Assembly: GCA_963667665.2 (NCBI GenBank) | Contig: OY763927.2 | Coordinates: 448,001 to 512,000, forward strand | Length of the DNA stretch: 64,000 nt | Direction of reading: 5' to 3' | Source of the DNA: Nitrosopumilus sp. | Lineage (GTDB): Archaea; Thermoproteota; Nitrososphaeria; Nitrososphaerales; Nitrosopumilaceae | In this document: positions 1 through 64,000 of the stretch, piece by piece | Layout: every line of letters starts with the position of its first letter | How positions within the stretch are numbered: the stretch's first letter is position 1 | Translations under genes and position numbers: made by a program | The notes under the pieces: model-generated | Databases searched by the model: none | Told to the model about the DNA's origin: nothing | Seen by the model: the letters and a program-made list of their open reading frames with translations, nothing else

Positions 1-1211
1 CCTGGAGATGCTGCAATTCCTTTTGCTAATTGTTTATAATTTTTAATCCTTGATTCATCCATTGTTCTATGAAGTAATGCTTCTAATTGTTGTGCAGGAA
101 TTCTTGTGAGTGCTTTATTTTTATCAATTAATTTTTCTTTTACCATATCAACTGATGTTTTTACAAGTGCAGCTGCACTCATCTTTGCAGTTCTTGTTTG
201 TAATAGATAGAATTTGCCTTGTTCAATAGTAAATTCAATGTCTTGTGGCTCTCTGAAATGTTTCTCTAATTTTGTACATGCATTACTTAATTCTTTGTAA
301 GATTTCCCCATATCTTTTTTTAATAAATCAATATTCTTTCCAGTTCTAACTCCTGCGACAACATCTTCTCCTTGAGCATTAATTAGATATTCACCTTCCA
401 ACTCTTTTTTACCATTACTACCATTTCTTGTAAATACAACTCCTGTTGCACTATCATCTCCCATATTTCCAAATACCATTGTGACAACATTTACTGCAGT
501 TCCATTAGCAATGTTTTTTGTAATGTTGTTTTTTTCACGATAAACTATTGCTCTTGCTCCCATCCAGCTTTTGAATACTGCCTCTATTGCTAATCCTAAT
601 TGTTCGTTAGGAGCATCTGGGAATTTTCTCTTTGTATGTGTCTCACAGATTTTTTTATATTCTGATACAATTTTCTTTAATGATTCAACGTTTAGCTTAC
701 TATCCTCTGTTACTCCCTGTTTGGTTTTTGCAGAGTCTAAGACATGATCAAATTTTTCATCATTTACTCCAAATACAACTTTGCCAAATAACTGAATAAA
801 TCTCCTATACGAATCCCATGAGAAGCGTGGATTTTTTGTCTGTTCAGCAAATCCTTCTACTGTTTTCTCATTTAACCCTAAATTCAAAATCGTGTCCATC
901 ATTCCTGGCATTGAGATAGCTGCACCAGAACGCACTGAAACTAATAGTGGGTTTTTTGTTGAATTCCATTTTTTACCTGTCTTTTTTTCAATTATTGCAA
1001 TATTTTTCATTACTAATGGCATCACATCTTTGGAAAGTTTTCTATTGTTTTCATAATACTTGTTACAAACTTCAGTTGTAATGATAAATCCTGGAGGTAC
1101 TGGAAGTTTTAGTCTAGTCATTTCACTTAATCCTGCACCTTTTCCACCTAGAAGCATTCTATTTTTACTATCTGCATCTTCAAATGCATAAACTGGTTTT
1201 GTTTTTGACAT
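1..1211 (-). CDS. ppdK: Pyruvate, phosphate dikinase (5' part; runs off left edge)
   Basis: Not in ORF track. Minus-strand translation from ATG at 1211: MSKTKPVYAFEDADSKNRMLLGGKGAGLSEMTRLKLPVPPGFIITTEVC, later PLLVSVRSGAAISMPGMMDTILNLGLN, typical PPDK motifs. Confidence 0.95.
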   Translation of the reverse strand, partial: MSKTKPVYAFEDADSKNRMLLGGKGAGLSEMTRLKLPVPPGFIITTEVCNKYYENNRKLSKDVMPLVMKNIAIIEKKTGKKWNSTKNPLLVSVRSGAAISMPGMMDTILNLGLNEKTVEGFAEQTKNPRFSWDSYRRFIQLFGKVVFGVNDEKFDHVLDSAKTKQGVTEDSKLNVESLKKIVSEYKKICETHTKRKFPDAPNEQLGLAIEAVFKSWMGARAIVYREKNNITKNIANGTAVNVVTMVFGNMGDDSATGVVFTRNGSNGKKELEGEYLINAQGEDVVAGVRTGKNIDLLKKDMGKSYKELSNACTKLEKHFREPQDIEFTIEQGKFYLLQTRTAKMSAAALVKTSVDMVKEKLIDKNKALTRIPAQQLEALLHRTMDESRIKNYKQLAKGIAASP

Positions 1212-1238
1212 ACAAATTTTTGTAAATTTTTTGGCTTT

Positions 1239-1889
1239 TTAAACCAATGCCTCAGCAAACTCAGAAATTATTTTATTCCAATTTTTTGCTTTGATAATTC
1301 CACTTGCAACTAGAATTCCTTTTGATCCTAGTTCTAATGCTTTTGCAACATCTTCTCCAGAAACAATTCCTGCACCACAAAGTAGTTTTGTATTTGTATT
1401 CTTTACTGCCTTTGCAGCTTTTGCGATTAACTCTGGTTTTTCTTTAGAAACTGCCTTTCCTGAACCAATCAGTTCTGGTGGTTCTATTGCAATATAATTT
1501 GGATTTAGTTTTACATACTTTCTAACTTCTGCAACATCTTTCACACATACAATTGATGTCATCTTTAATTCTTTTAATTTTAAAACCAATTTTTGTATCT
1601 CTTTGCTTGAAATTCTATGTTCACTGTGATTGATTAATGATCCGTTAACTTTAGATTTTTTTAATAATTCTGGAATTACAAAACCTGTTGTACTTCCTAC
1701 TTTAGAATCATCAATATGTTGTGCTAAAATTTGTATTGAACTATTTGCAACTAGTCCGATAAGATGTTGAGGTGGAGATATGGCAATTTTTACTTTATAT
1801 TTTTTAGATACTTTTTCTGCTATTTTTATAAATTTAATAATTTTTTCTCCTGAAATCTCTTCATAATTCTTACAATTTATTACAAACAT
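1239..1889 (-). CDS. tpiA: Triosephosphate isomerase (archaeal type)
   Basis: INCKNY, LINHSEHR, IAIEPPELIGSG and GILVASG motifs. Confidence 0.95.
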   Translation of the reverse strand: MFVINCKNYEEISGEKIIKFIKIAEKVSKKYKVKIAISPPQHLIGLVANSSIQILAQHIDDSKVGSTTGFVIPELLKKSKVNGSLINHSEHRISSKEIQKLVLKLKELKMTSIVCVKDVAEVRKYVKLNPNYIAIEPPELIGSGKAVSKEKPELIAKAAKAVKNTNTKLLCGAGIVSGEDVAKALELGSKGILVASGIIKAKNWNKIISEFAEALV

Positions 1890-1926
1890 CTTTCTTTGAA
1901 CCTTTTTTCATTTATTTAATCCTTGA

Positions 1927-2217
1927 TTAGACTTTGGGTGTTTTTGTTTGCATGTCATATTTTTTCTTCATTGTAAGTACTATCATCATCAGAACTATTG
2001 CTACAATATTTGTGCCTATGATAAACACATCTGATACTATGATTCCATAAATTAACCACAAGATTGCTCCAGCAGAAATAAAGATCATTAGAAATTTTGA
2101 AACATCTTTGAGACTTTTTGTTTTATATCCCTTGTAAATTTGCTCTACCCATCCAGTAAGAATCAACACTCCTGCAGCAGTTCCAAGTAGGGTGAGTAAA
2201 ATTCCGTCAACTTCCAT
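1927..2217 (-). CDS. SemiSWEET/PQ-loop (MtN3) small membrane protein
   Basis: Three TM helices, QIYKGYKTKSLKDVS and LWLIYG motifs; PQ is replaced by EQ. Confidence 0.75.
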   Translation of the reverse strand: MEVDGILLTLLGTAAGVLILTGWVEQIYKGYKTKSLKDVSKFLMIFISAGAILWLIYGIIVSDVFIIGTNIVAIVLMMIVLTMKKKYDMQTKTPKV

Positions 2218-2225
2218 GTCTTATA

Positions 2226-4784
2226 CTAGCTCCAAAAGAATTCGTCTAGTCCCGTTTGTTTTGGCTTTCCTAAAATTGTATCAAAATCCATGTCCATTGA
2301 TGCTGTTATTTGTTCTAGTGTTGATTCTAAAAACTCCATGTATTTTTTAGAATCAATCTCTTCTTTTTTTGCCAACTCGGCTGGTTTTACTCCTGGTTTG
2401 TTTTTAATTTTGATGAATGAAATAATATCTCCTTTCTTAATTTCTCTAATTGTTTCTAATTGCTTTGCAGCTCTAATATGTTGAGGAATTGTTTTTACAT
2501 ATTCTGATACTGCTTTGCTAAGCATTACATTGAATGTCAGGTCTTCTATTGGAATTTCTTTTGCTTCTAGTTTTTTAGCACATATTGCAATCTTTTTTGT
2601 AATTTCATTTTTTGCATTTGTGAAATCATCCATTGTTTGAACATTGGATAGTATATCTAACAATTCATAAAATAGTTTTTTGATAAATGCTGGTGTATGG
2701 GATTTCTTTCCTGTAAGTCCTTTAACATCTACCTTTCCTTCTTTTGTTACTCCAAAATAGTTTTTCTTTCTATCACTTAATACACAATACCTGTATGTTT
2801 TATCAATCTCTAAATCTACTCCATGATCTTTCTTTGCTTGCTCTATTACTTGCTGAATTTGTTCTTCAGTTGGCTTTTTTATAAATAATGAATCTGTATC
2901 TCCATAAAGAACTTCAATTCCTGTCTCTTCACATTTTTTGATTGTCTCTAAAATTGTATGTCTACCAATTGCAGTTGTTGCTTCTGCTGCTGGAAGAAAA
3001 TACAATGGAAATATTTCTGCACCCATTACCCCATAACTTGCATTTAGAATTACCTTTAGCGCTTGACTGACTACTGTATATTGCTGTCTTTGCTCCTCTG
3101 TTAATGTCTCTTTTTTTGCTAGACTCTTGTAATAATTCACTCTCAAGTCTCTTAGCGAACCAATAATCATTGATGTAAGTCCATTTTTCTTTGAACATGC
3201 CCAATGATTTGTTTGTGGGATTGTATTTTTCTTACATTCTTCATGAGGACATCTTACTGTCTCATATGAAATGTTTCTAACTTTGATGATGCTAGGATAT
3301 AGACTAGCAAAATCCATTACAACTACATCAAAATGAATTCCTTTTTTAGGGTCAATTACAAGTCCTCCTCTGAATTTTTTATCTTTTATTACTGCATCTG
3401 ATAGAACTCCTTCTGACCTTCTTTCAAGTTCTTCTCTTTTTGGAATTAAACAATTTCTTTTTCTATGTTCATAATAAAATAAACTTCTAATCCATTGAGA
3501 AACACCCATTCTTGCAATATCATCAATTGGCATTCTGCCAATTCTTGCAATAATTACAAGCATGTTCATTAGTAAATCATTGTTAAAACTGGTCAATTCG
3601 TATGTCAGTAAAGCATCATTGTAACAATAATTTGCAGTTTGGTTGAGGGTTAACTGATCAAACTCTAATCCATAATCTATCTTTTCTTTTCCCAGCAAAG
3701 CCTTTGAAACACTGTTTAGTGAAAAATTTGTATATTTTTGACTAAATACATAGATTTGAAATGCTCTATTAGAAAAAGTTCTGTACAAATCAATATGAAC
3801 ACCTTGTTTTAGTGTTGCAGAATTTCTCATCATGTATAGTGGGTTAGATGAATTTTTGATTCCAAGTCTTTCTGCTCTGTTGTATAGATATGGCAAATCA
3901 AATTCATCTCCATTGTATGTAATAACAAATGGAAACTCTTTGATAATATCAAACGCATCTTGTATCATCTCTTTTTCTTTGTCTAAATCATAAAAGATAA
4001 TTTTGATATTTTTCTCTAATTCGTTGTTTCCTTCTTCAGTTCCCTCTGTTTTGAGCACAAAAATCTGATCAAATCCGTCAGTTCCTTTGAGTCCAATTGC
4101 TGTTACTTTTTTTTCAGCAACTTTAGGATCTGGTATTCTTCCAACAACTGCTTCTACTTCTATGTCTACACTCAATCTCTTTATTTTTGGAATTGGTTGA
4201 TTAAGTAAATCTGCCCACTCTGAAATGAATTTCTTGAATTGTTCTGGATCAACCATACTTTCACTATCTACCTTGTCCCATAGCAAACTCTTCAGTGCAA
4301 TTTTAACTTCATCTGAAATTTCTAAATCATGTGGTTTTATTTTTCCATCTATAATTTCATAATACTTTCCAACGATTAATTTTCTGTCATAAAGATAGGT
4401 TTCATAATATTTGATATCTGATTCCCATGTTTCAATTATGTTTCTAATACTTTTATCACCTGCTGTTCCTCCAATTGCTAGGGGATCTGCTACAGTAATT
4501 TTTGACATGTCAATTTCTTTATCTTTTATCAAATCATATCTTTGAACTGTTTTAATTTCAAGAACATCGTCTCTTTCTCGAAGAAATTCTAATTCTTCTG
4601 GTGCTAATCTTGAATAACAATATGGTTTGTGACCTGTTTCATCTTTCCATAATATTAATTTCTGTGATTTTGGTTCATAGAATTTCAAAACAGCAGATTT
4701 TGAAATGTTGTCATATGTAGCTGACACTAACATTGCTGGTGGCATTGATTCAATTTTTCCAGTCTCTTCCACATTTACTTGCAT
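2226..4784 (-). CDS. polB: Family B DNA polymerase
   Basis: Exonuclease DIE and YNGDEFDLPYL; polymerase DFASLYPS, KVILNASYG and YGDTDS; C-terminal PIP-box-like QTGLDEFF. Confidence 0.97.
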   Translation of the reverse strand: MQVNVEETGKIESMPPAMLVSATYDNISKSAVLKFYEPKSQKLILWKDETGHKPYCYSRLAPEELEFLRERDDVLEIKTVQRYDLIKDKEIDMSKITVADPLAIGGTAGDKSIRNIIETWESDIKYYETYLYDRKLIVGKYYEIIDGKIKPHDLEISDEVKIALKSLLWDKVDSESMVDPEQFKKFISEWADLLNQPIPKIKRLSVDIEVEAVVGRIPDPKVAEKKVTAIGLKGTDGFDQIFVLKTEGTEEGNNELEKNIKIIFYDLDKEKEMIQDAFDIIKEFPFVITYNGDEFDLPYLYNRAERLGIKNSSNPLYMMRNSATLKQGVHIDLYRTFSNRAFQIYVFSQKYTNFSLNSVSKALLGKEKIDYGLEFDQLTLNQTANYCYNDALLTYELTSFNNDLLMNMLVIIARIGRMPIDDIARMGVSQWIRSLFYYEHRKRNCLIPKREELERRSEGVLSDAVIKDKKFRGGLVIDPKKGIHFDVVVMDFASLYPSIIKVRNISYETVRCPHEECKKNTIPQTNHWACSKKNGLTSMIIGSLRDLRVNYYKSLAKKETLTEEQRQQYTVVSQALKVILNASYGVMGAEIFPLYFLPAAEATTAIGRHTILETIKKCEETGIEVLYGDTDSLFIKKPTEEQIQQVIEQAKKDHGVDLEIDKTYRYCVLSDRKKNYFGVTKEGKVDVKGLTGKKSHTPAFIKKLFYELLDILSNVQTMDDFTNAKNEITKKIAICAKKLEAKEIPIEDLTFNVMLSKAVSEYVKTIPQHIRAAKQLETIREIKKGDIISFIKIKNKPGVKPAELAKKEEIDSKKYMEFLESTLEQITASMDMDFDTILGKPKQTGLDEFFWS

Positions 4785-4788
4785 TTTC

Positions 4789-5316
4789 TCACACAGATTT
4801 TTCGTACTTGCTTACTAGTTTTTTTGCCCATTTTGCAATATTTTCTTTATCTAGATGAATCACTTCTATTCCTGCTTCTTTTAACAACCCAAAATCAGTT
4901 TCAGGATAATTATCAAGGCAAACAAATTTTTTAATTCCTATTGTTATTGCCATTTTGGTGCATTCTAGGCATGGAACAAATGTGGTATACAATATTGCAC
5001 CTTTCTGACCTGCTTCAATTCCTAAAATGGCACAATGCATTATGGCATTTGCTTCTGCGTGATTACAAAGACATCTATCTAGTGATGCCCCGGATTCAAT
5101 TTTTCCATCCATTCTAAGTTGACATCTCTCACATCCTCCATCAAAACAATTTTTGATTCCTGGTGGGGTTCCATTGTATCCTGTTGCTAACTGTCTGTGA
5201 TTTCTAACAATTACTGCACCAACTTGTCTTGTCATACAATTTGAACGAAGTTTTGCCAACTCTGCTTGCAGCATAAAGTATTCATCCCAATTTGGTCTAT
5301 CAAAAGAACTACTCAC
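4789..5316 (-). CDS. dCMP deaminase family protein
   Basis: TGYNGTP, HAEANAI and PCLEC zinc-deaminase motifs. Confidence 0.9.
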   Translation of the reverse strand: MSSSFDRPNWDEYFMLQAELAKLRSNCMTRQVGAVIVRNHRQLATGYNGTPPGIKNCFDGGCERCQLRMDGKIESGASLDRCLCNHAEANAIMHCAILGIEAGQKGAILYTTFVPCLECTKMAITIGIKKFVCLDNYPETDFGLLKEAGIEVIHLDKENIAKWAKKLVSKYEKSV

Positions 5317-5456
5317 ACCAATCTTGCTTGCCTGCTCAATATATGGTTCGCGCTAGTTACAATTTTGTTGTTTTATTGATGTTGATAGTTGAGTAATAGA
5401 TAGCATTTTGCTATACAAAAGCATAAAATCAATAAATTCTCATTTTTCTTTGTAGA

Positions 5457-6965
5457 ATGACTCAATACATTGAGAAAAAATATGTTCAAAAAAATTCTAT
5501 AGAAAAACGAGATTATCAAGTAAATCTTGCAAATCAAGCAATTAAAGAAAATTGTATTGTGGTATTGCCAACTGGTCTTGGAAAAACTGCTATCGCATTA
5601 CAAGTTATTGCAGAATACTTGTCAAAAGGAACAGGGGGTGCATTGTTTTTGGCTCCTACCAGAGTTTTGGTAAACCAACATTATGAATTTCTTAAAGTAA
5701 ATCTAACTTTAGATGATATTTCATTAGTTACTGGGGAAGATCCTATTCAAAAACGAACCAAACTTTGGGGCAATAGTGTGATTTGTGCAACTCCTGAAAT
5801 TACAAAAAATGATTTGGATAGACAAATTGTATCTACTGAACAATTCAATCTTGTTGTATTTGATGAAGTACATAGAACAACTGGTGATTATGCTTATTCT
5901 GGAATTGCACAACGATTCGAAAATTCTTCTGCTAGACTTGTTGGGATGACTGCAACTCTTCCGAGTGAAAAAGAAAAAGCAACTGAGATTCTAACAAAGC
6001 TAAGAATTTCAAGTATAGCTGAAAGAACTGAAGATAGTTCTGACGTTAAACCATATATCCAAAAAACTAATACTGAATGGATTAATGTTGAACTTCCCCC
6101 GGAATTAAAATCAATTCAAACATTATTGAAATTAGCATTAGATGAAAGATATGACACTTTACGAAAAAATGGTATTCATCTAGCAGAACAACAATCCCTT
6201 TCTGCTCTACTTAGAATTAGACAATTTGTGTTAAATCAGAACAGGCGTTCTGCAAAACCTCTTTTTACTGCTATTAGAATTCATTATGCGTTAAACATAC
6301 TAGAAGCTCATGGAATCACTCCTTTTCTAAAATTTTGTGAACGCGCCAGGGCAAAAAAAGGTGCAGGAGTCAAAGAATTGTTCGAGGTTGATCCTAATTT
6401 CACAAGAGCAGTACATCTTGCCAAAGAAGCACAGTCGCGAGGAATTGAACATTCAAAGATTCCTAAACTAAAAGAAATTCTTGAATCTGTTCCTGGAAAA
6501 GCTCTGATTTTTACAAGTTATCGAGATTCTGTTGATTTGATATACAATAAACTAACTGAGATGGGCGTTTCTGCAGGAATTTTAATTGGTAAAGCAGGTG
6601 AATCTGGACTAAAACAAAAAGAGCAAATTGAAACTGTACAAAACTTTAGAGATGGAGTTTTCCAAGTACTTGTTGCAACACGTGTTGGTGAAGAAGGATT
6701 AGATATTGCTGAAGTTAATCAGGTTATTTTTTATGATAATGTGCCAAGCTCTATTCGATTTATACAAAGAAGGGGAAGAACTGGACGAAAAGATACTGGT
6801 AAATTAGTTGTGCTTATTGCCAAAAATACTATTGATGAGAAATACTATTGGATAGGAAAAAGAAAGATGTTATCTGCCAAAACTATGGGTGAGAAGATGA
6901 CCAAAGTCTTGGAGAAAAATCAAGGAATTGAATCTGAAAAAACAGGACTAGATGCTTTTCTCTAA
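5457..6965 (+). CDS. Hef/FANCM-like SF2 helicase without ERCC4 nuclease domain
   Basis: RDYQ, LPTGLGKT, DEVH, GMTAT, ATRVGEEGLDI and QRRGRTGR motifs; ends TGLDAFL. Confidence 0.9.
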   Translation: MTQYIEKKYVQKNSIEKRDYQVNLANQAIKENCIVVLPTGLGKTAIALQVIAEYLSKGTGGALFLAPTRVLVNQHYEFLKVNLTLDDISLVTGEDPIQKRTKLWGNSVICATPEITKNDLDRQIVSTEQFNLVVFDEVHRTTGDYAYSGIAQRFENSSARLVGMTATLPSEKEKATEILTKLRISSIAERTEDSSDVKPYIQKTNTEWINVELPPELKSIQTLLKLALDERYDTLRKNGIHLAEQQSLSALLRIRQFVLNQNRRSAKPLFTAIRIHYALNILEAHGITPFLKFCERARAKKGAGVKELFEVDPNFTRAVHLAKEAQSRGIEHSKIPKLKEILESVPGKALIFTSYRDSVDLIYNKLTEMGVSAGILIGKAGESGLKQKEQIETVQNFRDGVFQVLVATRVGEEGLDIAEVNQVIFYDNVPSSIRFIQRRGRTGRKDTGKLVVLIAKNTIDEKYYWIGKRKMLSAKTMGEKMTKVLEKNQGIESEKTGLDAFL

Positions 6966-7234
6966 TTTTTGTATTGTTTAGAAATTTGCTCAAAAATCAT
7001 TTGCTTTCTCTGAATTATCTTATTTTTCATTCCTGATTCTAAATGATGAATACCGCTATTTTTTCCAACAAGTAAATTTTCTAATCTGATATCATATTGG
7101 TTTTGAAGAAATTCTTCTGCATGTGATTTCTCATCAAATTCTAGATTCTCAAATGTCTCTTTTGCCAAATTGTTAATGGATTTCTCCAAATATGATAAAA
7201 TCTCTTCTAGTGTTTTTTCTGTTATCACTGTCAT
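6962..7234 (-). CDS. Hypothetical protein
   Basis: 90-aa ORF convergent with the helicase; helical composition. Confidence 0.65.
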   Translation of the reverse strand: MTVITEKTLEEILSYLEKSINNLAKETFENLEFDEKSHAEEFLQNQYDIRLENLLVGKNSGIHHLESGMKNKIIQRKQMIFEQISKQYKN

Positions 7235-7343
7235 GATTAATCATATTTTGAAACTAAAAAAAATGTTGTGTATTTTTTTTCTGTGTTTTAGGTATGAAAA
7301 TTGATAATTATCTTCTAAACTGTTACTTGTGAATATTCTTTTG

Positions 7344-7496
7344 TTGGCCTCAAATATTGATAAATCAAAAGAGATGAACGATTTGCTTCAGAAAGAAAAA
7401 GAACTTTACAAAGAAATCCGTGCTGATTATAAGAAAATCAGTCAGAAAATTAATGATGATTTTGAAAATGCAAGAAAATTAAAATCTCAAAAATAA
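7344..7496 (+). CDS. Small coiled-coil hypothetical protein (50 aa)
   Basis: Not in track. TTG start, MASNIDKSKEMNDLLQKEKELYKEIRADYKKISQKINDDFENARKLKSQK; fills the gap up to the parvulin stop. Confidence 0.55.
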   Translation: MASNIDKSKEMNDLLQKEKELYKEIRADYKKISQKINDDFENARKLKSQK

Positions 7497-7498
7497 AA

Positions 7499-7777
7499 CT
7501 ATCCTAATCTTTTGATAATGTGATATCCAAATTCTGTTTTTATTGGGTCTGAAATTTCTCCAATTTGGAGTTTGAATGCAACTTCTTCAAACGGTTTTAC
7601 CATCATACCCTTTGTGAAATAGCCCAAATTTCCGTCTTTTTTACCACTACCTGAGTCAATTGACAACTCTTTTGCCAATTTTCCAAATTTTTCACCATTT
7701 TTGAGTCTCTCTACAATGGCAAGTGATTCGCTTTGTTTTGCAACTAGAATATGAGAACATTTTATTTTGTTAGACAA
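7499..7777 (-). CDS. Parvulin-type peptidyl-prolyl cis-trans isomerase
   Basis: CSHILV, GNLGYFTKGMMVKPFEEVAF and TEFGYHII rotamase motifs. Confidence 0.93.
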   Translation of the reverse strand: MSNKIKCSHILVAKQSESLAIVERLKNGEKFGKLAKELSIDSGSGKKDGNLGYFTKGMMVKPFEEVAFKLQIGEISDPIKTEFGYHIIKRLG

Positions 7778-7844
7778 TGGATTTGATCTTTTTTAATCTC
7801 TTAATTATCTTTCTTTAAATATGGTTTCTTTATCTTAAATTTTA

Positions 7845-8405
7845 TTGCCATTTACAAAACCAATAATTGAAATTGTAAATGTTGTGGCATCAGCTACAAT
7901 AGACCAGAAATTAGATCTATATGATATTCAAAAAAAATTCCCTGCTGTTGAATATAATCCTGACCAATTTCCAGGTGCTGTCTTTCGTCTCAAAACCCCC
8001 AAAACATCAACATTACTATTCAGTACTGGTAAGATGGTTTGTACTGGTTCTAAATCCTCTGAACTAGCAGTAAAGGCAGTAAACGCAGTTGTTGTAAAAT
8101 TAAGAAAAGGTGGAATTAAAATTAAAAAAAATGCAGTTGTAACTATACAAAATATTGTCTCATCCATAAATCTTGGAGGACGCGTTCATCTTGAACGAGC
8201 AGCTAGAACATTACCTCGAAGCATGTATGAGCCTGAACAGTTTCCAGGTGTAATTCATAGAATGTTAAACCCTAAAACTGTAATTCTGATTTTTGCATCC
8301 GGAAAATTAGTTTGTACTGGTGCTAAAACTGAAAAGGATGTTTATCTTTCAGTAAATAATCTTCATAGTCTTCTTGAAGAAAAAGACTTGATGCTATACG
8401 ATTAG
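7845..8405 (+). CDS. tbp: TATA-box-binding protein
   Basis: Two TBP repeats: NVVAS..YNPDQFPG..LFSTGKMVCTG and NIVSS..YEPEQFPG..IFASGKLVCTG. Confidence 0.95.
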   Translation: MPFTKPIIEIVNVVASATIDQKLDLYDIQKKFPAVEYNPDQFPGAVFRLKTPKTSTLLFSTGKMVCTGSKSSELAVKAVNAVVVKLRKGGIKIKKNAVVTIQNIVSSINLGGRVHLERAARTLPRSMYEPEQFPGVIHRMLNPKTVILIFASGKLVCTGAKTEKDVYLSVNNLHSLLEEKDLMLYD

Positions 8406-8579
8406 ATCTTTCTTCCTTCATAACAAATACAAAATTTCTATAAAATAAGTAGTAATGCTTGAATACGATAATTCTCTAATTTTTTAGATAAAACTACAAT
8501 TGAATATTTTTTGATAAATCTTCTAGTTTGTTCAAATGAGCAAACTTGCTTTTATCAATTCTAAGTTGTTTCATAACGT

Positions 8580-8945
8580 ATGAGAATACTTCATGTTGAG
8601 GATGTTCCAGAAATCAGTAAAGTCTTTGCAGATATTTTGGCGACTAAAAATTATGATTTTGATAGTGTTTCTGATGGTAGGGCAGGATTAGAATTAGCAG
8701 TTTACAAAGACTATGATCTGATTTTACTTGATATGTGCATGCCAAAATATAGTGGTGTTGATTTTCTATTAGATTTAAAACATAGGCGGCCTTCACAATT
8801 GTCTAAAGTAGTAATTGTAAGTGGATTAGACATGAATCTTTTACAAGAACGTGAATTGTCAAAATTAGGAATTCGTTCTATTCTGAAAAAACCTATTTCT
8901 GTTCAAAGCTTACTTTCTCAAATTGACCAAGAAATTACTTTCTAG
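8580..8945 (+). CDS. Stand-alone response regulator receiver (CheY-like)
   Basis: ILHVED, DLILLDMCMPKYSG (phospho-Asp), VVIVSG and KP motifs. Confidence 0.9.
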   Translation: MRILHVEDVPEISKVFADILATKNYDFDSVSDGRAGLELAVYKDYDLILLDMCMPKYSGVDFLLDLKHRRPSQLSKVVIVSGLDMNLLQERELSKLGIRSILKKPISVQSLLSQIDQEITF

Positions 8946-9340
8946 TTTAAACCCCAACTAACTTTGTTAGTTGGAACAATCTTCAAAAATGCCGCCTCGT
9001 TTTCTTTCCATGGTTCTTTTCTTACCCATTCGAATTTTTTATAAAAAATTTCATAAAACTTGTTAAATTCTACTCCATTTTCAACTATCTCTGTTTTTCC
9101 TTGAATGCATATTGCTTTGTGTTCTCCTGATTTGTAAATGTCAATGACAATACTTGTATGTGGATTTGACTTTATGTTGATAAATGTTCTAGTGTCATAA
9201 TCTGTAGCAACTAAAATTACGTTATCTACAAATACAAATGATACGGGTTTTACATGCGAAATATTGTCATGAGATGTAGCTATTCTTGCCTCCTCTAGTA
9301 ATTCTAGAAATCCTATCTCTTTTTGATTGAATTCTATCAA
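8942..9340 (-). CDS. Pyridoxamine 5'-phosphate oxidase-like split-barrel (flavin/F420-binding) protein
   Basis: ARIAT..HVKPVSF, NIKSNPH and C-terminal SWG pattern. Confidence 0.75.
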   Translation of the reverse strand: MIEFNQKEIGFLELLEEARIATSHDNISHVKPVSFVFVDNVILVATDYDTRTFINIKSNPHTSIVIDIYKSGEHKAICIQGKTEIVENGVEFNKFYEIFYKKFEWVRKEPWKENEAAFLKIVPTNKVSWGLN

Positions 9341-9615
9341 CTGAAAATTCGTTCTCTTATTTCTGGTATGTATTTGTATACAATATCCCTGACTTTCATT
9401 TGGTCTTCTGTAGTAGGTACTTCTTTTTGTGAACTAAGAATTACGCCACTCACACCGAGTGCCATTCCCATAATAATCCCGTAAACAAATTCTTGGGGAT
9501 TTTCTACTTTTAATGTCTCTTTATTTTCTTTGATTTCTTCAAGATAAGATGGAATTGTTGTCACTGCGCTATTGATAGTTTGAGTTATTATTGCCTCTAG
9601 TTCTTCATCGTTCAT
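9337..9615 (-). CDS. Hypothetical protein
   Basis: 92-aa ORF overlapping the next gene by 4 nt. Confidence 0.7.
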   Translation of the reverse strand: MNDEELEAIITQTINSAVTTIPSYLEEIKENKETLKVENPQEFVYGIIMGMALGVSGVILSSQKEVPTTEDQMKVRDIVYKYIPEIRERIFS

Positions 9616-9687
9616 ACTACTTTTTCTGAAAGAATTCTTAATAAATTTGTGCCTAAGATTTTTAATTGAGGATTTTTGAGTAGATAC

Positions 9688-10089
9688 ATGTTCTCGTTTT
9701 TTACTACCACAGAGGCAAATACTGCACTACCTGATGTGATAAAAAAATTTGAGTATGCATTGGCAAAAAAGAATGAGGTATCAAAACTAGAACAACAATT
9801 ACAGACGAGTCTCTCTACTACGAATTCTTTTGAAGAATATGTTACCCTAAAACAGAATCTAAATTCAGCAATAACTAAATTCTATGAATCAGTTGAAATT
9901 CTTGAAAAAACTGGGGTGCTGGTAAAAAGTATCGAACAAGGTTTACTTGATTTTCCTTCAAAGAGATTTAATGAAGAAGTATGGCTGTGCTGGAAATATG
10001 GTGAGACTGAAATAAAATTCTGGCATGAAAAAGATTCTGGTTTTATGGGCAGAAAACCTGTAGAAGTTAGTGATGAATCGCTAGTGTGA
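9688..10089 (+). CDS. DUF2203 family protein
   Basis: FT..EAN..LP, GLLDFPS, VWLCWKYGE..I.FWH..DSGF.GRKP; likely start is the ATG at 9688. Confidence 0.85.
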   Translation: MFSFFTTTEANTALPDVIKKFEYALAKKNEVSKLEQQLQTSLSTTNSFEEYVTLKQNLNSAITKFYESVEILEKTGVLVKSIEQGLLDFPSKRFNEEVWLCWKYGETEIKFWHEKDSGFMGRKPVEVSDESLV

Positions 10090-10194
10090 CTATTTGATTA
10101 TGTGATCTGTTCTAAGATCATTCTAACCATTTACAAGATGGTTACAAAATTCATCTCTACACTGTGTAGCATATCCACAACTACATCTACTCAT
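10090..10194 (-). pseudogene. Cys/His-finger micro-ORF coupled to TrmB, with internal TAG
   Basis: ATG at 10194 overlaps the trmB TGA. Translation MSRCSCGYATQCRDEFCNHLVNG*(10123-10125)NDLRTDHIIK*. Confidence 0.45.
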
Positions 10195-11036
10195 TCAAAA
10201 TCATCCTCACTTGATTTTGTCTTTATCCAGATGTTATCGAACAATAATGCTTTTGAGTAAATTATGGTTTCAGAATTTGTCCATATTGCTCTCATTTCTT
10301 TATTATTTCCTTCATTTTTAATGAAAAATAATACCTCATCATCATCTTTTAACAAAAAGCAAAGATTTTCTTTCACTGATGAACAGAGCTTCTTAATTTT
10401 TGATTTGTCCAGATCATCAAAGATATATTTTGATTTTTTTGAAATTGGTGTCAAAAGTTTGTAATCAATTTGATGCTCTTCTAATGCGTTAAGAAAGTTT
10501 GCATGATAAAATTTCATAAAGTCTTTTTCAGAACCTAAAATTCTGCATTCATTTTTGGCATTTAAAATCATGTCAAAAATCTTACTATTAACCTGATTTC
10601 CACCTTGCAAAACCTTGAATTTTTCTTCTTCTTTTTCCTCAGTTTCTGATGTATTTCCTGGAATCTTTTCCCAGATTGCTTCTAACTCTGGACCTGATTT
10701 TTTGAGTTTGTTTAAGCGCTCAGTTTCAGTATTTAGTAGAACCTGTATTGTTTTTTTAATTGGAATTGCTGTGAATTTTATAGGATGTTGAAATGATGCA
10801 TCAACTATCCCTTTGTTCTGTAGGGCTGTAAGCAAATGATATGTTTCACTTCTTGGAATGTTGACTGCTTTGGAAATTTCAGAGGCAGTCTTGGCACCAA
10901 TCTTTCCAAGATAGAAAAATACTTTGATCTGATTAGGGGTTAAACCAAAGGTGGTAAAGTACTCTTTTACCTGTTCATATTCCTCTCTATCAACAGGATA
11001 CATGCCTAATTGGAGTGTGTTTGGTGCTATTTCCAT
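10191..11036 (-). CDS. TrmB-family transcriptional regulator
   Basis: FGLTPNQIKVFFYLGKIGAKTASEISKAVNIPRSETYHLLTALQNKG wHTH plus a C-terminal effector domain; likely start MEIAPN at 11036. Confidence 0.9.
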   Translation of the reverse strand: MEIAPNTLQLGMYPVDREEYEQVKEYFTTFGLTPNQIKVFFYLGKIGAKTASEISKAVNIPRSETYHLLTALQNKGIVDASFQHPIKFTAIPIKKTIQVLLNTETERLNKLKKSGPELEAIWEKIPGNTSETEEKEEEKFKVLQGGNQVNSKIFDMILNAKNECRILGSEKDFMKFYHANFLNALEEHQIDYKLLTPISKKSKYIFDDLDKSKIKKLCSSVKENLCFLLKDDDEVLFFIKNEGNNKEMRAIWTNSETIIYSKALLFDNIWIKTKSSEDDFE

Positions 11037-11164
11037 TATTGGAAATAGTAATTTTTTTACATAAAAGCCTGATCGTGTAAATGTATACAAATTACTACAA
11101 ATACATACAATTGATTTATTTTTGATGCCTATTGTAAATTTAACGCGATGTTATTTTTTAGAAT

Positions 11165-11620
11165 TCAAATTTGAATAATTTGAAAGATTGCACTATTTGT
11201 TAGCAGATGTTTTTTGAATTGTATCTTTACAATCATACCATTTTCTTGAATATCCATTTTGATGTTTTGAAAAACTGTTTCATATTTTTTTATTTTTTTA
11301 TTATCGTTTGATAATTCAAATCCATTTGAAATTAAAATTCTATTTAAAATCATTGAATTAATTTTTCTATATCCTGATGTTTGTAGAATTTTTGATTCTT
11401 TTAAAATGTCTGAAACAATTAGTGATTTGTTCAAAACTGTGCCTAAAATCGCCTTTTTATCCTCATCTCCAAGCGTATCTATGATTATTTTGGATAACTC
11501 TTTATCTTGAATTGTAATCCATTCTTCTTTCTTCTCTGTTCTTTCTACTTCAATTACCTTAAGCAATGATTTTGTTTCAATCTCGTCTGCATCTGTTCCA
11601 GAAAAAATATTTGATTCCAT
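11165..11620 (-). pseudogene. Winged-helix regulator-like protein, probably 5'-truncated
   Basis: GDEDKKAIL..SDIL...QTSGYRKIN HTH. The upstream DNA encodes an unrelated plus-strand membrane-anchor tail (see findings). Confidence 0.55.
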
Positions 11621-11756
11621 TGATTTAGAATTACCTGAGTGGATTATCTATATTGTAATTGGTGGAATTTTGATGGTCGGAGTTGTTGTATTCCTGTTCT
11701 TAAAGAAATCCAAAGGTGCTTTGGAAGAAGAATGGGAAGAAGAAGAAGAAATTTAG
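11601..11756 (+). pseudogene. Orphan C-terminal membrane-anchor fragment
   Basis: Reads EKIFDSIDLELPEWIIYIVIGGILMVGVVVFLFLKKSKGALEEEWEEEEEI* with no convincing start upstream of the TM helix. Confidence 0.5.
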
Positions 11757-11968
11757 TTTTTATTTACTCTTTTTCTGTCTCTACAAATACCACAAAGATA
11801 ATCTTTCTTATAATTTTCTAATTCCACTTTGAATTCTTTAGTTTGAGAATATTTTTGCCCAGTTACTACTCTTCCTGGTACCCTTTTGTTACAATCTGTA
11901 CAACGAATTTCTACATAATATCTGATCCTTTTCTCATTTTCTAAAATTTTACCGATTATCATAGGCAT
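11753..11968 (-). CDS. Small zinc-ribbon protein
   Basis: CTDC...CGIC pair. Confidence 0.7.
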   Translation of the reverse strand: MPMIIGKILENEKRIRYYVEIRCTDCNKRVPGRVVTGQKYSQTKEFKVELENYKKDYLCGICRDRKRVNKN

Positions 11969-12048
11969 GTTTTATTTGGTTTTGATATAAACAATAGCCT
12001 AAAATCAAAACTCATGAATATTATACCGAAAAACTAGTACTATTTTTA

Positions 12049-12933
12049 ATGCTCTCAGTATGGCTTCGTGTAATTAGAGTAAGATTTCTTCTTGCATCTG
12101 TGATTGCAGTTTCTGTTGGGTTGTCACTTAATTGGCAGCAAAATTCTTCAATTGATCCATTTGATGCAATTTTGATATTTGCTGGAGTGATGGCACTTCA
12201 TGCAAGTGTGGATTTACTAAATGACTATTGGGATTTTAAAAGAGGAATTGATACAAAAACTAAACGAACTAAGATGAGTGGTGGAACTGGTGTTCTACCC
12301 GAAGGATTACTTAAACCATCATCAGTATATCGTGCAGGCGTTGCATTTTTAATTATTGGTTCTGTAATTGGGGGTTATTTTGTAATTACAGATGGAATTA
12401 TTGTTGGAATAATTTTGGGATTTGCAATTTTATCAATTTATTTTTATTCAACAAAAATTGTTGATTCTGGTTTAGGTGAATTCTTTGTTGCAGTAAAAGG
12501 CTCAATGATTGTAATTGGCACATACTATATTCAATCAGGAGAAATTACACTAGAATCCATTCTTGGAGGAATTGTTGTCGGAGTTTTGTCTTCTCTTGTA
12601 CTTTTCATTGCTTCTTTTCCTGATCATGATGCTGACAAGTCTAAAGGTAGAAAGTCTTTAGTTATTGCAGTTGGAAAGGAAAAAGCTGCAAAACTTTTTT
12701 GGATTTTTCCACTATTGTCATATTGTGCAATAATAATTGGTGTTTCTACAAATTTATTTCCTATTTTGTCTCTAATCACTCTATTTACAATTCCATTAAT
12801 GATAAAGTCTGGATTGGGGTTACGGAAAAATTTTGACTCTATTGATAATCTGGTTCCATTCATGTCATCAACTTTGATGTTTAGTAGAATTACTGGTGTT
12901 CTATTTGTTGCAAGTTTTTTGATTTCGCTGTGA
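12049..12933 (+). CDS. menA: UbiA-family prenyltransferase (MenA-like)
   Basis: NDYWDFKRGID and FPDHDADKSKGRKSL Asp-rich motifs; multiple TM helices. Confidence 0.85.
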   Translation: MLSVWLRVIRVRFLLASVIAVSVGLSLNWQQNSSIDPFDAILIFAGVMALHASVDLLNDYWDFKRGIDTKTKRTKMSGGTGVLPEGLLKPSSVYRAGVAFLIIGSVIGGYFVITDGIIVGIILGFAILSIYFYSTKIVDSGLGEFFVAVKGSMIVIGTYYIQSGEITLESILGGIVVGVLSSLVLFIASFPDHDADKSKGRKSLVIAVGKEKAAKLFWIFPLLSYCAIIIGVSTNLFPILSLITLFTIPLMIKSGLGLRKNFDSIDNLVPFMSSTLMFSRITGVLFVASFLISL

Positions 12934-12971
12934 CACTTTAAACATAAATTTGGCAATTTATGAGAATTTGT

Positions 12972-14072
12972 ATGATTTCAGGCTTTGCTACTTTAGAAGG
13001 AACTAAAAGATTTGCTCAAAATTCAGGCGTAAATCAAAGTAATTTCAACGAGTTTGCAAATCTTACTTTTTCTAATGTTGGTATTGGGACATATCTTGGT
13101 GATCCTGATTCTAGAACTGATGAATTAGTTACAAATGCTGTAAAACAATCAATTACTTCTGGAATCAATGTTGTAGATACTGCAATAAACTATAGATCAC
13201 AGAAAGCTGAGCGTTCTGTTGGAAAAGCTATTTCTGAATTAATTCAAGAAGAAAAAATTTCGCGTGATCAAATCTTTCTTAGCACTAAAAATGGATATGT
13301 AACAAATGATGCTGATGTCAAGCTAGGTTTTTGGGAATATGTCAAAGAAGAGTATTCACAAAAAGGTGTTATCAAAGAAGGTGATGTTACATCTGGGTAT
13401 CATTGTATGACTCCAACTTATCTTTCTGATCAACTAGATCGTAGTTTAAAAAATCTGGATTTGGAATGTGTTGATTTGATGTATCTTCATAATGCAGTTG
13501 AAGGACAAATTAAGGATGTACCAAAAGACAAGTTTTTGGAAAATTTAAAGTCTGTTTTTGAATTATATGAACAAAAACGTGATGAAGGAAAAATCAAATT
13601 CTATGGAATGGCTACTTGGGAATGTTTTAGAGTTTCAAATGATAATCCACAATATCTCTCATTAGAAGAAACTGTCAACATGGCAAAGTCTGTTGGTGGG
13701 GAAAATCATGGATTCAAATTCATTCAATTACCATTTAACATGCATTATGATCAAGCACTACTTGGAAAAACTCAAACAATTGGAACAGACTCTATATCTA
13801 TTTTAGAAACAGCAATTCGATTAGGAATTGGTGTTTTTACTAGCGTTCCATTTATGCAAGGACGTTTGTTGACTCCAGGTGCAATGCCTGATTTCAATGA
13901 ACTAAAACCATCTTTACGTGCTTTACAATTTATTCGTTCATCGCCTGGAGTTTTGGCTCCACTAGTAGGTCAGAAATCATCCGAACACGTGTCTGAAAAT
14001 CTTGAGATTATGAAAATTCCTCCAATACCTGAAGATGAATTTTTATCACTAGTAAAGAAACTTACTTCTTAA
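12972..14072 (+). CDS. Aldo/keto reductase
   Basis: GIGTY, DTAINY, LSTKNG, DLMYLHN and IQLPFN motifs. Confidence 0.9.
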   Translation: MISGFATLEGTKRFAQNSGVNQSNFNEFANLTFSNVGIGTYLGDPDSRTDELVTNAVKQSITSGINVVDTAINYRSQKAERSVGKAISELIQEEKISRDQIFLSTKNGYVTNDADVKLGFWEYVKEEYSQKGVIKEGDVTSGYHCMTPTYLSDQLDRSLKNLDLECVDLMYLHNAVEGQIKDVPKDKFLENLKSVFELYEQKRDEGKIKFYGMATWECFRVSNDNPQYLSLEETVNMAKSVGGENHGFKFIQLPFNMHYDQALLGKTQTIGTDSISILETAIRLGIGVFTSVPFMQGRLLTPGAMPDFNELKPSLRALQFIRSSPGVLAPLVGQKSSEHVSENLEIMKIPPIPEDEFLSLVKKLTS

Positions 14073-14139
14073 CAAGATATCTTGTTTGAAATTTTGTAGA
14101 AAGATATTAAACGAGTTATCATTAGTAAGAAAGAGTAAT

Positions 14140-14508
14140 TTGTCTGCCAAGATTTATGATTATGCTAAAATCTGTAATTCTATCTTGTCTATTGATCCTA
14201 AAATTAGATTTGTAGGTGTGATTAACGAGCGAGGACGTTTGGTTGCAGGAGGAATGAGAGAGAATGTTGAACCTTTGGAAAGTGAAAAAGATGATGAAAT
14301 GATTTTCATGGAACTAGCGTTACGTGTCAAAATGAGAAAAGAATTTGATAAACAACTTGGGGCTGTAAATTTTGCTATGGCTTCACGTGAGCGTGCACTT
14401 GCAATAAGTGCAATAATTAATGATGATATTTTGTATGTAGTATCTGAGCCTGATACTGATTATGCTATTCTTCCAAAAAAAATTCTTGACATAATACATT
14501 CTGACTAA
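14140..14508 (+). CDS. Roadblock/LC7-like protein (DUF6659-like)
   Basis: DPKIRFVGVINERGRLVAGG...FDKQLG pattern typical of thaumarchaeal roadblock-like proteins; likely TTG start at 14140. Confidence 0.75.
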   Translation: MSAKIYDYAKICNSILSIDPKIRFVGVINERGRLVAGGMRENVEPLESEKDDEMIFMELALRVKMRKEFDKQLGAVNFAMASRERALAISAIINDDILYVVSEPDTDYAILPKKILDIIHSD

Positions 14509-14574
14509 GTTCCATTTCCATTTCTGTGACTTTATGATCTTCTTAATTAGTAATAAAGATCCAGAATTTTTGAC

Positions 14575-14769
14575 ATGGATTGCATTGAGAAAATAGATTC
14601 TGGATATTTAGCAATGTCTGAATTAACTAAAGAAATTGGTTCCTTGGTTCAAAAATCTGTCAATCAAGGCAATGAAGAATTAACTCCATCTGATATAGAA
14701 CATATTTTAAAAATGACCACTGATGTTACACTTCAAATAAAATCAAAGTCAGTTGAATTAAGAATATGA
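14575..14769 (+). CDS. Small helical protein (paralogue of 30702-30875)
   Basis: GNEELTPSDIEHILKMTTDV aligns with GREHLIDLEIEHLIKMTNDV. Confidence 0.75.
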   Translation: MDCIEKIDSGYLAMSELTKEIGSLVQKSVNQGNEELTPSDIEHILKMTTDVTLQIKSKSVELRI

Positions 14770-15026
14770 ATACTTGTTATGATAGACATGATCCTAAATA
14801 CAAAATAAAATACAAATCATCTAGACTTGGAGGCTTTTCTTCTATGTGGCTTGTGTGTGAAAAATGTTTTGGAAAGCCTGAATTTTTTGGATCAATAAAT
14901 GAAATTGAATCCATTATATCTTTAGAACATTCTCAAGAGATTAGATTTAAAATTGAACACATATCTATTATGACTGAAAAAATTGGAGAAAAGATCCTAA
15001 AACATCTAAGAATCCATAGCCGATAG
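14766..15026 (+). CDS. Small Cys/His-finger protein (paralogue of 30875-31039) with C-terminal IEH helix
   Basis: CYDRHDPKY..WLVCEKC; ATGA overlap with the upstream gene. Confidence 0.75.
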   Translation: MNTCYDRHDPKYKIKYKSSRLGGFSSMWLVCEKCFGKPEFFGSINEIESIISLEHSQEIRFKIEHISIMTEKIGEKILKHLRIHSR

Positions 15027-15075
15027 AATTACCCTTTAACTCAATCTATAAATATAATTTACATCTGGAAAATTT

Positions 15076-15222
15076 GTGCCAGTAGATCCTGTTTGCGGAA
15101 TTGAACTTGATGAAGATTTAGCATTAATTCATGACCATGGTGGAAAAAAATTCTATTTCTGCTGTAATGGCTGCAGGAAAATTTTTGTCAAAAAACCTCG
15201 TAAATACAAAAATAATGTTTAG
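15076..15222 (+). CDS. YHS/TRASH-domain metal-binding microprotein (48 aa)
   Basis: Not in track. GTG start, MPVDPVCGIELDEDLALIHDHGGKKFYFCCNGCRKIFVKKPRKYKNNV. Confidence 0.85.
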   Translation: MPVDPVCGIELDEDLALIHDHGGKKFYFCCNGCRKIFVKKPRKYKNNV

Positions 15223-16166
15223 ATGGGAAAGGCACCACACATTCTACAAAATTTTGAATTTTTAACTTCATGTTTACAATAAGGACAAGTGTTTTTTGCA
15301 CTTTCATCTACTGGGGAACCAAATAATTTCTTAAAAATTTCATAATAGTGCATAGATTCTCTACTTCTAATTATCACACCATCTTCTTTCTCTGTGATTA
15401 GTTTTTTTCCTACAAATTTTTCTTCGTTAATTACTGAATCAAACAAATTTGTTAGCCCTGCAGTACCTGATCCATCCTGCATTGCTGATTTCTCTCTCCA
15501 TGCAATCTGATGTGGAATATATTTTTCAAATGTTTTACGTAGTATCCATTTCCCATATCTTTTTCCATTCTCATTTTTTACTTTCATATTTACAGGAATT
15601 TCTTTAGCTAGTTTTACAACAATATCATTTAGAAATGGCGATTCAATTTTTATTCCTAGTGCCTTTCCAATTTTTTGTGTTGGAAAGTGCATTATTGAGC
15701 AAACTCTTTTGATCTCTTCTTCTAATTCTTCTTCTGGTTTGTTTATTAGAAAACTGTATCCTGCAAATAATTCATCTGCCCCATCTCCTGTGATGATGGA
15801 TTTCTCACCATTTTCTTTGGCCCATTTTATTGCAAGATACATTACTACGTTGTTGCGAATTTCAATATCGTTAAAATTTTTTAAAATTTTGATTGTTTCT
15901 TCAACTGCTTCAAGAATTGTGGCAGTTTCAACATTGTAAATTGATAGAGGTAATTGCATTTCTTTTGAAATCATTTGACAATAAGTCAGATCTGTTGAAA
16001 CATAATCCTCTGCAATGATTGCAACTGACTTTGGTTTTCTTTGTTTTAGAAAATATGCTATGATGGAACTATCTAATCCTCCTGACAGTGAAATTAAATT
16101 TGATTTACATTCATTACAAGATTCTTCTAAAATTCTGTATAGATTCTTGGAAACTTTATCCAACAT
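15219..16166 (-). CDS. Asparagine synthase C-terminal-domain protein (no glutaminase domain)
   Basis: LSGGLDSS, TGDGADELFAGY, KWILRK and WREK motifs; C-terminal CPYC..CRMC ribbon. Confidence 0.85.
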   Translation of the reverse strand: MLDKVSKNLYRILEESCNECKSNLISLSGGLDSSIIAYFLKQRKPKSVAIIAEDYVSTDLTYCQMISKEMQLPLSIYNVETATILEAVEETIKILKNFNDIEIRNNVVMYLAIKWAKENGEKSIITGDGADELFAGYSFLINKPEEELEEEIKRVCSIMHFPTQKIGKALGIKIESPFLNDIVVKLAKEIPVNMKVKNENGKRYGKWILRKTFEKYIPHQIAWREKSAMQDGSGTAGLTNLFDSVINEEKFVGKKLITEKEDGVIIRSRESMHYYEIFKKLFGSPVDESAKNTCPYCKHEVKNSKFCRMCGAFPI

Positions 16167-16272
16167 TCAACGTATAGAGTTGAAATTAAAATAGCTATGC
16201 CTAATGATCTTCTTCTGGGTACTCAATTTATCATTGTAAACTTTAAATTCATTATTGAATGATTAAGAATTA

Positions 16273-16689
16273 ATGCTACTTCCAGCTGAAATAGAATCTA
16301 AAAATCTAATTCCTGCATTACGAGCAATTCTTGCTAAAAAACTTGCAGAAGATCATAATATTAGAGAAGATGAAATTTCAAAAATGCTTGGAGTTACACA
16401 AGCTGCAGTTAGTAATTACATTCGTGGAACAAGAGGTGATCCATCATTGATTGCAAAACTTTTAGCAGAAAAACAAGTTGCAACTATGATAAAGGAATTA
16501 ATTGATAGTCTTTCATCCGATATGGCCTATACTCCATCTAATCTTTCAAAATTTATCGGTCTTTGTAATTATATTAAATCTAGTTTGCTAATATGTGAGA
16601 TACATCACAATCTAGAATCTGACATAGATGAACAAGTCTGCAAAGAATGTGAAAACATGCTTCTTAAAGGCCCTGGAAGCGTTTACTAG
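16273..16689 (+). CDS. XRE-type HTH transcriptional regulator
   Basis: EISKMLGVTQAAVSNYIRGTRG plus CEIH..CKEC. Confidence 0.85.
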   Translation: MLLPAEIESKNLIPALRAILAKKLAEDHNIREDEISKMLGVTQAAVSNYIRGTRGDPSLIAKLLAEKQVATMIKELIDSLSSDMAYTPSNLSKFIGLCNYIKSSLLICEIHHNLESDIDEQVCKECENMLLKGPGSVY

Positions 16690-17000
16690 ATTTTATTTAA
16701 AATAATCTCAATAGTTGATGTCATCCTACCAATACCTGCAGCTGATACTGTGTCGAGGGTAATTTTTTGAACTTTGGAATTTCCTTTTAGCATTTTTTCT
16801 GTAATGATATTTGCAGTTGCAACAGCATTTGGAATTGAATTTCCTCTGGCTTTGAGCATAACTTGATTTTTGCTTCCCAGAATTGATAATACATCAATAG
16901 CTGATTGCATTACCGGTTCATTTCCAATAGTTATTATGGTATCTTCAGACTTTTTGGTCTGCTCTTGACCATATGGTTCATTTGACTCTTCCATGAGCAT
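16686..17000 (-). CDS. albA: Alba chromatin/RNA-binding protein
   Basis: IGNEPVM, LKARGNSIPNAVATA and STIEIIL motifs; divergent paralogue. Confidence 0.8.
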   Translation of the reverse strand: MLMEESNEPYGQEQTKKSEDTIITIGNEPVMQSAIDVLSILGSKNQVMLKARGNSIPNAVATANIITEKMLKGNSKVQKITLDTVSAAGIGRMTSTIEIILNKI

Positions 17001-17051
17001 TATTCAACAACCAGCAATTTTTTGTTCTTTTAAGTTTTATCGATCAATGAT

Positions 17052-17540
17052 TCATTTATCAAAGTAATCAATTGGGATGTTCTGAAAGTCCCCATTTGGA
17101 AGTACTCTTCTAATTGTAATTGGAATTACTCTTTGTTCTAGTTCTTCCATTGAAATATCTAATGAAATTCTTGCAGTTTTTGGAATTGGAATAAATGGTG
17201 GTGCTCCTAAAGATAACTGCAATGCCCTTGCACCCATAATTCTTGCCTTTTCAAATTTAGTTAATGTTGGTGGCCCAATTGTGATTTTACCTTTTTCACA
17301 AGGAATCTCCACTGAATCATGCTCTACTATTTTATCAACAACATCTCTTGCTTCAATAGTATCAATTCTTTTTTGAAGATTTTCTAGTTCTTTTTCAGAT
17401 AATGGGTCTGCACCTTTTTTCTCAAATAATTTACGATAAGTGTCTAGTGCTTTGTTTAACCCTGCATTTTCTTCTGTTGCTTCACTTGTAACTTCAGCTT
17501 CTGGAGATTCTACCACTCGAGTTTCTTCAGTTTTAGACAA
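17052..17540 (-). CDS. rpoK: DNA-directed RNA polymerase subunit Rpo6 (K)
   Basis: LTKFEKARIMGARALQLSLGAPP..IPITIRRVLPNG; likely TTG start at 17540. Confidence 0.93.
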   Translation of the reverse strand: MSKTEETRVVESPEAEVTSEATEENAGLNKALDTYRKLFEKKGADPLSEKELENLQKRIDTIEARDVVDKIVEHDSVEIPCEKGKITIGPPTLTKFEKARIMGARALQLSLGAPPFIPIPKTARISLDISMEELEQRVIPITIRRVLPNGDFQNIPIDYFDK

Positions 17541-17592
17541 GTAACAAAATTTTCTTAAAACGTTATATAATCTAACCATTTTAAAGTACGAA

Positions 17593-17979
17593 TTGAGTAC
17601 AAATTCAGTCTCACGAAAACAATTAATTTTAGAAATTCGAGGAAAAGCAAAGATCACATGTGATCTTAAACGTCATCTATCTCCGAGAACTGTTGGAAGC
17701 ATAATGAGATCATTACCGCTAGAAGGACATGCTCATCTATTGGGACAAAGTATTTTGTATTTTGAAACTGCAGTTGATTCTGGAATTGAGAGGGCTAGAT
17801 CTGATTTCAAGAAAGGCGATGTTGCATTTTTACCATCATCTGGAAGCATTTGTTTTTTTATCAATAATGTAACATCTGGAAAAACCATGACGCCTATAGG
17901 AAAATTAAGTAACAATATTGATGCATTAAATGATGTTAAATCTGGAGATGTATTTTGTATCTATGAGGAAACTACTTGA
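17593..17979 (+). CDS. Cyclophilin-like fold protein
   Basis: PRTV..I..SLP, LYF, KGDVAFLP..GSICFF and TPIGK pattern. Confidence 0.75.
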   Translation: MSTNSVSRKQLILEIRGKAKITCDLKRHLSPRTVGSIMRSLPLEGHAHLLGQSILYFETAVDSGIERARSDFKKGDVAFLPSSGSICFFINNVTSGKTMTPIGKLSNNIDALNDVKSGDVFCIYEETT

Positions 17980-18269
17980 TACAGATGATGTCCTGAATAT
18001 CCGCCAACTCTTTTTACAATTCCTTTATTGGTTGATTCTATAAGAAATGCATTTGCTGCAGAAATTTTGACCCCTGTTTGTCTTGCAAGATCTTGGACTG
18101 TAACTACTTTGGAATTTTGAATAATTTTCATTGCTTGTTGCTCGTTTACCATAACTGTGATCTCTGCCTTTCTTGGACCACTATCCCCCCTGTCTTTCTT
18201 TTTCTTAGAGTCCTTTGAATTTGTTGGCTTGTTTTTCTTTGCTCTAGTTGGTTTCTTTGCTCCACCCAT
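17961..18269 (-). CDS. rps25e: 30S ribosomal protein S25e
   Basis: Lys-rich N-terminus, KVVTVQDLARQTGVKISAA wHTH. Confidence 0.8.
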   Translation of the reverse strand: MGGAKKPTRAKKNKPTNSKDSKKKKDRGDSGPRKAEITVMVNEQQAMKIIQNSKVVTVQDLARQTGVKISAANAFLIESTNKGIVKRVGGYSGHHLYQVVSS

Positions 18270-18395
18270 GATTTAAGAAAAAAATATTCCTCTTATAAAC
18301 GATGAACCATCTTTTTGATTTACTAATTTATCAGGGATTTTAAAAAAAATTCTGTTTATTTTCAAATATAAATAACATCTTTGTAATTTGATTAT

Positions 18396-18608
18396 ATGGG
18401 ACTTGTCTCAAAAGGTGCAAAATGCAATGTTGATGGATGTGATAAAGATGGTGCTCGATCATTGAACACTGTAAAAGTTGAACGTGCAGGAATTAGAGTA
18501 AATTCTTCAGGTAAGAAATCTGTTCTTTGTAAAGAACACTATAAAGAATGGAAAAAAGAATCTAAAGATGATCGAGATCTTGAACGTGCTCGCTATGACA
18601 AGTTTTAG
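18396..18608 (+). CDS. Small conserved Cys/His-finger protein
   Basis: CNVDGC...LCKEHY. Confidence 0.7.
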   Translation: MGLVSKGAKCNVDGCDKDGARSLNTVKVERAGIRVNSSGKKSVLCKEHYKEWKKESKDDRDLERARYDKF

Positions 18609-19699
18609 TTTTTCTTTTTTGATTTATTTTTATTGAATGATGGATTTTTGATATAGTCATCTCTTAATTTATCATATAGTTTATCTAATTTTTTGTATAG
18701 CCGTTTTGGTTTTCTTGTTTTTTGATTACTAAGTACGTATAATGCCAAAATTGGAAATGCAATTGTTGCATCAGCATAAACTGTTATCAGTCCGTCATGT
18801 GCATCTTGAACTTTGCCCCAACTCTTTCCTTCTTGCAGTGTTGCACCAGATAATCCACCTGTGTCTGGTCGTGCATCTGTAATTTGAATAATGTAATCTT
18901 GTCCTCCATCACTTCTTCGTAGAATCTGATCTAATAGTGGACCTGTTTGCTGAGCTGTATTCTTTGGTACTCCTCCACCTAATTCTAAAATTCCTGATTT
19001 CTTTGAACCATAAAGAATCGCTGCTTGTTCGATAATTTCTTTAACAAAATCATGATTGTATATTTTTCCTTTCAGTCTTTGAATTGATAAATTCAATGCC
19101 AGTGAAGAATCATTCATTGTAGAAATGTATACAGGAACATCATATTCGTATGCAGTTGCGATGAAACTCTTTTCAGGATATTTTGCCTTCTCTTTACTCA
19201 TCTTTCCCATCAAATTACAAAATTCTGCAGATGTAAATGGTTCATCAAGAACATCTTTCCCAAACATTTTCTGAATAACTTGATCTTCTGCTTCTAATGT
19301 TTCGTAAAACTTTATGTATACATCTCTGATTCTAACAATCTCTTTTTGAAATAATTTCATATCATCAACAACAGAACTTCCTTGTTTGATAGGTAATCCC
19401 CATGCAAAATGATCTTCATGATAAACGTTAGCCCCAGTTGTGATAATCCAATCAACAAATCCACGTTCGATTAATGTTTTAATGATTCCTCCAAATCCAA
19501 CTAGTGTCAATGCACCAGATACTGTAAGACAAATAGTTGCATCGTCTTTGATCATTTTTGCATAAAGTTTTGCTGCTTCACCAAGTTTTCGTCCATTAAA
19601 CCCTGAACTCTCAAATACATCAACTAAATTCTCTATAGTCATGTTTTGATCTAATTTTATGTGAGGGATATCTCTACCATGAAATTTGTGTGGGTACAC
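18605..19699 (-). CDS. Deoxyhypusine synthase family protein (DHS or homospermidine-synthase-like paralogue)
   Basis: ITTGAN, GGGVPKN and TGGLSGATLQEGKSWGK motifs. Confidence 0.88.
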   Translation of the reverse strand: MYPHKFHGRDIPHIKLDQNMTIENLVDVFESSGFNGRKLGEAAKLYAKMIKDDATICLTVSGALTLVGFGGIIKTLIERGFVDWIITTGANVYHEDHFAWGLPIKQGSSVVDDMKLFQKEIVRIRDVYIKFYETLEAEDQVIQKMFGKDVLDEPFTSAEFCNLMGKMSKEKAKYPEKSFIATAYEYDVPVYISTMNDSSLALNLSIQRLKGKIYNHDFVKEIIEQAAILYGSKKSGILELGGGVPKNTAQQTGPLLDQILRRSDGGQDYIIQITDARPDTGGLSGATLQEGKSWGKVQDAHDGLITVYADATIAFPILALYVLSNQKTRKPKRLYKKLDKLYDKLRDDYIKNPSFNKNKSKKKN

Positions 19700-19811
19700 T
19701 TTTTAAAAATAACTTTTAACTGTAATTAATGCTTACGCAAGGATTCTTTGATGTGTAATTCTGAATTTACGTAAACATTACTTATCTAGGAATGACATGT
19801 AATGATCCTAG

Positions 19812-20144
19812 ATGATTATTGTTGATCTGCATGATCCGCAGCGAGTAAATAGGGCGCCTGATAAAGTTGAGGTTTTATTATCTTCTGGGAGTTTTGTTCA
19901 AGATGAGTTTAAAATTTCCAAAGTTGAATTGCGTCTTTATTATGAAAGAACTGATGACAAATTAGGCAAATATTTTTTGATTACTTCTTTTGTTGAAACT
20001 GATAATGGCTCAATTGAAATGATATATGATGAAGGATTTCGTGGAGAAGAACCACTTTCCAGGGCAGCTGAATTTCTTACTTCTAATTTAGGAATATCTG
20101 GTCTAGTTTTACGCTCAGTAATTTCTATACGTGAGAAAACATAA
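19812..20144 (+). CDS. Hypothetical protein
   Basis: 110-aa ORF, no recognised motif. Confidence 0.7.
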   Translation: MIIVDLHDPQRVNRAPDKVEVLLSSGSFVQDEFKISKVELRLYYERTDDKLGKYFLITSFVETDNGSIEMIYDEGFRGEEPLSRAAEFLTSNLGISGLVLRSVISIREKT

Positions 20145-20220
20145 TTCTATGAACCTCTAAAATTTGTCATTCCAAATACAAACAACATGTTTTATTCTAT
20201 TTTTCTCTAATAGATATGAA

Positions 20221-20358
20221 ATGAGCCAAACTTCACAGGTTACAAAATCTGATAATTCGTATGAGCGCGAAGCCCACAAATTAAACACTGAACTCCAAGT
20301 TGCATTATTGAAATGGAAGTTAAATTCCATGGAAAAGAAAACTAAATTTAGTTTTTAG
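20221..20358 (+). CDS. Small hypothetical protein
   Basis: MSQTSQVTKSDNSYEREAHKLNTELQVALLKWKLNSMEKKTKFSF from the ATG at 20221. Confidence 0.45.
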   Translation: MSQTSQVTKSDNSYEREAHKLNTELQVALLKWKLNSMEKKTKFSF

Positions 20359-20461
20359 TCGTATTTTAGAAATTTAATTGTAATTTAATTTACTGACACA
20401 GAGAACTCTTACTGATAAATCCTGCTTGTTCCTTAAGTAGAAAGTTTCCATTTTTTATCAT

Positions 20462-21079
20462 ATGAAACAAATTAGCAAAAAACATTCGTTGCTATTTACA
20501 ATACCTGTATTAACTGCACTTGTTTTTGGTTCACTTGGAACAACTGATGTATTTGCAGAATATGCAAACATTAGTCTAGTTCCTGACAACGTTTCATCAG
20601 ATAGAACTGATGCATTATTAGATGTATCAGTTGAATCACCAGACAGACAAGCTGAAGTTGAATTTAGAGGTGGTACTGACGGATGGGCAATCATCGGAGG
20701 TCAGGCATATGCATCTGAAATCGGAATAACTGGAAATGCTGTTCGTCAAGATAATGGTGTATGAAAAGTAAAATCTGAAGCAAAAATCATTGTGGGGGAT
20801 AGACATGCAACATTAGATTTGAAAGGCAAAGCAGTTAATGGAAAACTTAGACTTCATGGAACTGGAACATTAGATAGTGGAGATTCTTTTAGAATAATTC
20901 TAAGAGGACACTATGCACCAATTAATGGCCAAACAGGAGACTTTGCACTTGATTGGTCAACTGCAAAAATCCAAAATATGGAAAATGGTATTAGAATTCC
21001 ATTATTTCAAGATGGAATGGTCCATGTCCAGCCAGTAGTTCCAATAGTTGATGTCTTAAATGATTCAACACTGAACTAA
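20462..21079 (+). pseudogene. Secreted beta-rich protein interrupted by an in-frame TGA
   Basis: ORFs 20462-20764 and 20792-21079 share one frame (DNGV*KVKSEAKIIVGDRH); N-terminal signal peptide. Confidence 0.8.
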
Positions 21080-21086
21080 ACGTTGA

Positions 21087-21115
21087 GGAGTAATACTCCA
21101 TTTCTTTTTTCTTTA
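21087..21115 (+). terminator. Hairpin plus T-tract
   Basis: GGAGTA-A-TACTCC followed by ATTTCTTTTTTCTTT right after the stop at 21079. Confidence 0.5.
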
Positions 21116-21179
21116 AAATTAGTTCATTTTCAGGTCTCATATCCTAAGGATTTTAAAGTAAACTATTGAGTTGAATTAC

Positions 21180-23045
21180 ATGCGAATATTACAATTACAC
21201 TGTGACAGCATAGAGTATACTCCAACAAAAAAAGAGATCAAAATGGCTGAAGATATAGAAAATCCTCAACTCCAAAGACTTGAGGAGGTTGTAGTTGCAT
21301 TTGTTGCAATAGAAGATGGTGATGATTCTTCAGTAGCACAAAATGCCATATCTCAAATAAAAAATTCAATGGAAAAAATTGGATGTAAAAAACTATTACT
21401 ATACCCATATGCTCATCTTAGCTCTAATCTTGCAAAACCATCTATTGCAATTACATTGCTTGGTGAAATGGAAAATAATGCAACTGATCTTGAAGTATCT
21501 CATTCTCCATTTGGCTGGACTAAATCTTACAAAATACAAGTAAAAGGACATCCACTAGCTGAAAGCTCCAAAGTTGTAACTAAAGATTCAACAAATTCTA
21601 AAGATGAAGAACTTACATCTGAGGCGTTAAAAGGAGAATCAAACATTCGTTCTTACTGGAAAATAATGTCTCCTGATGGAACAATGACTAACATTGGAGA
21701 TTTTGATTTCTCAAATCACAAAAACTTGGAAATCTTAGCAAAATACGAATCAGCAAAACAACGTAGTGTAGATGAATCGCCACCACATGTTGCATTAATG
21801 AAGAAGATGGCAATTGCAGATTATGAACCTGCATCTGATTCTGGTAACATGAGATTCTATCCTAATGGTCGTCTAATCAAATCTTTGATTGAACAATATG
21901 TTACTGAAAGGGTTAGAGATTATGGTGGATATGAAGTTGAAACTCCAATCATGTATGATTCAGAGCATCCAAGTATGGTTAGTTACTTTAACCGATTTCC
22001 AGCAAGGCAATATAATATTGATTCAGAAGGAAAAAAACTCTTTTTGAGATTTGCTGCTTGTTTTGGACAATTTCTTATGGCAAATCAATATCAACTATCA
22101 TACAAGAATTTACCATATAGACTCTATGAGCTTACACGGTATAGCTTTCGTAGAGAACAATCGGGTGAACTTGTTGGCTTGAGACGACTCAGAGCATTTA
22201 CAATGCCTGACTGTCATGCATTTTGCAAAGACCTAGAGCAGGCAGTTGATGAGATTATGTTACGATTTGATCTATCCCAAAGTGTTCTTCATGAACTTGG
22301 TATTGATAAATCTGATTATGATATGGCAATTAGATTCACTGAAGATTTTTACAATGAAAATAAATCCTCCATTGAAGAACTAGTACGAAAAAATGGTAAA
22401 CCCGTATTAGTTGAAATGTGGAAAGAAAAATTCTTTTACTTTGTTCTAAAATGGGAGTTTAACTTTATTGATAATTTAGGAAAGGCATCGGCTTTATCTA
22501 CAGACCAAATTGATGTGGAAAATGCAAATAGATATGGAATTGAATTTGTTGATGAGAATAACAACAAACAACATCCTATAATCTTGCATAATTCACCTAG
22601 TGGTGCAATTGAGAGAATAATTTATGCCTTGTTAGAAAAAGCAGCAAAAGATATCAAAGAAGGAAAAAAACCACAATTCCCATTATGGTTAGCCCCAACA
22701 CAAGTTAGAGTAATTCCATTAAAAGAAGAATTTAATGGCTTTGCTGAAACTTTGGCTGATAAAATTTCAAGTAATAATATTCGTGTGGATATTGATGATA
22801 GAAATGAAAGCATTGGAAAAAGAATACGTGAAGCAGAAAAGGAATGGATACGATACATTTTGGTAATTGGTGAAAAAGAAGTAAATTCTACAAATCTAAG
22901 TATTCGTGATAGAAAAACAGGTGATGTTAAAGAACTATCCTTTGATAATTTCTTAAATGAAATAAACGAGCAAATTAAAGGAAAACCATTCATTGGTTTG
23001 AATTTACCAAAACATCTCTCAAAGAGACCACAATTAATGGTGTAG
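21180..23045 (+). CDS. thrS: Threonine--tRNA ligase (archaeal type with N-terminal editing domain)
   Basis: MRILQLH, YPYAHLS, PFGW, FRREQSGELVGLRRLRAFTMPDCH and SPSGAIER motifs. Confidence 0.97.
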   Translation: MRILQLHCDSIEYTPTKKEIKMAEDIENPQLQRLEEVVVAFVAIEDGDDSSVAQNAISQIKNSMEKIGCKKLLLYPYAHLSSNLAKPSIAITLLGEMENNATDLEVSHSPFGWTKSYKIQVKGHPLAESSKVVTKDSTNSKDEELTSEALKGESNIRSYWKIMSPDGTMTNIGDFDFSNHKNLEILAKYESAKQRSVDESPPHVALMKKMAIADYEPASDSGNMRFYPNGRLIKSLIEQYVTERVRDYGGYEVETPIMYDSEHPSMVSYFNRFPARQYNIDSEGKKLFLRFAACFGQFLMANQYQLSYKNLPYRLYELTRYSFRREQSGELVGLRRLRAFTMPDCHAFCKDLEQAVDEIMLRFDLSQSVLHELGIDKSDYDMAIRFTEDFYNENKSSIEELVRKNGKPVLVEMWKEKFFYFVLKWEFNFIDNLGKASALSTDQIDVENANRYGIEFVDENNNKQHPIILHNSPSGAIERIIYALLEKAAKDIKEGKKPQFPLWLAPTQVRVIPLKEEFNGFAETLADKISSNNIRVDIDDRNESIGKRIREAEKEWIRYILVIGEKEVNSTNLSIRDRKTGDVKELSFDNFLNEINEQIKGKPFIGLNLPKHLSKRPQLMV

Positions 23046-23050
23046 TGGAA

Positions 23051-23926
23051 ATGAGCTTTATTGATTTGTACATGAACAGAAATCCGTTGATTACTGGTTC
23101 TGATGAGGGTTCTGAGCCTGTAGCAACTGTGTTTGGTGTTCCTTTTGATGCAACGCATTCTTACAAACCTGGTTGCAGATTTGGACCTGATGCAATTCGT
23201 GATTCATTTAATAACATTGAAGTTTTTCATCCTGAATTCCAAATAGATTTAGAAGCAGTCAACATTGAAGATTTGGGAAATACTCGTCATACGGTAGTTG
23301 CATCTGAAATGATTGATATGGTAAAAAAAATTACTATTGAGCTTGTAGCAAAACAAAGACAACTATTCATTTTGGGTGGTGAGCACTCAATTACGTATGG
23401 TGCCTATACTAGTTTTCCAAAAGAAACAGGCTATGTTGTGTTTGATGCTCATTATGATTTACGAGATGAATTTGCAGACACAAAATTAAGTCATGCATCT
23501 TATCTTCGAAGGATTGTTGAAGAAAGAGGTGCTGAAAATATTTTACATGTTGGAGCTAGGGCATTTATCGGTGAAGAATTAGAATTTCTAAAAGAAAACA
23601 ATATCAAAACAATTTCTGATAAAGAAATCAGAGAAGGAAAAGGACCTCAATTATTAAAAGATCATGTGTCTACTTTTGATACAATTTATTCTAGTTTTGA
23701 TCTTGATGTACTGGATCCTGCGTTTGCACCAGGTGTGGGAAACCCAGAAGCTGTAGGTATTTCTTCTCGAGAATTATTTGATATGATTCATTCTTTTGAG
23801 AATGCAAAAATTATTGGTGTGGATATTATGGAACTAAATCCATATCATGATAATGGCTCAACTGCATCTCTTGCAGCCAAGATAATGTCTACTATGGTTG
23901 CCATGAATTTATCTCAAAATAGATAA
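23051..23926 (+). CDS. speB: Agmatinase
   Basis: GGEHSIT, FDAHYDLRD, SFDLDVLDPAFAPGVGNPE and ELNP ureohydrolase motifs. Confidence 0.92.
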   Translation: MSFIDLYMNRNPLITGSDEGSEPVATVFGVPFDATHSYKPGCRFGPDAIRDSFNNIEVFHPEFQIDLEAVNIEDLGNTRHTVVASEMIDMVKKITIELVAKQRQLFILGGEHSITYGAYTSFPKETGYVVFDAHYDLRDEFADTKLSHASYLRRIVEERGAENILHVGARAFIGEELEFLKENNIKTISDKEIREGKGPQLLKDHVSTFDTIYSSFDLDVLDPAFAPGVGNPEAVGISSRELFDMIHSFENAKIIGVDIMELNPYHDNGSTASLAAKIMSTMVAMNLSQNR

Positions 23927-24034
23927 CAATTTCTTCCGTTGATTTCAGTCCAATTTAATGATGAGGCTGATTTTCTAAATTATCTGTGTTTTATTTCTGT
24001 TCACTTTATTAGCTAGTATTGTTGGGGTTATCTC

Positions 24035-24607
24035 GTGTTAAATAATCTCCGAGAATCACTCGCTCCAGCACTTGAAAAGATTGGAAAGGGATTTGCATCA
24101 ACAGGTCTGTCTCCTAATTTTTGGACTTGTGTTGGTCTTGCATTTGCATTGATTTCAGCAATAGTGTATGGTATGGGAATAGAATTTGGATTGATAATTG
24201 GAGGAATATTGTTACTTGTTTCTGGATTTTTTGATATGGTAGATGGCCAAGTAGCAAAAGTTACTGGAAAGACCTCAAAAAAAGGATCTTATTTTGACTC
24301 TATGTCTGATAAAATTGCTGAAGTTGCAATATTTTTAGGAATTTTAGTTGGTGGATATGCAGAACCTTATCTTGTATTACTTGCAATTACTTTATCACTT
24401 CTAGTTAGTTATGCAAGAGCAAAGTCTGATGCCCTTAACATTAAACTTCAAGGGGTGGGTATTGGTGAAAGAGCTGAAAGGCTTTTGGTAATTGCTATAA
24501 TTGGAATAATTGGTTTCATGGAATATGCAGTAATAATTGTGGTAGTAATTGCTGGAATTACTCTAATTCAAAGAATGGCAGTAACTGCAAAAAACATTAA
24601 AGAATAA
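24035..24607 (+). CDS. CDP-alcohol phosphatidyltransferase (archaetidylinositol-phosphate synthase-like)
   Basis: DMVDGQVAK..G..S..G...DS..D signature; GERAER. Confidence 0.9.
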   Translation: MLNNLRESLAPALEKIGKGFASTGLSPNFWTCVGLAFALISAIVYGMGIEFGLIIGGILLLVSGFFDMVDGQVAKVTGKTSKKGSYFDSMSDKIAEVAIFLGILVGGYAEPYLVLLAITLSLLVSYARAKSDALNIKLQGVGIGERAERLLVIAIIGIIGFMEYAVIIVVVIAGITLIQRMAVTAKNIKE

Positions 24608-24609
24608 TA

Positions 24610-24897
24610 CTATCGAAGTTTTTCGCGTTTTCTTCTACTGTCTGCTGATCTAATTTTGAGAATCTTAAAGTGAATTGCACATGAAATACAATACGTTTTC
24701 AAAACTGTTGCTGAAGCAATGTATGCACCTTGTGCTCGTAGCTCTTTTGCTAATGTATGCTCTACTAGATTTATTCTACCTGTGACTTTTTTTGCCTTGT
24801 CTTTTGGAACTGTTTGTCCACAGTTTGTGCACTGAACAGTTCCTGATGATCCTTTTCCTCCTTTAGTACGACCTCTACTTGCACGTTTTAGTGGCAT
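24610..24897 (-). CDS. rps26e: 30S ribosomal protein S26e
   Basis: MPLKRASRGR, VQCTNCGQTVPKDKAKK and YCISCAIH motifs. Confidence 0.95.
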   Translation of the reverse strand: MPLKRASRGRTKGGKGSSGTVQCTNCGQTVPKDKAKKVTGRINLVEHTLAKELRAQGAYIASATVLKTYCISCAIHFKILKIRSADSRRKREKLR

Positions 24898-25057
24898 TAT
24901 CATAAAACCCATTTGCCTACTTATATTCTTGAGTATTTTCTAAAATATTCATTTGAACCTGAAATGAGTTAAAATCACCCAAAAAATATCAAGATTTAAT
25001 CAAAAATAATATTCTATTCCCTTTTGAGTTAGTTGTAAAGAGAAATGGTGATTATAG

Positions 25058-25641
25058 TTGCTAAGTGAAGAGGATCTAATTGCTCGAATTCTAAAAGTCA
25101 AAGATCTTAAAGAGAACTGCTTCAAATATCTTGAAGAAAGCTCAAAAAAATTACTAACTCAGAAAATCCTTTTTGCAATGGCAGAGTTGACTGCTGAAAA
25201 GATGAGTCCTGTAAAACTCTCTGAAATTGCACAAAAGACAACTGGACAAAGTGACAAATCAAAGCAAGACCTAGTTCGACTTACAATAGAAAAATCCCTC
25301 CTAAAATGTGGGCTAGCTGAGAAATTAAAATATGCTCCAAATGATGTCCGATACATTTTGACTGCATATAGATTCCAAAAAATTAAAGAGATTGATAGTT
25401 TTAGAGGTGAGTCCTCACAACCAATCGGGGATGTATTTGAATTGCCAAAATCCTCTTGGCCAAAAAATATGGATATGAGCAATCACTCAAAAAACTGCAT
25501 TCAGATTACGACGTTGACTTGATTCCTCGTGGACAATATGAAACTCTAAACAGTGATTATACAAAATCTCTTAATCAAATTAATGAGAAATTAGATTCAA
25601 AATACTCTTCTCTTGAAACACTGGTGGTTTCAGAATCATAA
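25058..25641 (+). pseudogene. Winged-helix-like hypothetical gene with frameshift near 25455
   Basis: Overlapping ORFs 25058-25522 and 25456-25641 switch frame at TTGGCCAAAAAA. Confidence 0.6.
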
Positions 25642-25646
25642 AGTTT

Positions 25647-26765
25647 TTGATAATCTTTGGACTAGTTTTGTCGGGATTTGTCTTTGTAAGTCTTTTTGAT
25701 GAAGATTTGGCTTTTGCACAATCTAATCAGAATACCCTTAAACTAAGTTTTGAAGATAGTATTCTTCCATCACATGAAGTACCACTTGTTGCAGGAAATT
25801 TTTTTAATCTGATTCAAAGCTATTCTTGGGTTCGAGATGAAACAAGCAGGTATAATCTTGTGTCTTATACTATGGATGGTGAAACAGTAAAAATATCTAG
25901 AGATTCCAGAGGCGATTTTACATTAAGCATTCCAACTGATTCCTCTCATACTGTAATGTTTTCAGCTGTTTTACAATATGCTCTAAGTGTAGATGGGACA
26001 AATGATTTTTCATATCTTCCTTCTTCTCCAACCCAGGATAACTGGTTTGATGTAGGAACTGAAGTATCAATTAATGTACAAAAAATAACTGAAATTGAAA
26101 ACAACAAAGTACGACAAGAAATTACTGGACGGTCGCTTGACAAAGCAGAGTTTTGGAATATTGAAGATGATTCTACATCATTTACTACTCCACCTATTGT
26201 AATGACTGAATATCATCAAGTGGATTTCTTTAATACATATAAGTACAAACTTAACGTTCTATCTGATTCTGGGGTAACTACTGGAAGTGGATGGTATGAG
26301 CAGGGAGTTACTGTTCCAATTGGAGTTGATGTAGGTGGAGATGGTCTGATTCTAAATACTATATCTGAATGGGAGGGTGCTGATATAATTTATGATGGAA
26401 ACACTGCCCTAGTATTTGTTGATGGTCCAGTAACAGTTTCTGCAAAAGTTGAGAAAAATTATTCTCTTCTAATTGGAGTAATTGTGATACCTATTTTGGT
26501 TATTGGATTTGTTGCTGCTAAAAAATTCAAGAGATCTCCTATTGTTGAAGAGAAACCTGTAGAAAAAATCGTAGAAAGAATTATTGAAAAGATTGTAGAG
26601 ACACCTCAGAAAAAATATGAAGATGGGTATGATCTGAAACTCTCAGTATATCTTTCAGTGCAAACTCTGGCAAAACTGGATGAGATGCATTCTTCTAAAA
26701 TTATTTCTGAAAGTAAATATTCAAAAATTGTAGAGACCCAAAAATTCATCCAACAAAATCTCTAA
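25647..26765 (+). CDS. Exported membrane-anchored surface protein
   Basis: N-terminal signal (..LAFAQ), beta-rich repeats with GSGWY, TM LLIGVIVIPILVIGFVAA then a charged tail. Confidence 0.7.
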   Translation: MIIFGLVLSGFVFVSLFDEDLAFAQSNQNTLKLSFEDSILPSHEVPLVAGNFFNLIQSYSWVRDETSRYNLVSYTMDGETVKISRDSRGDFTLSIPTDSSHTVMFSAVLQYALSVDGTNDFSYLPSSPTQDNWFDVGTEVSINVQKITEIENNKVRQEITGRSLDKAEFWNIEDDSTSFTTPPIVMTEYHQVDFFNTYKYKLNVLSDSGVTTGSGWYEQGVTVPIGVDVGGDGLILNTISEWEGADIIYDGNTALVFVDGPVTVSAKVEKNYSLLIGVIVIPILVIGFVAAKKFKRSPIVEEKPVEKIVERIIEKIVETPQKKYEDGYDLKLSVYLSVQTLAKLDEMHSSKIISESKYSKIVETQKFIQQNL

Positions 26766-26893
26766 AAAAAATCTTAACCTAATTCATAAAAATCTAAATT
26801 TGATGAATAATTTTAGTAGATTTCAAAAATAAAATTAATGTTGTGATTCCTTAGAATTATTTTCTCTATGGAATCACTGTGATATCTAGCGTG

Positions 26894-26917
26894 GGTTCTG
26901 TTGCATCTTAGTGATAT
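26894..26917 (+). repeat. Left terminal inverted repeat of the IS6 element
   Basis: GGTTCTGTTGCATCTTAGTGATAT. Confidence 0.92.
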
Positions 26918-26986
26918 GAAATATGGATCTTCTGAGGATTGGCTTATTGGGTGCTAGATTCGGTTCTGTAACGTTGTCAAGTGGTA

Positions 26987-28380
26987 TTAGGATATGATTC
27001 CTATTTTGGTCAGTTTTGCCTTTAGTTCTGTTGTCGTCATCCTGTTTCCCTTCATGGAATTGCAGGACACACAAAAGCTGTTTGTTCTCATCAATATCTG
27101 CTCCACCCTTTGAGGTAGGTATGATGTGGTCTATTGTCAAATTCCTATATGGAAAGTGAACATCACATCCAGCACAATGCCCGTGCTGTTTACCGTATAA
27201 CATATCCTTGATGTTCTTTGACTGTGTTTCTTGCAATACTGGTGCTTCTGTAAGCGATATCAGTTGAGCCTCTTTTTTTGTGTACTAGTCAAGCAGATAC
27301 TCATCATGTAGTCTTCTTTTAATCAGGTTTAATGCAGTTTCAGATATGTCAATTCCTATCCATTTGCGGTCAAGTTTTTCAGATTCGATACAAGTTGTTG
27401 CACATCCACAAAAAGGATCAAGTATGACATCCCCCTCATCTGATGAAGCTTTGATGATTCTTTCAAGAAGTCGAAGTGGTTTCTGTGTAGGATATCCTAT
27501 TTTTTCTTTCCCAGATGTTATGTTTGGAATATCAATCCATGTATCACCTATTGGTTTTCCCTTGTATTTTTGGGCATATGATTTTCTTAGTGGTGTCTTA
27601 CCATCACGCCATATTATCTCATTATTAGAATCCATTTCCTTTAGGCGTTCTAATGATATACGCCATCCTGAAGAGTGTGGGTTCTTAACGCCTTTATACT
27701 CATAACAAAGATTGGGTCTGGCACCCATTGCAGGGGCACAGAATATCGGTACATCCGTATTATAATGCCCTTGTTTGTATTCGTGTGGGAATTTTTTCTT
27801 AAACTCATTTTCTGTAAGGTCAACATACGTGCCATTAAAACAATACTCTTTTTGTTTTGTGTAAAACAATATCACGTCATGATCGGAGCCAAATGTCTTG
27901 GGGTCATACTGACTACCCTTTGCACGACCTGATGCTTTCTGCCAGATGATTTCATTTCTGAAATTATTTGACTCATATTGCATCCAGAACGATTTTCAGA
28001 TAATGACTTGCAGTGGGATCACAATGAAGATACAAACTTCCCGTATTTTTCAGTATCCTATGCATTTCTAACAGTCTGATTGCCATGTAAATTGAATATG
28101 ACATAAGGTCTTCACCTGCTATCTTGTTGATGGCATCCAATACTATGTATAATGCCTCGTTTCTGTTGGCAATCTCACCCCACCAAGCTATGTCGACATC
28201 ACTTAAACTCCATGTATCCTTGAACTCGACACCTGCAGCTTTTGAGCCAATTGGTGCTGAGAAGTTCTTATTTTTGTTAAATGGAGGATCAAGATATATC
28301 AGGTCAACTGAATCATCGGACATACCTCTCATTACGTGTAAGTTGTCTGCAATGAAGACAGTTCTGTTTTTGATGGTCAA
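26987..28380 (-). pseudogene. N6/N4 DNA methyltransferase (beta class) fused to a C-terminal HNH endonuclease; two frameshifts and one nonsense codon
   Basis: DLIYLDPPFN; frameshift ~27976; NFRNEIIW, YPTQKP and LDPFCGCATT; in-frame TAG at 27285-27287; CAGC..IDHIIPTSKGG..N.QLLC; frameshift ~27070; SCNSMKGNR..; true stop at 26987. Confidence 0.9.
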
Positions 28381-28452
28381 AAACGACCACCTTTAGCATT
28401 ACTGTCTATGGATTGTGGTCTGTCTGTCCTATGACATAAAGAACCGTTTCTG

Positions 28453-28596
28453 TCATCTTATTCTCTCCTTATTCCAATACGGAGAATTACATTTTTTATT
28501 ATTGCAATTCTTGGGAGATTCGTTTCTACTATACCAAATTGCATTACAACGATTACATTCATGTCTCCAGTATGCCCCATCTACTTTCATATTCAT
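28453..28596 (-). CDS. Zinc-finger microprotein (47 aa) of the IS6 element
   Basis: Not in track. MNMKVDGAYWRHECNRCNAIWYSRNESPKNCNNKKCNSPYWNKERIR. Confidence 0.75.
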   Translation of the reverse strand: MNMKVDGAYWRHECNRCNAIWYSRNESPKNCNNKKCNSPYWNKERIR

Positions 28597-28643
28597 ACAA
28601 ATTCTATAAATTTAATACTATATAATTATTTACTACATATAGT

Positions 28644-28683
28644 TAAAAAGTATAGTATATATGTAGGTAAAAAGTATAGTATA
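28644..28683. promoter_or_regulatory. Direct repeats in the divergent promoter of the element
   Basis: TAAAAAGTATAGTATA at 28644-28659 and 28668-28683; inverted half-site ATACTATA near 28615. Confidence 0.5.
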
Positions 28684-28798
28684 ATATGAAAAATGCAATG
28701 ATGAAAAATAAAATCAAAGGCATGGGAGTGCCAATGATGTGTTTGATAGGCTCTGAGTATTCTTTCATCTCCCACTTTATAATTTTTGAGGTGTCTCT

Positions 28799-29906
28799 AT
28801 GAACGCAAGACAACAAAGAGCCAAACAAATTATGGAATTGCCAGATTATGCAAAGTTTATCGGAAACAACAAAATCAAGATTAGTTCCCAGACTGACTTG
28901 TCAAAATCATACATCATTTCAAGAACTGAAAACGGATTAATCTGTGTGTCCAGATCACACTACTAGAAAATCAGACTGCAAACACATCAAGACAGCACTT
29001 GAATTAATCAGGAATAACGAGGGTCAAAAACAGACATTTAGAATTATTGAGAGATCACTAATCAAGGTATGCAAGTTCTGTGATTCAGGCAATATTGTAA
29101 AGGCTGGACTAAAGAAAAACAAAAACTCTACTTTGCAGATGTTCAAGTGTCAGGACTGTAAGAAAAGATTTACTACAAACTTTGGATTTGAAAAGAAACA
29201 ATTTGATGAGAACACTATCTGTGGAGCATTACAAATGTACTATTCAGGAATGAGTGTAAGGGATATTTCAAACCATTATGAGATGATGGGAACTGATGTC
29301 AATGAATCTACTGTTTATCGCTGGGTTGACAAATATTCCAAAATGACTGCAAAGTATCTAAACGGTATTGTTCCAAGAGTTGGTGATTGGTTCAGGGCTG
29401 ATGAGGTATGGATTAAAATTAATGGCAAACAAAACTATCTATTTGCTTCAATGGATGATGATACGAGATATTGGTTATCTAGTGATATTGCAGATAACAA
29501 GTTTCATCACAATGCAGATAATTTACTACAATTAACAAAACTCCAAGCTGGTAAGAATCCTAGAAATTTCATTACTGACGGACTATCAGCATACAAGAAA
29601 TCATCCAAGAAAGTATTTGGACCAAAAACAAACCACGTTAGACATATTCATCTCAAAGGAGATATAAACAACAACAAGATGGAACGCCTAAACGGTGAGA
29701 TAAGAGACAGAGAGAAAGTCTTTAGAGGTCTTAAAAGAATGGATACAGGCATACTTGATGGAATGAGAGTTTACTATAATTTCACAAAAAAGCATGGAGC
29801 ATTGAAAGGTAAGACTCCTGCACAGGCTTCAATGATAGAAGTTGATGGTAAGAATCGTTGGAAAACTATCATTCAAAATGCCAGTCTAAGCAAGGATTCG
29901 GAATAA
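28799..29906 (+). pseudogene. IS6-family DDE transposase with SWIM and Zn-ribbon N-terminal domains; frameshift at ~28946
   Basis: GAGGTG SD then ATG 28799 MNARQQRAKQIM...GLIC; frameshift; CPDH..DCKHI (SWIM), CKFC..CQDC, HTH; WFRADE, FITDG and NNKMERLN catalytic triad. Confidence 0.9.
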
Positions 29907-29910
29907 ATCT

Positions 29911-29934
29911 ATATCACTAAGATGCAACAGAACC
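29911..29934 (-). repeat. Right terminal inverted repeat of the IS6 element
   Basis: ATATCACTAAGATGCAACAGAACC. Confidence 0.92.
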
Positions 29935-30705
29935 AAAATTAGAAATGAATTAATCAATTTTGGTCTTACCAAAAGTCAGGCAAAGGTATTCATCTATCTT
30001 GGAAAGTATGGATCGAAGACAGCATCTGAGATAGCAAAAGCATTACAATTGCCTAGAACTGAGACCTACCATCTAGTCAATTCACTTCAAAACATTGGTT
30101 TGGTTTTGGCAGAACTGGCACATCCAACCAAATACACTGCCAAGGATATGAAAGAGGCAATTTCTACACTGGTAAAACAAGAGCAAGAAAGGATTGACAA
30201 TCTAGCTACAAAGGAATCATCTCTTAGTGAAATGTGGAACCAGGTTCCATTTTTTGCCGTAGAAACTGATGAATCAAAATCTGAGAAAATGCAGTTGTTA
30301 CATGGGACTGGTCCAATTATAAATAAAATCAAGGATATGATACATTCTAGCACTGAAGATTTCAGAGTTTATGGAAGCATTTCAGATTTGCAGAGAATGT
30401 ACCATTCAGAAGTATTTGATTGGGTTGATGGTTCTCCAACAAATCTCAAAATGATAGTTTCACCATTAAACAATACCCCCGAATTTCTATCTGAACTAAA
30501 TTCAAATAAAATTAAAGCAATTCCATCAAATACTGAAAACAAGTGTTTCATTGTAAATGACGCAAAAGAGGTTCTCATCTTTATGTGCAATGCGACACAT
30601 CACTCAAGACAGACTTTTGCATGGTGGTCAGACTCTGAAACACTAGTAGATATGATGACTTCCCTATTTGACCTATCTTGGGAAAAAGGAGAGACTCTAT
30701 ATTGA
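29935..30705 (+). pseudogene. TrmB-family regulator, 5'-truncated by the IS6 element
   Basis: Frame reads KIRNELINFGLTKSQAKVFIYLGKYGSKTASEIAKALQLPRTETYHL directly from the TIR, with no ATG/GTG/TTG before the HTH. Confidence 0.85.
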
Positions 30706-30875
30706 ATAGTCAAGTTTTAGTCCTCCAATGTCTACAACAAGAGGTCTCTTTTTTGGCTCAACATTCCATTGATGAAGGCCGAGAACATCTTATTGATCTA
30801 GAGATTGAACACCTAATCAAAATGACAAATGATGTTGTCATGAAGATCAAACAACAAACAAGGGAGTTGTCATAA
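30702..30875 (+). CDS. Small helical protein coupled to TrmB
   Basis: TTGA overlap with the trmB stop; paralogue of 14575-14769. Confidence 0.75.
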   Translation: MNSQVLVLQCLQQEVSFLAQHSIDEGREHLIDLEIEHLIKMTNDVVMKIKQQTRELS

Positions 30876-31039
30876 TGGACGTATGTGATACTAGACACGA
30901 TCCAAAATATCAAGTTAAATATTATTCTGCTAAAGGTAGTAACTACAATCCTTTATGGTTAGTATGTGATTCATGTATGGAAAATAAACGATGCTTTAGT
31001 GATAAAGAACAAATAGTATCAATAGAGGCATTGGTATGA
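30875..31039 (+). CDS. Cys/His-finger microprotein (54 aa)
   Basis: Not in track. TAATG overlap; MDVCDTRHDPKYQVKYYSAKGSNYNPLWLVCDSCMENKRCFSDKEQIVSIEALV; paralogue of 14766-15026. Confidence 0.8.
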   Translation: MDVCDTRHDPKYQVKYYSAKGSNYNPLWLVCDSCMENKRCFSDKEQIVSIEALV

Positions 31040-31184
31040 AGTTCTGTAAAACTGCTCTAAATCATTTAATTTTGGAAAAAATGATTGTTGTTCAATTGAT
31101 TACTATTTAGAGAATCTACAATTCAGACTAGCAGAATGCTTTAGAAATGATACTAGTCATACCCAAATTCTCTCATACACATGA
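31036..31184 (+). pseudogene. TRASH-like Zn-finger microprotein with 1-nt frameshift
   Basis: ATGA overlap. Restoring one A in TGTAAAACTGC gives MKFCKNCSKSFNFGKNDCCSIDYYLENLQFRLAECFRNDTSHTQILSYT, a paralogue of 33290-33445. Confidence 0.7.
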
Positions 31185-31373
31185 ATAAAATCTTCTTCAG
31201 GTTTTAATCTTAGATTAAAGCATTTGATTTTGATATCTGATGATTGGGTTATGTCATATTTGTCTTAGATCTGGTGTTGAACTAGTAATTTCAAAAGAAG
31301 AAATAATTTGTAAATATTGTTATGATAAAAACAATGCAAAAAACTAAATCTGTTATATTTAGAACAAAGAGAA

Positions 31374-32243
31374 ATGAAATTAGCAGTTTTTGCTCATTGT
31401 GCAATTGATACTATAACAATTGATAATCATAATTATGAACAAATTGGTGGTTCTGCCTGTTATTGTGGTATTACTGCGAGACAGTTCAAATTCGATGTAG
31501 ATTTATTTACAAAATTTGGACCTGATTTTCCAAAACAATATCTCACTGAAAATAAAATAAATTTTATAAATGCTGAATCAGAAAAAAAAACTACTAAATT
31601 TGCTATTTCTGTAAATGGTTCTGATAGAATTCTTACACTTGAAAATGAATGTGATCCAATAGATTATTCTAGTGTTGATGCTGATGGACATATTGTAAGT
31701 CCCATATATCATGAAATTTCTAATGATACTTTGAAAAAAATCAAAAGCAATTCTAATTTTCTTTTAGTTGACCCTCAGGGTTTTATGAGAAAAAAAGATT
31801 CTCAAAATAATATTATTTTAGAAAATACTAATCTTGATTTATCAAATGTTAATGCAATAAAGGTAAACCCTGAAGAAGCACAACACATTGTTAATGGCAC
31901 TAATGATGAAATAATGTTGGCATTGCAGAAAAAGGGAATTGAATACGTATTACTGACAAATAAAACTGATGTATCACTTTTGGTAAAAGACAAAATTTAT
32001 TCTATTACTCTTCCAAATAAGCAAATTTATGATACCACGGGAATTGGAGATATTTTTTGTTCAGCGTTTTGTTGTACTATGCTTAAAGAAAAGGACTTTT
32101 TATGGGCACTTTGTTTTGCCGGTGGTGCAGCACAAGCTGCACTTGAATCAAAGAATGTAGGCTTGCAAAAAATTCCTAAAAAGGGTGTTATTCAGACAAA
32201 TGCTTCTTATTTTTACAATTTGTTAAAATTCAGAGATTTGTAA
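31374..32243 (+). CDS. PfkB/ribokinase-family carbohydrate kinase
   Basis: IGGSACY, VDPQG, KVNPEEA and DTTGIGDIF motifs. Confidence 0.88.
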   Translation: MKLAVFAHCAIDTITIDNHNYEQIGGSACYCGITARQFKFDVDLFTKFGPDFPKQYLTENKINFINAESEKKTTKFAISVNGSDRILTLENECDPIDYSSVDADGHIVSPIYHEISNDTLKKIKSNSNFLLVDPQGFMRKKDSQNNIILENTNLDLSNVNAIKVNPEEAQHIVNGTNDEIMLALQKKGIEYVLLTNKTDVSLLVKDKIYSITLPNKQIYDTTGIGDIFCSAFCCTMLKEKDFLWALCFAGGAAQAALESKNVGLQKIPKKGVIQTNASYFYNLLKFRDL

Positions 32244-32283
32244 TACGTTATTTTTTTATTGTACTGAATAGTTTGTTTCATCT

Positions 32284-33282
32284 GTGCAAATAGGAATTTA
32301 TGGTTCTGAAACGACAGGAACTGCAGCAAAGACAATTAAAAAAATTCTAGAGGAATCTGGAATCAAAACCTTCACAATTACAAAATCAAATGGTACACAA
32401 GCTGATTGTATTATTGTTTTAGGAGGAGATAAGGGAGTTAGAAATTATTTTCATAGAACTATTGATACTGTTTCACCTGTATTGGGAATTAGTGAAGGTG
32501 AGGCTAGTGGATTTTTAGCTCAAATTGATCTTCGAGAATTCTCTTCATATGTTAATATCTTAAAAAAACAAAAATACACTATTGAAGAAGTTCCTAGACT
32601 TGGTGTAAAAATTGATAAAAAAAATGTCTATCCTGTTCTTAATGATGTTGCTGTATTTTCCTCAAAGAGTGCTATACTGATGGAACACACATTACGAGTT
32701 AATGGTGAAGAAGTTTGGCACGATAACAGTGATGGAATAATCATATCTACCCCAATTGGGTCATCTGCATATTCCATGTCTGCTGGTGGGCCTGTTTTGT
32801 TTCAAGATTCAGCAGTATTTGAAATAATTTCTGTAAATTCACTTGATGTTACTCGTAGACCAATTATTGTATCCAATGAAAGCACAATTGAGATTGATGA
32901 TATCTATGCAAGATTACATTGTGAAGTTGTTCTTGATGGTTTGGAAAGATACAAGGTAAACAAAATTGTTGAATGCACTAAATTTCTTCCCTCCGCTAAA
33001 ATTATACGACTCAAAAAAGATTTTACTGCAATTTCTGCTCTTGCAAAAAAAGTGCATCTCGCTGAAGAATTACTTAGTATGCCTCCAAGCTCTAAATTAC
33101 TTTTAAAAACATTAGAGTATGAAGGAGCATTAACACAAAAAGATCTTGTAAATAAAACATTACTTCCTGCTAGAACTGTTAGATTGGCATTAAGTCATCT
33201 ATTGAAAAAGGGTTATGTCAAAAAGAAAGTCTCTATTAGAGATGCTAGACAAAAAATCTATGAAATATCAAAAATAAAATAA
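32284..33282 (+). CDS. NAD kinase-like protein with C-terminal MarR-type wHTH
   Basis: LGGDKG, LNDV and DGIIISTPIGSSAYSMSAGGP, then LTQKDLVNKTLLPARTVRLALSHL..DARQKIY. Confidence 0.88.
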   Translation: MQIGIYGSETTGTAAKTIKKILEESGIKTFTITKSNGTQADCIIVLGGDKGVRNYFHRTIDTVSPVLGISEGEASGFLAQIDLREFSSYVNILKKQKYTIEEVPRLGVKIDKKNVYPVLNDVAVFSSKSAILMEHTLRVNGEEVWHDNSDGIIISTPIGSSAYSMSAGGPVLFQDSAVFEIISVNSLDVTRRPIIVSNESTIEIDDIYARLHCEVVLDGLERYKVNKIVECTKFLPSAKIIRLKKDFTAISALAKKVHLAEELLSMPPSSKLLLKTLEYEGALTQKDLVNKTLLPARTVRLALSHLLKKGYVKKKVSIRDARQKIYEISKIK

Positions 33283-33289
33283 TTTTTTT

Positions 33290-33445
33290 TTAAGAACTGT
33301 TCTTGATAATTTTATTTGTATGTGATGTGTCATTTTCTGTTATTTCGTTAATTCTTTTTTGAATATTTTTTTTAAAACATTTCTCAGAGCAAAAATCTTT
33401 AATTCCTGTCTCAAATTCACTATTACACTCATTACATTTTGCCAA
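33290..33445 (-). CDS. TRASH-like Zn-finger microprotein (51 aa)
   Basis: Not in track. TTG start, MAKCNECNSEFETGIKDFCSEKCFKKNIQKRINEITENDTSHTNKIIKNSS. Confidence 0.75.
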   Translation of the reverse strand: MAKCNECNSEFETGIKDFCSEKCFKKNIQKRINEITENDTSHTNKIIKNSS

Positions 33446-33535
33446 TTTTTCTTCCTGTTGTCCATGGACTAAATTGTATCTTATTTAGACGAACGCCCAA
33501 AGTTCCATTTTTGGGATTTTTGTCATCTGAAATGA

Positions 33536-35137
33536 TTACTTTTCTGAGGCTGCTTTGATAAATGCAGTAAATGATTCTTCAGGAAATCCTGGTCTACTGT
33601 TAAATTCTGGGTGAAATTGAACTCCTAGATAGAATTTGTGTGATGGGATTTCAAGCATTTCCATTCTTTTTCCTCCATCACTTTCAGCTGAAAATATCAA
33701 TCCATTTTTTTCAAATTCAGGAATATACTCTTTGTTGATTTCATATCTATGTCTATGGCGTTTACTGATAGTTATTGAGTTGTAAATTTTTTGTGCATTT
33801 GTATTCTCTTTTATTGTTATTTGATTTGCACCTAATCTGAGCGAACCACCCATATCTGAAACATCCTTTTGTTCTGGAAGTAAATCTACCACAGGATTTT
33901 TTACATCAGCTTTAATCTCAGCTGAATTTGCATCGTCTAAATTCAAAACATTTCTTCCAAATGCAATTGCTGCTAACTGAAACCCAAAACATATTCCAAG
34001 ATATGGTATATTTTTCTCACGTGCATAATTTGCAGTTTGAATAATTCCTTCAGAACCTCTAGTACCAAATCCTCCCGGGACTAAAATTCCATCATAGTTT
34101 GATAGTTTACTATAGTCTGTTATTGATTCAGAATCTATCCAGTCAACATCTATTGATTTTCCTATTTGTGCACCTGCGTGTTTTAATGCGTGATTTACAC
34201 TTACATAACTATCAGTCAGTGTAACATATTTTCCAACCATTGCAATCTTTACTTTTTGATCTTCGTGATTAATCATGTTATTTGCAATCTCATTCCATTT
34301 ATCCCAATTAGCTGAAGCATTTACCATTCCAACTTTTCCAAACTTTGTAAATATTGAATCCATTATTCCTTGATCATACAGAATTTGTGGAACTTCAAAA
34401 ATTGATTTTGCATCGTGACATGATAAAACGTCTTTTGTTGAAACATTTGTAAACATTCCAATTTTTTTCTTTGTTTTTTCTTCTAATGGCAATGTACATC
34501 TAACTGCCAAAAAGTCTGGTTGTATTCCTATTCTTCTTAGTTCTTGGACGCTATGTTGAGTTGGTTTAGTCTTTTGCTCTCCAACTACATCAAGTGATGG
34601 TGCTAATGTTACATGAACAAAGATTACCCCTTGTGGCCCTTCTTCTACTCTTATCTGCCTGAGTGCCTCTAAAAATGGCAATGATTCTATATCTCCAACT
34701 GTTCCTCCACATTCTACTATCAAAAAATCTAGTTTTTCATCGTCTGAAATCTTTCTAATTCTTTTTTTAATCTCATCAGTAACATGTGGAATTATCTGAA
34801 CACATGCTCCAAGATATTCTCCCTTTCTTTCTGCTTCAATTACTGAAGAATATACTTGAGCAGTTGTAATGTTGTGGCTTTTTGGAATATCTTGGTTTAG
34901 GAATCTTTCATAGTTTCCAATATCCATGTCACATTCCCCTCCATCTTCTGTTACAAAGACTTCACCATGTGCAATTGGATTCATAGTTCCTGCATCAAAG
35001 TTCAGATAAGGATCTATTTTGACGCAAGAGACTTTTTGATCAGATAATTGTAATAATTTTGCAATCGAGGAAGTTGTTACACCTTTTCCAAGGCCAGACA
35101 TCACACCACCTGTGACAAAAATATACTTCGCCTGCAC
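33536..35137 (-). CDS. pyrG: CTP synthase
   Basis: GGVMSGLGKG, KTKPTQHSV, GICFGFQ and QFHPEF motifs. Confidence 0.98.
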   Translation of the reverse strand: MQAKYIFVTGGVMSGLGKGVTTSSIAKLLQLSDQKVSCVKIDPYLNFDAGTMNPIAHGEVFVTEDGGECDMDIGNYERFLNQDIPKSHNITTAQVYSSVIEAERKGEYLGACVQIIPHVTDEIKKRIRKISDDEKLDFLIVECGGTVGDIESLPFLEALRQIRVEEGPQGVIFVHVTLAPSLDVVGEQKTKPTQHSVQELRRIGIQPDFLAVRCTLPLEEKTKKKIGMFTNVSTKDVLSCHDAKSIFEVPQILYDQGIMDSIFTKFGKVGMVNASANWDKWNEIANNMINHEDQKVKIAMVGKYVTLTDSYVSVNHALKHAGAQIGKSIDVDWIDSESITDYSKLSNYDGILVPGGFGTRGSEGIIQTANYAREKNIPYLGICFGFQLAAIAFGRNVLNLDDANSAEIKADVKNPVVDLLPEQKDVSDMGGSLRLGANQITIKENTNAQKIYNSITISKRHRHRYEINKEYIPEFEKNGLIFSAESDGGKRMEMLEIPSHKFYLGVQFHPEFNSRPGFPEESFTAFIKAASEK

Positions 35138-35443
35138 ATTAATGAAACAAGTATCTGTCTTTTGTATGTTTTGTCTGTTATTGCTTGAAATTGAGGACCA
35201 ATAGACTATTCAAATTCTTTACATTTTAGATTTTCATTAATTTAGATTATCGCGATCTTTACAAATGTAAAAAAATCTTGTGTATTTTTAACAGGTTTTA
35301 GAGATTTTTGACGATATTATTTTATTTTTCATTGTGTTTTGTATTATGAGAACCTCTAGTATGGTGGTCATCCCTGAAATAGAACTTCCCCTCCATGGCA
35401 GTTATTATGCATGACCCCATTCTATGACGTTGGTTAGTATATT

Positions 35444-36244
35444 CTAAAGAATTGTTTGTTTCTTTAGACTTTTTGTAAATGTTGCAATTTTAGTTTCTAG
35501 TTTGTTTTGTGGAGTTTTTTCAATTAATTTCAAATATGCACTACCTACAATTACTGCATCTGCTCCTACTTTGATGTACTTTTTTACATCATTGGGAGTT
35601 GAAATTCCAAATCCTACACCGACAGGAATTTTCCCATTGGTTTGTTTTTTAATATCTTTGATTGCTTTTATTGTATAATTTTTAATTCCTGTTTTAACTC
35701 CAGTTGTACCATAAACTGCAACAAGATACAAGAATCCTGTTGATATTTTTGAAATCTTTTGTATTCTTGTCTTGTTAGTATTTGGAGACACTAAAAAAAT
35801 TGTATCTGCATTATTTTTGGCAGATTTGATATATTCTTTTGATTCTTCAATTGACATATCCGGAAGAATGAATCCATCTATTCCAGCTTTCCTTGCTTTT
35901 GAAATAAATTTTGCATATCCCATATTATACAAGATGTTGGTGTAAGTCATTAGTACTAGCGGGATATCTGTCTCTTTTCTAATTTTTTTTACAATGTTGA
36001 AAAACTTGTTAATTTTTGTACCTTTTTTGAGTGAGATTGTACTTGCATTTTGAATTACTGGTCCATCAGCTATCGGATCTGAAAATGGAAAACCTAATTC
36101 TATAATGTCTGCTCCTCCTTTTACTAGTCCTCTTACAGCTGAAATAGTTGCTTTTTCATTTGGGAATCCTACCATGAGGTATGAGATCAGGGCTTTCTGA
36201 TTTTTAGCCTCCAATTCGGCAAATTTTTCTTTAATCCTTGACAT
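35444..36244 (-). CDS. trpA: Tryptophan synthase alpha chain
   Basis: [18 protein letters not shown] and VGFGIS motifs. Confidence 0.97.
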
Positions 36245-37418
36245 TTCTCTTTAAATAATTTTGTACTTCTTCAACATCTTTGTCTCCTCTTCCAGAAAGT
36301 GTTACAACTATTGATTCTGATTTCTTTCCTTTTCGCGCCACTTTGATTGCTTCAGCTATTGCATGAGCTGATTCAAGTGCTGGAATAATTCCTTCAGTTT
36401 TAGTTAGCATTAGGAATGCATCAATTACTTCCGAATCAGTGGCTGAATGATATTTTATTCGTTTAGTGTCTTTATAGTATGAGTGCTCTGGTCCAACACC
36501 TGGATAGTCAAGTCCTGCTGAAATACTATGAGTCTCTGTAATTTGTCCCTCGTCATCTTGAAGTAAATATGTCATCATACCATGTAACACTCCTTTAGTT
36601 CCAGCTGACAATGTTGCTGAATGCAATTTTGATTTTAATCCTTTTCCTGCAGCCTCTACTCCAATCATTTCTGCATTGGAATCTACTAAAGGATAGAATG
36701 TACCAATTGCATTTGATCCTCCCCCAACACATGCTATCACACTATCTGGTGTTTTGTTAATTTTTTTCATTTGTGATTTAATTTCATTTCCAATTACACT
36801 TTGAAAATCTCTAACCATTACTGGATATGGATGTGGACCAACTGCTGATCCTAACAGATAGTATGTTGTCTCTACATTAGTAATCCAATCACGAATTGCT
36901 TCATTAATTGCATCTTTTAGTGTCTTTGAACCAGAATTTACTGGATAAACTTTGCAACCAAGCAAATCCATTCTAAATACATTTAGCTTTTGACGAATTG
37001 TATCTTTATACCCCATGTATACTTCGGCTCTCATTCCTAATGCAGCGCATGCCATTGCAGTAGCTACGCCGTGCTGCCCTGCACCTGTTTCTGCAATGAT
37101 TCTTTTCTTCTTCATCTTCTTTGCAAGAAGGGCTTGACCTAGTGTATTGTTGATTTTGTGTGCTCCCCCATGTAGCAAATCTTCTCGTTTTAGATAGATT
37201 TTAGCACCACCTAGTTTTTCTGACAAATTTTTAGCATAGTATAATGGAGTTGGTCTTCCTGCATACACTTTGAGATAGTAATCTAATTCTTTTTTGAAAT
37301 TTTTATCATCTTTAAATTTAAGATAGTTCTCTTCTAATTCTTCAATTGCCGGAACTAGTGTTTCTGGAATATATTTTCCACCAAATTCTCCAAATCGACC
37401 ATTCTTAGGATATTTCAA
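36231..37418 (-). CDS. trpB: Tryptophan synthase beta chain
   Basis: [25 protein letters not shown] and [13 protein letters not shown] motifs. Confidence 0.98.
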
Positions 37419-38194
37419 TATGCACTCACCAATTTTCTGACTTGCTCTTCGATATTATCGCTTTTCATAATACTTGATCCTATTAGAAAAGCATCTGCAC
37501 CACACTTTTTTAAATATTGAATATCATCTGCAGTTTCAATTCCACTCTCTGATAATATTAGCCTTGATTTTTCATATCCTTCAAGAACTGTCTCAGTAGT
37601 TTTTAAATTAATTTCCAACGTGTCCAAATTCCTGTTGTTAATTCCAATAAGATCAGCTTTTGTCATTAATGCATTTTCAAATTCTTGTTTTGTATGAACT
37701 TCAAGGAGAATTTTTAATTCTTTTTTATGGGCATACTCAATAAATTCATCAATATTTTTGAGAAATCCTTGATCAAACAAAGACTGAATCAATAATATGT
37801 AGTCTGCACCTATTTTTTCTGCCGCATCAATCTGAATATTTTCAATCATAATATCTTTCATCAATAATGGAACATTAACTGCTTCTCTTACTTTCATGAA
37901 ATATTCTGGAGAACCATGAAACAGATTTGGCTGAGTAAGAACTGATAATGCTTTTGAGCCTCCTGCAATCATTTGTTTTGCTATGCTTGCAGGATCTGTT
38001 AGAGTTCTAATTTTTCCTAAGGATGGTGATGCAAATTTTATCTCAGTTAGAAGTGTTGGGTGAGAATTAGTCTTTATAATCTGAATTAGGTCTTTATTTG
38101 ATTTTTCCAGATTTGTATCAATATCGTATGTTCCATCATCAATTGCTGTTTGAGAATTAGTAACTAATCTTTTTAAAATATTTTCAGCCATCAT
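37415..38194 (-). CDS. trpC: Indole-3-glycerol phosphate synthase
   Basis: [23 protein letters not shown] and SESGI motifs. Confidence 0.96.
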
Positions 38195-39231
38195 ACTATC
38201 TCCTTTAATTTTGAAATATTTCCAGTATCTGCCACAAAGTTCTCCAAAGTCTTGAATGCTTTTCCATCTTTAATTGTGTTTAGTGCAAGCTCTACTCCTT
38301 CTTCAAAATTATTTATAACGTTTGCAATAATTAATCCACCAGCTGCATTTAGTGCTGTGGTTTCAATCATTGCCTGATTTGCAGTGTTATTTAGAACTCC
38401 AACAAAAGATTTGATTGCTTCTTCTTTTGTTTTAATTTGAATATCTTTTAGTGATGATTTGTGCAATCCTACAACTTCGGGATCAATTGCATTCATCAAA
38501 ACTTTGTCTTTTCTTAAAATACATACACGATTAATTGCACTAGTAGAGAATTCATCCATTCCGTCATCTGATCGTACAGTCATTATATTTTCTCCACCTT
38601 TTCTTTTTAGGATTGCAGGTAATCTATCAAGGAATTCAATTGCAAATACTCCAATTAGTTGATTTTTAACTCCAGCTGGATTTGATAATGGACCTAAAAG
38701 ATTGAATGCAGTTCTTTTTGCTAGTTGTTTTCTAGCTGGACTAACATATTTCATTGCTGGATGAAACTTTTGTGCAAACATAAAACAAATTTTATGTTTT
38801 TCTAGAGTTTGTACAATTTGTGATGGTTCTTGATTTAGATCATATCCAAAATACTCAAAAATATCTGCACTTCCAGATACTCCAGAACTTGAACGGTTTC
38901 CATGTTTTGCAACTATTCCTCCAGCAGCAGCTACTACAAATGATGCAGTAGTTGATACATTGAAGGTTTGAAGCTTGTCGCCCCCAGTACCACACATATC
39001 AATAATGCTTCCAGCATTTTTAGGCTCAATTTTTAGAGATAACTCTTGCATTTTATCAAGCATTCCTAATAGTTCATCATCTGTTTCTCCTTTCTCTGCT
39101 AGATGGGATAGAAAATCAGAGTTCTCTTGAATATCTGTATTTCCCGAAAGAATGTCTGTCATTACATTGTTTATCTCATCATATGTCAAATCTGTCTTTT
39201 CTTGTAATTTTTTAATTAAATCTGAAATCAT
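38191..39231 (-). CDS. trpD: Anthranilate phosphoribosyltransferase
   Basis: CGTGGD, FNVST, KHGNRSSS and FNLLGPLSNP motifs. Confidence 0.97.
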   Translation of the reverse strand: MISDLIKKLQEKTDLTYDEINNVMTDILSGNTDIQENSDFLSHLAEKGETDDELLGMLDKMQELSLKIEPKNAGSIIDMCGTGGDKLQTFNVSTTASFVVAAAGGIVAKHGNRSSSGVSGSADIFEYFGYDLNQEPSQIVQTLEKHKICFMFAQKFHPAMKYVSPARKQLAKRTAFNLLGPLSNPAGVKNQLIGVFAIEFLDRLPAILKRKGGENIMTVRSDDGMDEFSTSAINRVCILRKDKVLMNAIDPEVVGLHKSSLKDIQIKTKEEAIKSFVGVLNNTANQAMIETTALNAAGGLIIANVINNFEEGVELALNTIKDGKAFKTLENFVADTGNISKLKEIV

Positions 39232-39818
39232 TTTTCTTTCACCTGTCTAATGAAATTTCCTAGAATTTTTTTACCCTCTTCAGTCATTATTGATTCTGGA
39301 TGAAACTGCACTCCTTCAATTAGATATTCTTTATGTTTTATTGCCATGATTTCACCATCGTCAGCTGCAGTAGCAGTTACTTCTAGTATGTCTGGGATTA
39401 TTGTTTTATCACCTACCAGACTATGATATCTTGTAGCTCTAAATGGATTCTTTACATCTTTGAATAACTCTGAATTATTATGATCAACTGGACTTGTCTT
39501 TCCATGTCTTACACATCCAGCGTTTGTAACTTTGCCTCCAAATGCATGAATGATTCCTTGATGTCCAAGACAAACTCCCAGAATTGGTGTAGTTGGTCCC
39601 ATGTTACTAATCACATCTGAGCATATTCCAAAGTATTTTTCTTCTTCAGGAGTTCCTGGACCCGGAGAAATTATTATTGCATCATAATTTTTCTCTTTAA
39701 TTTCATCTAACGTGATTTTGTCATTTCTAATAACATCTGATTCCACTCCTAGTTCTCCAAGGTATTGTGCAATGTTATACACAAATGAATCGTAATTATC
39801 AATGATTAGAAATTTCAT
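39228..39818 (-). CDS. trpG: Anthranilate synthase component II
   Basis: IDNYDSF, SPGPG, GVCLGHQ, RYHSL and QFHPES motifs. Confidence 0.96.
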   Translation of the reverse strand: MKFLIIDNYDSFVYNIAQYLGELGVESDVIRNDKITLDEIKEKNYDAIIISPGPGTPEEEKYFGICSDVISNMGPTTPILGVCLGHQGIIHAFGGKVTNAGCVRHGKTSPVDHNNSELFKDVKNPFRATRYHSLVGDKTIIPDILEVTATAADDGEIMAIKHKEYLIEGVQFHPESIMTEEGKKILGNFIRQVKEK

Positions 39819-41164
39819 TTTGTTGCCTCCTTTAATGCTTGAAGCATTGCACCTGCTTTGTGTTCTGTTTCTTTGAATTCATATTCTGCAATAGAATCCG
39901 AAACAATTCCTGCTCCAGATTGCACAAATCCCTTATTTCCATCAATGAAGATGCTTCTAATTGCTATTGCAAAATCACAGCATCCATTGTATGAGAAATA
40001 TCCAACAGCTCCTGCATATGGTCCTCTTGCTTCTGTTTCTAATTCATCAATGACTTGCATAGCTCGGACTTTGGGTGCTCCTGATACTGTACCTGCTGGA
40101 AATACAGCTTTGAAGGCATCAAACATGTCGTTTTCAGGCGCCAAATTACCTACAACATGTGTAACTATATGCTGAACATGACTAAATCGTTTTATTTGCA
40201 TTAGTGATTCTGGATGAACTGTTCCATACTTACATACTCGACCGATATCATTTCGCCCTAAATCCACCAGCATTGTGTGCTCTGCTAACTCTTTTTCATC
40301 ATGGAGTAATTCATCAGCTAACTGTTTGTTTCTTTCCTCATTGTCAGTAACTTTTCTAGTTCCCGCAATTGGAAAAGTTTCTACTTTGTCATCTGTAATT
40401 CTAACTAACATTTCAGGTGATGCCCCGATGATTGTTTTAGAGCCTTGTTTTAAATGATACATGTAGGGTGATGGATTTAGCTTGCGTAATGTTTTGTATA
40501 ATGTTAGATTGTCTCCATTATTCTCAAATGCAAATTTTCTAGATAAAACAACCTGAAATATATCCCCATCATGGATTAATTTTTTTGCCTTGTTTACAAT
40601 TCCTGAGAATTTTTCTTCATCCATGTTTGGTATTACTTCTGATGAATGAAAATCCCCAAATGTATCATTTCCCATCTTTAGATTATCAAATCTATTTTCA
40701 TCATGATAAAAGTAGAATAATTTCTTATGTAAATTATCATATAGAATCCCATCATCATAAATTCCAAACTCCATTAACGGTTGTGGTGAATTATGAGTAT
40801 CTGCAATATCTTCAACTAGTCTGATTGCATCATAATTGACAACACCTACTGCTCCCCCAAGATATCGATAACTTTGATCAGTTGATCTTCCCAAGAGTTT
40901 TTTTAGTTCTCCAAATGGGTTTGTGGTTTGTATGGTTTCTATTTTTCCATCTTGAATAATTTCTACTTTGTCAGAATACCCTTTAAGAATTATCTTTGGA
41001 TCAAATCCCATAACTGATGTTTCAGCTAGAACTTCAGGACCAGTTAATGATTCAAAGAGAAATGAATGTGAATAGTTTCTTGAAATTTTATTATAAATTT
41101 GAAATTGGTTTTCAGATAAATCTAGGGGTATTACTTTTGCTTGAGAGTCTCCAAATGTGTTCAC
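39815..41164 (-). CDS. trpE: Anthranilate synthase component I
   Basis: GDIFQVVLS, NPSPYM, PIAGT, AEHTMLVDLGRND and PAGTVSGAPK motifs. Confidence 0.97.
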   Translation of the reverse strand: MNTFGDSQAKVIPLDLSENQFQIYNKISRNYSHSFLFESLTGPEVLAETSVMGFDPKIILKGYSDKVEIIQDGKIETIQTTNPFGELKKLLGRSTDQSYRYLGGAVGVVNYDAIRLVEDIADTHNSPQPLMEFGIYDDGILYDNLHKKLFYFYHDENRFDNLKMGNDTFGDFHSSEVIPNMDEEKFSGIVNKAKKLIHDGDIFQVVLSRKFAFENNGDNLTLYKTLRKLNPSPYMYHLKQGSKTIIGASPEMLVRITDDKVETFPIAGTRKVTDNEERNKQLADELLHDEKELAEHTMLVDLGRNDIGRVCKYGTVHPESLMQIKRFSHVQHIVTHVVGNLAPENDMFDAFKAVFPAGTVSGAPKVRAMQVIDELETEARGPYAGAVGYFSYNGCCDFAIAIRSIFIDGNKGFVQSGAGIVSDSIAEYEFKETEHKAGAMLQALKEATK

Positions 41165-41315
41165 CCATAGACAAAATTTTAGTGGTTTATTATTTAAATT
41201 GAATAGTAGGTTTCACTGGCACTGTTTTTGTCTAAAATGATTGATTTTGTAGGCATGGAAAAGTTACGGTATAGTACGGTACCTTTATAGCATAGTTGAT
41301 CATACTATAATTACC

Positions 41316-41507
41316 ATGCAGGGGGCAAATCAGGCAATTATTCAAGATACGCAGATTCTCAGAAAATCACAGAATGTAATATCATCAGTTAGTAAGTTAG
41401 AATGCTATGTTTGTGGAAAAGGACTAGAAGATGGTCATAGTATTACTGCCAAGACATTACCTCATGGAATAGTATTGTTTTGCGATGTTCATTATTCATT
41501 ACAATAA
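41316..41507 (+). CDS. Small Cys/His-finger protein
   Basis: CYVC...CDVH; TTTATA box ~30 nt upstream. Confidence 0.65.
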   Translation: MQGANQAIIQDTQILRKSQNVISSVSKLECYVCGKGLEDGHSITAKTLPHGIVLFCDVHYSLQ

Positions 41508-41737
41508 TTGACCAAAATGGACTAGAAAATATCAGAAGAATTCCACTCTTCTTATGTTTCAAGTTCACTTAGTTAATGTACGAAAGTACTAATTCGTGTG
41601 TGTACTCTCGTTGTGGCTGGGTTTGTTTCAACGAGGTTTTTTATCCTTCAACAAATGTAACATTTAGGCTTAAAAAAATGGTAATTACACAAAATTACAC
41701 ACAGGCATTCTAGTATGATATATTTGAAAATAATCTA

Positions 41738-42649
41738 TTGGAAGATATACATCTTGACGAATGTGTGCGCTGTGGAGCGGGACTTTTAGCTGTTAGTGAT
41801 ATTTGTCCACAATGTGGGTTTCTAAAAAGTAAAGGCAATGAGCTTATTGAAGCACGAGAAAAGGCAGCAAATGACATTGAGCTTGATGAATCTGAAGAAA
41901 AACCAAATAATGTTGTAATTGAAAACTATGAAGAATTTGTTGAAAAGGTAGCAAATGAAATCAGTAATCCAACGCCAAAAAAACCAACTGTAATTAAAAA
42001 TAAAATATATCGTCCAACTGGAGTGAGACTATTTGGTATTTTTCACATGCTTTTAGGAATTTCTATGGCAACTTTTGGAATAATTTTTGGTTCAGCAGTA
42101 ATTTTTCTTGTGATGTCAAGTGGAATGGGCAGCTTAGGTGATATTGGTGGTGGTATGGGAAACATGATGATGTTGCCAGGAATGGGCGGTATAGATGCAT
42201 CAACAATGTCCTCCATTGATACTATTATTGGATTAAATGCAATTGCAGGTTCACCTAGTGCAAGCGACATTGAAGTAAGGATGAACTCTTCAGGTATATT
42301 GGATATAGATTTAATGATGGAAATAATTACTGAAACATCTGTTATTGCACTAATTGAGATCTCTTTGGGTGTATTTGTTTTTGTAGTTGGAATAGGTTTG
42401 TTTAAAGGTAAAAAATGGGCCAGACCTGTAACTATTGTGTATTCAATTTTTTCTATTCCACTTGTTGTGTTGCTTGTTGAAAATATTAATAATCTGATTC
42501 TTCTTGGGATGGCTGCTTTTGATGGTATACTTCTCTATTACATGTTCAAATCAAAAGTTAAAGAATACTTTAATCAACCTTCAATGAAAAAACCCAATAA
42601 AAAATCCAAGATTAACAATTCTCGAACTGTTAAAAAATCTCAGAAATAA
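41738..42649 (+). CDS. Membrane protein with N-terminal zinc ribbon
   Basis: CVRC..CPQC, RPTGV, about 4 TM helices, GLFKGKKWAR and VKEYF; Gly/Met-rich loop. Confidence 0.8.
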   Translation: MEDIHLDECVRCGAGLLAVSDICPQCGFLKSKGNELIEAREKAANDIELDESEEKPNNVVIENYEEFVEKVANEISNPTPKKPTVIKNKIYRPTGVRLFGIFHMLLGISMATFGIIFGSAVIFLVMSSGMGSLGDIGGGMGNMMMLPGMGGIDASTMSSIDTIIGLNAIAGSPSASDIEVRMNSSGILDIDLMMEIITETSVIALIEISLGVFVFVVGIGLFKGKKWARPVTIVYSIFSIPLVVLLVENINNLILLGMAAFDGILLYYMFKSKVKEYFNQPSMKKPNKKSKINNSRTVKKSQK

Positions 42650-42686
42650 CAATGCTTAATTGCTTGATTTTAATCTAAATATCTTA

Positions 42687-43874
42687 ATGACAAAATCAAT
42701 ACCGATCACAGCCCTTATAGCAATTATGACAATAAGCATAACACTCTTCTTTGTAGGAACAAGTACATCTGCAGAAATTACTCATGAAGCAAAAGTAGTT
42801 TCTGGTACTATGGAATCTATGGTAGATCCTGGCGTTGGACATGAATCACATCAGCTGGCAATATTATTGCCACCAAGTGAGAATGTTTACTCTGGTACAC
42901 TAACGTATTCTGCATCTGAACCAATTCAACTAGTTGCACTACATGGTCCTCTAGCTGAAGGTGAAGACAATGGTCAACCAATCTGGACACCAGATGGTGA
43001 AACAAAGTTTGCATTGACATTTGTAGATAATGAAGCATCTATGGGAACATGGAAGTTTTCAGGTAATGCACTTGCAGTTCATACAATGAATACTGATCCA
43101 TTTACTGTCAGTTATTCAGTTACTGCAATGCAAAAAGAAGCATCTGAAACTGTCATGTCTGGTACTATGGAATCTATGGTAGATCCTGGCGTTGGACATG
43201 AATCACATCAGCTGGCAATATTATTGCCACCAAGTGAGAATGTTTACTCTGGTACACTAACGTATTCTGCATCTGAACCAATTCAACTAGTTGCACTACA
43301 TGGTCCTCTAGCTGAAGGTGAAGACAATGGTCAACCAATCTGGACACCAGATGGTGAAACAAAGTTTGCATTGACATTTGTAGATAATGAAGCATCTATG
43401 GGAACATGGAAGTTTTCAGGTAATGCACTTGCAGTTCATACAATGAATACTGATCCATTTACTGTCAGTTATTCTGTTACTGCATCTGCAACTGGTGGAG
43501 ACATCATATACCTTGAAGAAGAAGTTATGATGTATGATGATTCTACAGTAGGTGAAACTATGGATGATGATTCTACAGTAGGTGAAACTATGGATGATGA
43601 TTCTACAGTAGGTGAAACTATGGATGATGATTCTACAGTAGGTGAAACTATGGATGATGATTCTACAGTAGGTGAAACTATGGATGATGATTCTATGATG
43701 GATGAAACAGTGATGAGACCTCTACAACAGATGAAATCTGGAGTTGATCCTCAAGATGTTGTATGTAAAGAAGGACTTGTTCTTATGTTGAGGACTTCTG
43801 ATGGCTCAGCAACTTGTGTTACAGAATCAAGTTCAACTAGATTGCTTGATATGGGTTGGGGAAGTTTAGGTTAG
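42687..43874 (+). CDS. Secreted protein with tandem-duplicated His-containing domain, acidic repeat linker and Cys-pair C-terminal domain
   Basis: Signal peptide; two copies of the DPGVGHESHQLAILLPP domain; (MDDDSTVGET)n; PLQQMKSG..CKEGLVL..C..GWG tail. Confidence 0.85.
   Translation: MTKSIPITALIAIMTISITLFFVGTSTSAEITHEAKVVSGTMESMVDPGVGHESHQLAILLPPSENVYSGTLTYSASEPIQLVALHGPLAEGEDNGQPIWTPDGETKFALTFVDNEASMGTWKFSGNALAVHTMNTDPFTVSYSVTAMQKEASETVMSGTMESMVDPGVGHESHQLAILLPPSENVYSGTLTYSASEPIQLVALHGPLAEGEDNGQPIWTPDGETKFALTFVDNEASMGTWKFSGNALAVHTMNTDPFTVSYSVTASATGGDIIYLEEEVMMYDDSTVGETMDDDSTVGETMDDDSTVGETMDDDSTVGETMDDDSTVGETMDDDSMMDETVMRPLQQMKSGVDPQDVVCKEGLVLMLRTSDGSATCVTESSSTRLLDMGWGSLG
42801..43484 (+). 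repeat. Near-perfect 327-bp direct repeat, period 357 bp
   Basis: 42801-43127 vs 43158-43484; one mismatch seen by eye (43118/43475). The two antisense ORFs in the track are identical. Confidence 0.9.
43531..43695 (+). repeat. 30-bp coding tandem repeat, about 5.5 copies
   Basis: Unit TGGATGATGATTCTACAGTAGGTGAAACTA. Confidence 0.95.
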
Positions 43875-43982
43875 TAATCTAAACACAAAACCATTTTTTT
43901 CTTTTTTAATTTTTATAACTAGATTTTAAACACAAACAACTTGATAGTGAACTTTAAAGATCATTAATACTGAAAAAATTAC

Positions 43983-44201
43983 ATGGTAGATCATATTCAT
44001 ACTTGGAGAAAAAAACTGAGACTGCAAGAACTTATGGATATTGCAAATCAAGAATTAGAATCAGGCAAAGAAATTACTGTAATTAATGAAATATTAGATA
44101 AACAAATGCAAAAACGATGGAACTTGGTTAGTACAACTAGAAAACAATACCTTGCTGATATCAAGAAAATATTGGCAAATCAATATGTTTTAGTGATTTA
44201 A
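43983..44201 (+). CDS. Hypothetical protein
   Basis: 72-aa ORF, TTTAAA box ~25 nt upstream. Confidence 0.65.
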   Translation: MVDHIHTWRKKLRLQELMDIANQELESGKEITVINEILDKQMQKRWNLVSTTRKQYLADIKKILANQYVLVI

Positions 44202-44656
44202 AATTCTAAATTTCTCTCATACAATAAAATTCAAAAGATTGAAGTTTTTGGGTTGTCCTTTACTCTGTCTTGCCGTATGCATCGACATGTAAAACGACAA
44301 TAGGATATTATGGAATCTTCAATCTTCATTAATAATATGTCATATTCAATGATAAACTAGATCAACAAAATTATGTATATTTATACATATATAACATAAA
44401 TTATAAACAAATATTTGGATTATTTGATATATGCTTAAATTTCATTTCTACCTATTTGGTATAACGAGGATCTATCAAACTGTTAAGAAAATCCATCAGA
44501 ATTTGAAGGTTAGATCATGTTCTTCAAATATGGATTCTAATGGAAAACTTTGAAGATGCAGAAAGATAGGAAAAAAGGAAAACACGGAAAAAGATGGAAG
44601 CATCTAAAATTCAAAGTGTTTTCCAATTAATCCTCGTTTCCTAATTCGTTATTTTT

Positions 44657-44872
44657 TTACAAATTTGCAACGAATTGATAAATTACTGCAGAACCTATTA
44701 TCACACCAATTATAGCTCCAATAATTATCACAATCTTTTTGAGTTTCTCTTTTTTTTCAAATTCAATATTGGCTTTACGTTTTGTTTCTGTGTGATGTTT
44801 TTCACAACGAAATTTACCTTCATACTCCTGAAATCCTTTTTCATCACATTCATCACATTTTCTCTCATTCAT
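44657..44872 (-). CDS. Small Cys/His-finger protein with C-terminal TM helix
   Basis: CDEC..CEKH then IVIIIGAIIGVIIGSAVIY. Confidence 0.7.
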   Translation of the reverse strand: MNERKCDECDEKGFQEYEGKFRCEKHHTETKRKANIEFEKKEKLKKIVIIIGAIIGVIIGSAVIYQFVANL

Positions 44873-44951
44873 GATTATTTCTGAGTTTGATTCACATTAA
44901 TACATCTCGGATTTTGATATTTGATTAAATTATACTAGTATATTGGAGATT

Positions 44952-45617
44952 TTACTCTATTATTTCATAAAATTGATTTAGACGTTGAGTGAGTAGTTCT
45001 TTATAATCATCAGTTTTTTTAATAAACTCCATTCTTGTGTTTTTCTCACTACTTACTAGAATCACAACTTGTTTTATCTCAATTCCTGTTAGTTCTTTGA
45101 ACATTTCAGAATATGCCGTACCTTGAATAAAATGATCAGTCATCCATTCTTCTTGCTGATTACTTCTCTTTGTTTTGTAGTCTATTATTGATAATTCTCC
45201 ATCGTATTTGCCAATACAATCAGACATTCCAGCCAGTTTCATTTTATCACTGTATAGTCTTAATTCAATTCCATGAATATCATTGATTTTCTGCAAATAT
45301 GGAATTAGATTATTAAAATGGGCAACTGACAATAGTCTAACCTCGTCTGTTTGAGGAACCTCATTTAGGTGGTTTTCAATTAATTTGTGCGTTTGTGTGC
45401 CTATAATTGAGGATTCTTCTGTGATATATTGAGTAGCAACCTCTTGTTCTTTCCAATTTTGTAAGCTTTGCTGTTTTTCTGCAGGCATAGTTTTGTGTAA
45501 AATAGTAGTAATTGACGGATAGATTTCACCATTTGGAGTTTGATAATAATGTGAATCATCTTTTTCAATTAATTCTGCTTGCTGAAAACTAATTGGAATA
45601 TGCTTGAAGAAAGACAT
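44952..45617 (-). CDS. PD-(D/E)XK exonuclease (phage exonuclease/MGME1-like)
   Basis: YPSITTIL, GTQTH, IE..LYS, AG.SDC, IIDYKT and QGTAY motifs; no Fe-S cysteines. Confidence 0.85.
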   Translation of the reverse strand: MSFFKHIPISFQQAELIEKDDSHYYQTPNGEIYPSITTILHKTMPAEKQQSLQNWKEQEVATQYITEESSIIGTQTHKLIENHLNEVPQTDEVRLLSVAHFNNLIPYLQKINDIHGIELRLYSDKMKLAGMSDCIGKYDGELSIIDYKTKRSNQQEEWMTDHFIQGTAYSEMFKELTGIEIKQVVILVSSEKNTRMEFIKKTDDYKELLTQRLNQFYEIIE

Positions 45618-45727
45618 CTTGTATGTTTGTTATTTTATTGTAATTTTAAACTCTTTTAATTTGTTTAAAGTTAGTTTTTTCTAAAAAACTAAGTTACGTT
45701 TAATACATGAAATTTAGTATATTGAAT

Positions 45728-45878
45728 ATGGGGATATCATTTGTTTTAGTTAATTGCGATATGGGATTTGAAATTGAGACAATTGCAAAAACAACAACAA
45801 ACCCTTCAAACAATGTCAAATGTATCTAAAGCGCTTCATGACACTGCAAAGGCAATAATCTCACACATGAGAGCATAA
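45728..45878 (+). pseudogene. Chimeric remnant: Lrp/AsnC ligand-binding-domain 5' end joined to the 3' end of another gene
   Basis: MGISFVLVNCDMGFEIETIAK joined out of frame at TTGCAAAA to LQKQQQTLQTMSNVSKALHDTAKAIISHMRA*; followed by a T-tract. Confidence 0.65.
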
Positions 45879-45954
45879 GCCACAATCTTTTTCTTTTTTA
45901 TTTTCTAAACTTTTTTCCAATACGCTTAAAGTTCATTTTTTTCTAAAAGCATAC

Positions 45955-46158
45955 ATGGATAATCCCACTGAAATTAACTCTGTATTTTGGAATGAATCTA
46001 AAAAATCATGGGATCATAAAATGATTAAAGTTGATGAATATCATGGATTTGAAGAATGTCAGCAATGTAGAAGACCAATGTCCCATAATATCAAAACAGA
46101 TGGTGAATTCAAAATAGTTTATGTAGAATGTGGATGTTCAAGGCGAAAAACTGCCTAG
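45955..46158 (+). CDS. Small Cys-rich protein
   Basis: CQQC...CGC. Confidence 0.7.
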   Translation: MDNPTEINSVFWNESKKSWDHKMIKVDEYHGFEECQQCRRPMSHNIKTDGEFKIVYVECGCSRRKTA

Positions 46159-46581
46159 TTCTGCATAGTTAATCGTGCTTCATAATTCGGCAAACTCATC
46201 ATAACTAAGAGGAATCAGAGAGAACACCTTGATATAATCATCAGCATATCTGTTGAAATTCTCAAATTATAAAACGCTTTGAAAAAAATAAAATCAAGCA
46301 TAATTTGATCGCAGTTTCTTTAGGCGTAAATTACAAAAATTTCTTTAAGTAAAGTGTGATTATTTTTCATTCTGATTTTTTATCTCATACACAATTCTAG
46401 TCCATTTATTGAGTCAGGAATATCTCGCGGTGTTAGCTGGAAGAGCCCAAATGCTCACATAAACTAGTTAATGCATAACAGAGTCTCCAAAATAAGGAGA
46501 CTGACTTTTTTTTCAAATCAAAAAATACTGGATTGATCTTTGTTCTAGGTTTATTTGTCTCCTATGAAGTAATCCCAATCA

Positions 46582-47709
46582 GTGAATGTAAAAATTATCA
46601 TAATTACGTTGGTTGTTGTAATGTTTGTAGCATTTGTGTCTCCTACTTTTGCACAACAATTCAAAGAACCAATTTATGAAATACGTGGAGGATCCATTTT
46701 AGGCTTTGAGATAGATCCTGAATCGACATCGCTAATTATTACACTTGATGCTAGAGCACGTGGAGAATTAATCATAACTTTACCTAGAAATTTAATTGAT
46801 GCTAAAACTGGTTCTGTAGATAGTAATTTTGAGATATTTGTTAGTGGCTTGAAACTAAACTCCTATGATGAAATTTCTACATCTTATGATAGAACAGTTA
46901 CAATTCCATTCAAAAGAGCAAACTCTGAATTAATTATAACTGGAACAAAGATTTTCAATCAAGTATCTGCTCAACCAATTACAAAACCACAACAAATAGA
47001 AAAAATAATAGAAGCAGAACTAGCAAAAGAAATACCTGAAGATAAAGCAAAACTCTTGATATTTTCTGATACTCAATGGTCTGGTGCAATGGAATCGTCA
47101 AGTTTTGAGTATGCCGAAATTAGTGGACAAGGTGACAAGAGTGTCATTTTTGCATGTGAATCATCTTTCGGAAGACAAGGCGTTTTTGGTGCAAAAATTG
47201 AAAAACTAACAAATGATGGGTACTTGAGACTTGTTGCAATACAGCATCAAAAAATATTATCTCAGGGTACAACTGTAGCAGAATTTGGTGATGTACTAAT
47301 CAATGGTGATTGTTTTTCAAGTTTTAGTGCTGCACCTGGTGGCGGATGTCTAATTGCAACTGCAACATATGGGACAGAGCTAGCTCCACAAGTACAGCAA
47401 CTTCGAGAACTCAGAGATAATAAATTACTTCAAACAGAATTAGGAACATCATTTATTGAATCATTTAACGAATTTTATTATTCATTTTCACCAATTATAG
47501 CAGACTATGAACGTGAAAATTTTATTTTCAAAGATATGGTTAGATTAGCCATTACTCCGATGGTCTCATCTCTATCCATTCTAAACTATATTGATATGAA
47601 TTCAGAATTTGAAGTGTTAGGTTATGGCATTTCATTGATTCTACTAAATATTGGAATGTATGTTGGAATTCCTGCTATTATGATTGTTGGAATTAAACGA
47701 AAATTCTAA
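46582..47709 (+). CDS. Secreted protein with C-terminal CFI-box-CTERM sorting domain
   Basis: Signal peptide; GELIITLPRNLIDAK domain; GGCLIATATYGTELAPQVQQLRELRD..FYYSFSP..TM..KRKF. Confidence 0.88.
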   Translation: MNVKIIIITLVVVMFVAFVSPTFAQQFKEPIYEIRGGSILGFEIDPESTSLIITLDARARGELIITLPRNLIDAKTGSVDSNFEIFVSGLKLNSYDEISTSYDRTVTIPFKRANSELIITGTKIFNQVSAQPITKPQQIEKIIEAELAKEIPEDKAKLLIFSDTQWSGAMESSSFEYAEISGQGDKSVIFACESSFGRQGVFGAKIEKLTNDGYLRLVAIQHQKILSQGTTVAEFGDVLINGDCFSSFSAAPGGGCLIATATYGTELAPQVQQLRELRDNKLLQTELGTSFIESFNEFYYSFSPIIADYERENFIFKDMVRLAITPMVSSLSILNYIDMNSEFEVLGYGISLILLNIGMYVGIPAIMIVGIKRKF

Positions 47710-47752
47710 ACTCTATTAATAGACTAAAGTTCATTATTTAGAATGATGAGAA

Positions 47753-48073
47753 ATGGGTAAATCATTAGGAGAATATGTAATTGAAAGATCTTCTTCATCT
47801 AATATTGAGAATATCAAATGGACCCAAAAAAATCCTAAAGATACTACAAAATCAAAAAAGAAAAAATCAAATAAAAAATACAAAAACTCTTCTGCATCAA
47901 ACATCATTTACACTAAAAATACCAAAAAAGCCTCACCATATGCTGCAAAAGCTCTCAAAATTGAAGTTGTAGATACTGAGAAATCAAAAAAGAAAAAATC
48001 AGATAAAAGACACCAAAACTCTTCTGCATCAAAGTGTAAAATTAAACCAGAATTCAAAAGACCTGCAAGATAG
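47753..48073 (+). CDS. Lys/Ser-rich basic protein with internal repeat
   Basis: KSKKKKSNKKYKNSSAS and KSKKKKSDKRHQNSSAS repeats. Confidence 0.55.
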   Translation: MGKSLGEYVIERSSSSNIENIKWTQKNPKDTTKSKKKKSNKKYKNSSASNIIYTKNTKKASPYAAKALKIEVVDTEKSKKKKSDKRHQNSSASKCKIKPEFKRPAR

Positions 48074-48132
48074 GTGTGAATACTCTGGATACCATAGTAT
48101 AATTATCCCTAATACATGACAAATATTGTAAT

Positions 48133-48993
48133 TTGTCAAGATACGAAACCCCAAAAATCAATGTGAATATGGGCGCAGCCAAAGGAATTATGATTGGCAT
48201 TGTTGTATTAATTATAATTGGAGTAATGACTGCTTCTGCAGTACAAATTGTAGATGCAGGACACAGAGGTGTTTTACTTCATTGGAATGCAGTTGATCTT
48301 TCAGTTCAACCATTATCAGAAGGACTACACTTTGTAATGCCATTTGCAGACTCTGTAGTCCAAATGGAAATTAGAACATTGAAATTTGTAAAAGCAACAT
48401 CAGCTGCATCAAAAGACCTTCAGACAGTATCTACTGAAATTACAGTAAACTATCATCCAGCAGCAAACTCTGTTAACACTTTATATCAATCAGTAGGATT
48501 AGACTATGAAAATAGAATAATTACCCCCACTGTAGAGGAAGTTGTAAAACAAGTCACTGCAAACTATAACGCAGAAGAATTAATCACAAAAAGACCTCAA
48601 GTAAAGTCTGACATTGAAGCAGATATCAGTTCTCGTCTTAATGAATTCGATATAGTTACAGAAATTGTATCAATTACTGACTTTCAGTTCTCAGCATTAT
48701 TTGCTTCAGCCATTGAATCTAAAGTAGAAGCAGAGCAAAAGGCATTCAAAGCAGAAAATGATCTTAAAAGAATTGAGGTAGAGGCAAGACAACATGCAGC
48801 ACAAGCAGAAGGTATTGCACAAGCAAACATTGCACAAGCAAACGGTGAAGCCCAAGCTATTCAAATTATCAATCAAGCCCTATCAACTAATCCACAATAT
48901 CTGGAATGGCTAAAAACCCAACAATGGGATGGAAAATTACCCCTAGTAGTTGGTGAAGGTGGAACACCATTTATCGCAATACCAACTCAGTAA
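48133..48993 (+). CDS. Prohibitin/SPFH (band 7) protein
   Basis: VDAGHRGV, EGLHF, SKDLQTV, YNAEELIT and AIESKVEAEQ motifs. Confidence 0.93.
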   Translation: MSRYETPKINVNMGAAKGIMIGIVVLIIIGVMTASAVQIVDAGHRGVLLHWNAVDLSVQPLSEGLHFVMPFADSVVQMEIRTLKFVKATSAASKDLQTVSTEITVNYHPAANSVNTLYQSVGLDYENRIITPTVEEVVKQVTANYNAEELITKRPQVKSDIEADISSRLNEFDIVTEIVSITDFQFSALFASAIESKVEAEQKAFKAENDLKRIEVEARQHAAQAEGIAQANIAQANGEAQAIQIINQALSTNPQYLEWLKTQQWDGKLPLVVGEGGTPFIAIPTQ

Positions 48994-49011
48994 TTTAATT
49001 AAAATTTTAAA

Positions 49012-49317
49012 CTAATTCTTTTTCTCAGTATCTGTTCCGTCTCTCATAGAATCATACATTGAAAGAAATTGATCCGGTTCACGTTGTCTGTAACGTTTTT
49101 GGAGAAATAAGATTTCTTTTTCTGAAATTTCTTTTCCTTTGAAAGCATGATATTCTTTTATGATTTGATATTGAGTTTTTTTAATATTGAATTCTCTAAG
49201 AGTGGCATTAACTGATCTATTGCACAAAAAATCATTAAGTAGAAAACGATATACCAAATAGCCCGAGATTCCTAAAATAGAAACTAATGCTATGGGTATA
49301 ATGTAACCAATTACCAT
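49012..49317 (-). CDS. Membrane-anchored hypothetical protein
   Basis: N-terminal TM helix. Confidence 0.7.
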   Translation of the reverse strand: MVIGYIIPIALVSILGISGYLVYRFLLNDFLCNRSVNATLREFNIKKTQYQIIKEYHAFKGKEISEKEILFLQKRYRQREPDQFLSMYDSMRDGTDTEKKN

Positions 49318-49469
49318 ATTTTTTTACTGATTTACTTGGTATTTCATTGTATTTATTTTCAATAATTTGAGGCTAGAATTATTTTTTTAATTAATTAAAA
49401 ATTAGATAAAGCTAATTAGTTTATGCTAATTTTCATACAGTTTAAATCAATTATTCACAAAATTTCTAC

Positions 49470-49646
49470 ATGAAAAGTAGTTCATGCAGAATATGTGGTG
49501 AAGAATTAGAAGTAAAGAAGAAATGTGATATTTGTAATCAAGCTAATCAATTCTTTTGTTATAGCTGTGGATATGTAACTGAGGAACAAATTCATAATCA
49601 ATGTATTATGACAGGTTTTAGTCATACATTGCTTAATCTAAAATAA
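49470..49646 (+). CDS. Double zinc-ribbon microprotein (58 aa)
   Basis: Not in track. MKSSSCRICGEELEVKKKCDICNQANQFFCYSCGYVTEEQIHNQCIMTGFSHTLLNLK; TTTAAA box at 49441. Confidence 0.8.
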   Translation: MKSSSCRICGEELEVKKKCDICNQANQFFCYSCGYVTEEQIHNQCIMTGFSHTLLNLK

Positions 49647-49703
49647 AAAATATCTCTATATTGTCTCATACAGAAATAAATTAGATAACATATAGTATAT
49701 TTC

Positions 49704-49997
49704 ATGGCAGAAAAAATTTCTACAAATGATTTAAAATCCAAAAAAAGTGATTTTGTAATTATTGATGTGAGAGAAACTGATGAACTAGACGGTGGAGTAA
49801 TTGATGACTCTATTTCCATGCCTTTAGGACTAGTTATACGAAATGCAAAGAAAAAACAGATTGAAAACCTAAGAGATAAAAAAATCTGTACATACTGTGG
49901 AACAGGTTATCGAGGAAATATTGCAGCCGATGAACTAGTTAAAGAAGGGTTTGATGCAGTTACTCTAGAAGGCGGATACTCTTCCTGGAATCAATAA
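49704..49997 (+). CDS. Rhodanese-like domain protein
   Basis: IIDVRE, YCGTGYRG and LEGGYSSW motifs. Confidence 0.9.
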   Translation: MAEKISTNDLKSKKSDFVIIDVRETDELDGGVIDDSISMPLGLVIRNAKKKQIENLRDKKICTYCGTGYRGNIAADELVKEGFDAVTLEGGYSSWNQ

Positions 49998-50003
49998 TTT
50001 TTT

Positions 50004-50354
50004 TTATTCATTCCATACTGGTTGTGTTTTAAGCCATGCAATCAAATCTACATATAATTTACTTTTCTGCATGCTTAATGCTGCAATCTCAAGATTAGTT
50101 GATGATTTTACAGTTTTTGTATATTTTTCATATTTTGTAAAAACTATCTTATCTAGATACATCTCATTTTGCATCTCTTTTTTTGCCAACTCTTCAGATT
50201 CACTCATGGCAAAACTTGCAAATAAAACTCCGTCAACCCAATATGCTGTACTAGCTTCTAATGATGACATCATACCTATGAGATCATCAAGGCTTAGTTT
50301 TACCATGTCACGAACAAAAATCCGATCATATGGTTTGTGAATAAACTCTGTCAT
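50004..50354 (-). CDS. Conserved archaeal hypothetical protein
   Basis: 116 aa, YWVDGVLF motif. Confidence 0.75.
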   Translation of the reverse strand: MTEFIHKPYDRIFVRDMVKLSLDDLIGMMSSLEASTAYWVDGVLFASFAMSESEELAKKEMQNEMYLDKIVFTKYEKYTKTVKSSTNLEIAALSMQKSKLYVDLIAWLKTQPVWNE

Positions 50355-50423
50355 GAAATTTGTTTTTTATAGAGTTTAATGAATATTTGGAAATTTAATA
50401 ACTAGTTTTTCAGAAATCACCCC

Positions 50424-50660
50424 ATGACTGAAAAATCTGATGATTCACTCAATGATGATCTGTTTGTAACAGAATTTCCAAAAAAGGGCCTTGGCATAGT
50501 TGATTATCTTCAAGGAAGAGTACATTTTGCTTTACTTGATCAAATGAAATTAATGTCAACATCTGGGATGACGCTTGAGAAAATAAAGGAAACAATCATT
50601 GATAATGTGAATGAAATAATAGAAAATTTTGATCCACAAAAAGAATCAAAAAGTCGTTGA
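50424..50660 (+). CDS. Hypothetical protein
   Basis: 78-aa ORF with upstream TTTAAT box. Confidence 0.6.
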   Translation: MTEKSDDSLNDDLFVTEFPKKGLGIVDYLQGRVHFALLDQMKLMSTSGMTLEKIKETIIDNVNEIIENFDPQKESKSR

Positions 50661-50798
50661 TTCCATTTTTGTTGATTCTGCCATAATGATTTTGTGGCAT
50701 TTACAATAACAGTTAGTATGTGGCATATCGTTATTGTTTCTGTATTTGCATTCTTTTGTGTGCTCAATCATTGACAATTTTTAGAAACCCACGATATG

Positions 50799-51191
50799 TT
50801 ATGCTAAAGTTGGGTCACGGCTCAATATGTTTAGTATGTGTTCAACAATTTGTTTTTGACCTCCTCCATGAAGTTCCATTCGTGTTTGTTCAGAACCCAA
50901 ACTAACAAAAATTAGATTGTCATCCCCTAGAGGAAAAGTCATTCTTGTAATCTTTTCAAATGCTGCTATAGCATACAGACCCTTTCCAATTTTTGGAGCT
51001 AATTCGCTTCTTCCTTTCCATGCAACTGCTGCTCTTTTTAGTGATGCTGCAGTTTCTTCTGGCGATAGATGGTTTGCAATCTCTGGACGATGATTTGTGG
51101 CAATTATGTTTCCATCACTATCTGCAATTATACTGTGTCTGATATTAGGATCTGAGTCCATAATCTTCTTTAAGAGATTTCTAAAATCCAT
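50799..51191 (-). CDS. Roadblock/LC7-like protein (DUF6659-like)
   Basis: DPNIRHSIIADSDGNII..IGKGLYAIAAFEKITRMTFPL; paralogous pattern to 14140-14508. Confidence 0.75.
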   Translation of the reverse strand: MDFRNLLKKIMDSDPNIRHSIIADSDGNIIATNHRPEIANHLSPEETAASLKRAAVAWKGRSELAPKIGKGLYAIAAFEKITRMTFPLGDDNLIFVSLGSEQTRMELHGGGQKQIVEHILNILSRDPTLA

Positions 51192-51615
51192 CTTATTACC
51201 TATGATCAGATATTACTTAAGGGATCTCCAATTCTTGTAAAAATTTACTTTATGAATATTATAAATTAAAAAATAATTACCTTAGAAATATCTAAGGTAA
51301 TTCATTACTGTTTTTTGATTTTTCTTTACACCAGCAATTGGGACTGCATTCAGAGGTAAAATCTGACATTTCATTCATCTGAAATGAGCCAAGAAAGTCC
51401 AATTGCTTCTTCCCATGATGGTTGATAATTTTTATTTTGCATGTATTGGTTTGTCAAATTTTCTATTTAACAAATGTGAACGATTTATCAGTATCAATAC
51501 TATGAACAAATCAGTAGTGATTCTTTATATTGAATTTGAATTATTTTTAGTACCCGACCATAAATGGTGATGATTCATACTTCCATGAGTTTATGAGTCT
51601 CACCATTTTCTAATT

Positions 51616-52092
51616 TTAACCAAGTAAATTTGCAGTTTTTTCATAAAAAAATTCTTGTTTCTTCAAATCTTTTTCATAAATGATTCTACATTTTCTCATG
51701 GGGACTAGTCTAGAAATTTGTTCATATGTACTCACATCTATCATATCTGCTGCATAAGCAATTTGTAATAATGGTGGGCCTTCTTCAATCATAGGTTTTA
51801 CTTGTTCGTATCCACTACTTTGCCTCATCCCGGTTCTGAATAATCCAATGTTTTTCTCACTTTTTGATATTTGAGGATCTTGATAACAACAAATTGCATA
51901 TTCATCATCCTTTTTTTCAATAATTGTCAGTCTTGTGAATTTCTCACTCCACTCTTCTATTTTTTTAGCAATAGAAATAGCCTCATTTTTATCTTCAAAT
52001 ACGGCTGTAACTACAAATCTCTCTTTTTCATATGCCCATAAAATTCCAAAATTTCCATACCATTCAATTTCAAATGTCATACTGTTAATCAA
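51616..52092 (-). CDS. Hypothetical protein
   Basis: 158-aa ORF, no recognised motif. Confidence 0.7.
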   Translation of the reverse strand: MINSMTFEIEWYGNFGILWAYEKERFVVTAVFEDKNEAISIAKKIEEWSEKFTRLTIIEKKDDEYAICCYQDPQISKSEKNIGLFRTGMRQSSGYEQVKPMIEEGPPLLQIAYAADMIDVSTYEQISRLVPMRKCRIIYEKDLKKQEFFYEKTANLLG

Positions 52093-52318
52093 AAAATTAT
52101 CAAATTAATGCTTTCGAATTTTATTTGTATTGACCTAAATAAGAAAGAGAATTAGGGCTAACTGAAATTCCAAAAATTAGTTTTATTTTTAATTATTTAT
52201 TAAACAAATGTTTGAACATTTATGGTAATTTCTTTTATATCTTGAGGCCTACATAGTTGTGACGCCTTCGTTTAGTGGTCTAGGCATGCTATAAACGATC
52301 ACTACTCCAAGACGTCGT

Positions 52319-52468
52319 TTAATCTTGTTTTTTCAATAGTGCTTCTTCAGGTGTTTTTTGCTTGTTTGATTCCCAATGCCAACTATGATGCTTTTTCCAA
52401 TGCATGTCTAATTCTTCTGTAGTTGGTTCTTTTCCAAGTGGACTCCCACATAATTTACATTGTTTCAT
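52319..52468 (-). CDS. C2H2-like microprotein (49 aa)
   Basis: Not in track. MKQCKLCGSPLGKEPTTEELDMHWKKHHSWHWESNKQKTPEEALLKKQD. Confidence 0.75.
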   Translation of the reverse strand: MKQCKLCGSPLGKEPTTEELDMHWKKHHSWHWESNKQKTPEEALLKKQD

Positions 52469-52583
52469 TTTTTGAATCCTTTATTTTTTTCTTTTTTGGT
52501 TTAATTACTGGATGACACTACAAGAAAATTCTCATCATCACCCATCAAGTATATTTGTAAATTATACAAAATTAAGAGTTTTG

Positions 52584-52922
52584 TTATTTTCTTTTTTTCT
52601 TAAACGAACTAAATTTTTCTCTTTTTCTTTTTCTTTCTAAACCCATAATAGAATATATTTTTCCAGGTTCACAAAGTTTCATTTCTCCTGTAAATTCATC
52701 ATGAATTGATTCTAGTGAACCATTGGACAAAAATTCTCCTACAATATCCCATGTTCGGCTTTCTGAAATTTCAAATTTATATGGAATTGTTGAAACTTTG
52801 GTAAAAAAACCACTCTTTGAATTTCTTAAAATAAAATTTTCAATTTTTTGCTCTATGCTCAAAGAAGGCTCTCTTCTTTTGAATCTCTTGAATGGTTTTC
52901 TCTCTGACAATGTTTTTCTCAA
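52584..52922 (-). CDS. Basic hypothetical protein, possible wHTH
   Basis: 112 aa with basic termini and FEISESRTWDIVGEFLSNG helix pattern. Confidence 0.6.
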   Translation of the reverse strand: MRKTLSERKPFKRFKRREPSLSIEQKIENFILRNSKSGFFTKVSTIPYKFEISESRTWDIVGEFLSNGSLESIHDEFTGEMKLCEPGKIYSIMGLERKRKREKFSSFKKKRK

Positions 52923-52945
52923 TATTTGCTAGTATTTTAGCTAAA

Positions 52946-53536
52946 TTATTTGGAATGTATTGTATCTGGATCATTATTTCCAGGCAAATACTTGTCTCCT
53001 AGATTATTTTTCATTTTTTCATCAAATTCTTCTTGTAGTCTTGTTAGATAAATTTCAGCTTCTGTCTCATCATCTGGAATTCCTGTATCAGTATCATAAT
53101 TGAAACCAGTAGCTAAATGATAAAATTCCTCAAAGAATTCTTTACAGTCAATTACATCTGCTTTGATATCTATTGACATCACCAAAAAATCATTTTCTAT
53201 TCTAAAATCGAGACAAACCTCTTCATCAATCATAGTATCTACTAACACTGACATGAGATATGGTATGTGTTGTTCCTCTACTTTCCTTTGACCTTTATTT
53301 GCAATCCATAATTCATTACCTTCTGATAAATGATCAAAAGTTCTAACTGTAAGATCTCTGATATCTGAATCCGTATATGCTAATTTTGAATCCCATGATT
53401 TTACACTATAATTTTCTGGTTCTGCATATAATACATCAAATCTTAAATTTTCATTTTTCTGTTCAAATTCCCATACCTGTTTATTAGTCCACATGGGTGA
53501 AAATTTTTCTATTAATTTTTTTGTTATTTGGTTCAA
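52946..53536 (-). CDS. Acidic hypothetical protein
   Basis: 196-aa ORF. Confidence 0.7.
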   Translation of the reverse strand: MNQITKKLIEKFSPMWTNKQVWEFEQKNENLRFDVLYAEPENYSVKSWDSKLAYTDSDIRDLTVRTFDHLSEGNELWIANKGQRKVEEQHIPYLMSVLVDTMIDEEVCLDFRIENDFLVMSIDIKADVIDCKEFFEEFYHLATGFNYDTDTGIPDDETEAEIYLTRLQEEFDEKMKNNLGDKYLPGNNDPDTIHSK

Positions 53537-53578
53537 TGATTATTTCTTATCTATCTGCTGTTTAATCTTTATCTTGAA

Positions 53579-53788
53579 TTAATTATTAATTCCTGATTTG
53601 AGAAATTCTAGTGTACATTCTGCAAGTTCTTTGTCAGAATGTTTTTTGATTTCATGTTTACAATTAGGACAAATCCCGTTCTTTTCTTCTGCAAATTCTT
53701 CTCCTACTTGTTTCATACAGCATTCCATTAATTCTGTTGTTGAATGAGACTCCATTGCTAACTTACAAGTAGGACATTCTGTCATCAT
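53579..53788 (-). CDS. Small protein with two CPxC-x5-H-x6-C repeats
   Basis: CPTCKLAMESHSTTELMEC and CPNCKHEIKKHSDKELAEC. Confidence 0.75.
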   Translation of the reverse strand: MMTECPTCKLAMESHSTTELMECCMKQVGEEFAEEKNGICPNCKHEIKKHSDKELAECTLEFLKSGINN

Positions 53789-54083
53789 TTTCTTTCAATT
53801 AGTTATTGATAATATGTATTTAATTTATTGAAAACTTGTTCTATTTTTTTAAATCAGTAAAAAATAATCCTTGCTAATTCTGGCCACAGATAAATTGGTA
53901 ATCAATGCCGTTTTGAGATTACCAACATCCCTTCAATACTATGGCAATATTTTATCTTGAGAATAACTTTTAAAATTAAAAAAGTATGTAAAAATTGATT
54001 TAACTAATCAAAAAATTCAATCCAGCCTACGTTTTGTCTTTTTGATAGAAAGTTTTAGTTATTGATAAATTCTTATCTGAATA

Positions 54084-54983
54084 TTGAAGGCAATTTTTGT
54101 TATAATTGTGGTAGTAGCAATATTTGGCTATATGTGGTATTCTGATTCTTTACCCTTTGATTTTCAAAATCCAACAACTGTATTGTCTCCCATTCCTGAA
54201 AAAATTCAACAAATTTCAAGCGTAATTATATCAAGTGAAAATGAAATAGTCTATTACTCTTTTGAAGATGTACCTTCAATACCTGATAAACAAATTCCTG
54301 TTGATGCATTAAAAAAAGCAATAGAAACCTGGGAATCAATCAACCCTAATTTAGAATTTATACAATCTGAAAACTCTAACATTGAGATTAGGTGGCAAAC
54401 ATATGCATCCTCAACACATACTGGACTGGCCACATGTAGTTCTGTATTATTTGGGATTCTAAGTAACTGTGTATTGGATATCTCTGTTGGCGTTGAGGAT
54501 TGTAATGGTAATTTTGTTCAAGATGATGAAAATATGGTGACCAATATTTTAATGCACGAAATTGGCCATTCACTAAAACTTGGACATACTAGTGAAATTG
54601 GTCATTTGATGTATTCTACTCAATCACCTGAAATAATTTTTGATACTAAAGGATATGCAGTTCCTGACCGATTCGATGAACTTTATGTTGGTCAGCAAAT
54701 ATTGGTTCAACAAGAAAAAGAAATTAGAGCAGAACTTGAATCACTTGATATCAAAATATCCAGAGAACAATCACAATATGATGAATATTATAAACAATAC
54801 GAATACTATGAAGGAAAAACACTTTCCCCTTCTGATTATAAAAAGGCAGAAAGAGCATTTGATAATCTAAATTCTCAAACTGAAAAAGTCAATACAATGA
54901 TTAATCAACAAAACCAACTAATAGATCAATTCAATGAAATTATCATACAACTTGGTTGTAATCCTAACTTTCAAATCACATAG
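54084..54983 (+). CDS. Matrixin (M10) metalloprotease with C-terminal coiled coil
   Basis: N-terminal TM, HEIGHSLKLGH and Met-turn LMY. Confidence 0.9.
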   Translation: MKAIFVIIVVVAIFGYMWYSDSLPFDFQNPTTVLSPIPEKIQQISSVIISSENEIVYYSFEDVPSIPDKQIPVDALKKAIETWESINPNLEFIQSENSNIEIRWQTYASSTHTGLATCSSVLFGILSNCVLDISVGVEDCNGNFVQDDENMVTNILMHEIGHSLKLGHTSEIGHLMYSTQSPEIIFDTKGYAVPDRFDELYVGQQILVQQEKEIRAELESLDIKISREQSQYDEYYKQYEYYEGKTLSPSDYKKAERAFDNLNSQTEKVNTMINQQNQLIDQFNEIIIQLGCNPNFQIT

Positions 54984-54986
54984 TGA

Positions 54987-55064
54987 TTATCCAAATAATA
55001 AAATAAATCCAACAGCTAATGCTGCAACTGAAATTCCCATAGTTACATAAAATTTCATATTCAT
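54987..55064 (-). CDS. 25-aa single-TM peptide
   Basis: Not in track. MNMKFYVTMGISVAALAVGFILLFG. Confidence 0.45.
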   Translation of the reverse strand: MNMKFYVTMGISVAALAVGFILLFG

Positions 55065-55154
55065 AATAATGACTAACATCATCTAAAATTAATACCTAAT
55101 TGAGGCTATTCTTCCAAATGAATTTCTAAAATAATAGAATAAGAAAGAAAATTC

Positions 55155-55229
55155 ATGTCTAAAAAAGTGATATTGATAGCAACAATTGGAATAGCTTTAT
55201 TGATGATTGGATTATTATTTTTTTACTAG
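55155..55229 (+). CDS. 24-aa single-TM peptide
   Basis: Not in track. MSKKVILIATIGIALLMIGLLFFY. Confidence 0.45.
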   Translation: MSKKVILIATIGIALLMIGLLFFY

Positions 55230-55284
55230 AAAAAGTAGATTCTAAACTCCAATACGCTTAAGTTAACACAGAATTTAGAAATAC

Positions 55285-55428
55285 ATGAACTGTCATCAAA
55301 AAAGTGAAGCTCATCTTTGGAGATATTCTAAGACCAATAAAACACGTAGATGTCTAAAATGCAAATCTTTAATCAAAATTACCAAAGAAGAATTCGCCCT
55401 TAAATGGGGTATGGAAAAAAGAAAATAG
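55285..55428 (+). CDS. 47-aa Cys/His microprotein
   Basis: Not in track. MNCHQKSEAHLWRYSKTNKTRRCLKCKSLIKITKEEFALKWGMEKRK; CTTAAG box ~25 nt upstream. Confidence 0.6.
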   Translation: MNCHQKSEAHLWRYSKTNKTRRCLKCKSLIKITKEEFALKWGMEKRK

Positions 55429-55495
55429 TCTAGTTGACTATGCTTTTTTCTAAGTTATGCTAATTGATATATCCTATGTACGGGTATTGTTTACC

Positions 55496-55630
55496 ATGAC
55501 TAAATCAAAAAATAAGATTAGGTCACAAAAAAACAAGAACAACAAAACAAAGCCTGAAAATCTAATGAAAAAACAATACTTGGAATCTTACGAAGAATTA
55601 AAAAAATCCATAAAAGACCAGCAAACATAA
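55496..55630 (+). CDS. 44-aa basic microprotein
   Basis: Not in track. MTKSKNKIRSQKNKNNKTKPENLMKKQYLESYEELKKSIKDQQT. Confidence 0.5.
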   Translation: MTKSKNKIRSQKNKNNKTKPENLMKKQYLESYEELKKSIKDQQT

Positions 55631-55833
55631 GAAAGAATCTAAATCAAAAAAATAGTTTATTCTCCTAAACTTGGTTAATTTGAAATTGTTTTAGTGGTAC
55701 GTTACAAGCTTTAGATTCTAAACTCTTTTTTAATCAAAATTAACAAAAAATGGCTCAAGACTACGTACCTGTGCGTACTCTCGGATCAAAGTCAAACAGT
55801 AAACCTTTATCCACTTACTCGAAATGTTTGACT

Positions 55834-55914
55834 ATGGCAGTAACTCGAACACAAAGACATTATTGTAACAAGTGTCATCTAAAACGCCCTAAATGTATCT
55901 GTAAAAAACAGTAA
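55834..55914 (+). CDS. 26-aa Cys-rich microprotein
   Basis: Not in track. MAVTRTQRHYCNKCHLKRPKCICKKQ; CTTTAT box ~28 nt upstream. Confidence 0.55.
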   Translation: MAVTRTQRHYCNKCHLKRPKCICKKQ

Positions 55915-56422
55915 ACGAGATTAATAATTCTTAGATTCTAAACTTTTTTGAGCCTGATTTAGAGTAGTTTAGAAGGAATTGTGTTAATAAAATTAATAGT
56001 TTAGAAATTGGAAAGCAAGCAAGTATGACATCTTTTTTGCATCGACTCTTTGGGAGTTACATCCAGATATCAGACCCGCAATCCTCTTGCTTCCAATTTT
56101 TTTGATATTTTGCATTTTCAATTTTTTTTTAAAATTTAACGTGTCTTGATATTTGATCAAAATGAGTTAAAAAAATTATCCAGTTTTGATTTTTCAGAAA
56201 AATTGGGCCTAATTTTCATTGAGAATATTATCTTAGGCATGAATGTTTGTTCAGTTTGCACAAACAATTTGTTATAGTTTATCTATTCTTACCTAAATCG
56301 AGTCATCCGTTTGACGGCATTCCTACGTTTGCCTTAATTGACCATACCCTAGAATTCATTAGCCGTCAAACATCCTTTTATTAACAAAAAATTTTTCAAT
56401 TCCAAAAACTATCAAAGATTAC

Positions 56423-56626
56423 TTGATCATAATCTGTAAAGGCACTCAAATTAATCATAGATTAGAAAAATGTACTTTTCTTCATGATGGTAATTGGGAG
56501 GATGTAGAATTAGTTGAACATCAAAAGTACCATGAATCACTTGAAAATGAAAACCAATCATGGTTAGGATTTGATGTACCACAATCTTCTGGAAAACTCA
56601 GTGGTCGTGATGGAAAAAGAATTTAA
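56423..56626 (+). CDS. Small Cys/His protein
   Basis: CKG..KCTF..EHQKYH. Confidence 0.6.
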   Translation: MIIICKGTQINHRLEKCTFLHDGNWEDVELVEHQKYHESLENENQSWLGFDVPQSSGKLSGRDGKRI

Positions 56627-56650
56627 TTCTCACGATGAATCTGGTTCAAT

Positions 56651-57187
56651 ATGAGTGAAAATAATAATCTAGTTTGGTCAAATGACTTTTTTCTTAGATG
56701 GTCTGATTTTAACGCAGAATCAAATCCTGCAGCATTTGAGGATTCTCATAGTGTAATTAAATATCGCTATACATGGACAGTAAATTCTGATGAAAAAGAA
56801 AGTCAAATTATATTTTTCATTGATAATATTCAACTTTTTGTTGAATTTCATCATGTTTTATCATGGGTTCGACTTTCACAAGCCACTGATAATTTATTAA
56901 AACATGAACAAGGACATTTTGATCTAGCTGAATTAATAAAACGTGAATATCTTGAAAAATTAAAGAATAAATTTTATGAAAAACAATTTCCTACAAGAGG
57001 TAAAAATGAAGATCAAAGAAAGCAGTTTGCAAGAGAAGATTCTGGTAAAATGATTGCCGACGAGGTTCAAAGACTTGAAGTGATTTTATCTCAACGACGT
57101 AAAGAATATGATGAACAAACAAATTTTGGTCAAAATTTAGAAAAACAATCTGACTATGACTCTATATTTGATAAATTAAAATTATGA
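56651..57187 (+). CDS. DUF922-like predicted Zn-dependent protease
   Basis: L.WSDF, SWV, LLKHEQGHFDLAE and YDEQTNFG motifs. Confidence 0.8.
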   Translation: MSENNNLVWSNDFFLRWSDFNAESNPAAFEDSHSVIKYRYTWTVNSDEKESQIIFFIDNIQLFVEFHHVLSWVRLSQATDNLLKHEQGHFDLAELIKREYLEKLKNKFYEKQFPTRGKNEDQRKQFAREDSGKMIADEVQRLEVILSQRRKEYDEQTNFGQNLEKQSDYDSIFDKLKL

Positions 57188-57207
57188 TTCTTTTACATAT
57201 TGTAGGG

Positions 57208-57468
57208 TTATCGTCCAATAATTTTATTTTCTGGAATTGAATTAATGTAATTAACCAGACTTCTATAGTATTTTAAATGAAAATCTAAATCTCTAATCTC
57301 TGTTTGTTTTAATTCTTCAAGTTCTGGACCAAAATCTCTTTTGTCTGTTTGAATGTGATTTAATGTGTCTTCATTTATTTCAATCATGTGAAAAAGACTA
57401 TGAAGCACTTCTCCTTTTGTGAGTGTTTTATCACATGATTTTTTTAATAACGTCTCAACCCAGTCCAT
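57208..57468 (-). CDS. Hypothetical protein
   Basis: 86-aa helical ORF. Confidence 0.65.
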   Translation of the reverse strand: MDWVETLLKKSCDKTLTKGEVLHSLFHMIEINEDTLNHIQTDKRDFGPELEELKQTEIRDLDFHLKYYRSLVNYINSIPENKIIGR

Positions 57469-57572
57469 ATCAATTCAGAACAGAATTATTATATCCACTC
57501 CTAAATGTGAAATTTTCAACCTTTACTCTAATTTTCTTTAGTGTTTTTAATTGACAATAATTTTATAAAAAA

Positions 57573-57704
57573 TTAACTCTCTTTTTCTTTTTTCTTTCTT
57601 TCTGTTATTTCCTTATTTCTCTCAATATCTGAATGTACTTCAACATGTTCAAAGAGCTGCTCTTTTGAATCAAATAATTGTTCACAGTAGTAACATTGGT
57701 GCAT
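57573..57704 (-). CDS. C2H2 zinc-finger microprotein (43 aa)
   Basis: Not in track. MHQCYYCEQLFDSKEQLFEHVEVHSDIERNKEITERKKKEKES, canonical CxxC-x3-F-x5-L-x2-H-x3-H. Confidence 0.85.
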   Translation of the reverse strand: MHQCYYCEQLFDSKEQLFEHVEVHSDIERNKEITERKKKEKES

Positions 57705-57816
57705 TGTATAATTACATATATCTTGAATAATTACTTTTTGTGTAAAATTCAAGATTTTTTCCTAAAAATTGGTTTTAGATTAATTTTTCAACAGGTCTTT
57801 AATTAAATGATGATTT

Positions 57817-58152
57817 TCAAAGTGTCTCTAATTCAATTTCAGAATTACATGTTGGTAATTTACCTGATTCATTTTTGAATTCTTCAATTAATTGTAGTTG
57901 GCGTTCTTTTGGGTTATCTGTAAATTCTCTTTGATAGAATTGGGTTTTTTGTTTACATTCATTTTCTTCAAAATCATTATCAACATATTTTGTAAATGTC
58001 TCTTCCAGATTTTTTGTTTCTCCAATGAATATTACCTCTTTGCTTCTATTATAGAATACATATACTCCTGGAACTGGCTTTACAAATTTGGCACTATCAA
58101 TCCAAACCCTCATTTTGTCATCTAGTAATTCCATGATCTGAGATAATTTCAC
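57817..58152 (-). CDS. GIY-YIG-like protein
   Basis: PGVYVFY..IFIGETKNL..E..LI...P.CN. Confidence 0.75.
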   Translation of the reverse strand: MKLSQIMELLDDKMRVWIDSAKFVKPVPGVYVFYNRSKEVIFIGETKNLEETFTKYVDNDFEENECKQKTQFYQREFTDNPKERQLQLIEEFKNESGKLPTCNSEIELETL

Positions 58153-58233
58153 TACATATTAAACTAGATTATGAAAATTTTGAAATTACAATAACCTTCA
58201 TGCTTTTAATATTAAGAAAATAGAGCAATTACC

Positions 58234-59913
58234 CTGTCACTTTTAGAAAAATTCCCTGAGCATTTCTCTCCACGTGAAATCCAAAAAGAGATTCTAGCTG
58301 AAATTGAAGAGAAATTCAAATCTGGATATAAAAAAATTATTTTATGTGCTCCCACTGGAGCTGGAAAATCTCTTGTTGGGGCTACTGTTTCTAGTTATTT
58401 TGATAGCTCCTTTACTGTAACTGCATCAAAACATCTTCAGGATCAATATATCAAAGATATTCCATTTCTAAAACCAGTTAAGGGTAAACAGAATTTTTCA
58501 TGTCTAAAATTAATGTCTTCTGAGAAAGTTGATAATACTAGAAGAGCCATGAGGTGGGGTCTGACATGTGACAAAGGACAATGTCAAGAAAGAGTAAGTA
58601 AAAATGGTAAAGAAGTAATTGAGATTTGTAAATTCAAGCCTACAATAAAACAAGTTGAAGAAAATACTCAGGACTCACAGTCTTGTCATTATTATTTGCA
58701 AAAATATGATGCTCTTGTATCAAAACATTCTCTATGGAATTATCATGCATTTTTTCAAATTATGAAATTTAACAAGAAACTCTTTGAGGATTACCTTGAT
58801 AGAAAAGTGTCTGTCTTTGATGAAGCACATAAAATTGAAGATCAAATAATACAATTTATTGGATTTGATATTTTTAGTGGGCAAGTAGATGAATGTAATC
58901 TTAATTCTGACAAATATGATTTCACAGATTTAGATTCTATGATTCAATTAACTGATGACATTGCTTATTCATATGCAAAGAAAATTAAGGATATCAAAGA
59001 AAGTTCTGCGTTTCAAAATAACCCTGATTTTGAGTTAATTACAAGACTAGAAAGACGTTTTGATAAAGCTGCCCAAGCAAAAATTGACATCATGTCTGAT
59101 AAAGATAATTTTGTGGTAAATGATCCTGTGAAAGATTTGAATGGAAATTTCAAAACCATTTCTGTAAAGCCGATTGATGTTTCAAAATTTGCAAATACTT
59201 TCTTTGAAACAGATTATCAAATTTTTATGTCTGCTACAATTGACAAATCAAGTTTTTGTGAAAATATGGGATTAGATAATGATGCTATTGCATTTGTGGA
59301 TAGCCAAAAATCCCCATTTCCAATTGAACATAGAACAATTGACCTTCTTAATATTAAACGACTGAGTTATGGCTCTACTGAAGATGATGAAGTGGAAGTA
59401 ATCAAAACAATTGATAGAATATTAGATGAGCATGCAAATGATAGGGGTTTGATATTGACATCTTCTATTCCACGATGTCAAAAAATTCTTCGATATCTTT
59501 CTCCAAAAAATACTAGAAGAATTAGACTTTGTCATAGTAGAAACAAAGATGGAAAAACACAAGATGAAGTAATTTCTGAGCATGCAAATGATCCTACTGG
59601 TGTATTACTATCTTCATCACTTTGGGAAGGTGTTGATCTAAAAGATGATTTGTCTAGATTCCAAATTATTGCAAAGGTACCTTATCCTAATTATAAAGAA
59701 AAGAGAACCAAGGCAAAAATGGATAAATTTCCTTTATGGTATACATCTCAAACCTTAACTAAATTACTACATGGATTTGGTCGCTCAATTCGTAGTGAAG
59801 ATGACTGGGCAAAAACTTACGTTCTTGATACAGCAGTAAATAATGTATTTTTCAAAGCTCAGTCAATAATTCCAAAGGCATACTATGATGTTTTAGGAAT
59901 AGAAAACCTGTAG
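58234..59913 (+). CDS. XPD/DinG/Rad3-family helicase
   Basis: The frame extends 279 nt upstream of the track start and includes PREIQ and Walker A APTGAGKS; DEAH, MSAT, EGVDL and GRSIRS follow. Probable CTG start at 58234. Confidence 0.9.
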   Translation: MSLLEKFPEHFSPREIQKEILAEIEEKFKSGYKKIILCAPTGAGKSLVGATVSSYFDSSFTVTASKHLQDQYIKDIPFLKPVKGKQNFSCLKLMSSEKVDNTRRAMRWGLTCDKGQCQERVSKNGKEVIEICKFKPTIKQVEENTQDSQSCHYYLQKYDALVSKHSLWNYHAFFQIMKFNKKLFEDYLDRKVSVFDEAHKIEDQIIQFIGFDIFSGQVDECNLNSDKYDFTDLDSMIQLTDDIAYSYAKKIKDIKESSAFQNNPDFELITRLERRFDKAAQAKIDIMSDKDNFVVNDPVKDLNGNFKTISVKPIDVSKFANTFFETDYQIFMSATIDKSSFCENMGLDNDAIAFVDSQKSPFPIEHRTIDLLNIKRLSYGSTEDDEVEVIKTIDRILDEHANDRGLILTSSIPRCQKILRYLSPKNTRRIRLCHSRNKDGKTQDEVISEHANDPTGVLLSSSLWEGVDLKDDLSRFQIIAKVPYPNYKEKRTKAKMDKFPLWYTSQTLTKLLHGFGRSIRSEDDWAKTYVLDTAVNNVFFKAQSIIPKAYYDVLGIENL

Positions 59914-60019
59914 TAGATAACAGAAATTTAATTATTATAATGTAATTTTTTTCTGCCTGTTATCTCTAAAAATAATTTCTAATCGTGATCTATAAAGCTT
60001 ATGGACAAATTGTTCATTG

Positions 60020-61693
60020 TTAGAGATTTGGGCTGGTGACTGCACCATTTGCAGCAGAACCTACAAGTGTTGCATATTTAGCAAGTGCTCCAGTTGTGTA
60101 GTTTGGTTTTGGTTGTCTCCATTGATTCCTTCTAGTTTCTAGTTCTTCTTTAGATATGTTAAGATCAATTGCATTGGATTCAGTATCTATTGTTATTTCG
60201 TCACCATCTTTTACTAGAGCAATAGGACCGCCAACATATGCTTCAGGTGCAACATGACCCACCATGAATCCACGTGTCCCTCCAGAGAATCTACCATCTG
60301 TTACCATTGCAACTTTTTTTCCTAACCCTTGACCTACCAGTGCTGCAGTTGTGGATAACATCTCTCTCATTCCTGGACCTCCTTTTGGGCCTTCATATCT
60401 AATTACTACAACATCCCCCTCATCAATTTCCCCTTTTGATACTGCATCAAATGCAAATTCCTCTCTATCAAAAACACGCGCTTTCCCAGTAAATTTTGTC
60501 ATCTCTACTCCTGCTGTTTTAATTACTGCACCTTCAGGTGCTAGACTTCCTTTGAGAATAACTGCAGTTCCAACTGAGTGGAGTGGGTTTTCAATTGTTC
60601 TTACAATGCTTTGCTCTGCTTCTGAAAAGTTTATTGAAAGAAGATTCTCTTTTAAGGTTTTTCCAGTAACTGTCATACAGTTTTCATTAAGAAGTCCTTT
60701 GTCAAGTAATTTCTTTAAGACAAATGGAATTCCTCCAATTTTATCAAGTGAATTCATTACATAATTTCCTCCTGGTTTCATGTCTGCTAAATGGGGCGTT
60801 TTTCTTCTTATTCTTTCAAAATCATCATAACTCAAATCAATACCTACTTCATTTGCAAGTGCCAGTAAATGTAATATTCCATTAGTTGAACCTCCAACAG
60901 AATTCAACATTACAATTGCATTTTCAAATGCTTCAAATGATAAAATTTCTTTAGGTCTTATATTTATCTCAAGTAATTTAGCACATGCTACTCCTGTATC
61001 ATACACCATCTTTTCTCGTCTATCATCTTCAGCTGGTGGACTAGCACTTCCAGGTAACGCAAGACCAATTGCTTCAGATATTGATGCCATTGTGTTTGCA
61101 GTAAACATTCCTCCACAGGAACCTTCATTGGGACATGCTGTATTTTCAATATTTTTTAGATCTTCAAGAGTTAATTTACCAGCATCATATGCGCCAACTG
61201 CTTCATAAACATCAACTACTGTTAGCTCTTTTCCATCAAGCATTCCGGGCATTATGGTTCCACCATACACAAATACTGATGGAATATTTAGTCTGGCCAT
61301 TGCCATCATAGTTCCTGGTAGACTCTTATCACATCCTGCAATTCCTACTAGTGCATCATATTGATGTGCTCTAACCATTAATTCAATTGAATCTGCAATA
61401 ACTTCTCGAGAAATTAATGAGGATTTCATTCCTTCATGACCCATTGCAATTCCGTCACTTACTGCAATTGTTGAAAATTCTCTTGGTGTAGCACCTGTAT
61501 CTGAAACTCCTTCCTTAGCTTTTAGAGCTAGTCTAGGAAGATGAATGTTACATGGTGTTGCTTCATTTCCTGTGTGGCAAACACCAATGAATTGTTTTGC
61601 TAAATCATCATCAGTTAACCCCATAGCTTTGTACATTGCTCTGTGTGGTGCTCTGGCAGTTCCTTCTACAACATTTCTACTAGAAATTTCCAT
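60020..61693 (-). CDS. ilvD: Dihydroxy-acid dehydratase
   Basis: [39 protein letters not shown] and TDGRFSG motifs. Confidence 0.98.
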
Positions 61694-61812
61694 AACACGT
61701 AATTTCCTGATTGCTATAATTTAGACTTTATTGAATAGCTGATAGTTTTATTATAATACAATTGGAGTTTAGATAACTCATGGGGGGGTATTTACCATTT
61801 ACCAAACCAAAT

Positions 61813-61932
61813 TTAGATTCTAAACTCTATTTGTCCTACTGGATGTTTTGAGAGTTCCTTGTGTATTGTAGCAATGGATTTTTCTTTGAAAGTTAAATCA
61901 CATCTGTAACACTTCCATGCTATGGTGTTCAT
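61813..61932 (-). CDS. C2H2-like microprotein (39 aa)
   Basis: MNTIAWKCYRCDLTFKEKSIATIHKELSKHPVGQIEFRI; TTATTATA box upstream of the ATG at 61932. Confidence 0.7.
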   Translation of the reverse strand: MNTIAWKCYRCDLTFKEKSIATIHKELSKHPVGQIEFRI

Positions 61933-62192
61933 GTATAATCTACAACTTTGAATATAATAAGGAAATGGGTGTAAAATAGAAAAGCTACACGTCTGGTAAG
62001 GGGTCAGGGGGAAGACAAACGCTTCCCCCAATAAAACATCAACCGATGTTAGTTTGTCTATCTACATACTTGAGTAACTTTTCAAGATGACAGATTATTT
62101 TCTGAAACATCATTCACGCCATTGATCATGCATTATAAACCTAGATAAAATTAGTTGGAACTAAATCTTTTATTCAAAACTTTTTGGCTTGT

Positions 62193-62327
62193 CTATTTTT
62201 TGACTTTTTGTGGTTTGTAGTGTGCTTTAATCATATGTCGTAGAGTTCTTTCGGAGTCTGTAAATTCCATTTTACATATTCTACACACTAGACTTGTTTC
62301 TTGAGTTCTTTTTCTAAATAAATTCAT
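62193..62327 (-). CDS. C2H2 zinc-finger microprotein (44 aa)
   Basis: Not in track. MNLFRKRTQETSLVCRICKMEFTDSERTLRHMIKAHYKPQKVKK. Confidence 0.8.
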   Translation of the reverse strand: MNLFRKRTQETSLVCRICKMEFTDSERTLRHMIKAHYKPQKVKK

Positions 62328-62424
62328 AAAAAAACGAATATTTTCTGTCTATATAATCTAATGTTGTCAAAAATAATATTTTATTGTAAACTATCTGACT
62401 AGAATCTAGACTTTATTGATATTA

Positions 62425-63021
62425 TTATTTGACTAATTCCTGGTTTTCTAATTGTAACAAATATCCATCTATTTCTTCAGGAGTCTCAGCACCAAATATG
62501 ATTAGGACTTTGTCGTCTTCATTAATTACATGATCTATGATATCTGGGACTGGCTCTTCATTAATGAAGAATTTGAGTGAGTAATCTTCATTTGTACAAT
62601 AAGATTTTCCATCTGGAAATACATAACACTGATCATCAAGACCTATACTCAATGTATCAAATAGATATCCTAGTGTAACTCCTGTGGCATGTTTGTGAAT
62701 TGTGGAGCCATCTCTTCCTTCAAAATGAATCCAAGGTGATTTAATTTGAAAAGCTGGACCGTCAAAGGAAAATGTGTCTCCAAAAATCTTTACTAATATT
62801 CCTGCATGGTCATGTGCGCTGCCCATTGCACCAGCATTTTCTGGACCGCCAGGTGCAGTTTCAGTCATGGTGAGAAACAAGTATCCTGCATATCCTACAA
62901 TTACTGCAATTACTGCAATTACTGCAACTGCAATAAGCGTCTCTTTTCTTTTTTCTACTGAATGTTTTGTAGCATAATTTTCACGTTTTGCTTCACGTTC
63001 TCTTCTTTCTTTTCGTCCCAT
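62425..63021 (-). CDS. Membrane-anchored exported protein with His motifs
   Basis: Basic N-terminus, TM helix, HDH, IHFE and IHKH..VTLG.LF motifs. Confidence 0.75.
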   Translation of the reverse strand: MGRKERREREAKRENYATKHSVEKRKETLIAVAVIAVIAVIVGYAGYLFLTMTETAPGGPENAGAMGSAHDHAGILVKIFGDTFSFDGPAFQIKSPWIHFEGRDGSTIHKHATGVTLGYLFDTLSIGLDDQCYVFPDGKSYCTNEDYSLKFFINEEPVPDIIDHVINEDDKVLIIFGAETPEEIDGYLLQLENQELVK

Positions 63022-63109
63022 GAGATGAACTGATTCTAAAATTTGCCCTAATTAACCTTTAGAGAATACTTTTCGTCATCTTTATTTAGCATAATTTTAA
63101 AATGTGGAT

Positions 63110-64000
63110 ATGCGTGAAGAATACAAATACAAAGTTATTTCCAAAATTGAACATAAAAAAATCCACCCAAAATTAAGAGATGTATTATCTAAAATTAATG
63201 TTGGTGAAACCATATCTGTCAACACATTATTTAACAAATACATCTCAGTTTTGGGTTTCAACAGTAAAGTGACTGCTAAAAATTACATATCTGAGGCAAT
63301 AAAGACAGCATATAAACTAGAGGCAATCGCTAGAATAGATAACATAAGCGTTTCAGCTTGGTTTATGGGACTAGAGACAATTTCATTTTGGCAATCACAA
63401 TTACGTGGCAACAAACTAAAAAATATAAAATCAACCAATATCAGCACTACTAAATCCCAGTATTTGTTACAGTTGTGGCATTTTAATAAATGGCTTTTGG
63501 GTAGACAATTTACGATTAATTCATTTGAATCCAATAATAACAAATTTATCCTAAAAACATACAAAAAAGAGTTTGTAAATGTAGAAGAATTGCTAAGATT
63601 TTCAGAACAACCCTTCATAGATCATAAAAACATTACAAGAATCATCAAACAATATCTCATGGATGAATCCAATGCAAGAAAAAAAGCAACATCAATGACT
63701 GTTATCAAAAGTGCCATTATTTCATATTTTGAGAAAAATGACTGTGATATCCATGTAAAATACAACCCAAAATCAACTCATGATACAGAGACAGAAGACC
63801 AAAGTATGTCTATCTCAGAACTAATGGAGTTTTTAACAACTGGAAAACCATCAATAGTAGAAAAAACATTATTTTTGTGCAAGTTTCATAGAGGACTAGA
63901 CGTATCAACACTGGTAGATAGATTCAACTATGAAGCATGGGAACAAATTACAAAGTGGTTTAGGTCTGAGAATCATAATTCATGGGATTTGGAAAAATGC
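63110..64000 (+). CDS. Tyrosine recombinase/integrase-like protein (5' part; runs off right edge)
   Basis: Not in track. 297 open codons from ATG 63110, with core-binding-like KSQYLLQLWHFNKWL..KSAIISYFEKND and box-I-like EKTLFLCKFHRGLDVSTL. Confidence 0.7.
   Translation, partial: MREEYKYKVISKIEHKKIHPKLRDVLSKINVGETISVNTLFNKYISVLGFNSKVTAKNYISEAIKTAYKLEAIARIDNISVSAWFMGLETISFWQSQLRGNKLKNIKSTNISTTKSQYLLQLWHFNKWLLGRQFTINSFESNNNKFILKTYKKEFVNVEELLRFSEQPFIDHKNITRIIKQYLMDESNARKKATSMTVIKSAIISYFEKNDCDIHVKYNPKSTHDTETEDQSMSISELMEFLTTGKPSIVEKTLFLCKFHRGLDVSTLVDRFNYEAWEQITKWFRSENHNSWDLEKC

Follow-up and report, generated by a model that had tools for sequence, protein, structure and literature searches.

A decayed IS6-like element in Nitrosopumilus with a methylase-HNH gene between its terminal inverted repeats

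IS6/IS26 elements are the textbook case of cargo moved only as two-copy composites. PMC7986276 describes a family (IS26, IS257/IS431, IS240, IS6100) of one-gene elements of 0.7–0.9 kb, whose terminal inverted repeats (TIRs) have GG tips and a cTGTt motif, which make 8-bp target duplications and which leave adjacent deletions as a by-product. The sole transporter IS (tIS) given there for the family is ISDsp3 of Dehalococcoides, a bacterial, single-copy element with one hypothetical passenger. A literature search that included PMC7986276, PMC6563490, PMC6807381, PMC13343696 and PMC4738411 brought up no account of cargo-carrying IS6-like elements in Thaumarchaeota/Nitrososphaerota; some may nevertheless stand in the IS tables of PMC6563490 and PMC13343696.

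We analyzed a 64-kb stretch of Nitrosopumilus DNA (the window), in which positions 26894–29934 hold an element that shares with the IS6/IS26 family a DDE transposase of the IS240/IS6 profiles, GG/CTGTT TIRs, 8-bp duplications (found in relatives and at a second site, not at this copy) and an adjacent deletion. Unlike those elements it is 3 kb long (1.9–10.9 kb in relatives) with three to four genes, and its transposase of ~375 aa has an N-terminal CxCx9CxH motif and a Zn-ribbon; the TIRs of the group are 24–59 bp. The N-terminal zinc-binding extension on an IS6-type core recalls the Clostridia long zinc-finger IS6 clades h/i (VII/VIII), which are bacterial and for which we found no cargo reported in PMC7986276 and PMC6807381; the likeness is one of description. 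As in IS26-type pseudo-compound transposons the cargo is moved by an IS6-type transposase, but those have two direct IS copies whereas here there is one transposase gene and only 24-bp inverted ends. ISDsp3 likewise has one transposase and a passenger inside one TIR pair; our element differs from it by its archaeal lineage, by the varied, mostly DNA-modification cargo of its group and by a conserved regulator-like gene. We consider it very probable that 26894–29934 is one decayed copy of an IS6-like "transporter" IS, in which a single transposase moves everything between the TIRs as a unit.

Ends of the element and its probable movement as a unit

The sequence GGTTCTGTTGCATCTTAGTGATAT is present exactly twice in the window, as the left, cargo-side TIR at 26894–26917 (+) and as the right, transposase-side TIR at 29911–29934 (−), forming a perfect 24-bp pair; there were no further matches with up to three mismatches in the window, and the expectation from 100 shuffles was 0. 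The tips at both ends read GGTTCTGTTGCA..., GG and then the CTGTT core, with the "caaa" motif absent. From TIR to TIR the unit measures 3041 bp and holds, besides the transposase, a methylase-HNH gene, a finger gene and an upstream ORF. A sequence-only reading of this DNA had proposed just such a TIR-enclosed transposase with a divergent finger gene and a methylase-HNH, and the perfect repeat pair, the IS6-like DDE domain, the 47-aa gene and the N6_N4_Mtase and HNH domains bear it out. That reading also proposed a single-transposase, TIR-to-TIR transporter rather than a two-copy composite, which agrees with the one transposase gene, the 24-bp ends and the movement as a unit described below; the left end consists of the 24-bp repeat and a stub, and a second IS copy is absent.

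On the right, homology sets in immediately outside the TIR, at 29935, in all five relatives examined, and these relatives have 26 additional TrmB codons. Other populations supply a second insertion. In metagenome run X6 a contig runs from the left end into another flank, the last bases of which are CTTTTTAA, and a contig of run X8 joins the right end to CTTTTTAAGATTCTGGG...; these two flanks are the two halves of C1:1198343–1198394 in this genome (G000), where the site is empty (uninterrupted), and each half carries the 8-bp CTTTTTAA. This insertion is represented by two short contig junctions from two different runs, which cover its ends only, and a relative with the same ends and other content may occupy the site. 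In X6 and X8 the cargo contig is 1.6–1.7 times as deep as the contigs that flank it; since depth is not copy number, this does no more than hint that the cargo is part of the second copy. The 24-bp repeats are the true ends of one mobile unit.

A possible objection is that the element is an ordinary short IS (the transposase, with or without the finger gene) beside resident DNA, with the left repeat a solo relic and the methylase-HNH gene merely trapped. We judge this very improbable. The objection can point to this copy, where an 8-bp target duplication is lacking (CTAGCGTG versus AAAATTAG); the adjacent ~4 kb deletion described below, which made the present right junction, would explain the lack. 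It can also point to an inner TIR-like stub, GGTTCTGTAACGTT, at 26962–26975 (+), oriented like the left TIR and lying 12 nt beyond the stop codon of the restored HNH frame; the stub is identical to the initial 14 nt of the TIR in the related element L060 and to the initial 11 nt of that in another element of this genome (locus 4). It is probably what remains of an older end or of an alternative one. With the doubled ends seen in a sister element it makes the history of the ends more complex than one clean insertion, and an inner TIR-like site in L060, which would give a 1.7-kb core, and the 1855-bp core of L046 add that ends can duplicate and that shorter cores exist. Against all this, in other populations a single empty-site sequence, with an 8-bp duplication, is joined both to the cargo-side end and to the transposase-side end, so the left repeat is no insertion of its own; between the finger gene and the methylase we found no correctly oriented TIR-like sequence; and relatives lack the methylase-HNH gene at this locus, which is therefore not resident DNA. 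Perfect duplications also lie outside the distal repeat in six relatives.

The sister element, a diverged one elsewhere in the same genome, bears on the same question. Lying at C1:875185–878152, it has TIRs of its own that enclose an intact transposase together with a finger gene and a methylase-Mrr gene, and a second copy, 99.5–99.7% identical, runs from C1:1814828 on. When the two copies are aligned, the match breaks off 7 nt before the outer tip of the cargo-side TIR is reached; across these 7 nt a single base differs (C/A), and the flanks outside the tip are unrelated to each other; the cargo-side TIR is thus the edge of identity between two genomic sites, again as expected of a transporter IS and not of a short IS with trapped DNA.

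We propose that a single DDE transposase would recognize both GG...CTGTT TIRs and move the enclosed DNA as one unit, with an 8-bp target duplication; by analogy with IS26, transposition may be replicative, through a cointegrate.

Decay of this copy and its target site

The copy at 26894–29934 is a decayed relic, dead and unable to move by itself. Where the sequence-only reading saw an element that is spreading, both the transposase and the methylase-HNH gene are pseudogenes, with four disabling lesions in total.

One of these lies in the IS6-like DDE transposase pseudogene (28799–29906, +; ~375 aa when in frame), where the loss of 2 nt from a (TG)n run (TGTGTGT, ~28944–28950) inside the CxCx9CxH motif splits the gene and leaves the N-terminal 55 codons in another frame. 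The contigs of run X2 carry the same frameshift. A programmed frameshift was considered and rejected, since what has been lost is a dinucleotide and since close relatives and paralogues have the gene in frame. An intact paralogue (376 aa, C1:875212–876342) is 64% identical. The transposase passes Pfam DDE_Tnp_IS240 at 50.2 bits (cut-off 27; the intact paralogue scores 43.8 bits), and the best NCBIfam match is the IS6 family transposase NF033587, over the whole profile (1–202), at 117 and 116.5 bits. These values fall below the curated cut-off of 125, and we therefore call the transposase IS6-like, at the fringe of the family; PMC6807381 argues that archaeal and long zinc-finger transposases fit the IS6/IS26 family poorly. 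The SWIM and HTH domains of the sequence-only reading are retained as motif-level readings, but Pfam SWIM had no match at E ≤ 0.01 and HTH_23 matched only at E = 0.006. Models of zinc-binding N-terminal domains scored below their cut-offs, and a sequence search against solved structures gave 0 matches. Upstream, a 38-aa ORF (28686–28802, +) has a TGA that overlaps the transposase ATG (ATGA); by eye, similar ORFs end over the transposase start in L118, L125 and L120.

The other three lesions are in the N6_N4 DNA methyltransferase-HNH fusion pseudogene (26987–28380, −), which matches Pfam N6_N4_Mtase and HNH and would encode ~465 aa when restored. Its methylase part now lies in two overlapping ORFs (27973–28380 and 27285–27983, −) and its HNH part in a third (26886–27236, −). 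The lesions are a 2-nt deletion at ~27974, an in-frame CAG to TAG change at 27285–27287 and a frameshift at ~27067; the restored stop is at 26987–26989. The 2-nt deletion is polymorphic, run X8 being intact at this point (+AA), with the frame restored. Intact homologues of 440–520 aa, among them P0001 and P0002 (64% and 62% identical, 488 and 478 aa), show this to have been a single gene whose end lies at 26987–26989. The fusion suggested earlier thus holds as one gene in those homologues, but not as an intact one-polypeptide methyltransferase-nuclease (single-chain, Type IIC-like) here, where one TAG and two frameshifts divide it. We also considered whether a recurrent in-frame TAG might serve regulated read-through between methylase and HNH, and rejected this because the TAGs of other copies lie elsewhere or upstream of the start.

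The flanks record what happened beside the element. In the left flank (26730–26893) homology to the left gene of relatives stops at 26729; relatives G183, G215 and G216 align to 26728/26729 and then continue with unrelated genes. On the right is the target, a TrmB-like regulator gene (29935–30705, +) truncated at its 5′ end with its first 26 codons missing: the 282-aa TrmB-like protein of a relative aligns from residue 27, starting exactly at 29935. About 4 kb, together with these 26 codons, has been deleted beside the element. The missing codons and the two intervening genes of the relatives were found nowhere in G000, where there were domain-level partial matches only, and an inversion in place of a deletion was rejected on this ground. 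An adjacent deletion of this size is the kind of rearrangement that would be expected from intramolecular replicative transposition.

It could also be supposed that the repeats, frameshifts or junctions are errors of long-read assembly, and the same contig does end in an inverted duplication of at least 24.5 kb, at 99.8% identity, that resembles a fold-back. We give this explanation almost no weight. The element stands at the same site, and its lesions recur, in contigs of three further public runs that come from three studies, with no more than 1–2 base substitutions in any long contig, and it is for that reason not an assembly artefact; a 4233-nt contig of run X2 covers 26700–28810 with one base difference and no gap, the X6 and X8 contigs reproduce the junctions, and the lesions are not homopolymer errors, the +AA in X8 restoring the frame.

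Probable passenger gene, finger gene and control region

From its domains, the methylase-HNH gene appears to be a passenger of restriction-modification type. The sequence-only reading proposed a restriction-modification or addiction module; the likeliest role of the gene would be methylation of a short motif coupled with cutting of unmethylated DNA, or else stabilization of the element. Like the Type IIC/IIG enzymes Eco57I and MmeI it joins methyltransferase and nuclease in one chain, and relatives carry Eco57I/MmeI-like genes; unlike those enzymes it combines a beta-class N6_N4 methylase with a small C-terminal HNH. The solved structures nearest to the methylase are CcrM, DpnA and MboIIA, and searches of structures and of the literature brought up no characterized close relative and no account of the fusion's activity. 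Judged by its homologues, the fusion is not special to this element but belongs to a large, mostly bacterial family, of which intact versions exist elsewhere. RNA run X16 has contigs on 26953–28509 only and none on the transposase, although such libraries may contain DNA and the uncovered part proves nothing.

The finger gene (28453–28596, −) encodes a 47-aa Zn-ribbon protein (CxxC...CxxxxC). Compared with the copy at locus 2, the protein is 94% identical and the DNA 79%, with 25 of the 30 base differences in synonymous codons, a pattern that indicates purifying selection. Neither Pfam nor NCBIfam has a family for it, and in Atlas it meets only unnamed clusters at 0.91, zinc-ribbon-type families remaining below 0.9. 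The gene was found in 21 of 301 family genomes, and at 13 of 30 finger loci a divergent transposase is adjacent; it also occurs away from any such transposase. A mosaic origin of the finger region was considered as well, but no clear recombination block was seen: along the alignment with the sister element the matches per 100 columns range from ~30 to 79, and the methylase motifs have peaks too.

The sequence-only reading offered the finger protein as a possible controller of the restriction-modification module. Comparison between elements instead indicates that the gene accompanies the transposase and not the methylase, its neighbors differing from one element to the next, so that the protein looks more like a transposon regulator. 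Most likely it is a DNA-binding regulator, predicted to act on the palindromic, TATA-rich region between the two divergent genes. This control region (28597–28685) has a TATA-rich palindrome with arms at 28621–28641 and 28658–28678 and a 15-nt direct repeat, AAAAAGTATAGTATA, at 28645–28659 and 28669–28683. Viewed by eye in unaligned intergenic sequences, some of 11 finger-transposase loci have a similar layout with differing arm sequences.

Related elements and what they carry

To learn what related transposases carry we took 20 related loci with 12 kb of upstream sequence and sought TIR pairs at up to 2 mismatches in 16 nt. Pairs were present at nine, enclosing 1855–10886 bp; at the other 11 none was found by this criterion within 12 kb. 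Of the nine TIR-paired elements six have perfect 8-bp duplications and six contain methylase or restriction genes, so related transposases do carry cargo within their TIRs, as had been anticipated. A DNA methylase lies within 4.5 kb upstream at nine of the 20 loci. The cargo of other relatives includes classic type I M+S, CfrBI-type and Eco57I/MmeI-like modules. No TIR pairs were found for three distant IS6-like copies in G000. A genome-wide 12-mer scan for TIR cores was too noisy for general use, but it exposed locus 4 (C1:403718–406290), a third element of this genome, whose TIRs are ~41 bp long, whose 8-bp duplication is perfect (GTCAAAAA) and which carries an HsdM-like methylase.

The persistence of the pairing raises a further alternative, that the methylase-nuclease is a working part of the transposon, its HNH or Mrr domain cutting a strand or resolving cointegrates and its methylation marking or timing transposition. 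The layout of a transposase opposed to a methylase-nuclease is kept across several genera by transposases only 35–64% identical to the query, and one nuclease domain replaces another (HNH here, Mrr in the sister) next to a methylase that stays, both of which would suit a working part. We nevertheless hold it very unlikely. L046 and L060 have perfect target duplications without a methylase or nuclease; the modules found in other relatives argue for interchangeable restriction-modification cargo; the sister methylase is broken in both copies while the transposase is intact in one; and in the methylase-HNH family, for which only 8000 candidates were scored, there is no transposase among the Pfam domains listed for the matches.

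A broader proposal can be offered only tentatively, and we would not presume it to be correct: that an IS6-like lineage in ammonia-oxidizing archaea habitually carries methyltransferase or restriction modules and would be a main vehicle for such genes within and between these archaea and the plasmids and viruses they host, with a divergent regulator (Zn-ribbon, AbrB-like or ~70-aa) and a palindromic region forming a shared on/off switch for the transposase. The value of these observations lies in the family pattern and not in this decayed locus. A widespread archaeal branch in which one transposase and one TIR pair move 1–10 kb of cargo would change the view of what the IS6 family can do, and it would show a specific way for methylation and defense genes to move in ammonia-oxidizing archaea, whose described mobile elements are ISs of one or two genes. 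It also offers a natural testable system: the ends are defined, a paralogue of the transposase is intact, and public sponge metagenomes are polymorphic for an insertion.

The divergent transposase and methylase-HNH layout recurs in other genera (G100, G318, G044, G039). Loci L084–L089 were picked through the methylase and left out of the cargo-frequency counts above; among them, L085 and, in part, L087 have the finger gene between transposase and methylase-HNH.

An element with cargo inside one pair of ends

The unit at 26894–29934 is an IS6-type transporter element with a single transposase, as the sequence-only reading had it: one pair of terminal inverted repeats (TIRs) holds the cargo. An insertion with these ends is polymorphic at a second site. 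The left TIR is the 24-mer GGTTCTGTTGCATCTTAGTGATAT (26894–26917, plus strand) and the right TIR (29911–29934) is its exact inverse; no third match to GGTTCTGTTGCATCTTAGTGATAT occurs in the window at up to three mismatches, and none is expected by chance. All the genes proposed to lie between them are present. The transposase (28799–29906, plus strand) passes Pfam DDE_Tnp_IS240 at 50.2 bits; among NCBIfam models it best matches 'IS6 family transposase', along the whole profile but at 117 bits, short of the 125-bit cut-off. Divergent from it, on the minus strand, are the finger gene (28453–28596), which encodes a 47-aa Zn ribbon with four cysteines, an N6_N4 methyltransferase split over two ORFs, and an HNH-encoding ORF extending through the left TIR. 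The SWIM, Zn-ribbon and HTH assignments made for the transposase hold at motif level only; Pfam SWIM gives no match to it, and models of zinc-binding N-terminal domains score under their cut-offs. The stop codon of a 38-aa upstream ORF (28686–28802, plus strand) overlaps the transposase start (ATGA), and this ORF may be a leader peptide or coupling device; the transposase genes of two relatives, G318 (loci L118 and L125) and G100 (L120), likewise follow an ORF with a comparable end.

The TIR tips and DDE profile of this element, and the 8-bp duplication of the second site and of related elements, agree with the IS6 family as described in the available part of PMC7986276, where ISDsp3 is the one member with a passenger gene and cargo otherwise travels in two-copy structures. 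PMC6807381, in its available part, doubts that the archaeal and the long zinc-finger members fit the family, and that part makes no mention of Thaumarchaeota. Thaumarchaeal IS-like transposons typically have one or two genes according to the portion available of PMC6563490, and the word 'passenger' is absent from that of PMC13343696. Our literature search found nothing closer to these cargo-carrying elements.

Two insertion sites and a decayed copy

The element recurs at its present site in contigs from public metagenome runs of three studies; one contig, of run X2, spans 26700–28810 with a single base change. A contig of run X6 joins the left end to ...TTCTCTTTTTAA, and one of run X8 joins the right end to CTTTTTAAGATTCTGGG...; these flanks are contiguous in this genome at C1:1198343–1198394 (contig coordinates), with one CTTTTTAA, so other cells hold an element with these exact ends there, with an 8-bp duplication. 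No contig matched two places in the window, and thus each junction reaches past the shared 24 nt. The cargo contig has 1.6–1.7 times the flank depth in both X6 and X8, a hint only, as depth is not copy number. This polymorphic site is at the first copy of a ~70-bp direct repeat (C1:1198303–1198372 and C1:1203041–1203110) that ends in CTTTTTAA and flanks a ~4.7-kb segment with a distant IS6-like transposase (C1:1199343–1200440); the repeats may have served an integrated element as attachment sites, and the place may be an insertion hot spot.

At the present site the outer flanks differ (CTAGCGTG versus AAAATTAG), with no target duplication, which we attribute to an adjacent deletion. The right-flank alignment starts exactly at 29935 in five same-genus relatives, whose TrmB-like regulator (282 aa) has 26 further, mutually conserved codons upstream of that position that this genome lacks. 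In three of the five, one contig also carries the left flanking gene; the interval between flanks is 3.7–4.4 kb and, in the two examined (G183 and G215), contains genes for ~1050-aa and ~260-aa proteins, both missing here. This comparison indicates that the element abuts the TrmB gene after adjacent deletion. The truncated gene (29935–30705), its first 26 codons gone, keeps its HTH region, and a TrmB-like paralogue lies at C1:458212–458976.

The copy at 26894–29934 is a relic. We scored ~7700 methylase-HNH homologues, the search covering the 8000 candidates with the most shared words; those ranking highest are single proteins, 440–520 aa long, with N6_N4_Mtase and HNH domains, mostly from metagenomes, the few named ones being bacterial. 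Comparison with two of these, P0001 (488 aa) and P0002 (478 aa), which are 64% and 62% identical to the region, together with frame analysis, located three lesions: 2 nt are deleted at 27974, CAG has become TAG at 27285–27287, and the frame shifts at ~27067, within the HNH domain's second Cys pair. The fusion proposed earlier is therefore one gene once restored (~465 aa, ending at 26987–26989), as the single-protein homologues show, but is here split by the three lesions; the part in restriction or addiction suggested for its product is a prediction. In run X8 an additional AA behind 27974 puts the methylase back in frame, which makes this lesion a recent and polymorphic one. In the transposase, a TGTGTGT run within the CxCx9CxH motif is 2 nt short; paralogues and relatives are in frame there.

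Cargo in sister and related elements

The long transposase is present in 82 of 201 family genomes and 20 of 27 genera (counting G077, G092 and G093). The catalogue of between-TIR cargo in relatives that the sequence-only reading proposed could be drawn up for nine of 20 loci, these being selected by transposase similarity and each taken with 12 kb upstream. The pairs enclose 1855, 2220, 2997, 3173, 3842, 4372, 4573, 4801 and 10886 bp, in every case longer than the 1.1-kb transposase gene requires, and six of the nine elements have perfect 8-bp duplications. Their cargo is a type I M+S pair (two elements), an N6_N4 methylase paired either with a CfrBI-type nuclease (one) or with an unknown partner (one), an Eco57I/MmeI-like single-chain enzyme (two) or unknown small genes (three). 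No TIR partner was detected within the 12 kb upstream at the other 11 loci, three of which have a DNA methylase directly upstream (9/20 overall). The wider interest lies in the pattern: DNA-modification genes are regular cargo of an IS6-like lineage in archaea, in which a recent insertion is polymorphic.

The methylase-HNH gene itself occurs in 24 of 301 family genomes and divergently adjoins such a transposase (35–67% identical to ours) in G100, G318, G044 and G039; these loci, chosen via the methylase, were left out of the cargo frequency. At L089 (G318 C1:914500–925000), two methylase-HNH copies and a transposase fragment are nested in 6.7 kb with TIRs of two types, one 59 bp long; the elements there are inserted into, or recombined with, one another. 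In the duplication-bounded L060 (G013 C1, 2997 bp), an inner TIR-like site would bound a 1.7-kb core of small gene and transposase, which hints that cargo was captured through use of a more distant left end.

This genome holds sister elements. Locus 2 (C1:875185–878152), with its own TIRs at both bounds, has an intact 376-aa transposase (64% identical) and, as cargo, an N6_N4 methylase whose fusion partner is an Mrr-type nuclease domain; this fused gene contains one in-frame stop. Locus 3 (from C1:1814828) is a copy of locus 2 at a different site, 99.5–99.7% identical; BLAST identity stops 7 nt short of the outer tip of the cargo-side TIR, these final 7 nt match but for one base (C/A), and the flanks past the tip are unrelated. 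IS5-like and IS481-like insertions further disrupt locus 3, which counts double through an inverted duplication of at least 24.5 kb at 99.8% identity (C1:1805516–1830000 versus C1:1855523–1880000; centre ~1842758, near the 1.88-Mb contig end and outside the window) that resembles an artefact of fold-back assembly or a giant inverted repeat. Locus 4 (C1:403718–406290, 2.6 kb), with TIRs of ~41 bp and the perfect duplication GTCAAAAA, has an HsdM-like N6 methylase joined in frame with the last 190 residues, the catalytic part, of the transposase; this 491-aa frame (L069; C1:403772–405247, minus strand) is probably a deletion product.

The finger gene and its control region

The finger gene occurs in 21 of 301 genomes and 10 of 27 genera (G077 counted). 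An IS6-like transposase is divergently adjacent at 13 of 30 finger loci (12 of 29 without G077), three of the 13 being in this genome and one in G077; the remaining loci have other contexts, some, by eye, beside IS110-type transposase-like ORFs. Between locus 2 and the window copy, the finger protein is 94% and the DNA 79% identical, with 25 of 30 base differences in synonymous codons. The gene accompanies transposases down to 28–41% identity with ours and sits, in G083, with an element whose cargo is MmeI-like. We therefore assign it to the transposase, not to the methylase. The suggested role as controller of the restriction-modification module fits these data less well than that of a transposon regulator, both being predicted roles. 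Among 11 intergenic sequences, viewed unaligned and by eye, several have a TATA-rich palindrome, its arms differing between elements, which is a putative operator for a small dimeric regulator; three of these loci have, again by eye, an upstream ORF resembling the 38-aa one. The same divergent position is taken by different small proteins between elements: mutually similar ~70-aa proteins (MGSRN.K..KGK.YLYYIISE.GKK...YCGL) at L045, L049 and L060 (G013 and G170), and an AbrB/MazE-like 85-aa protein at L053.
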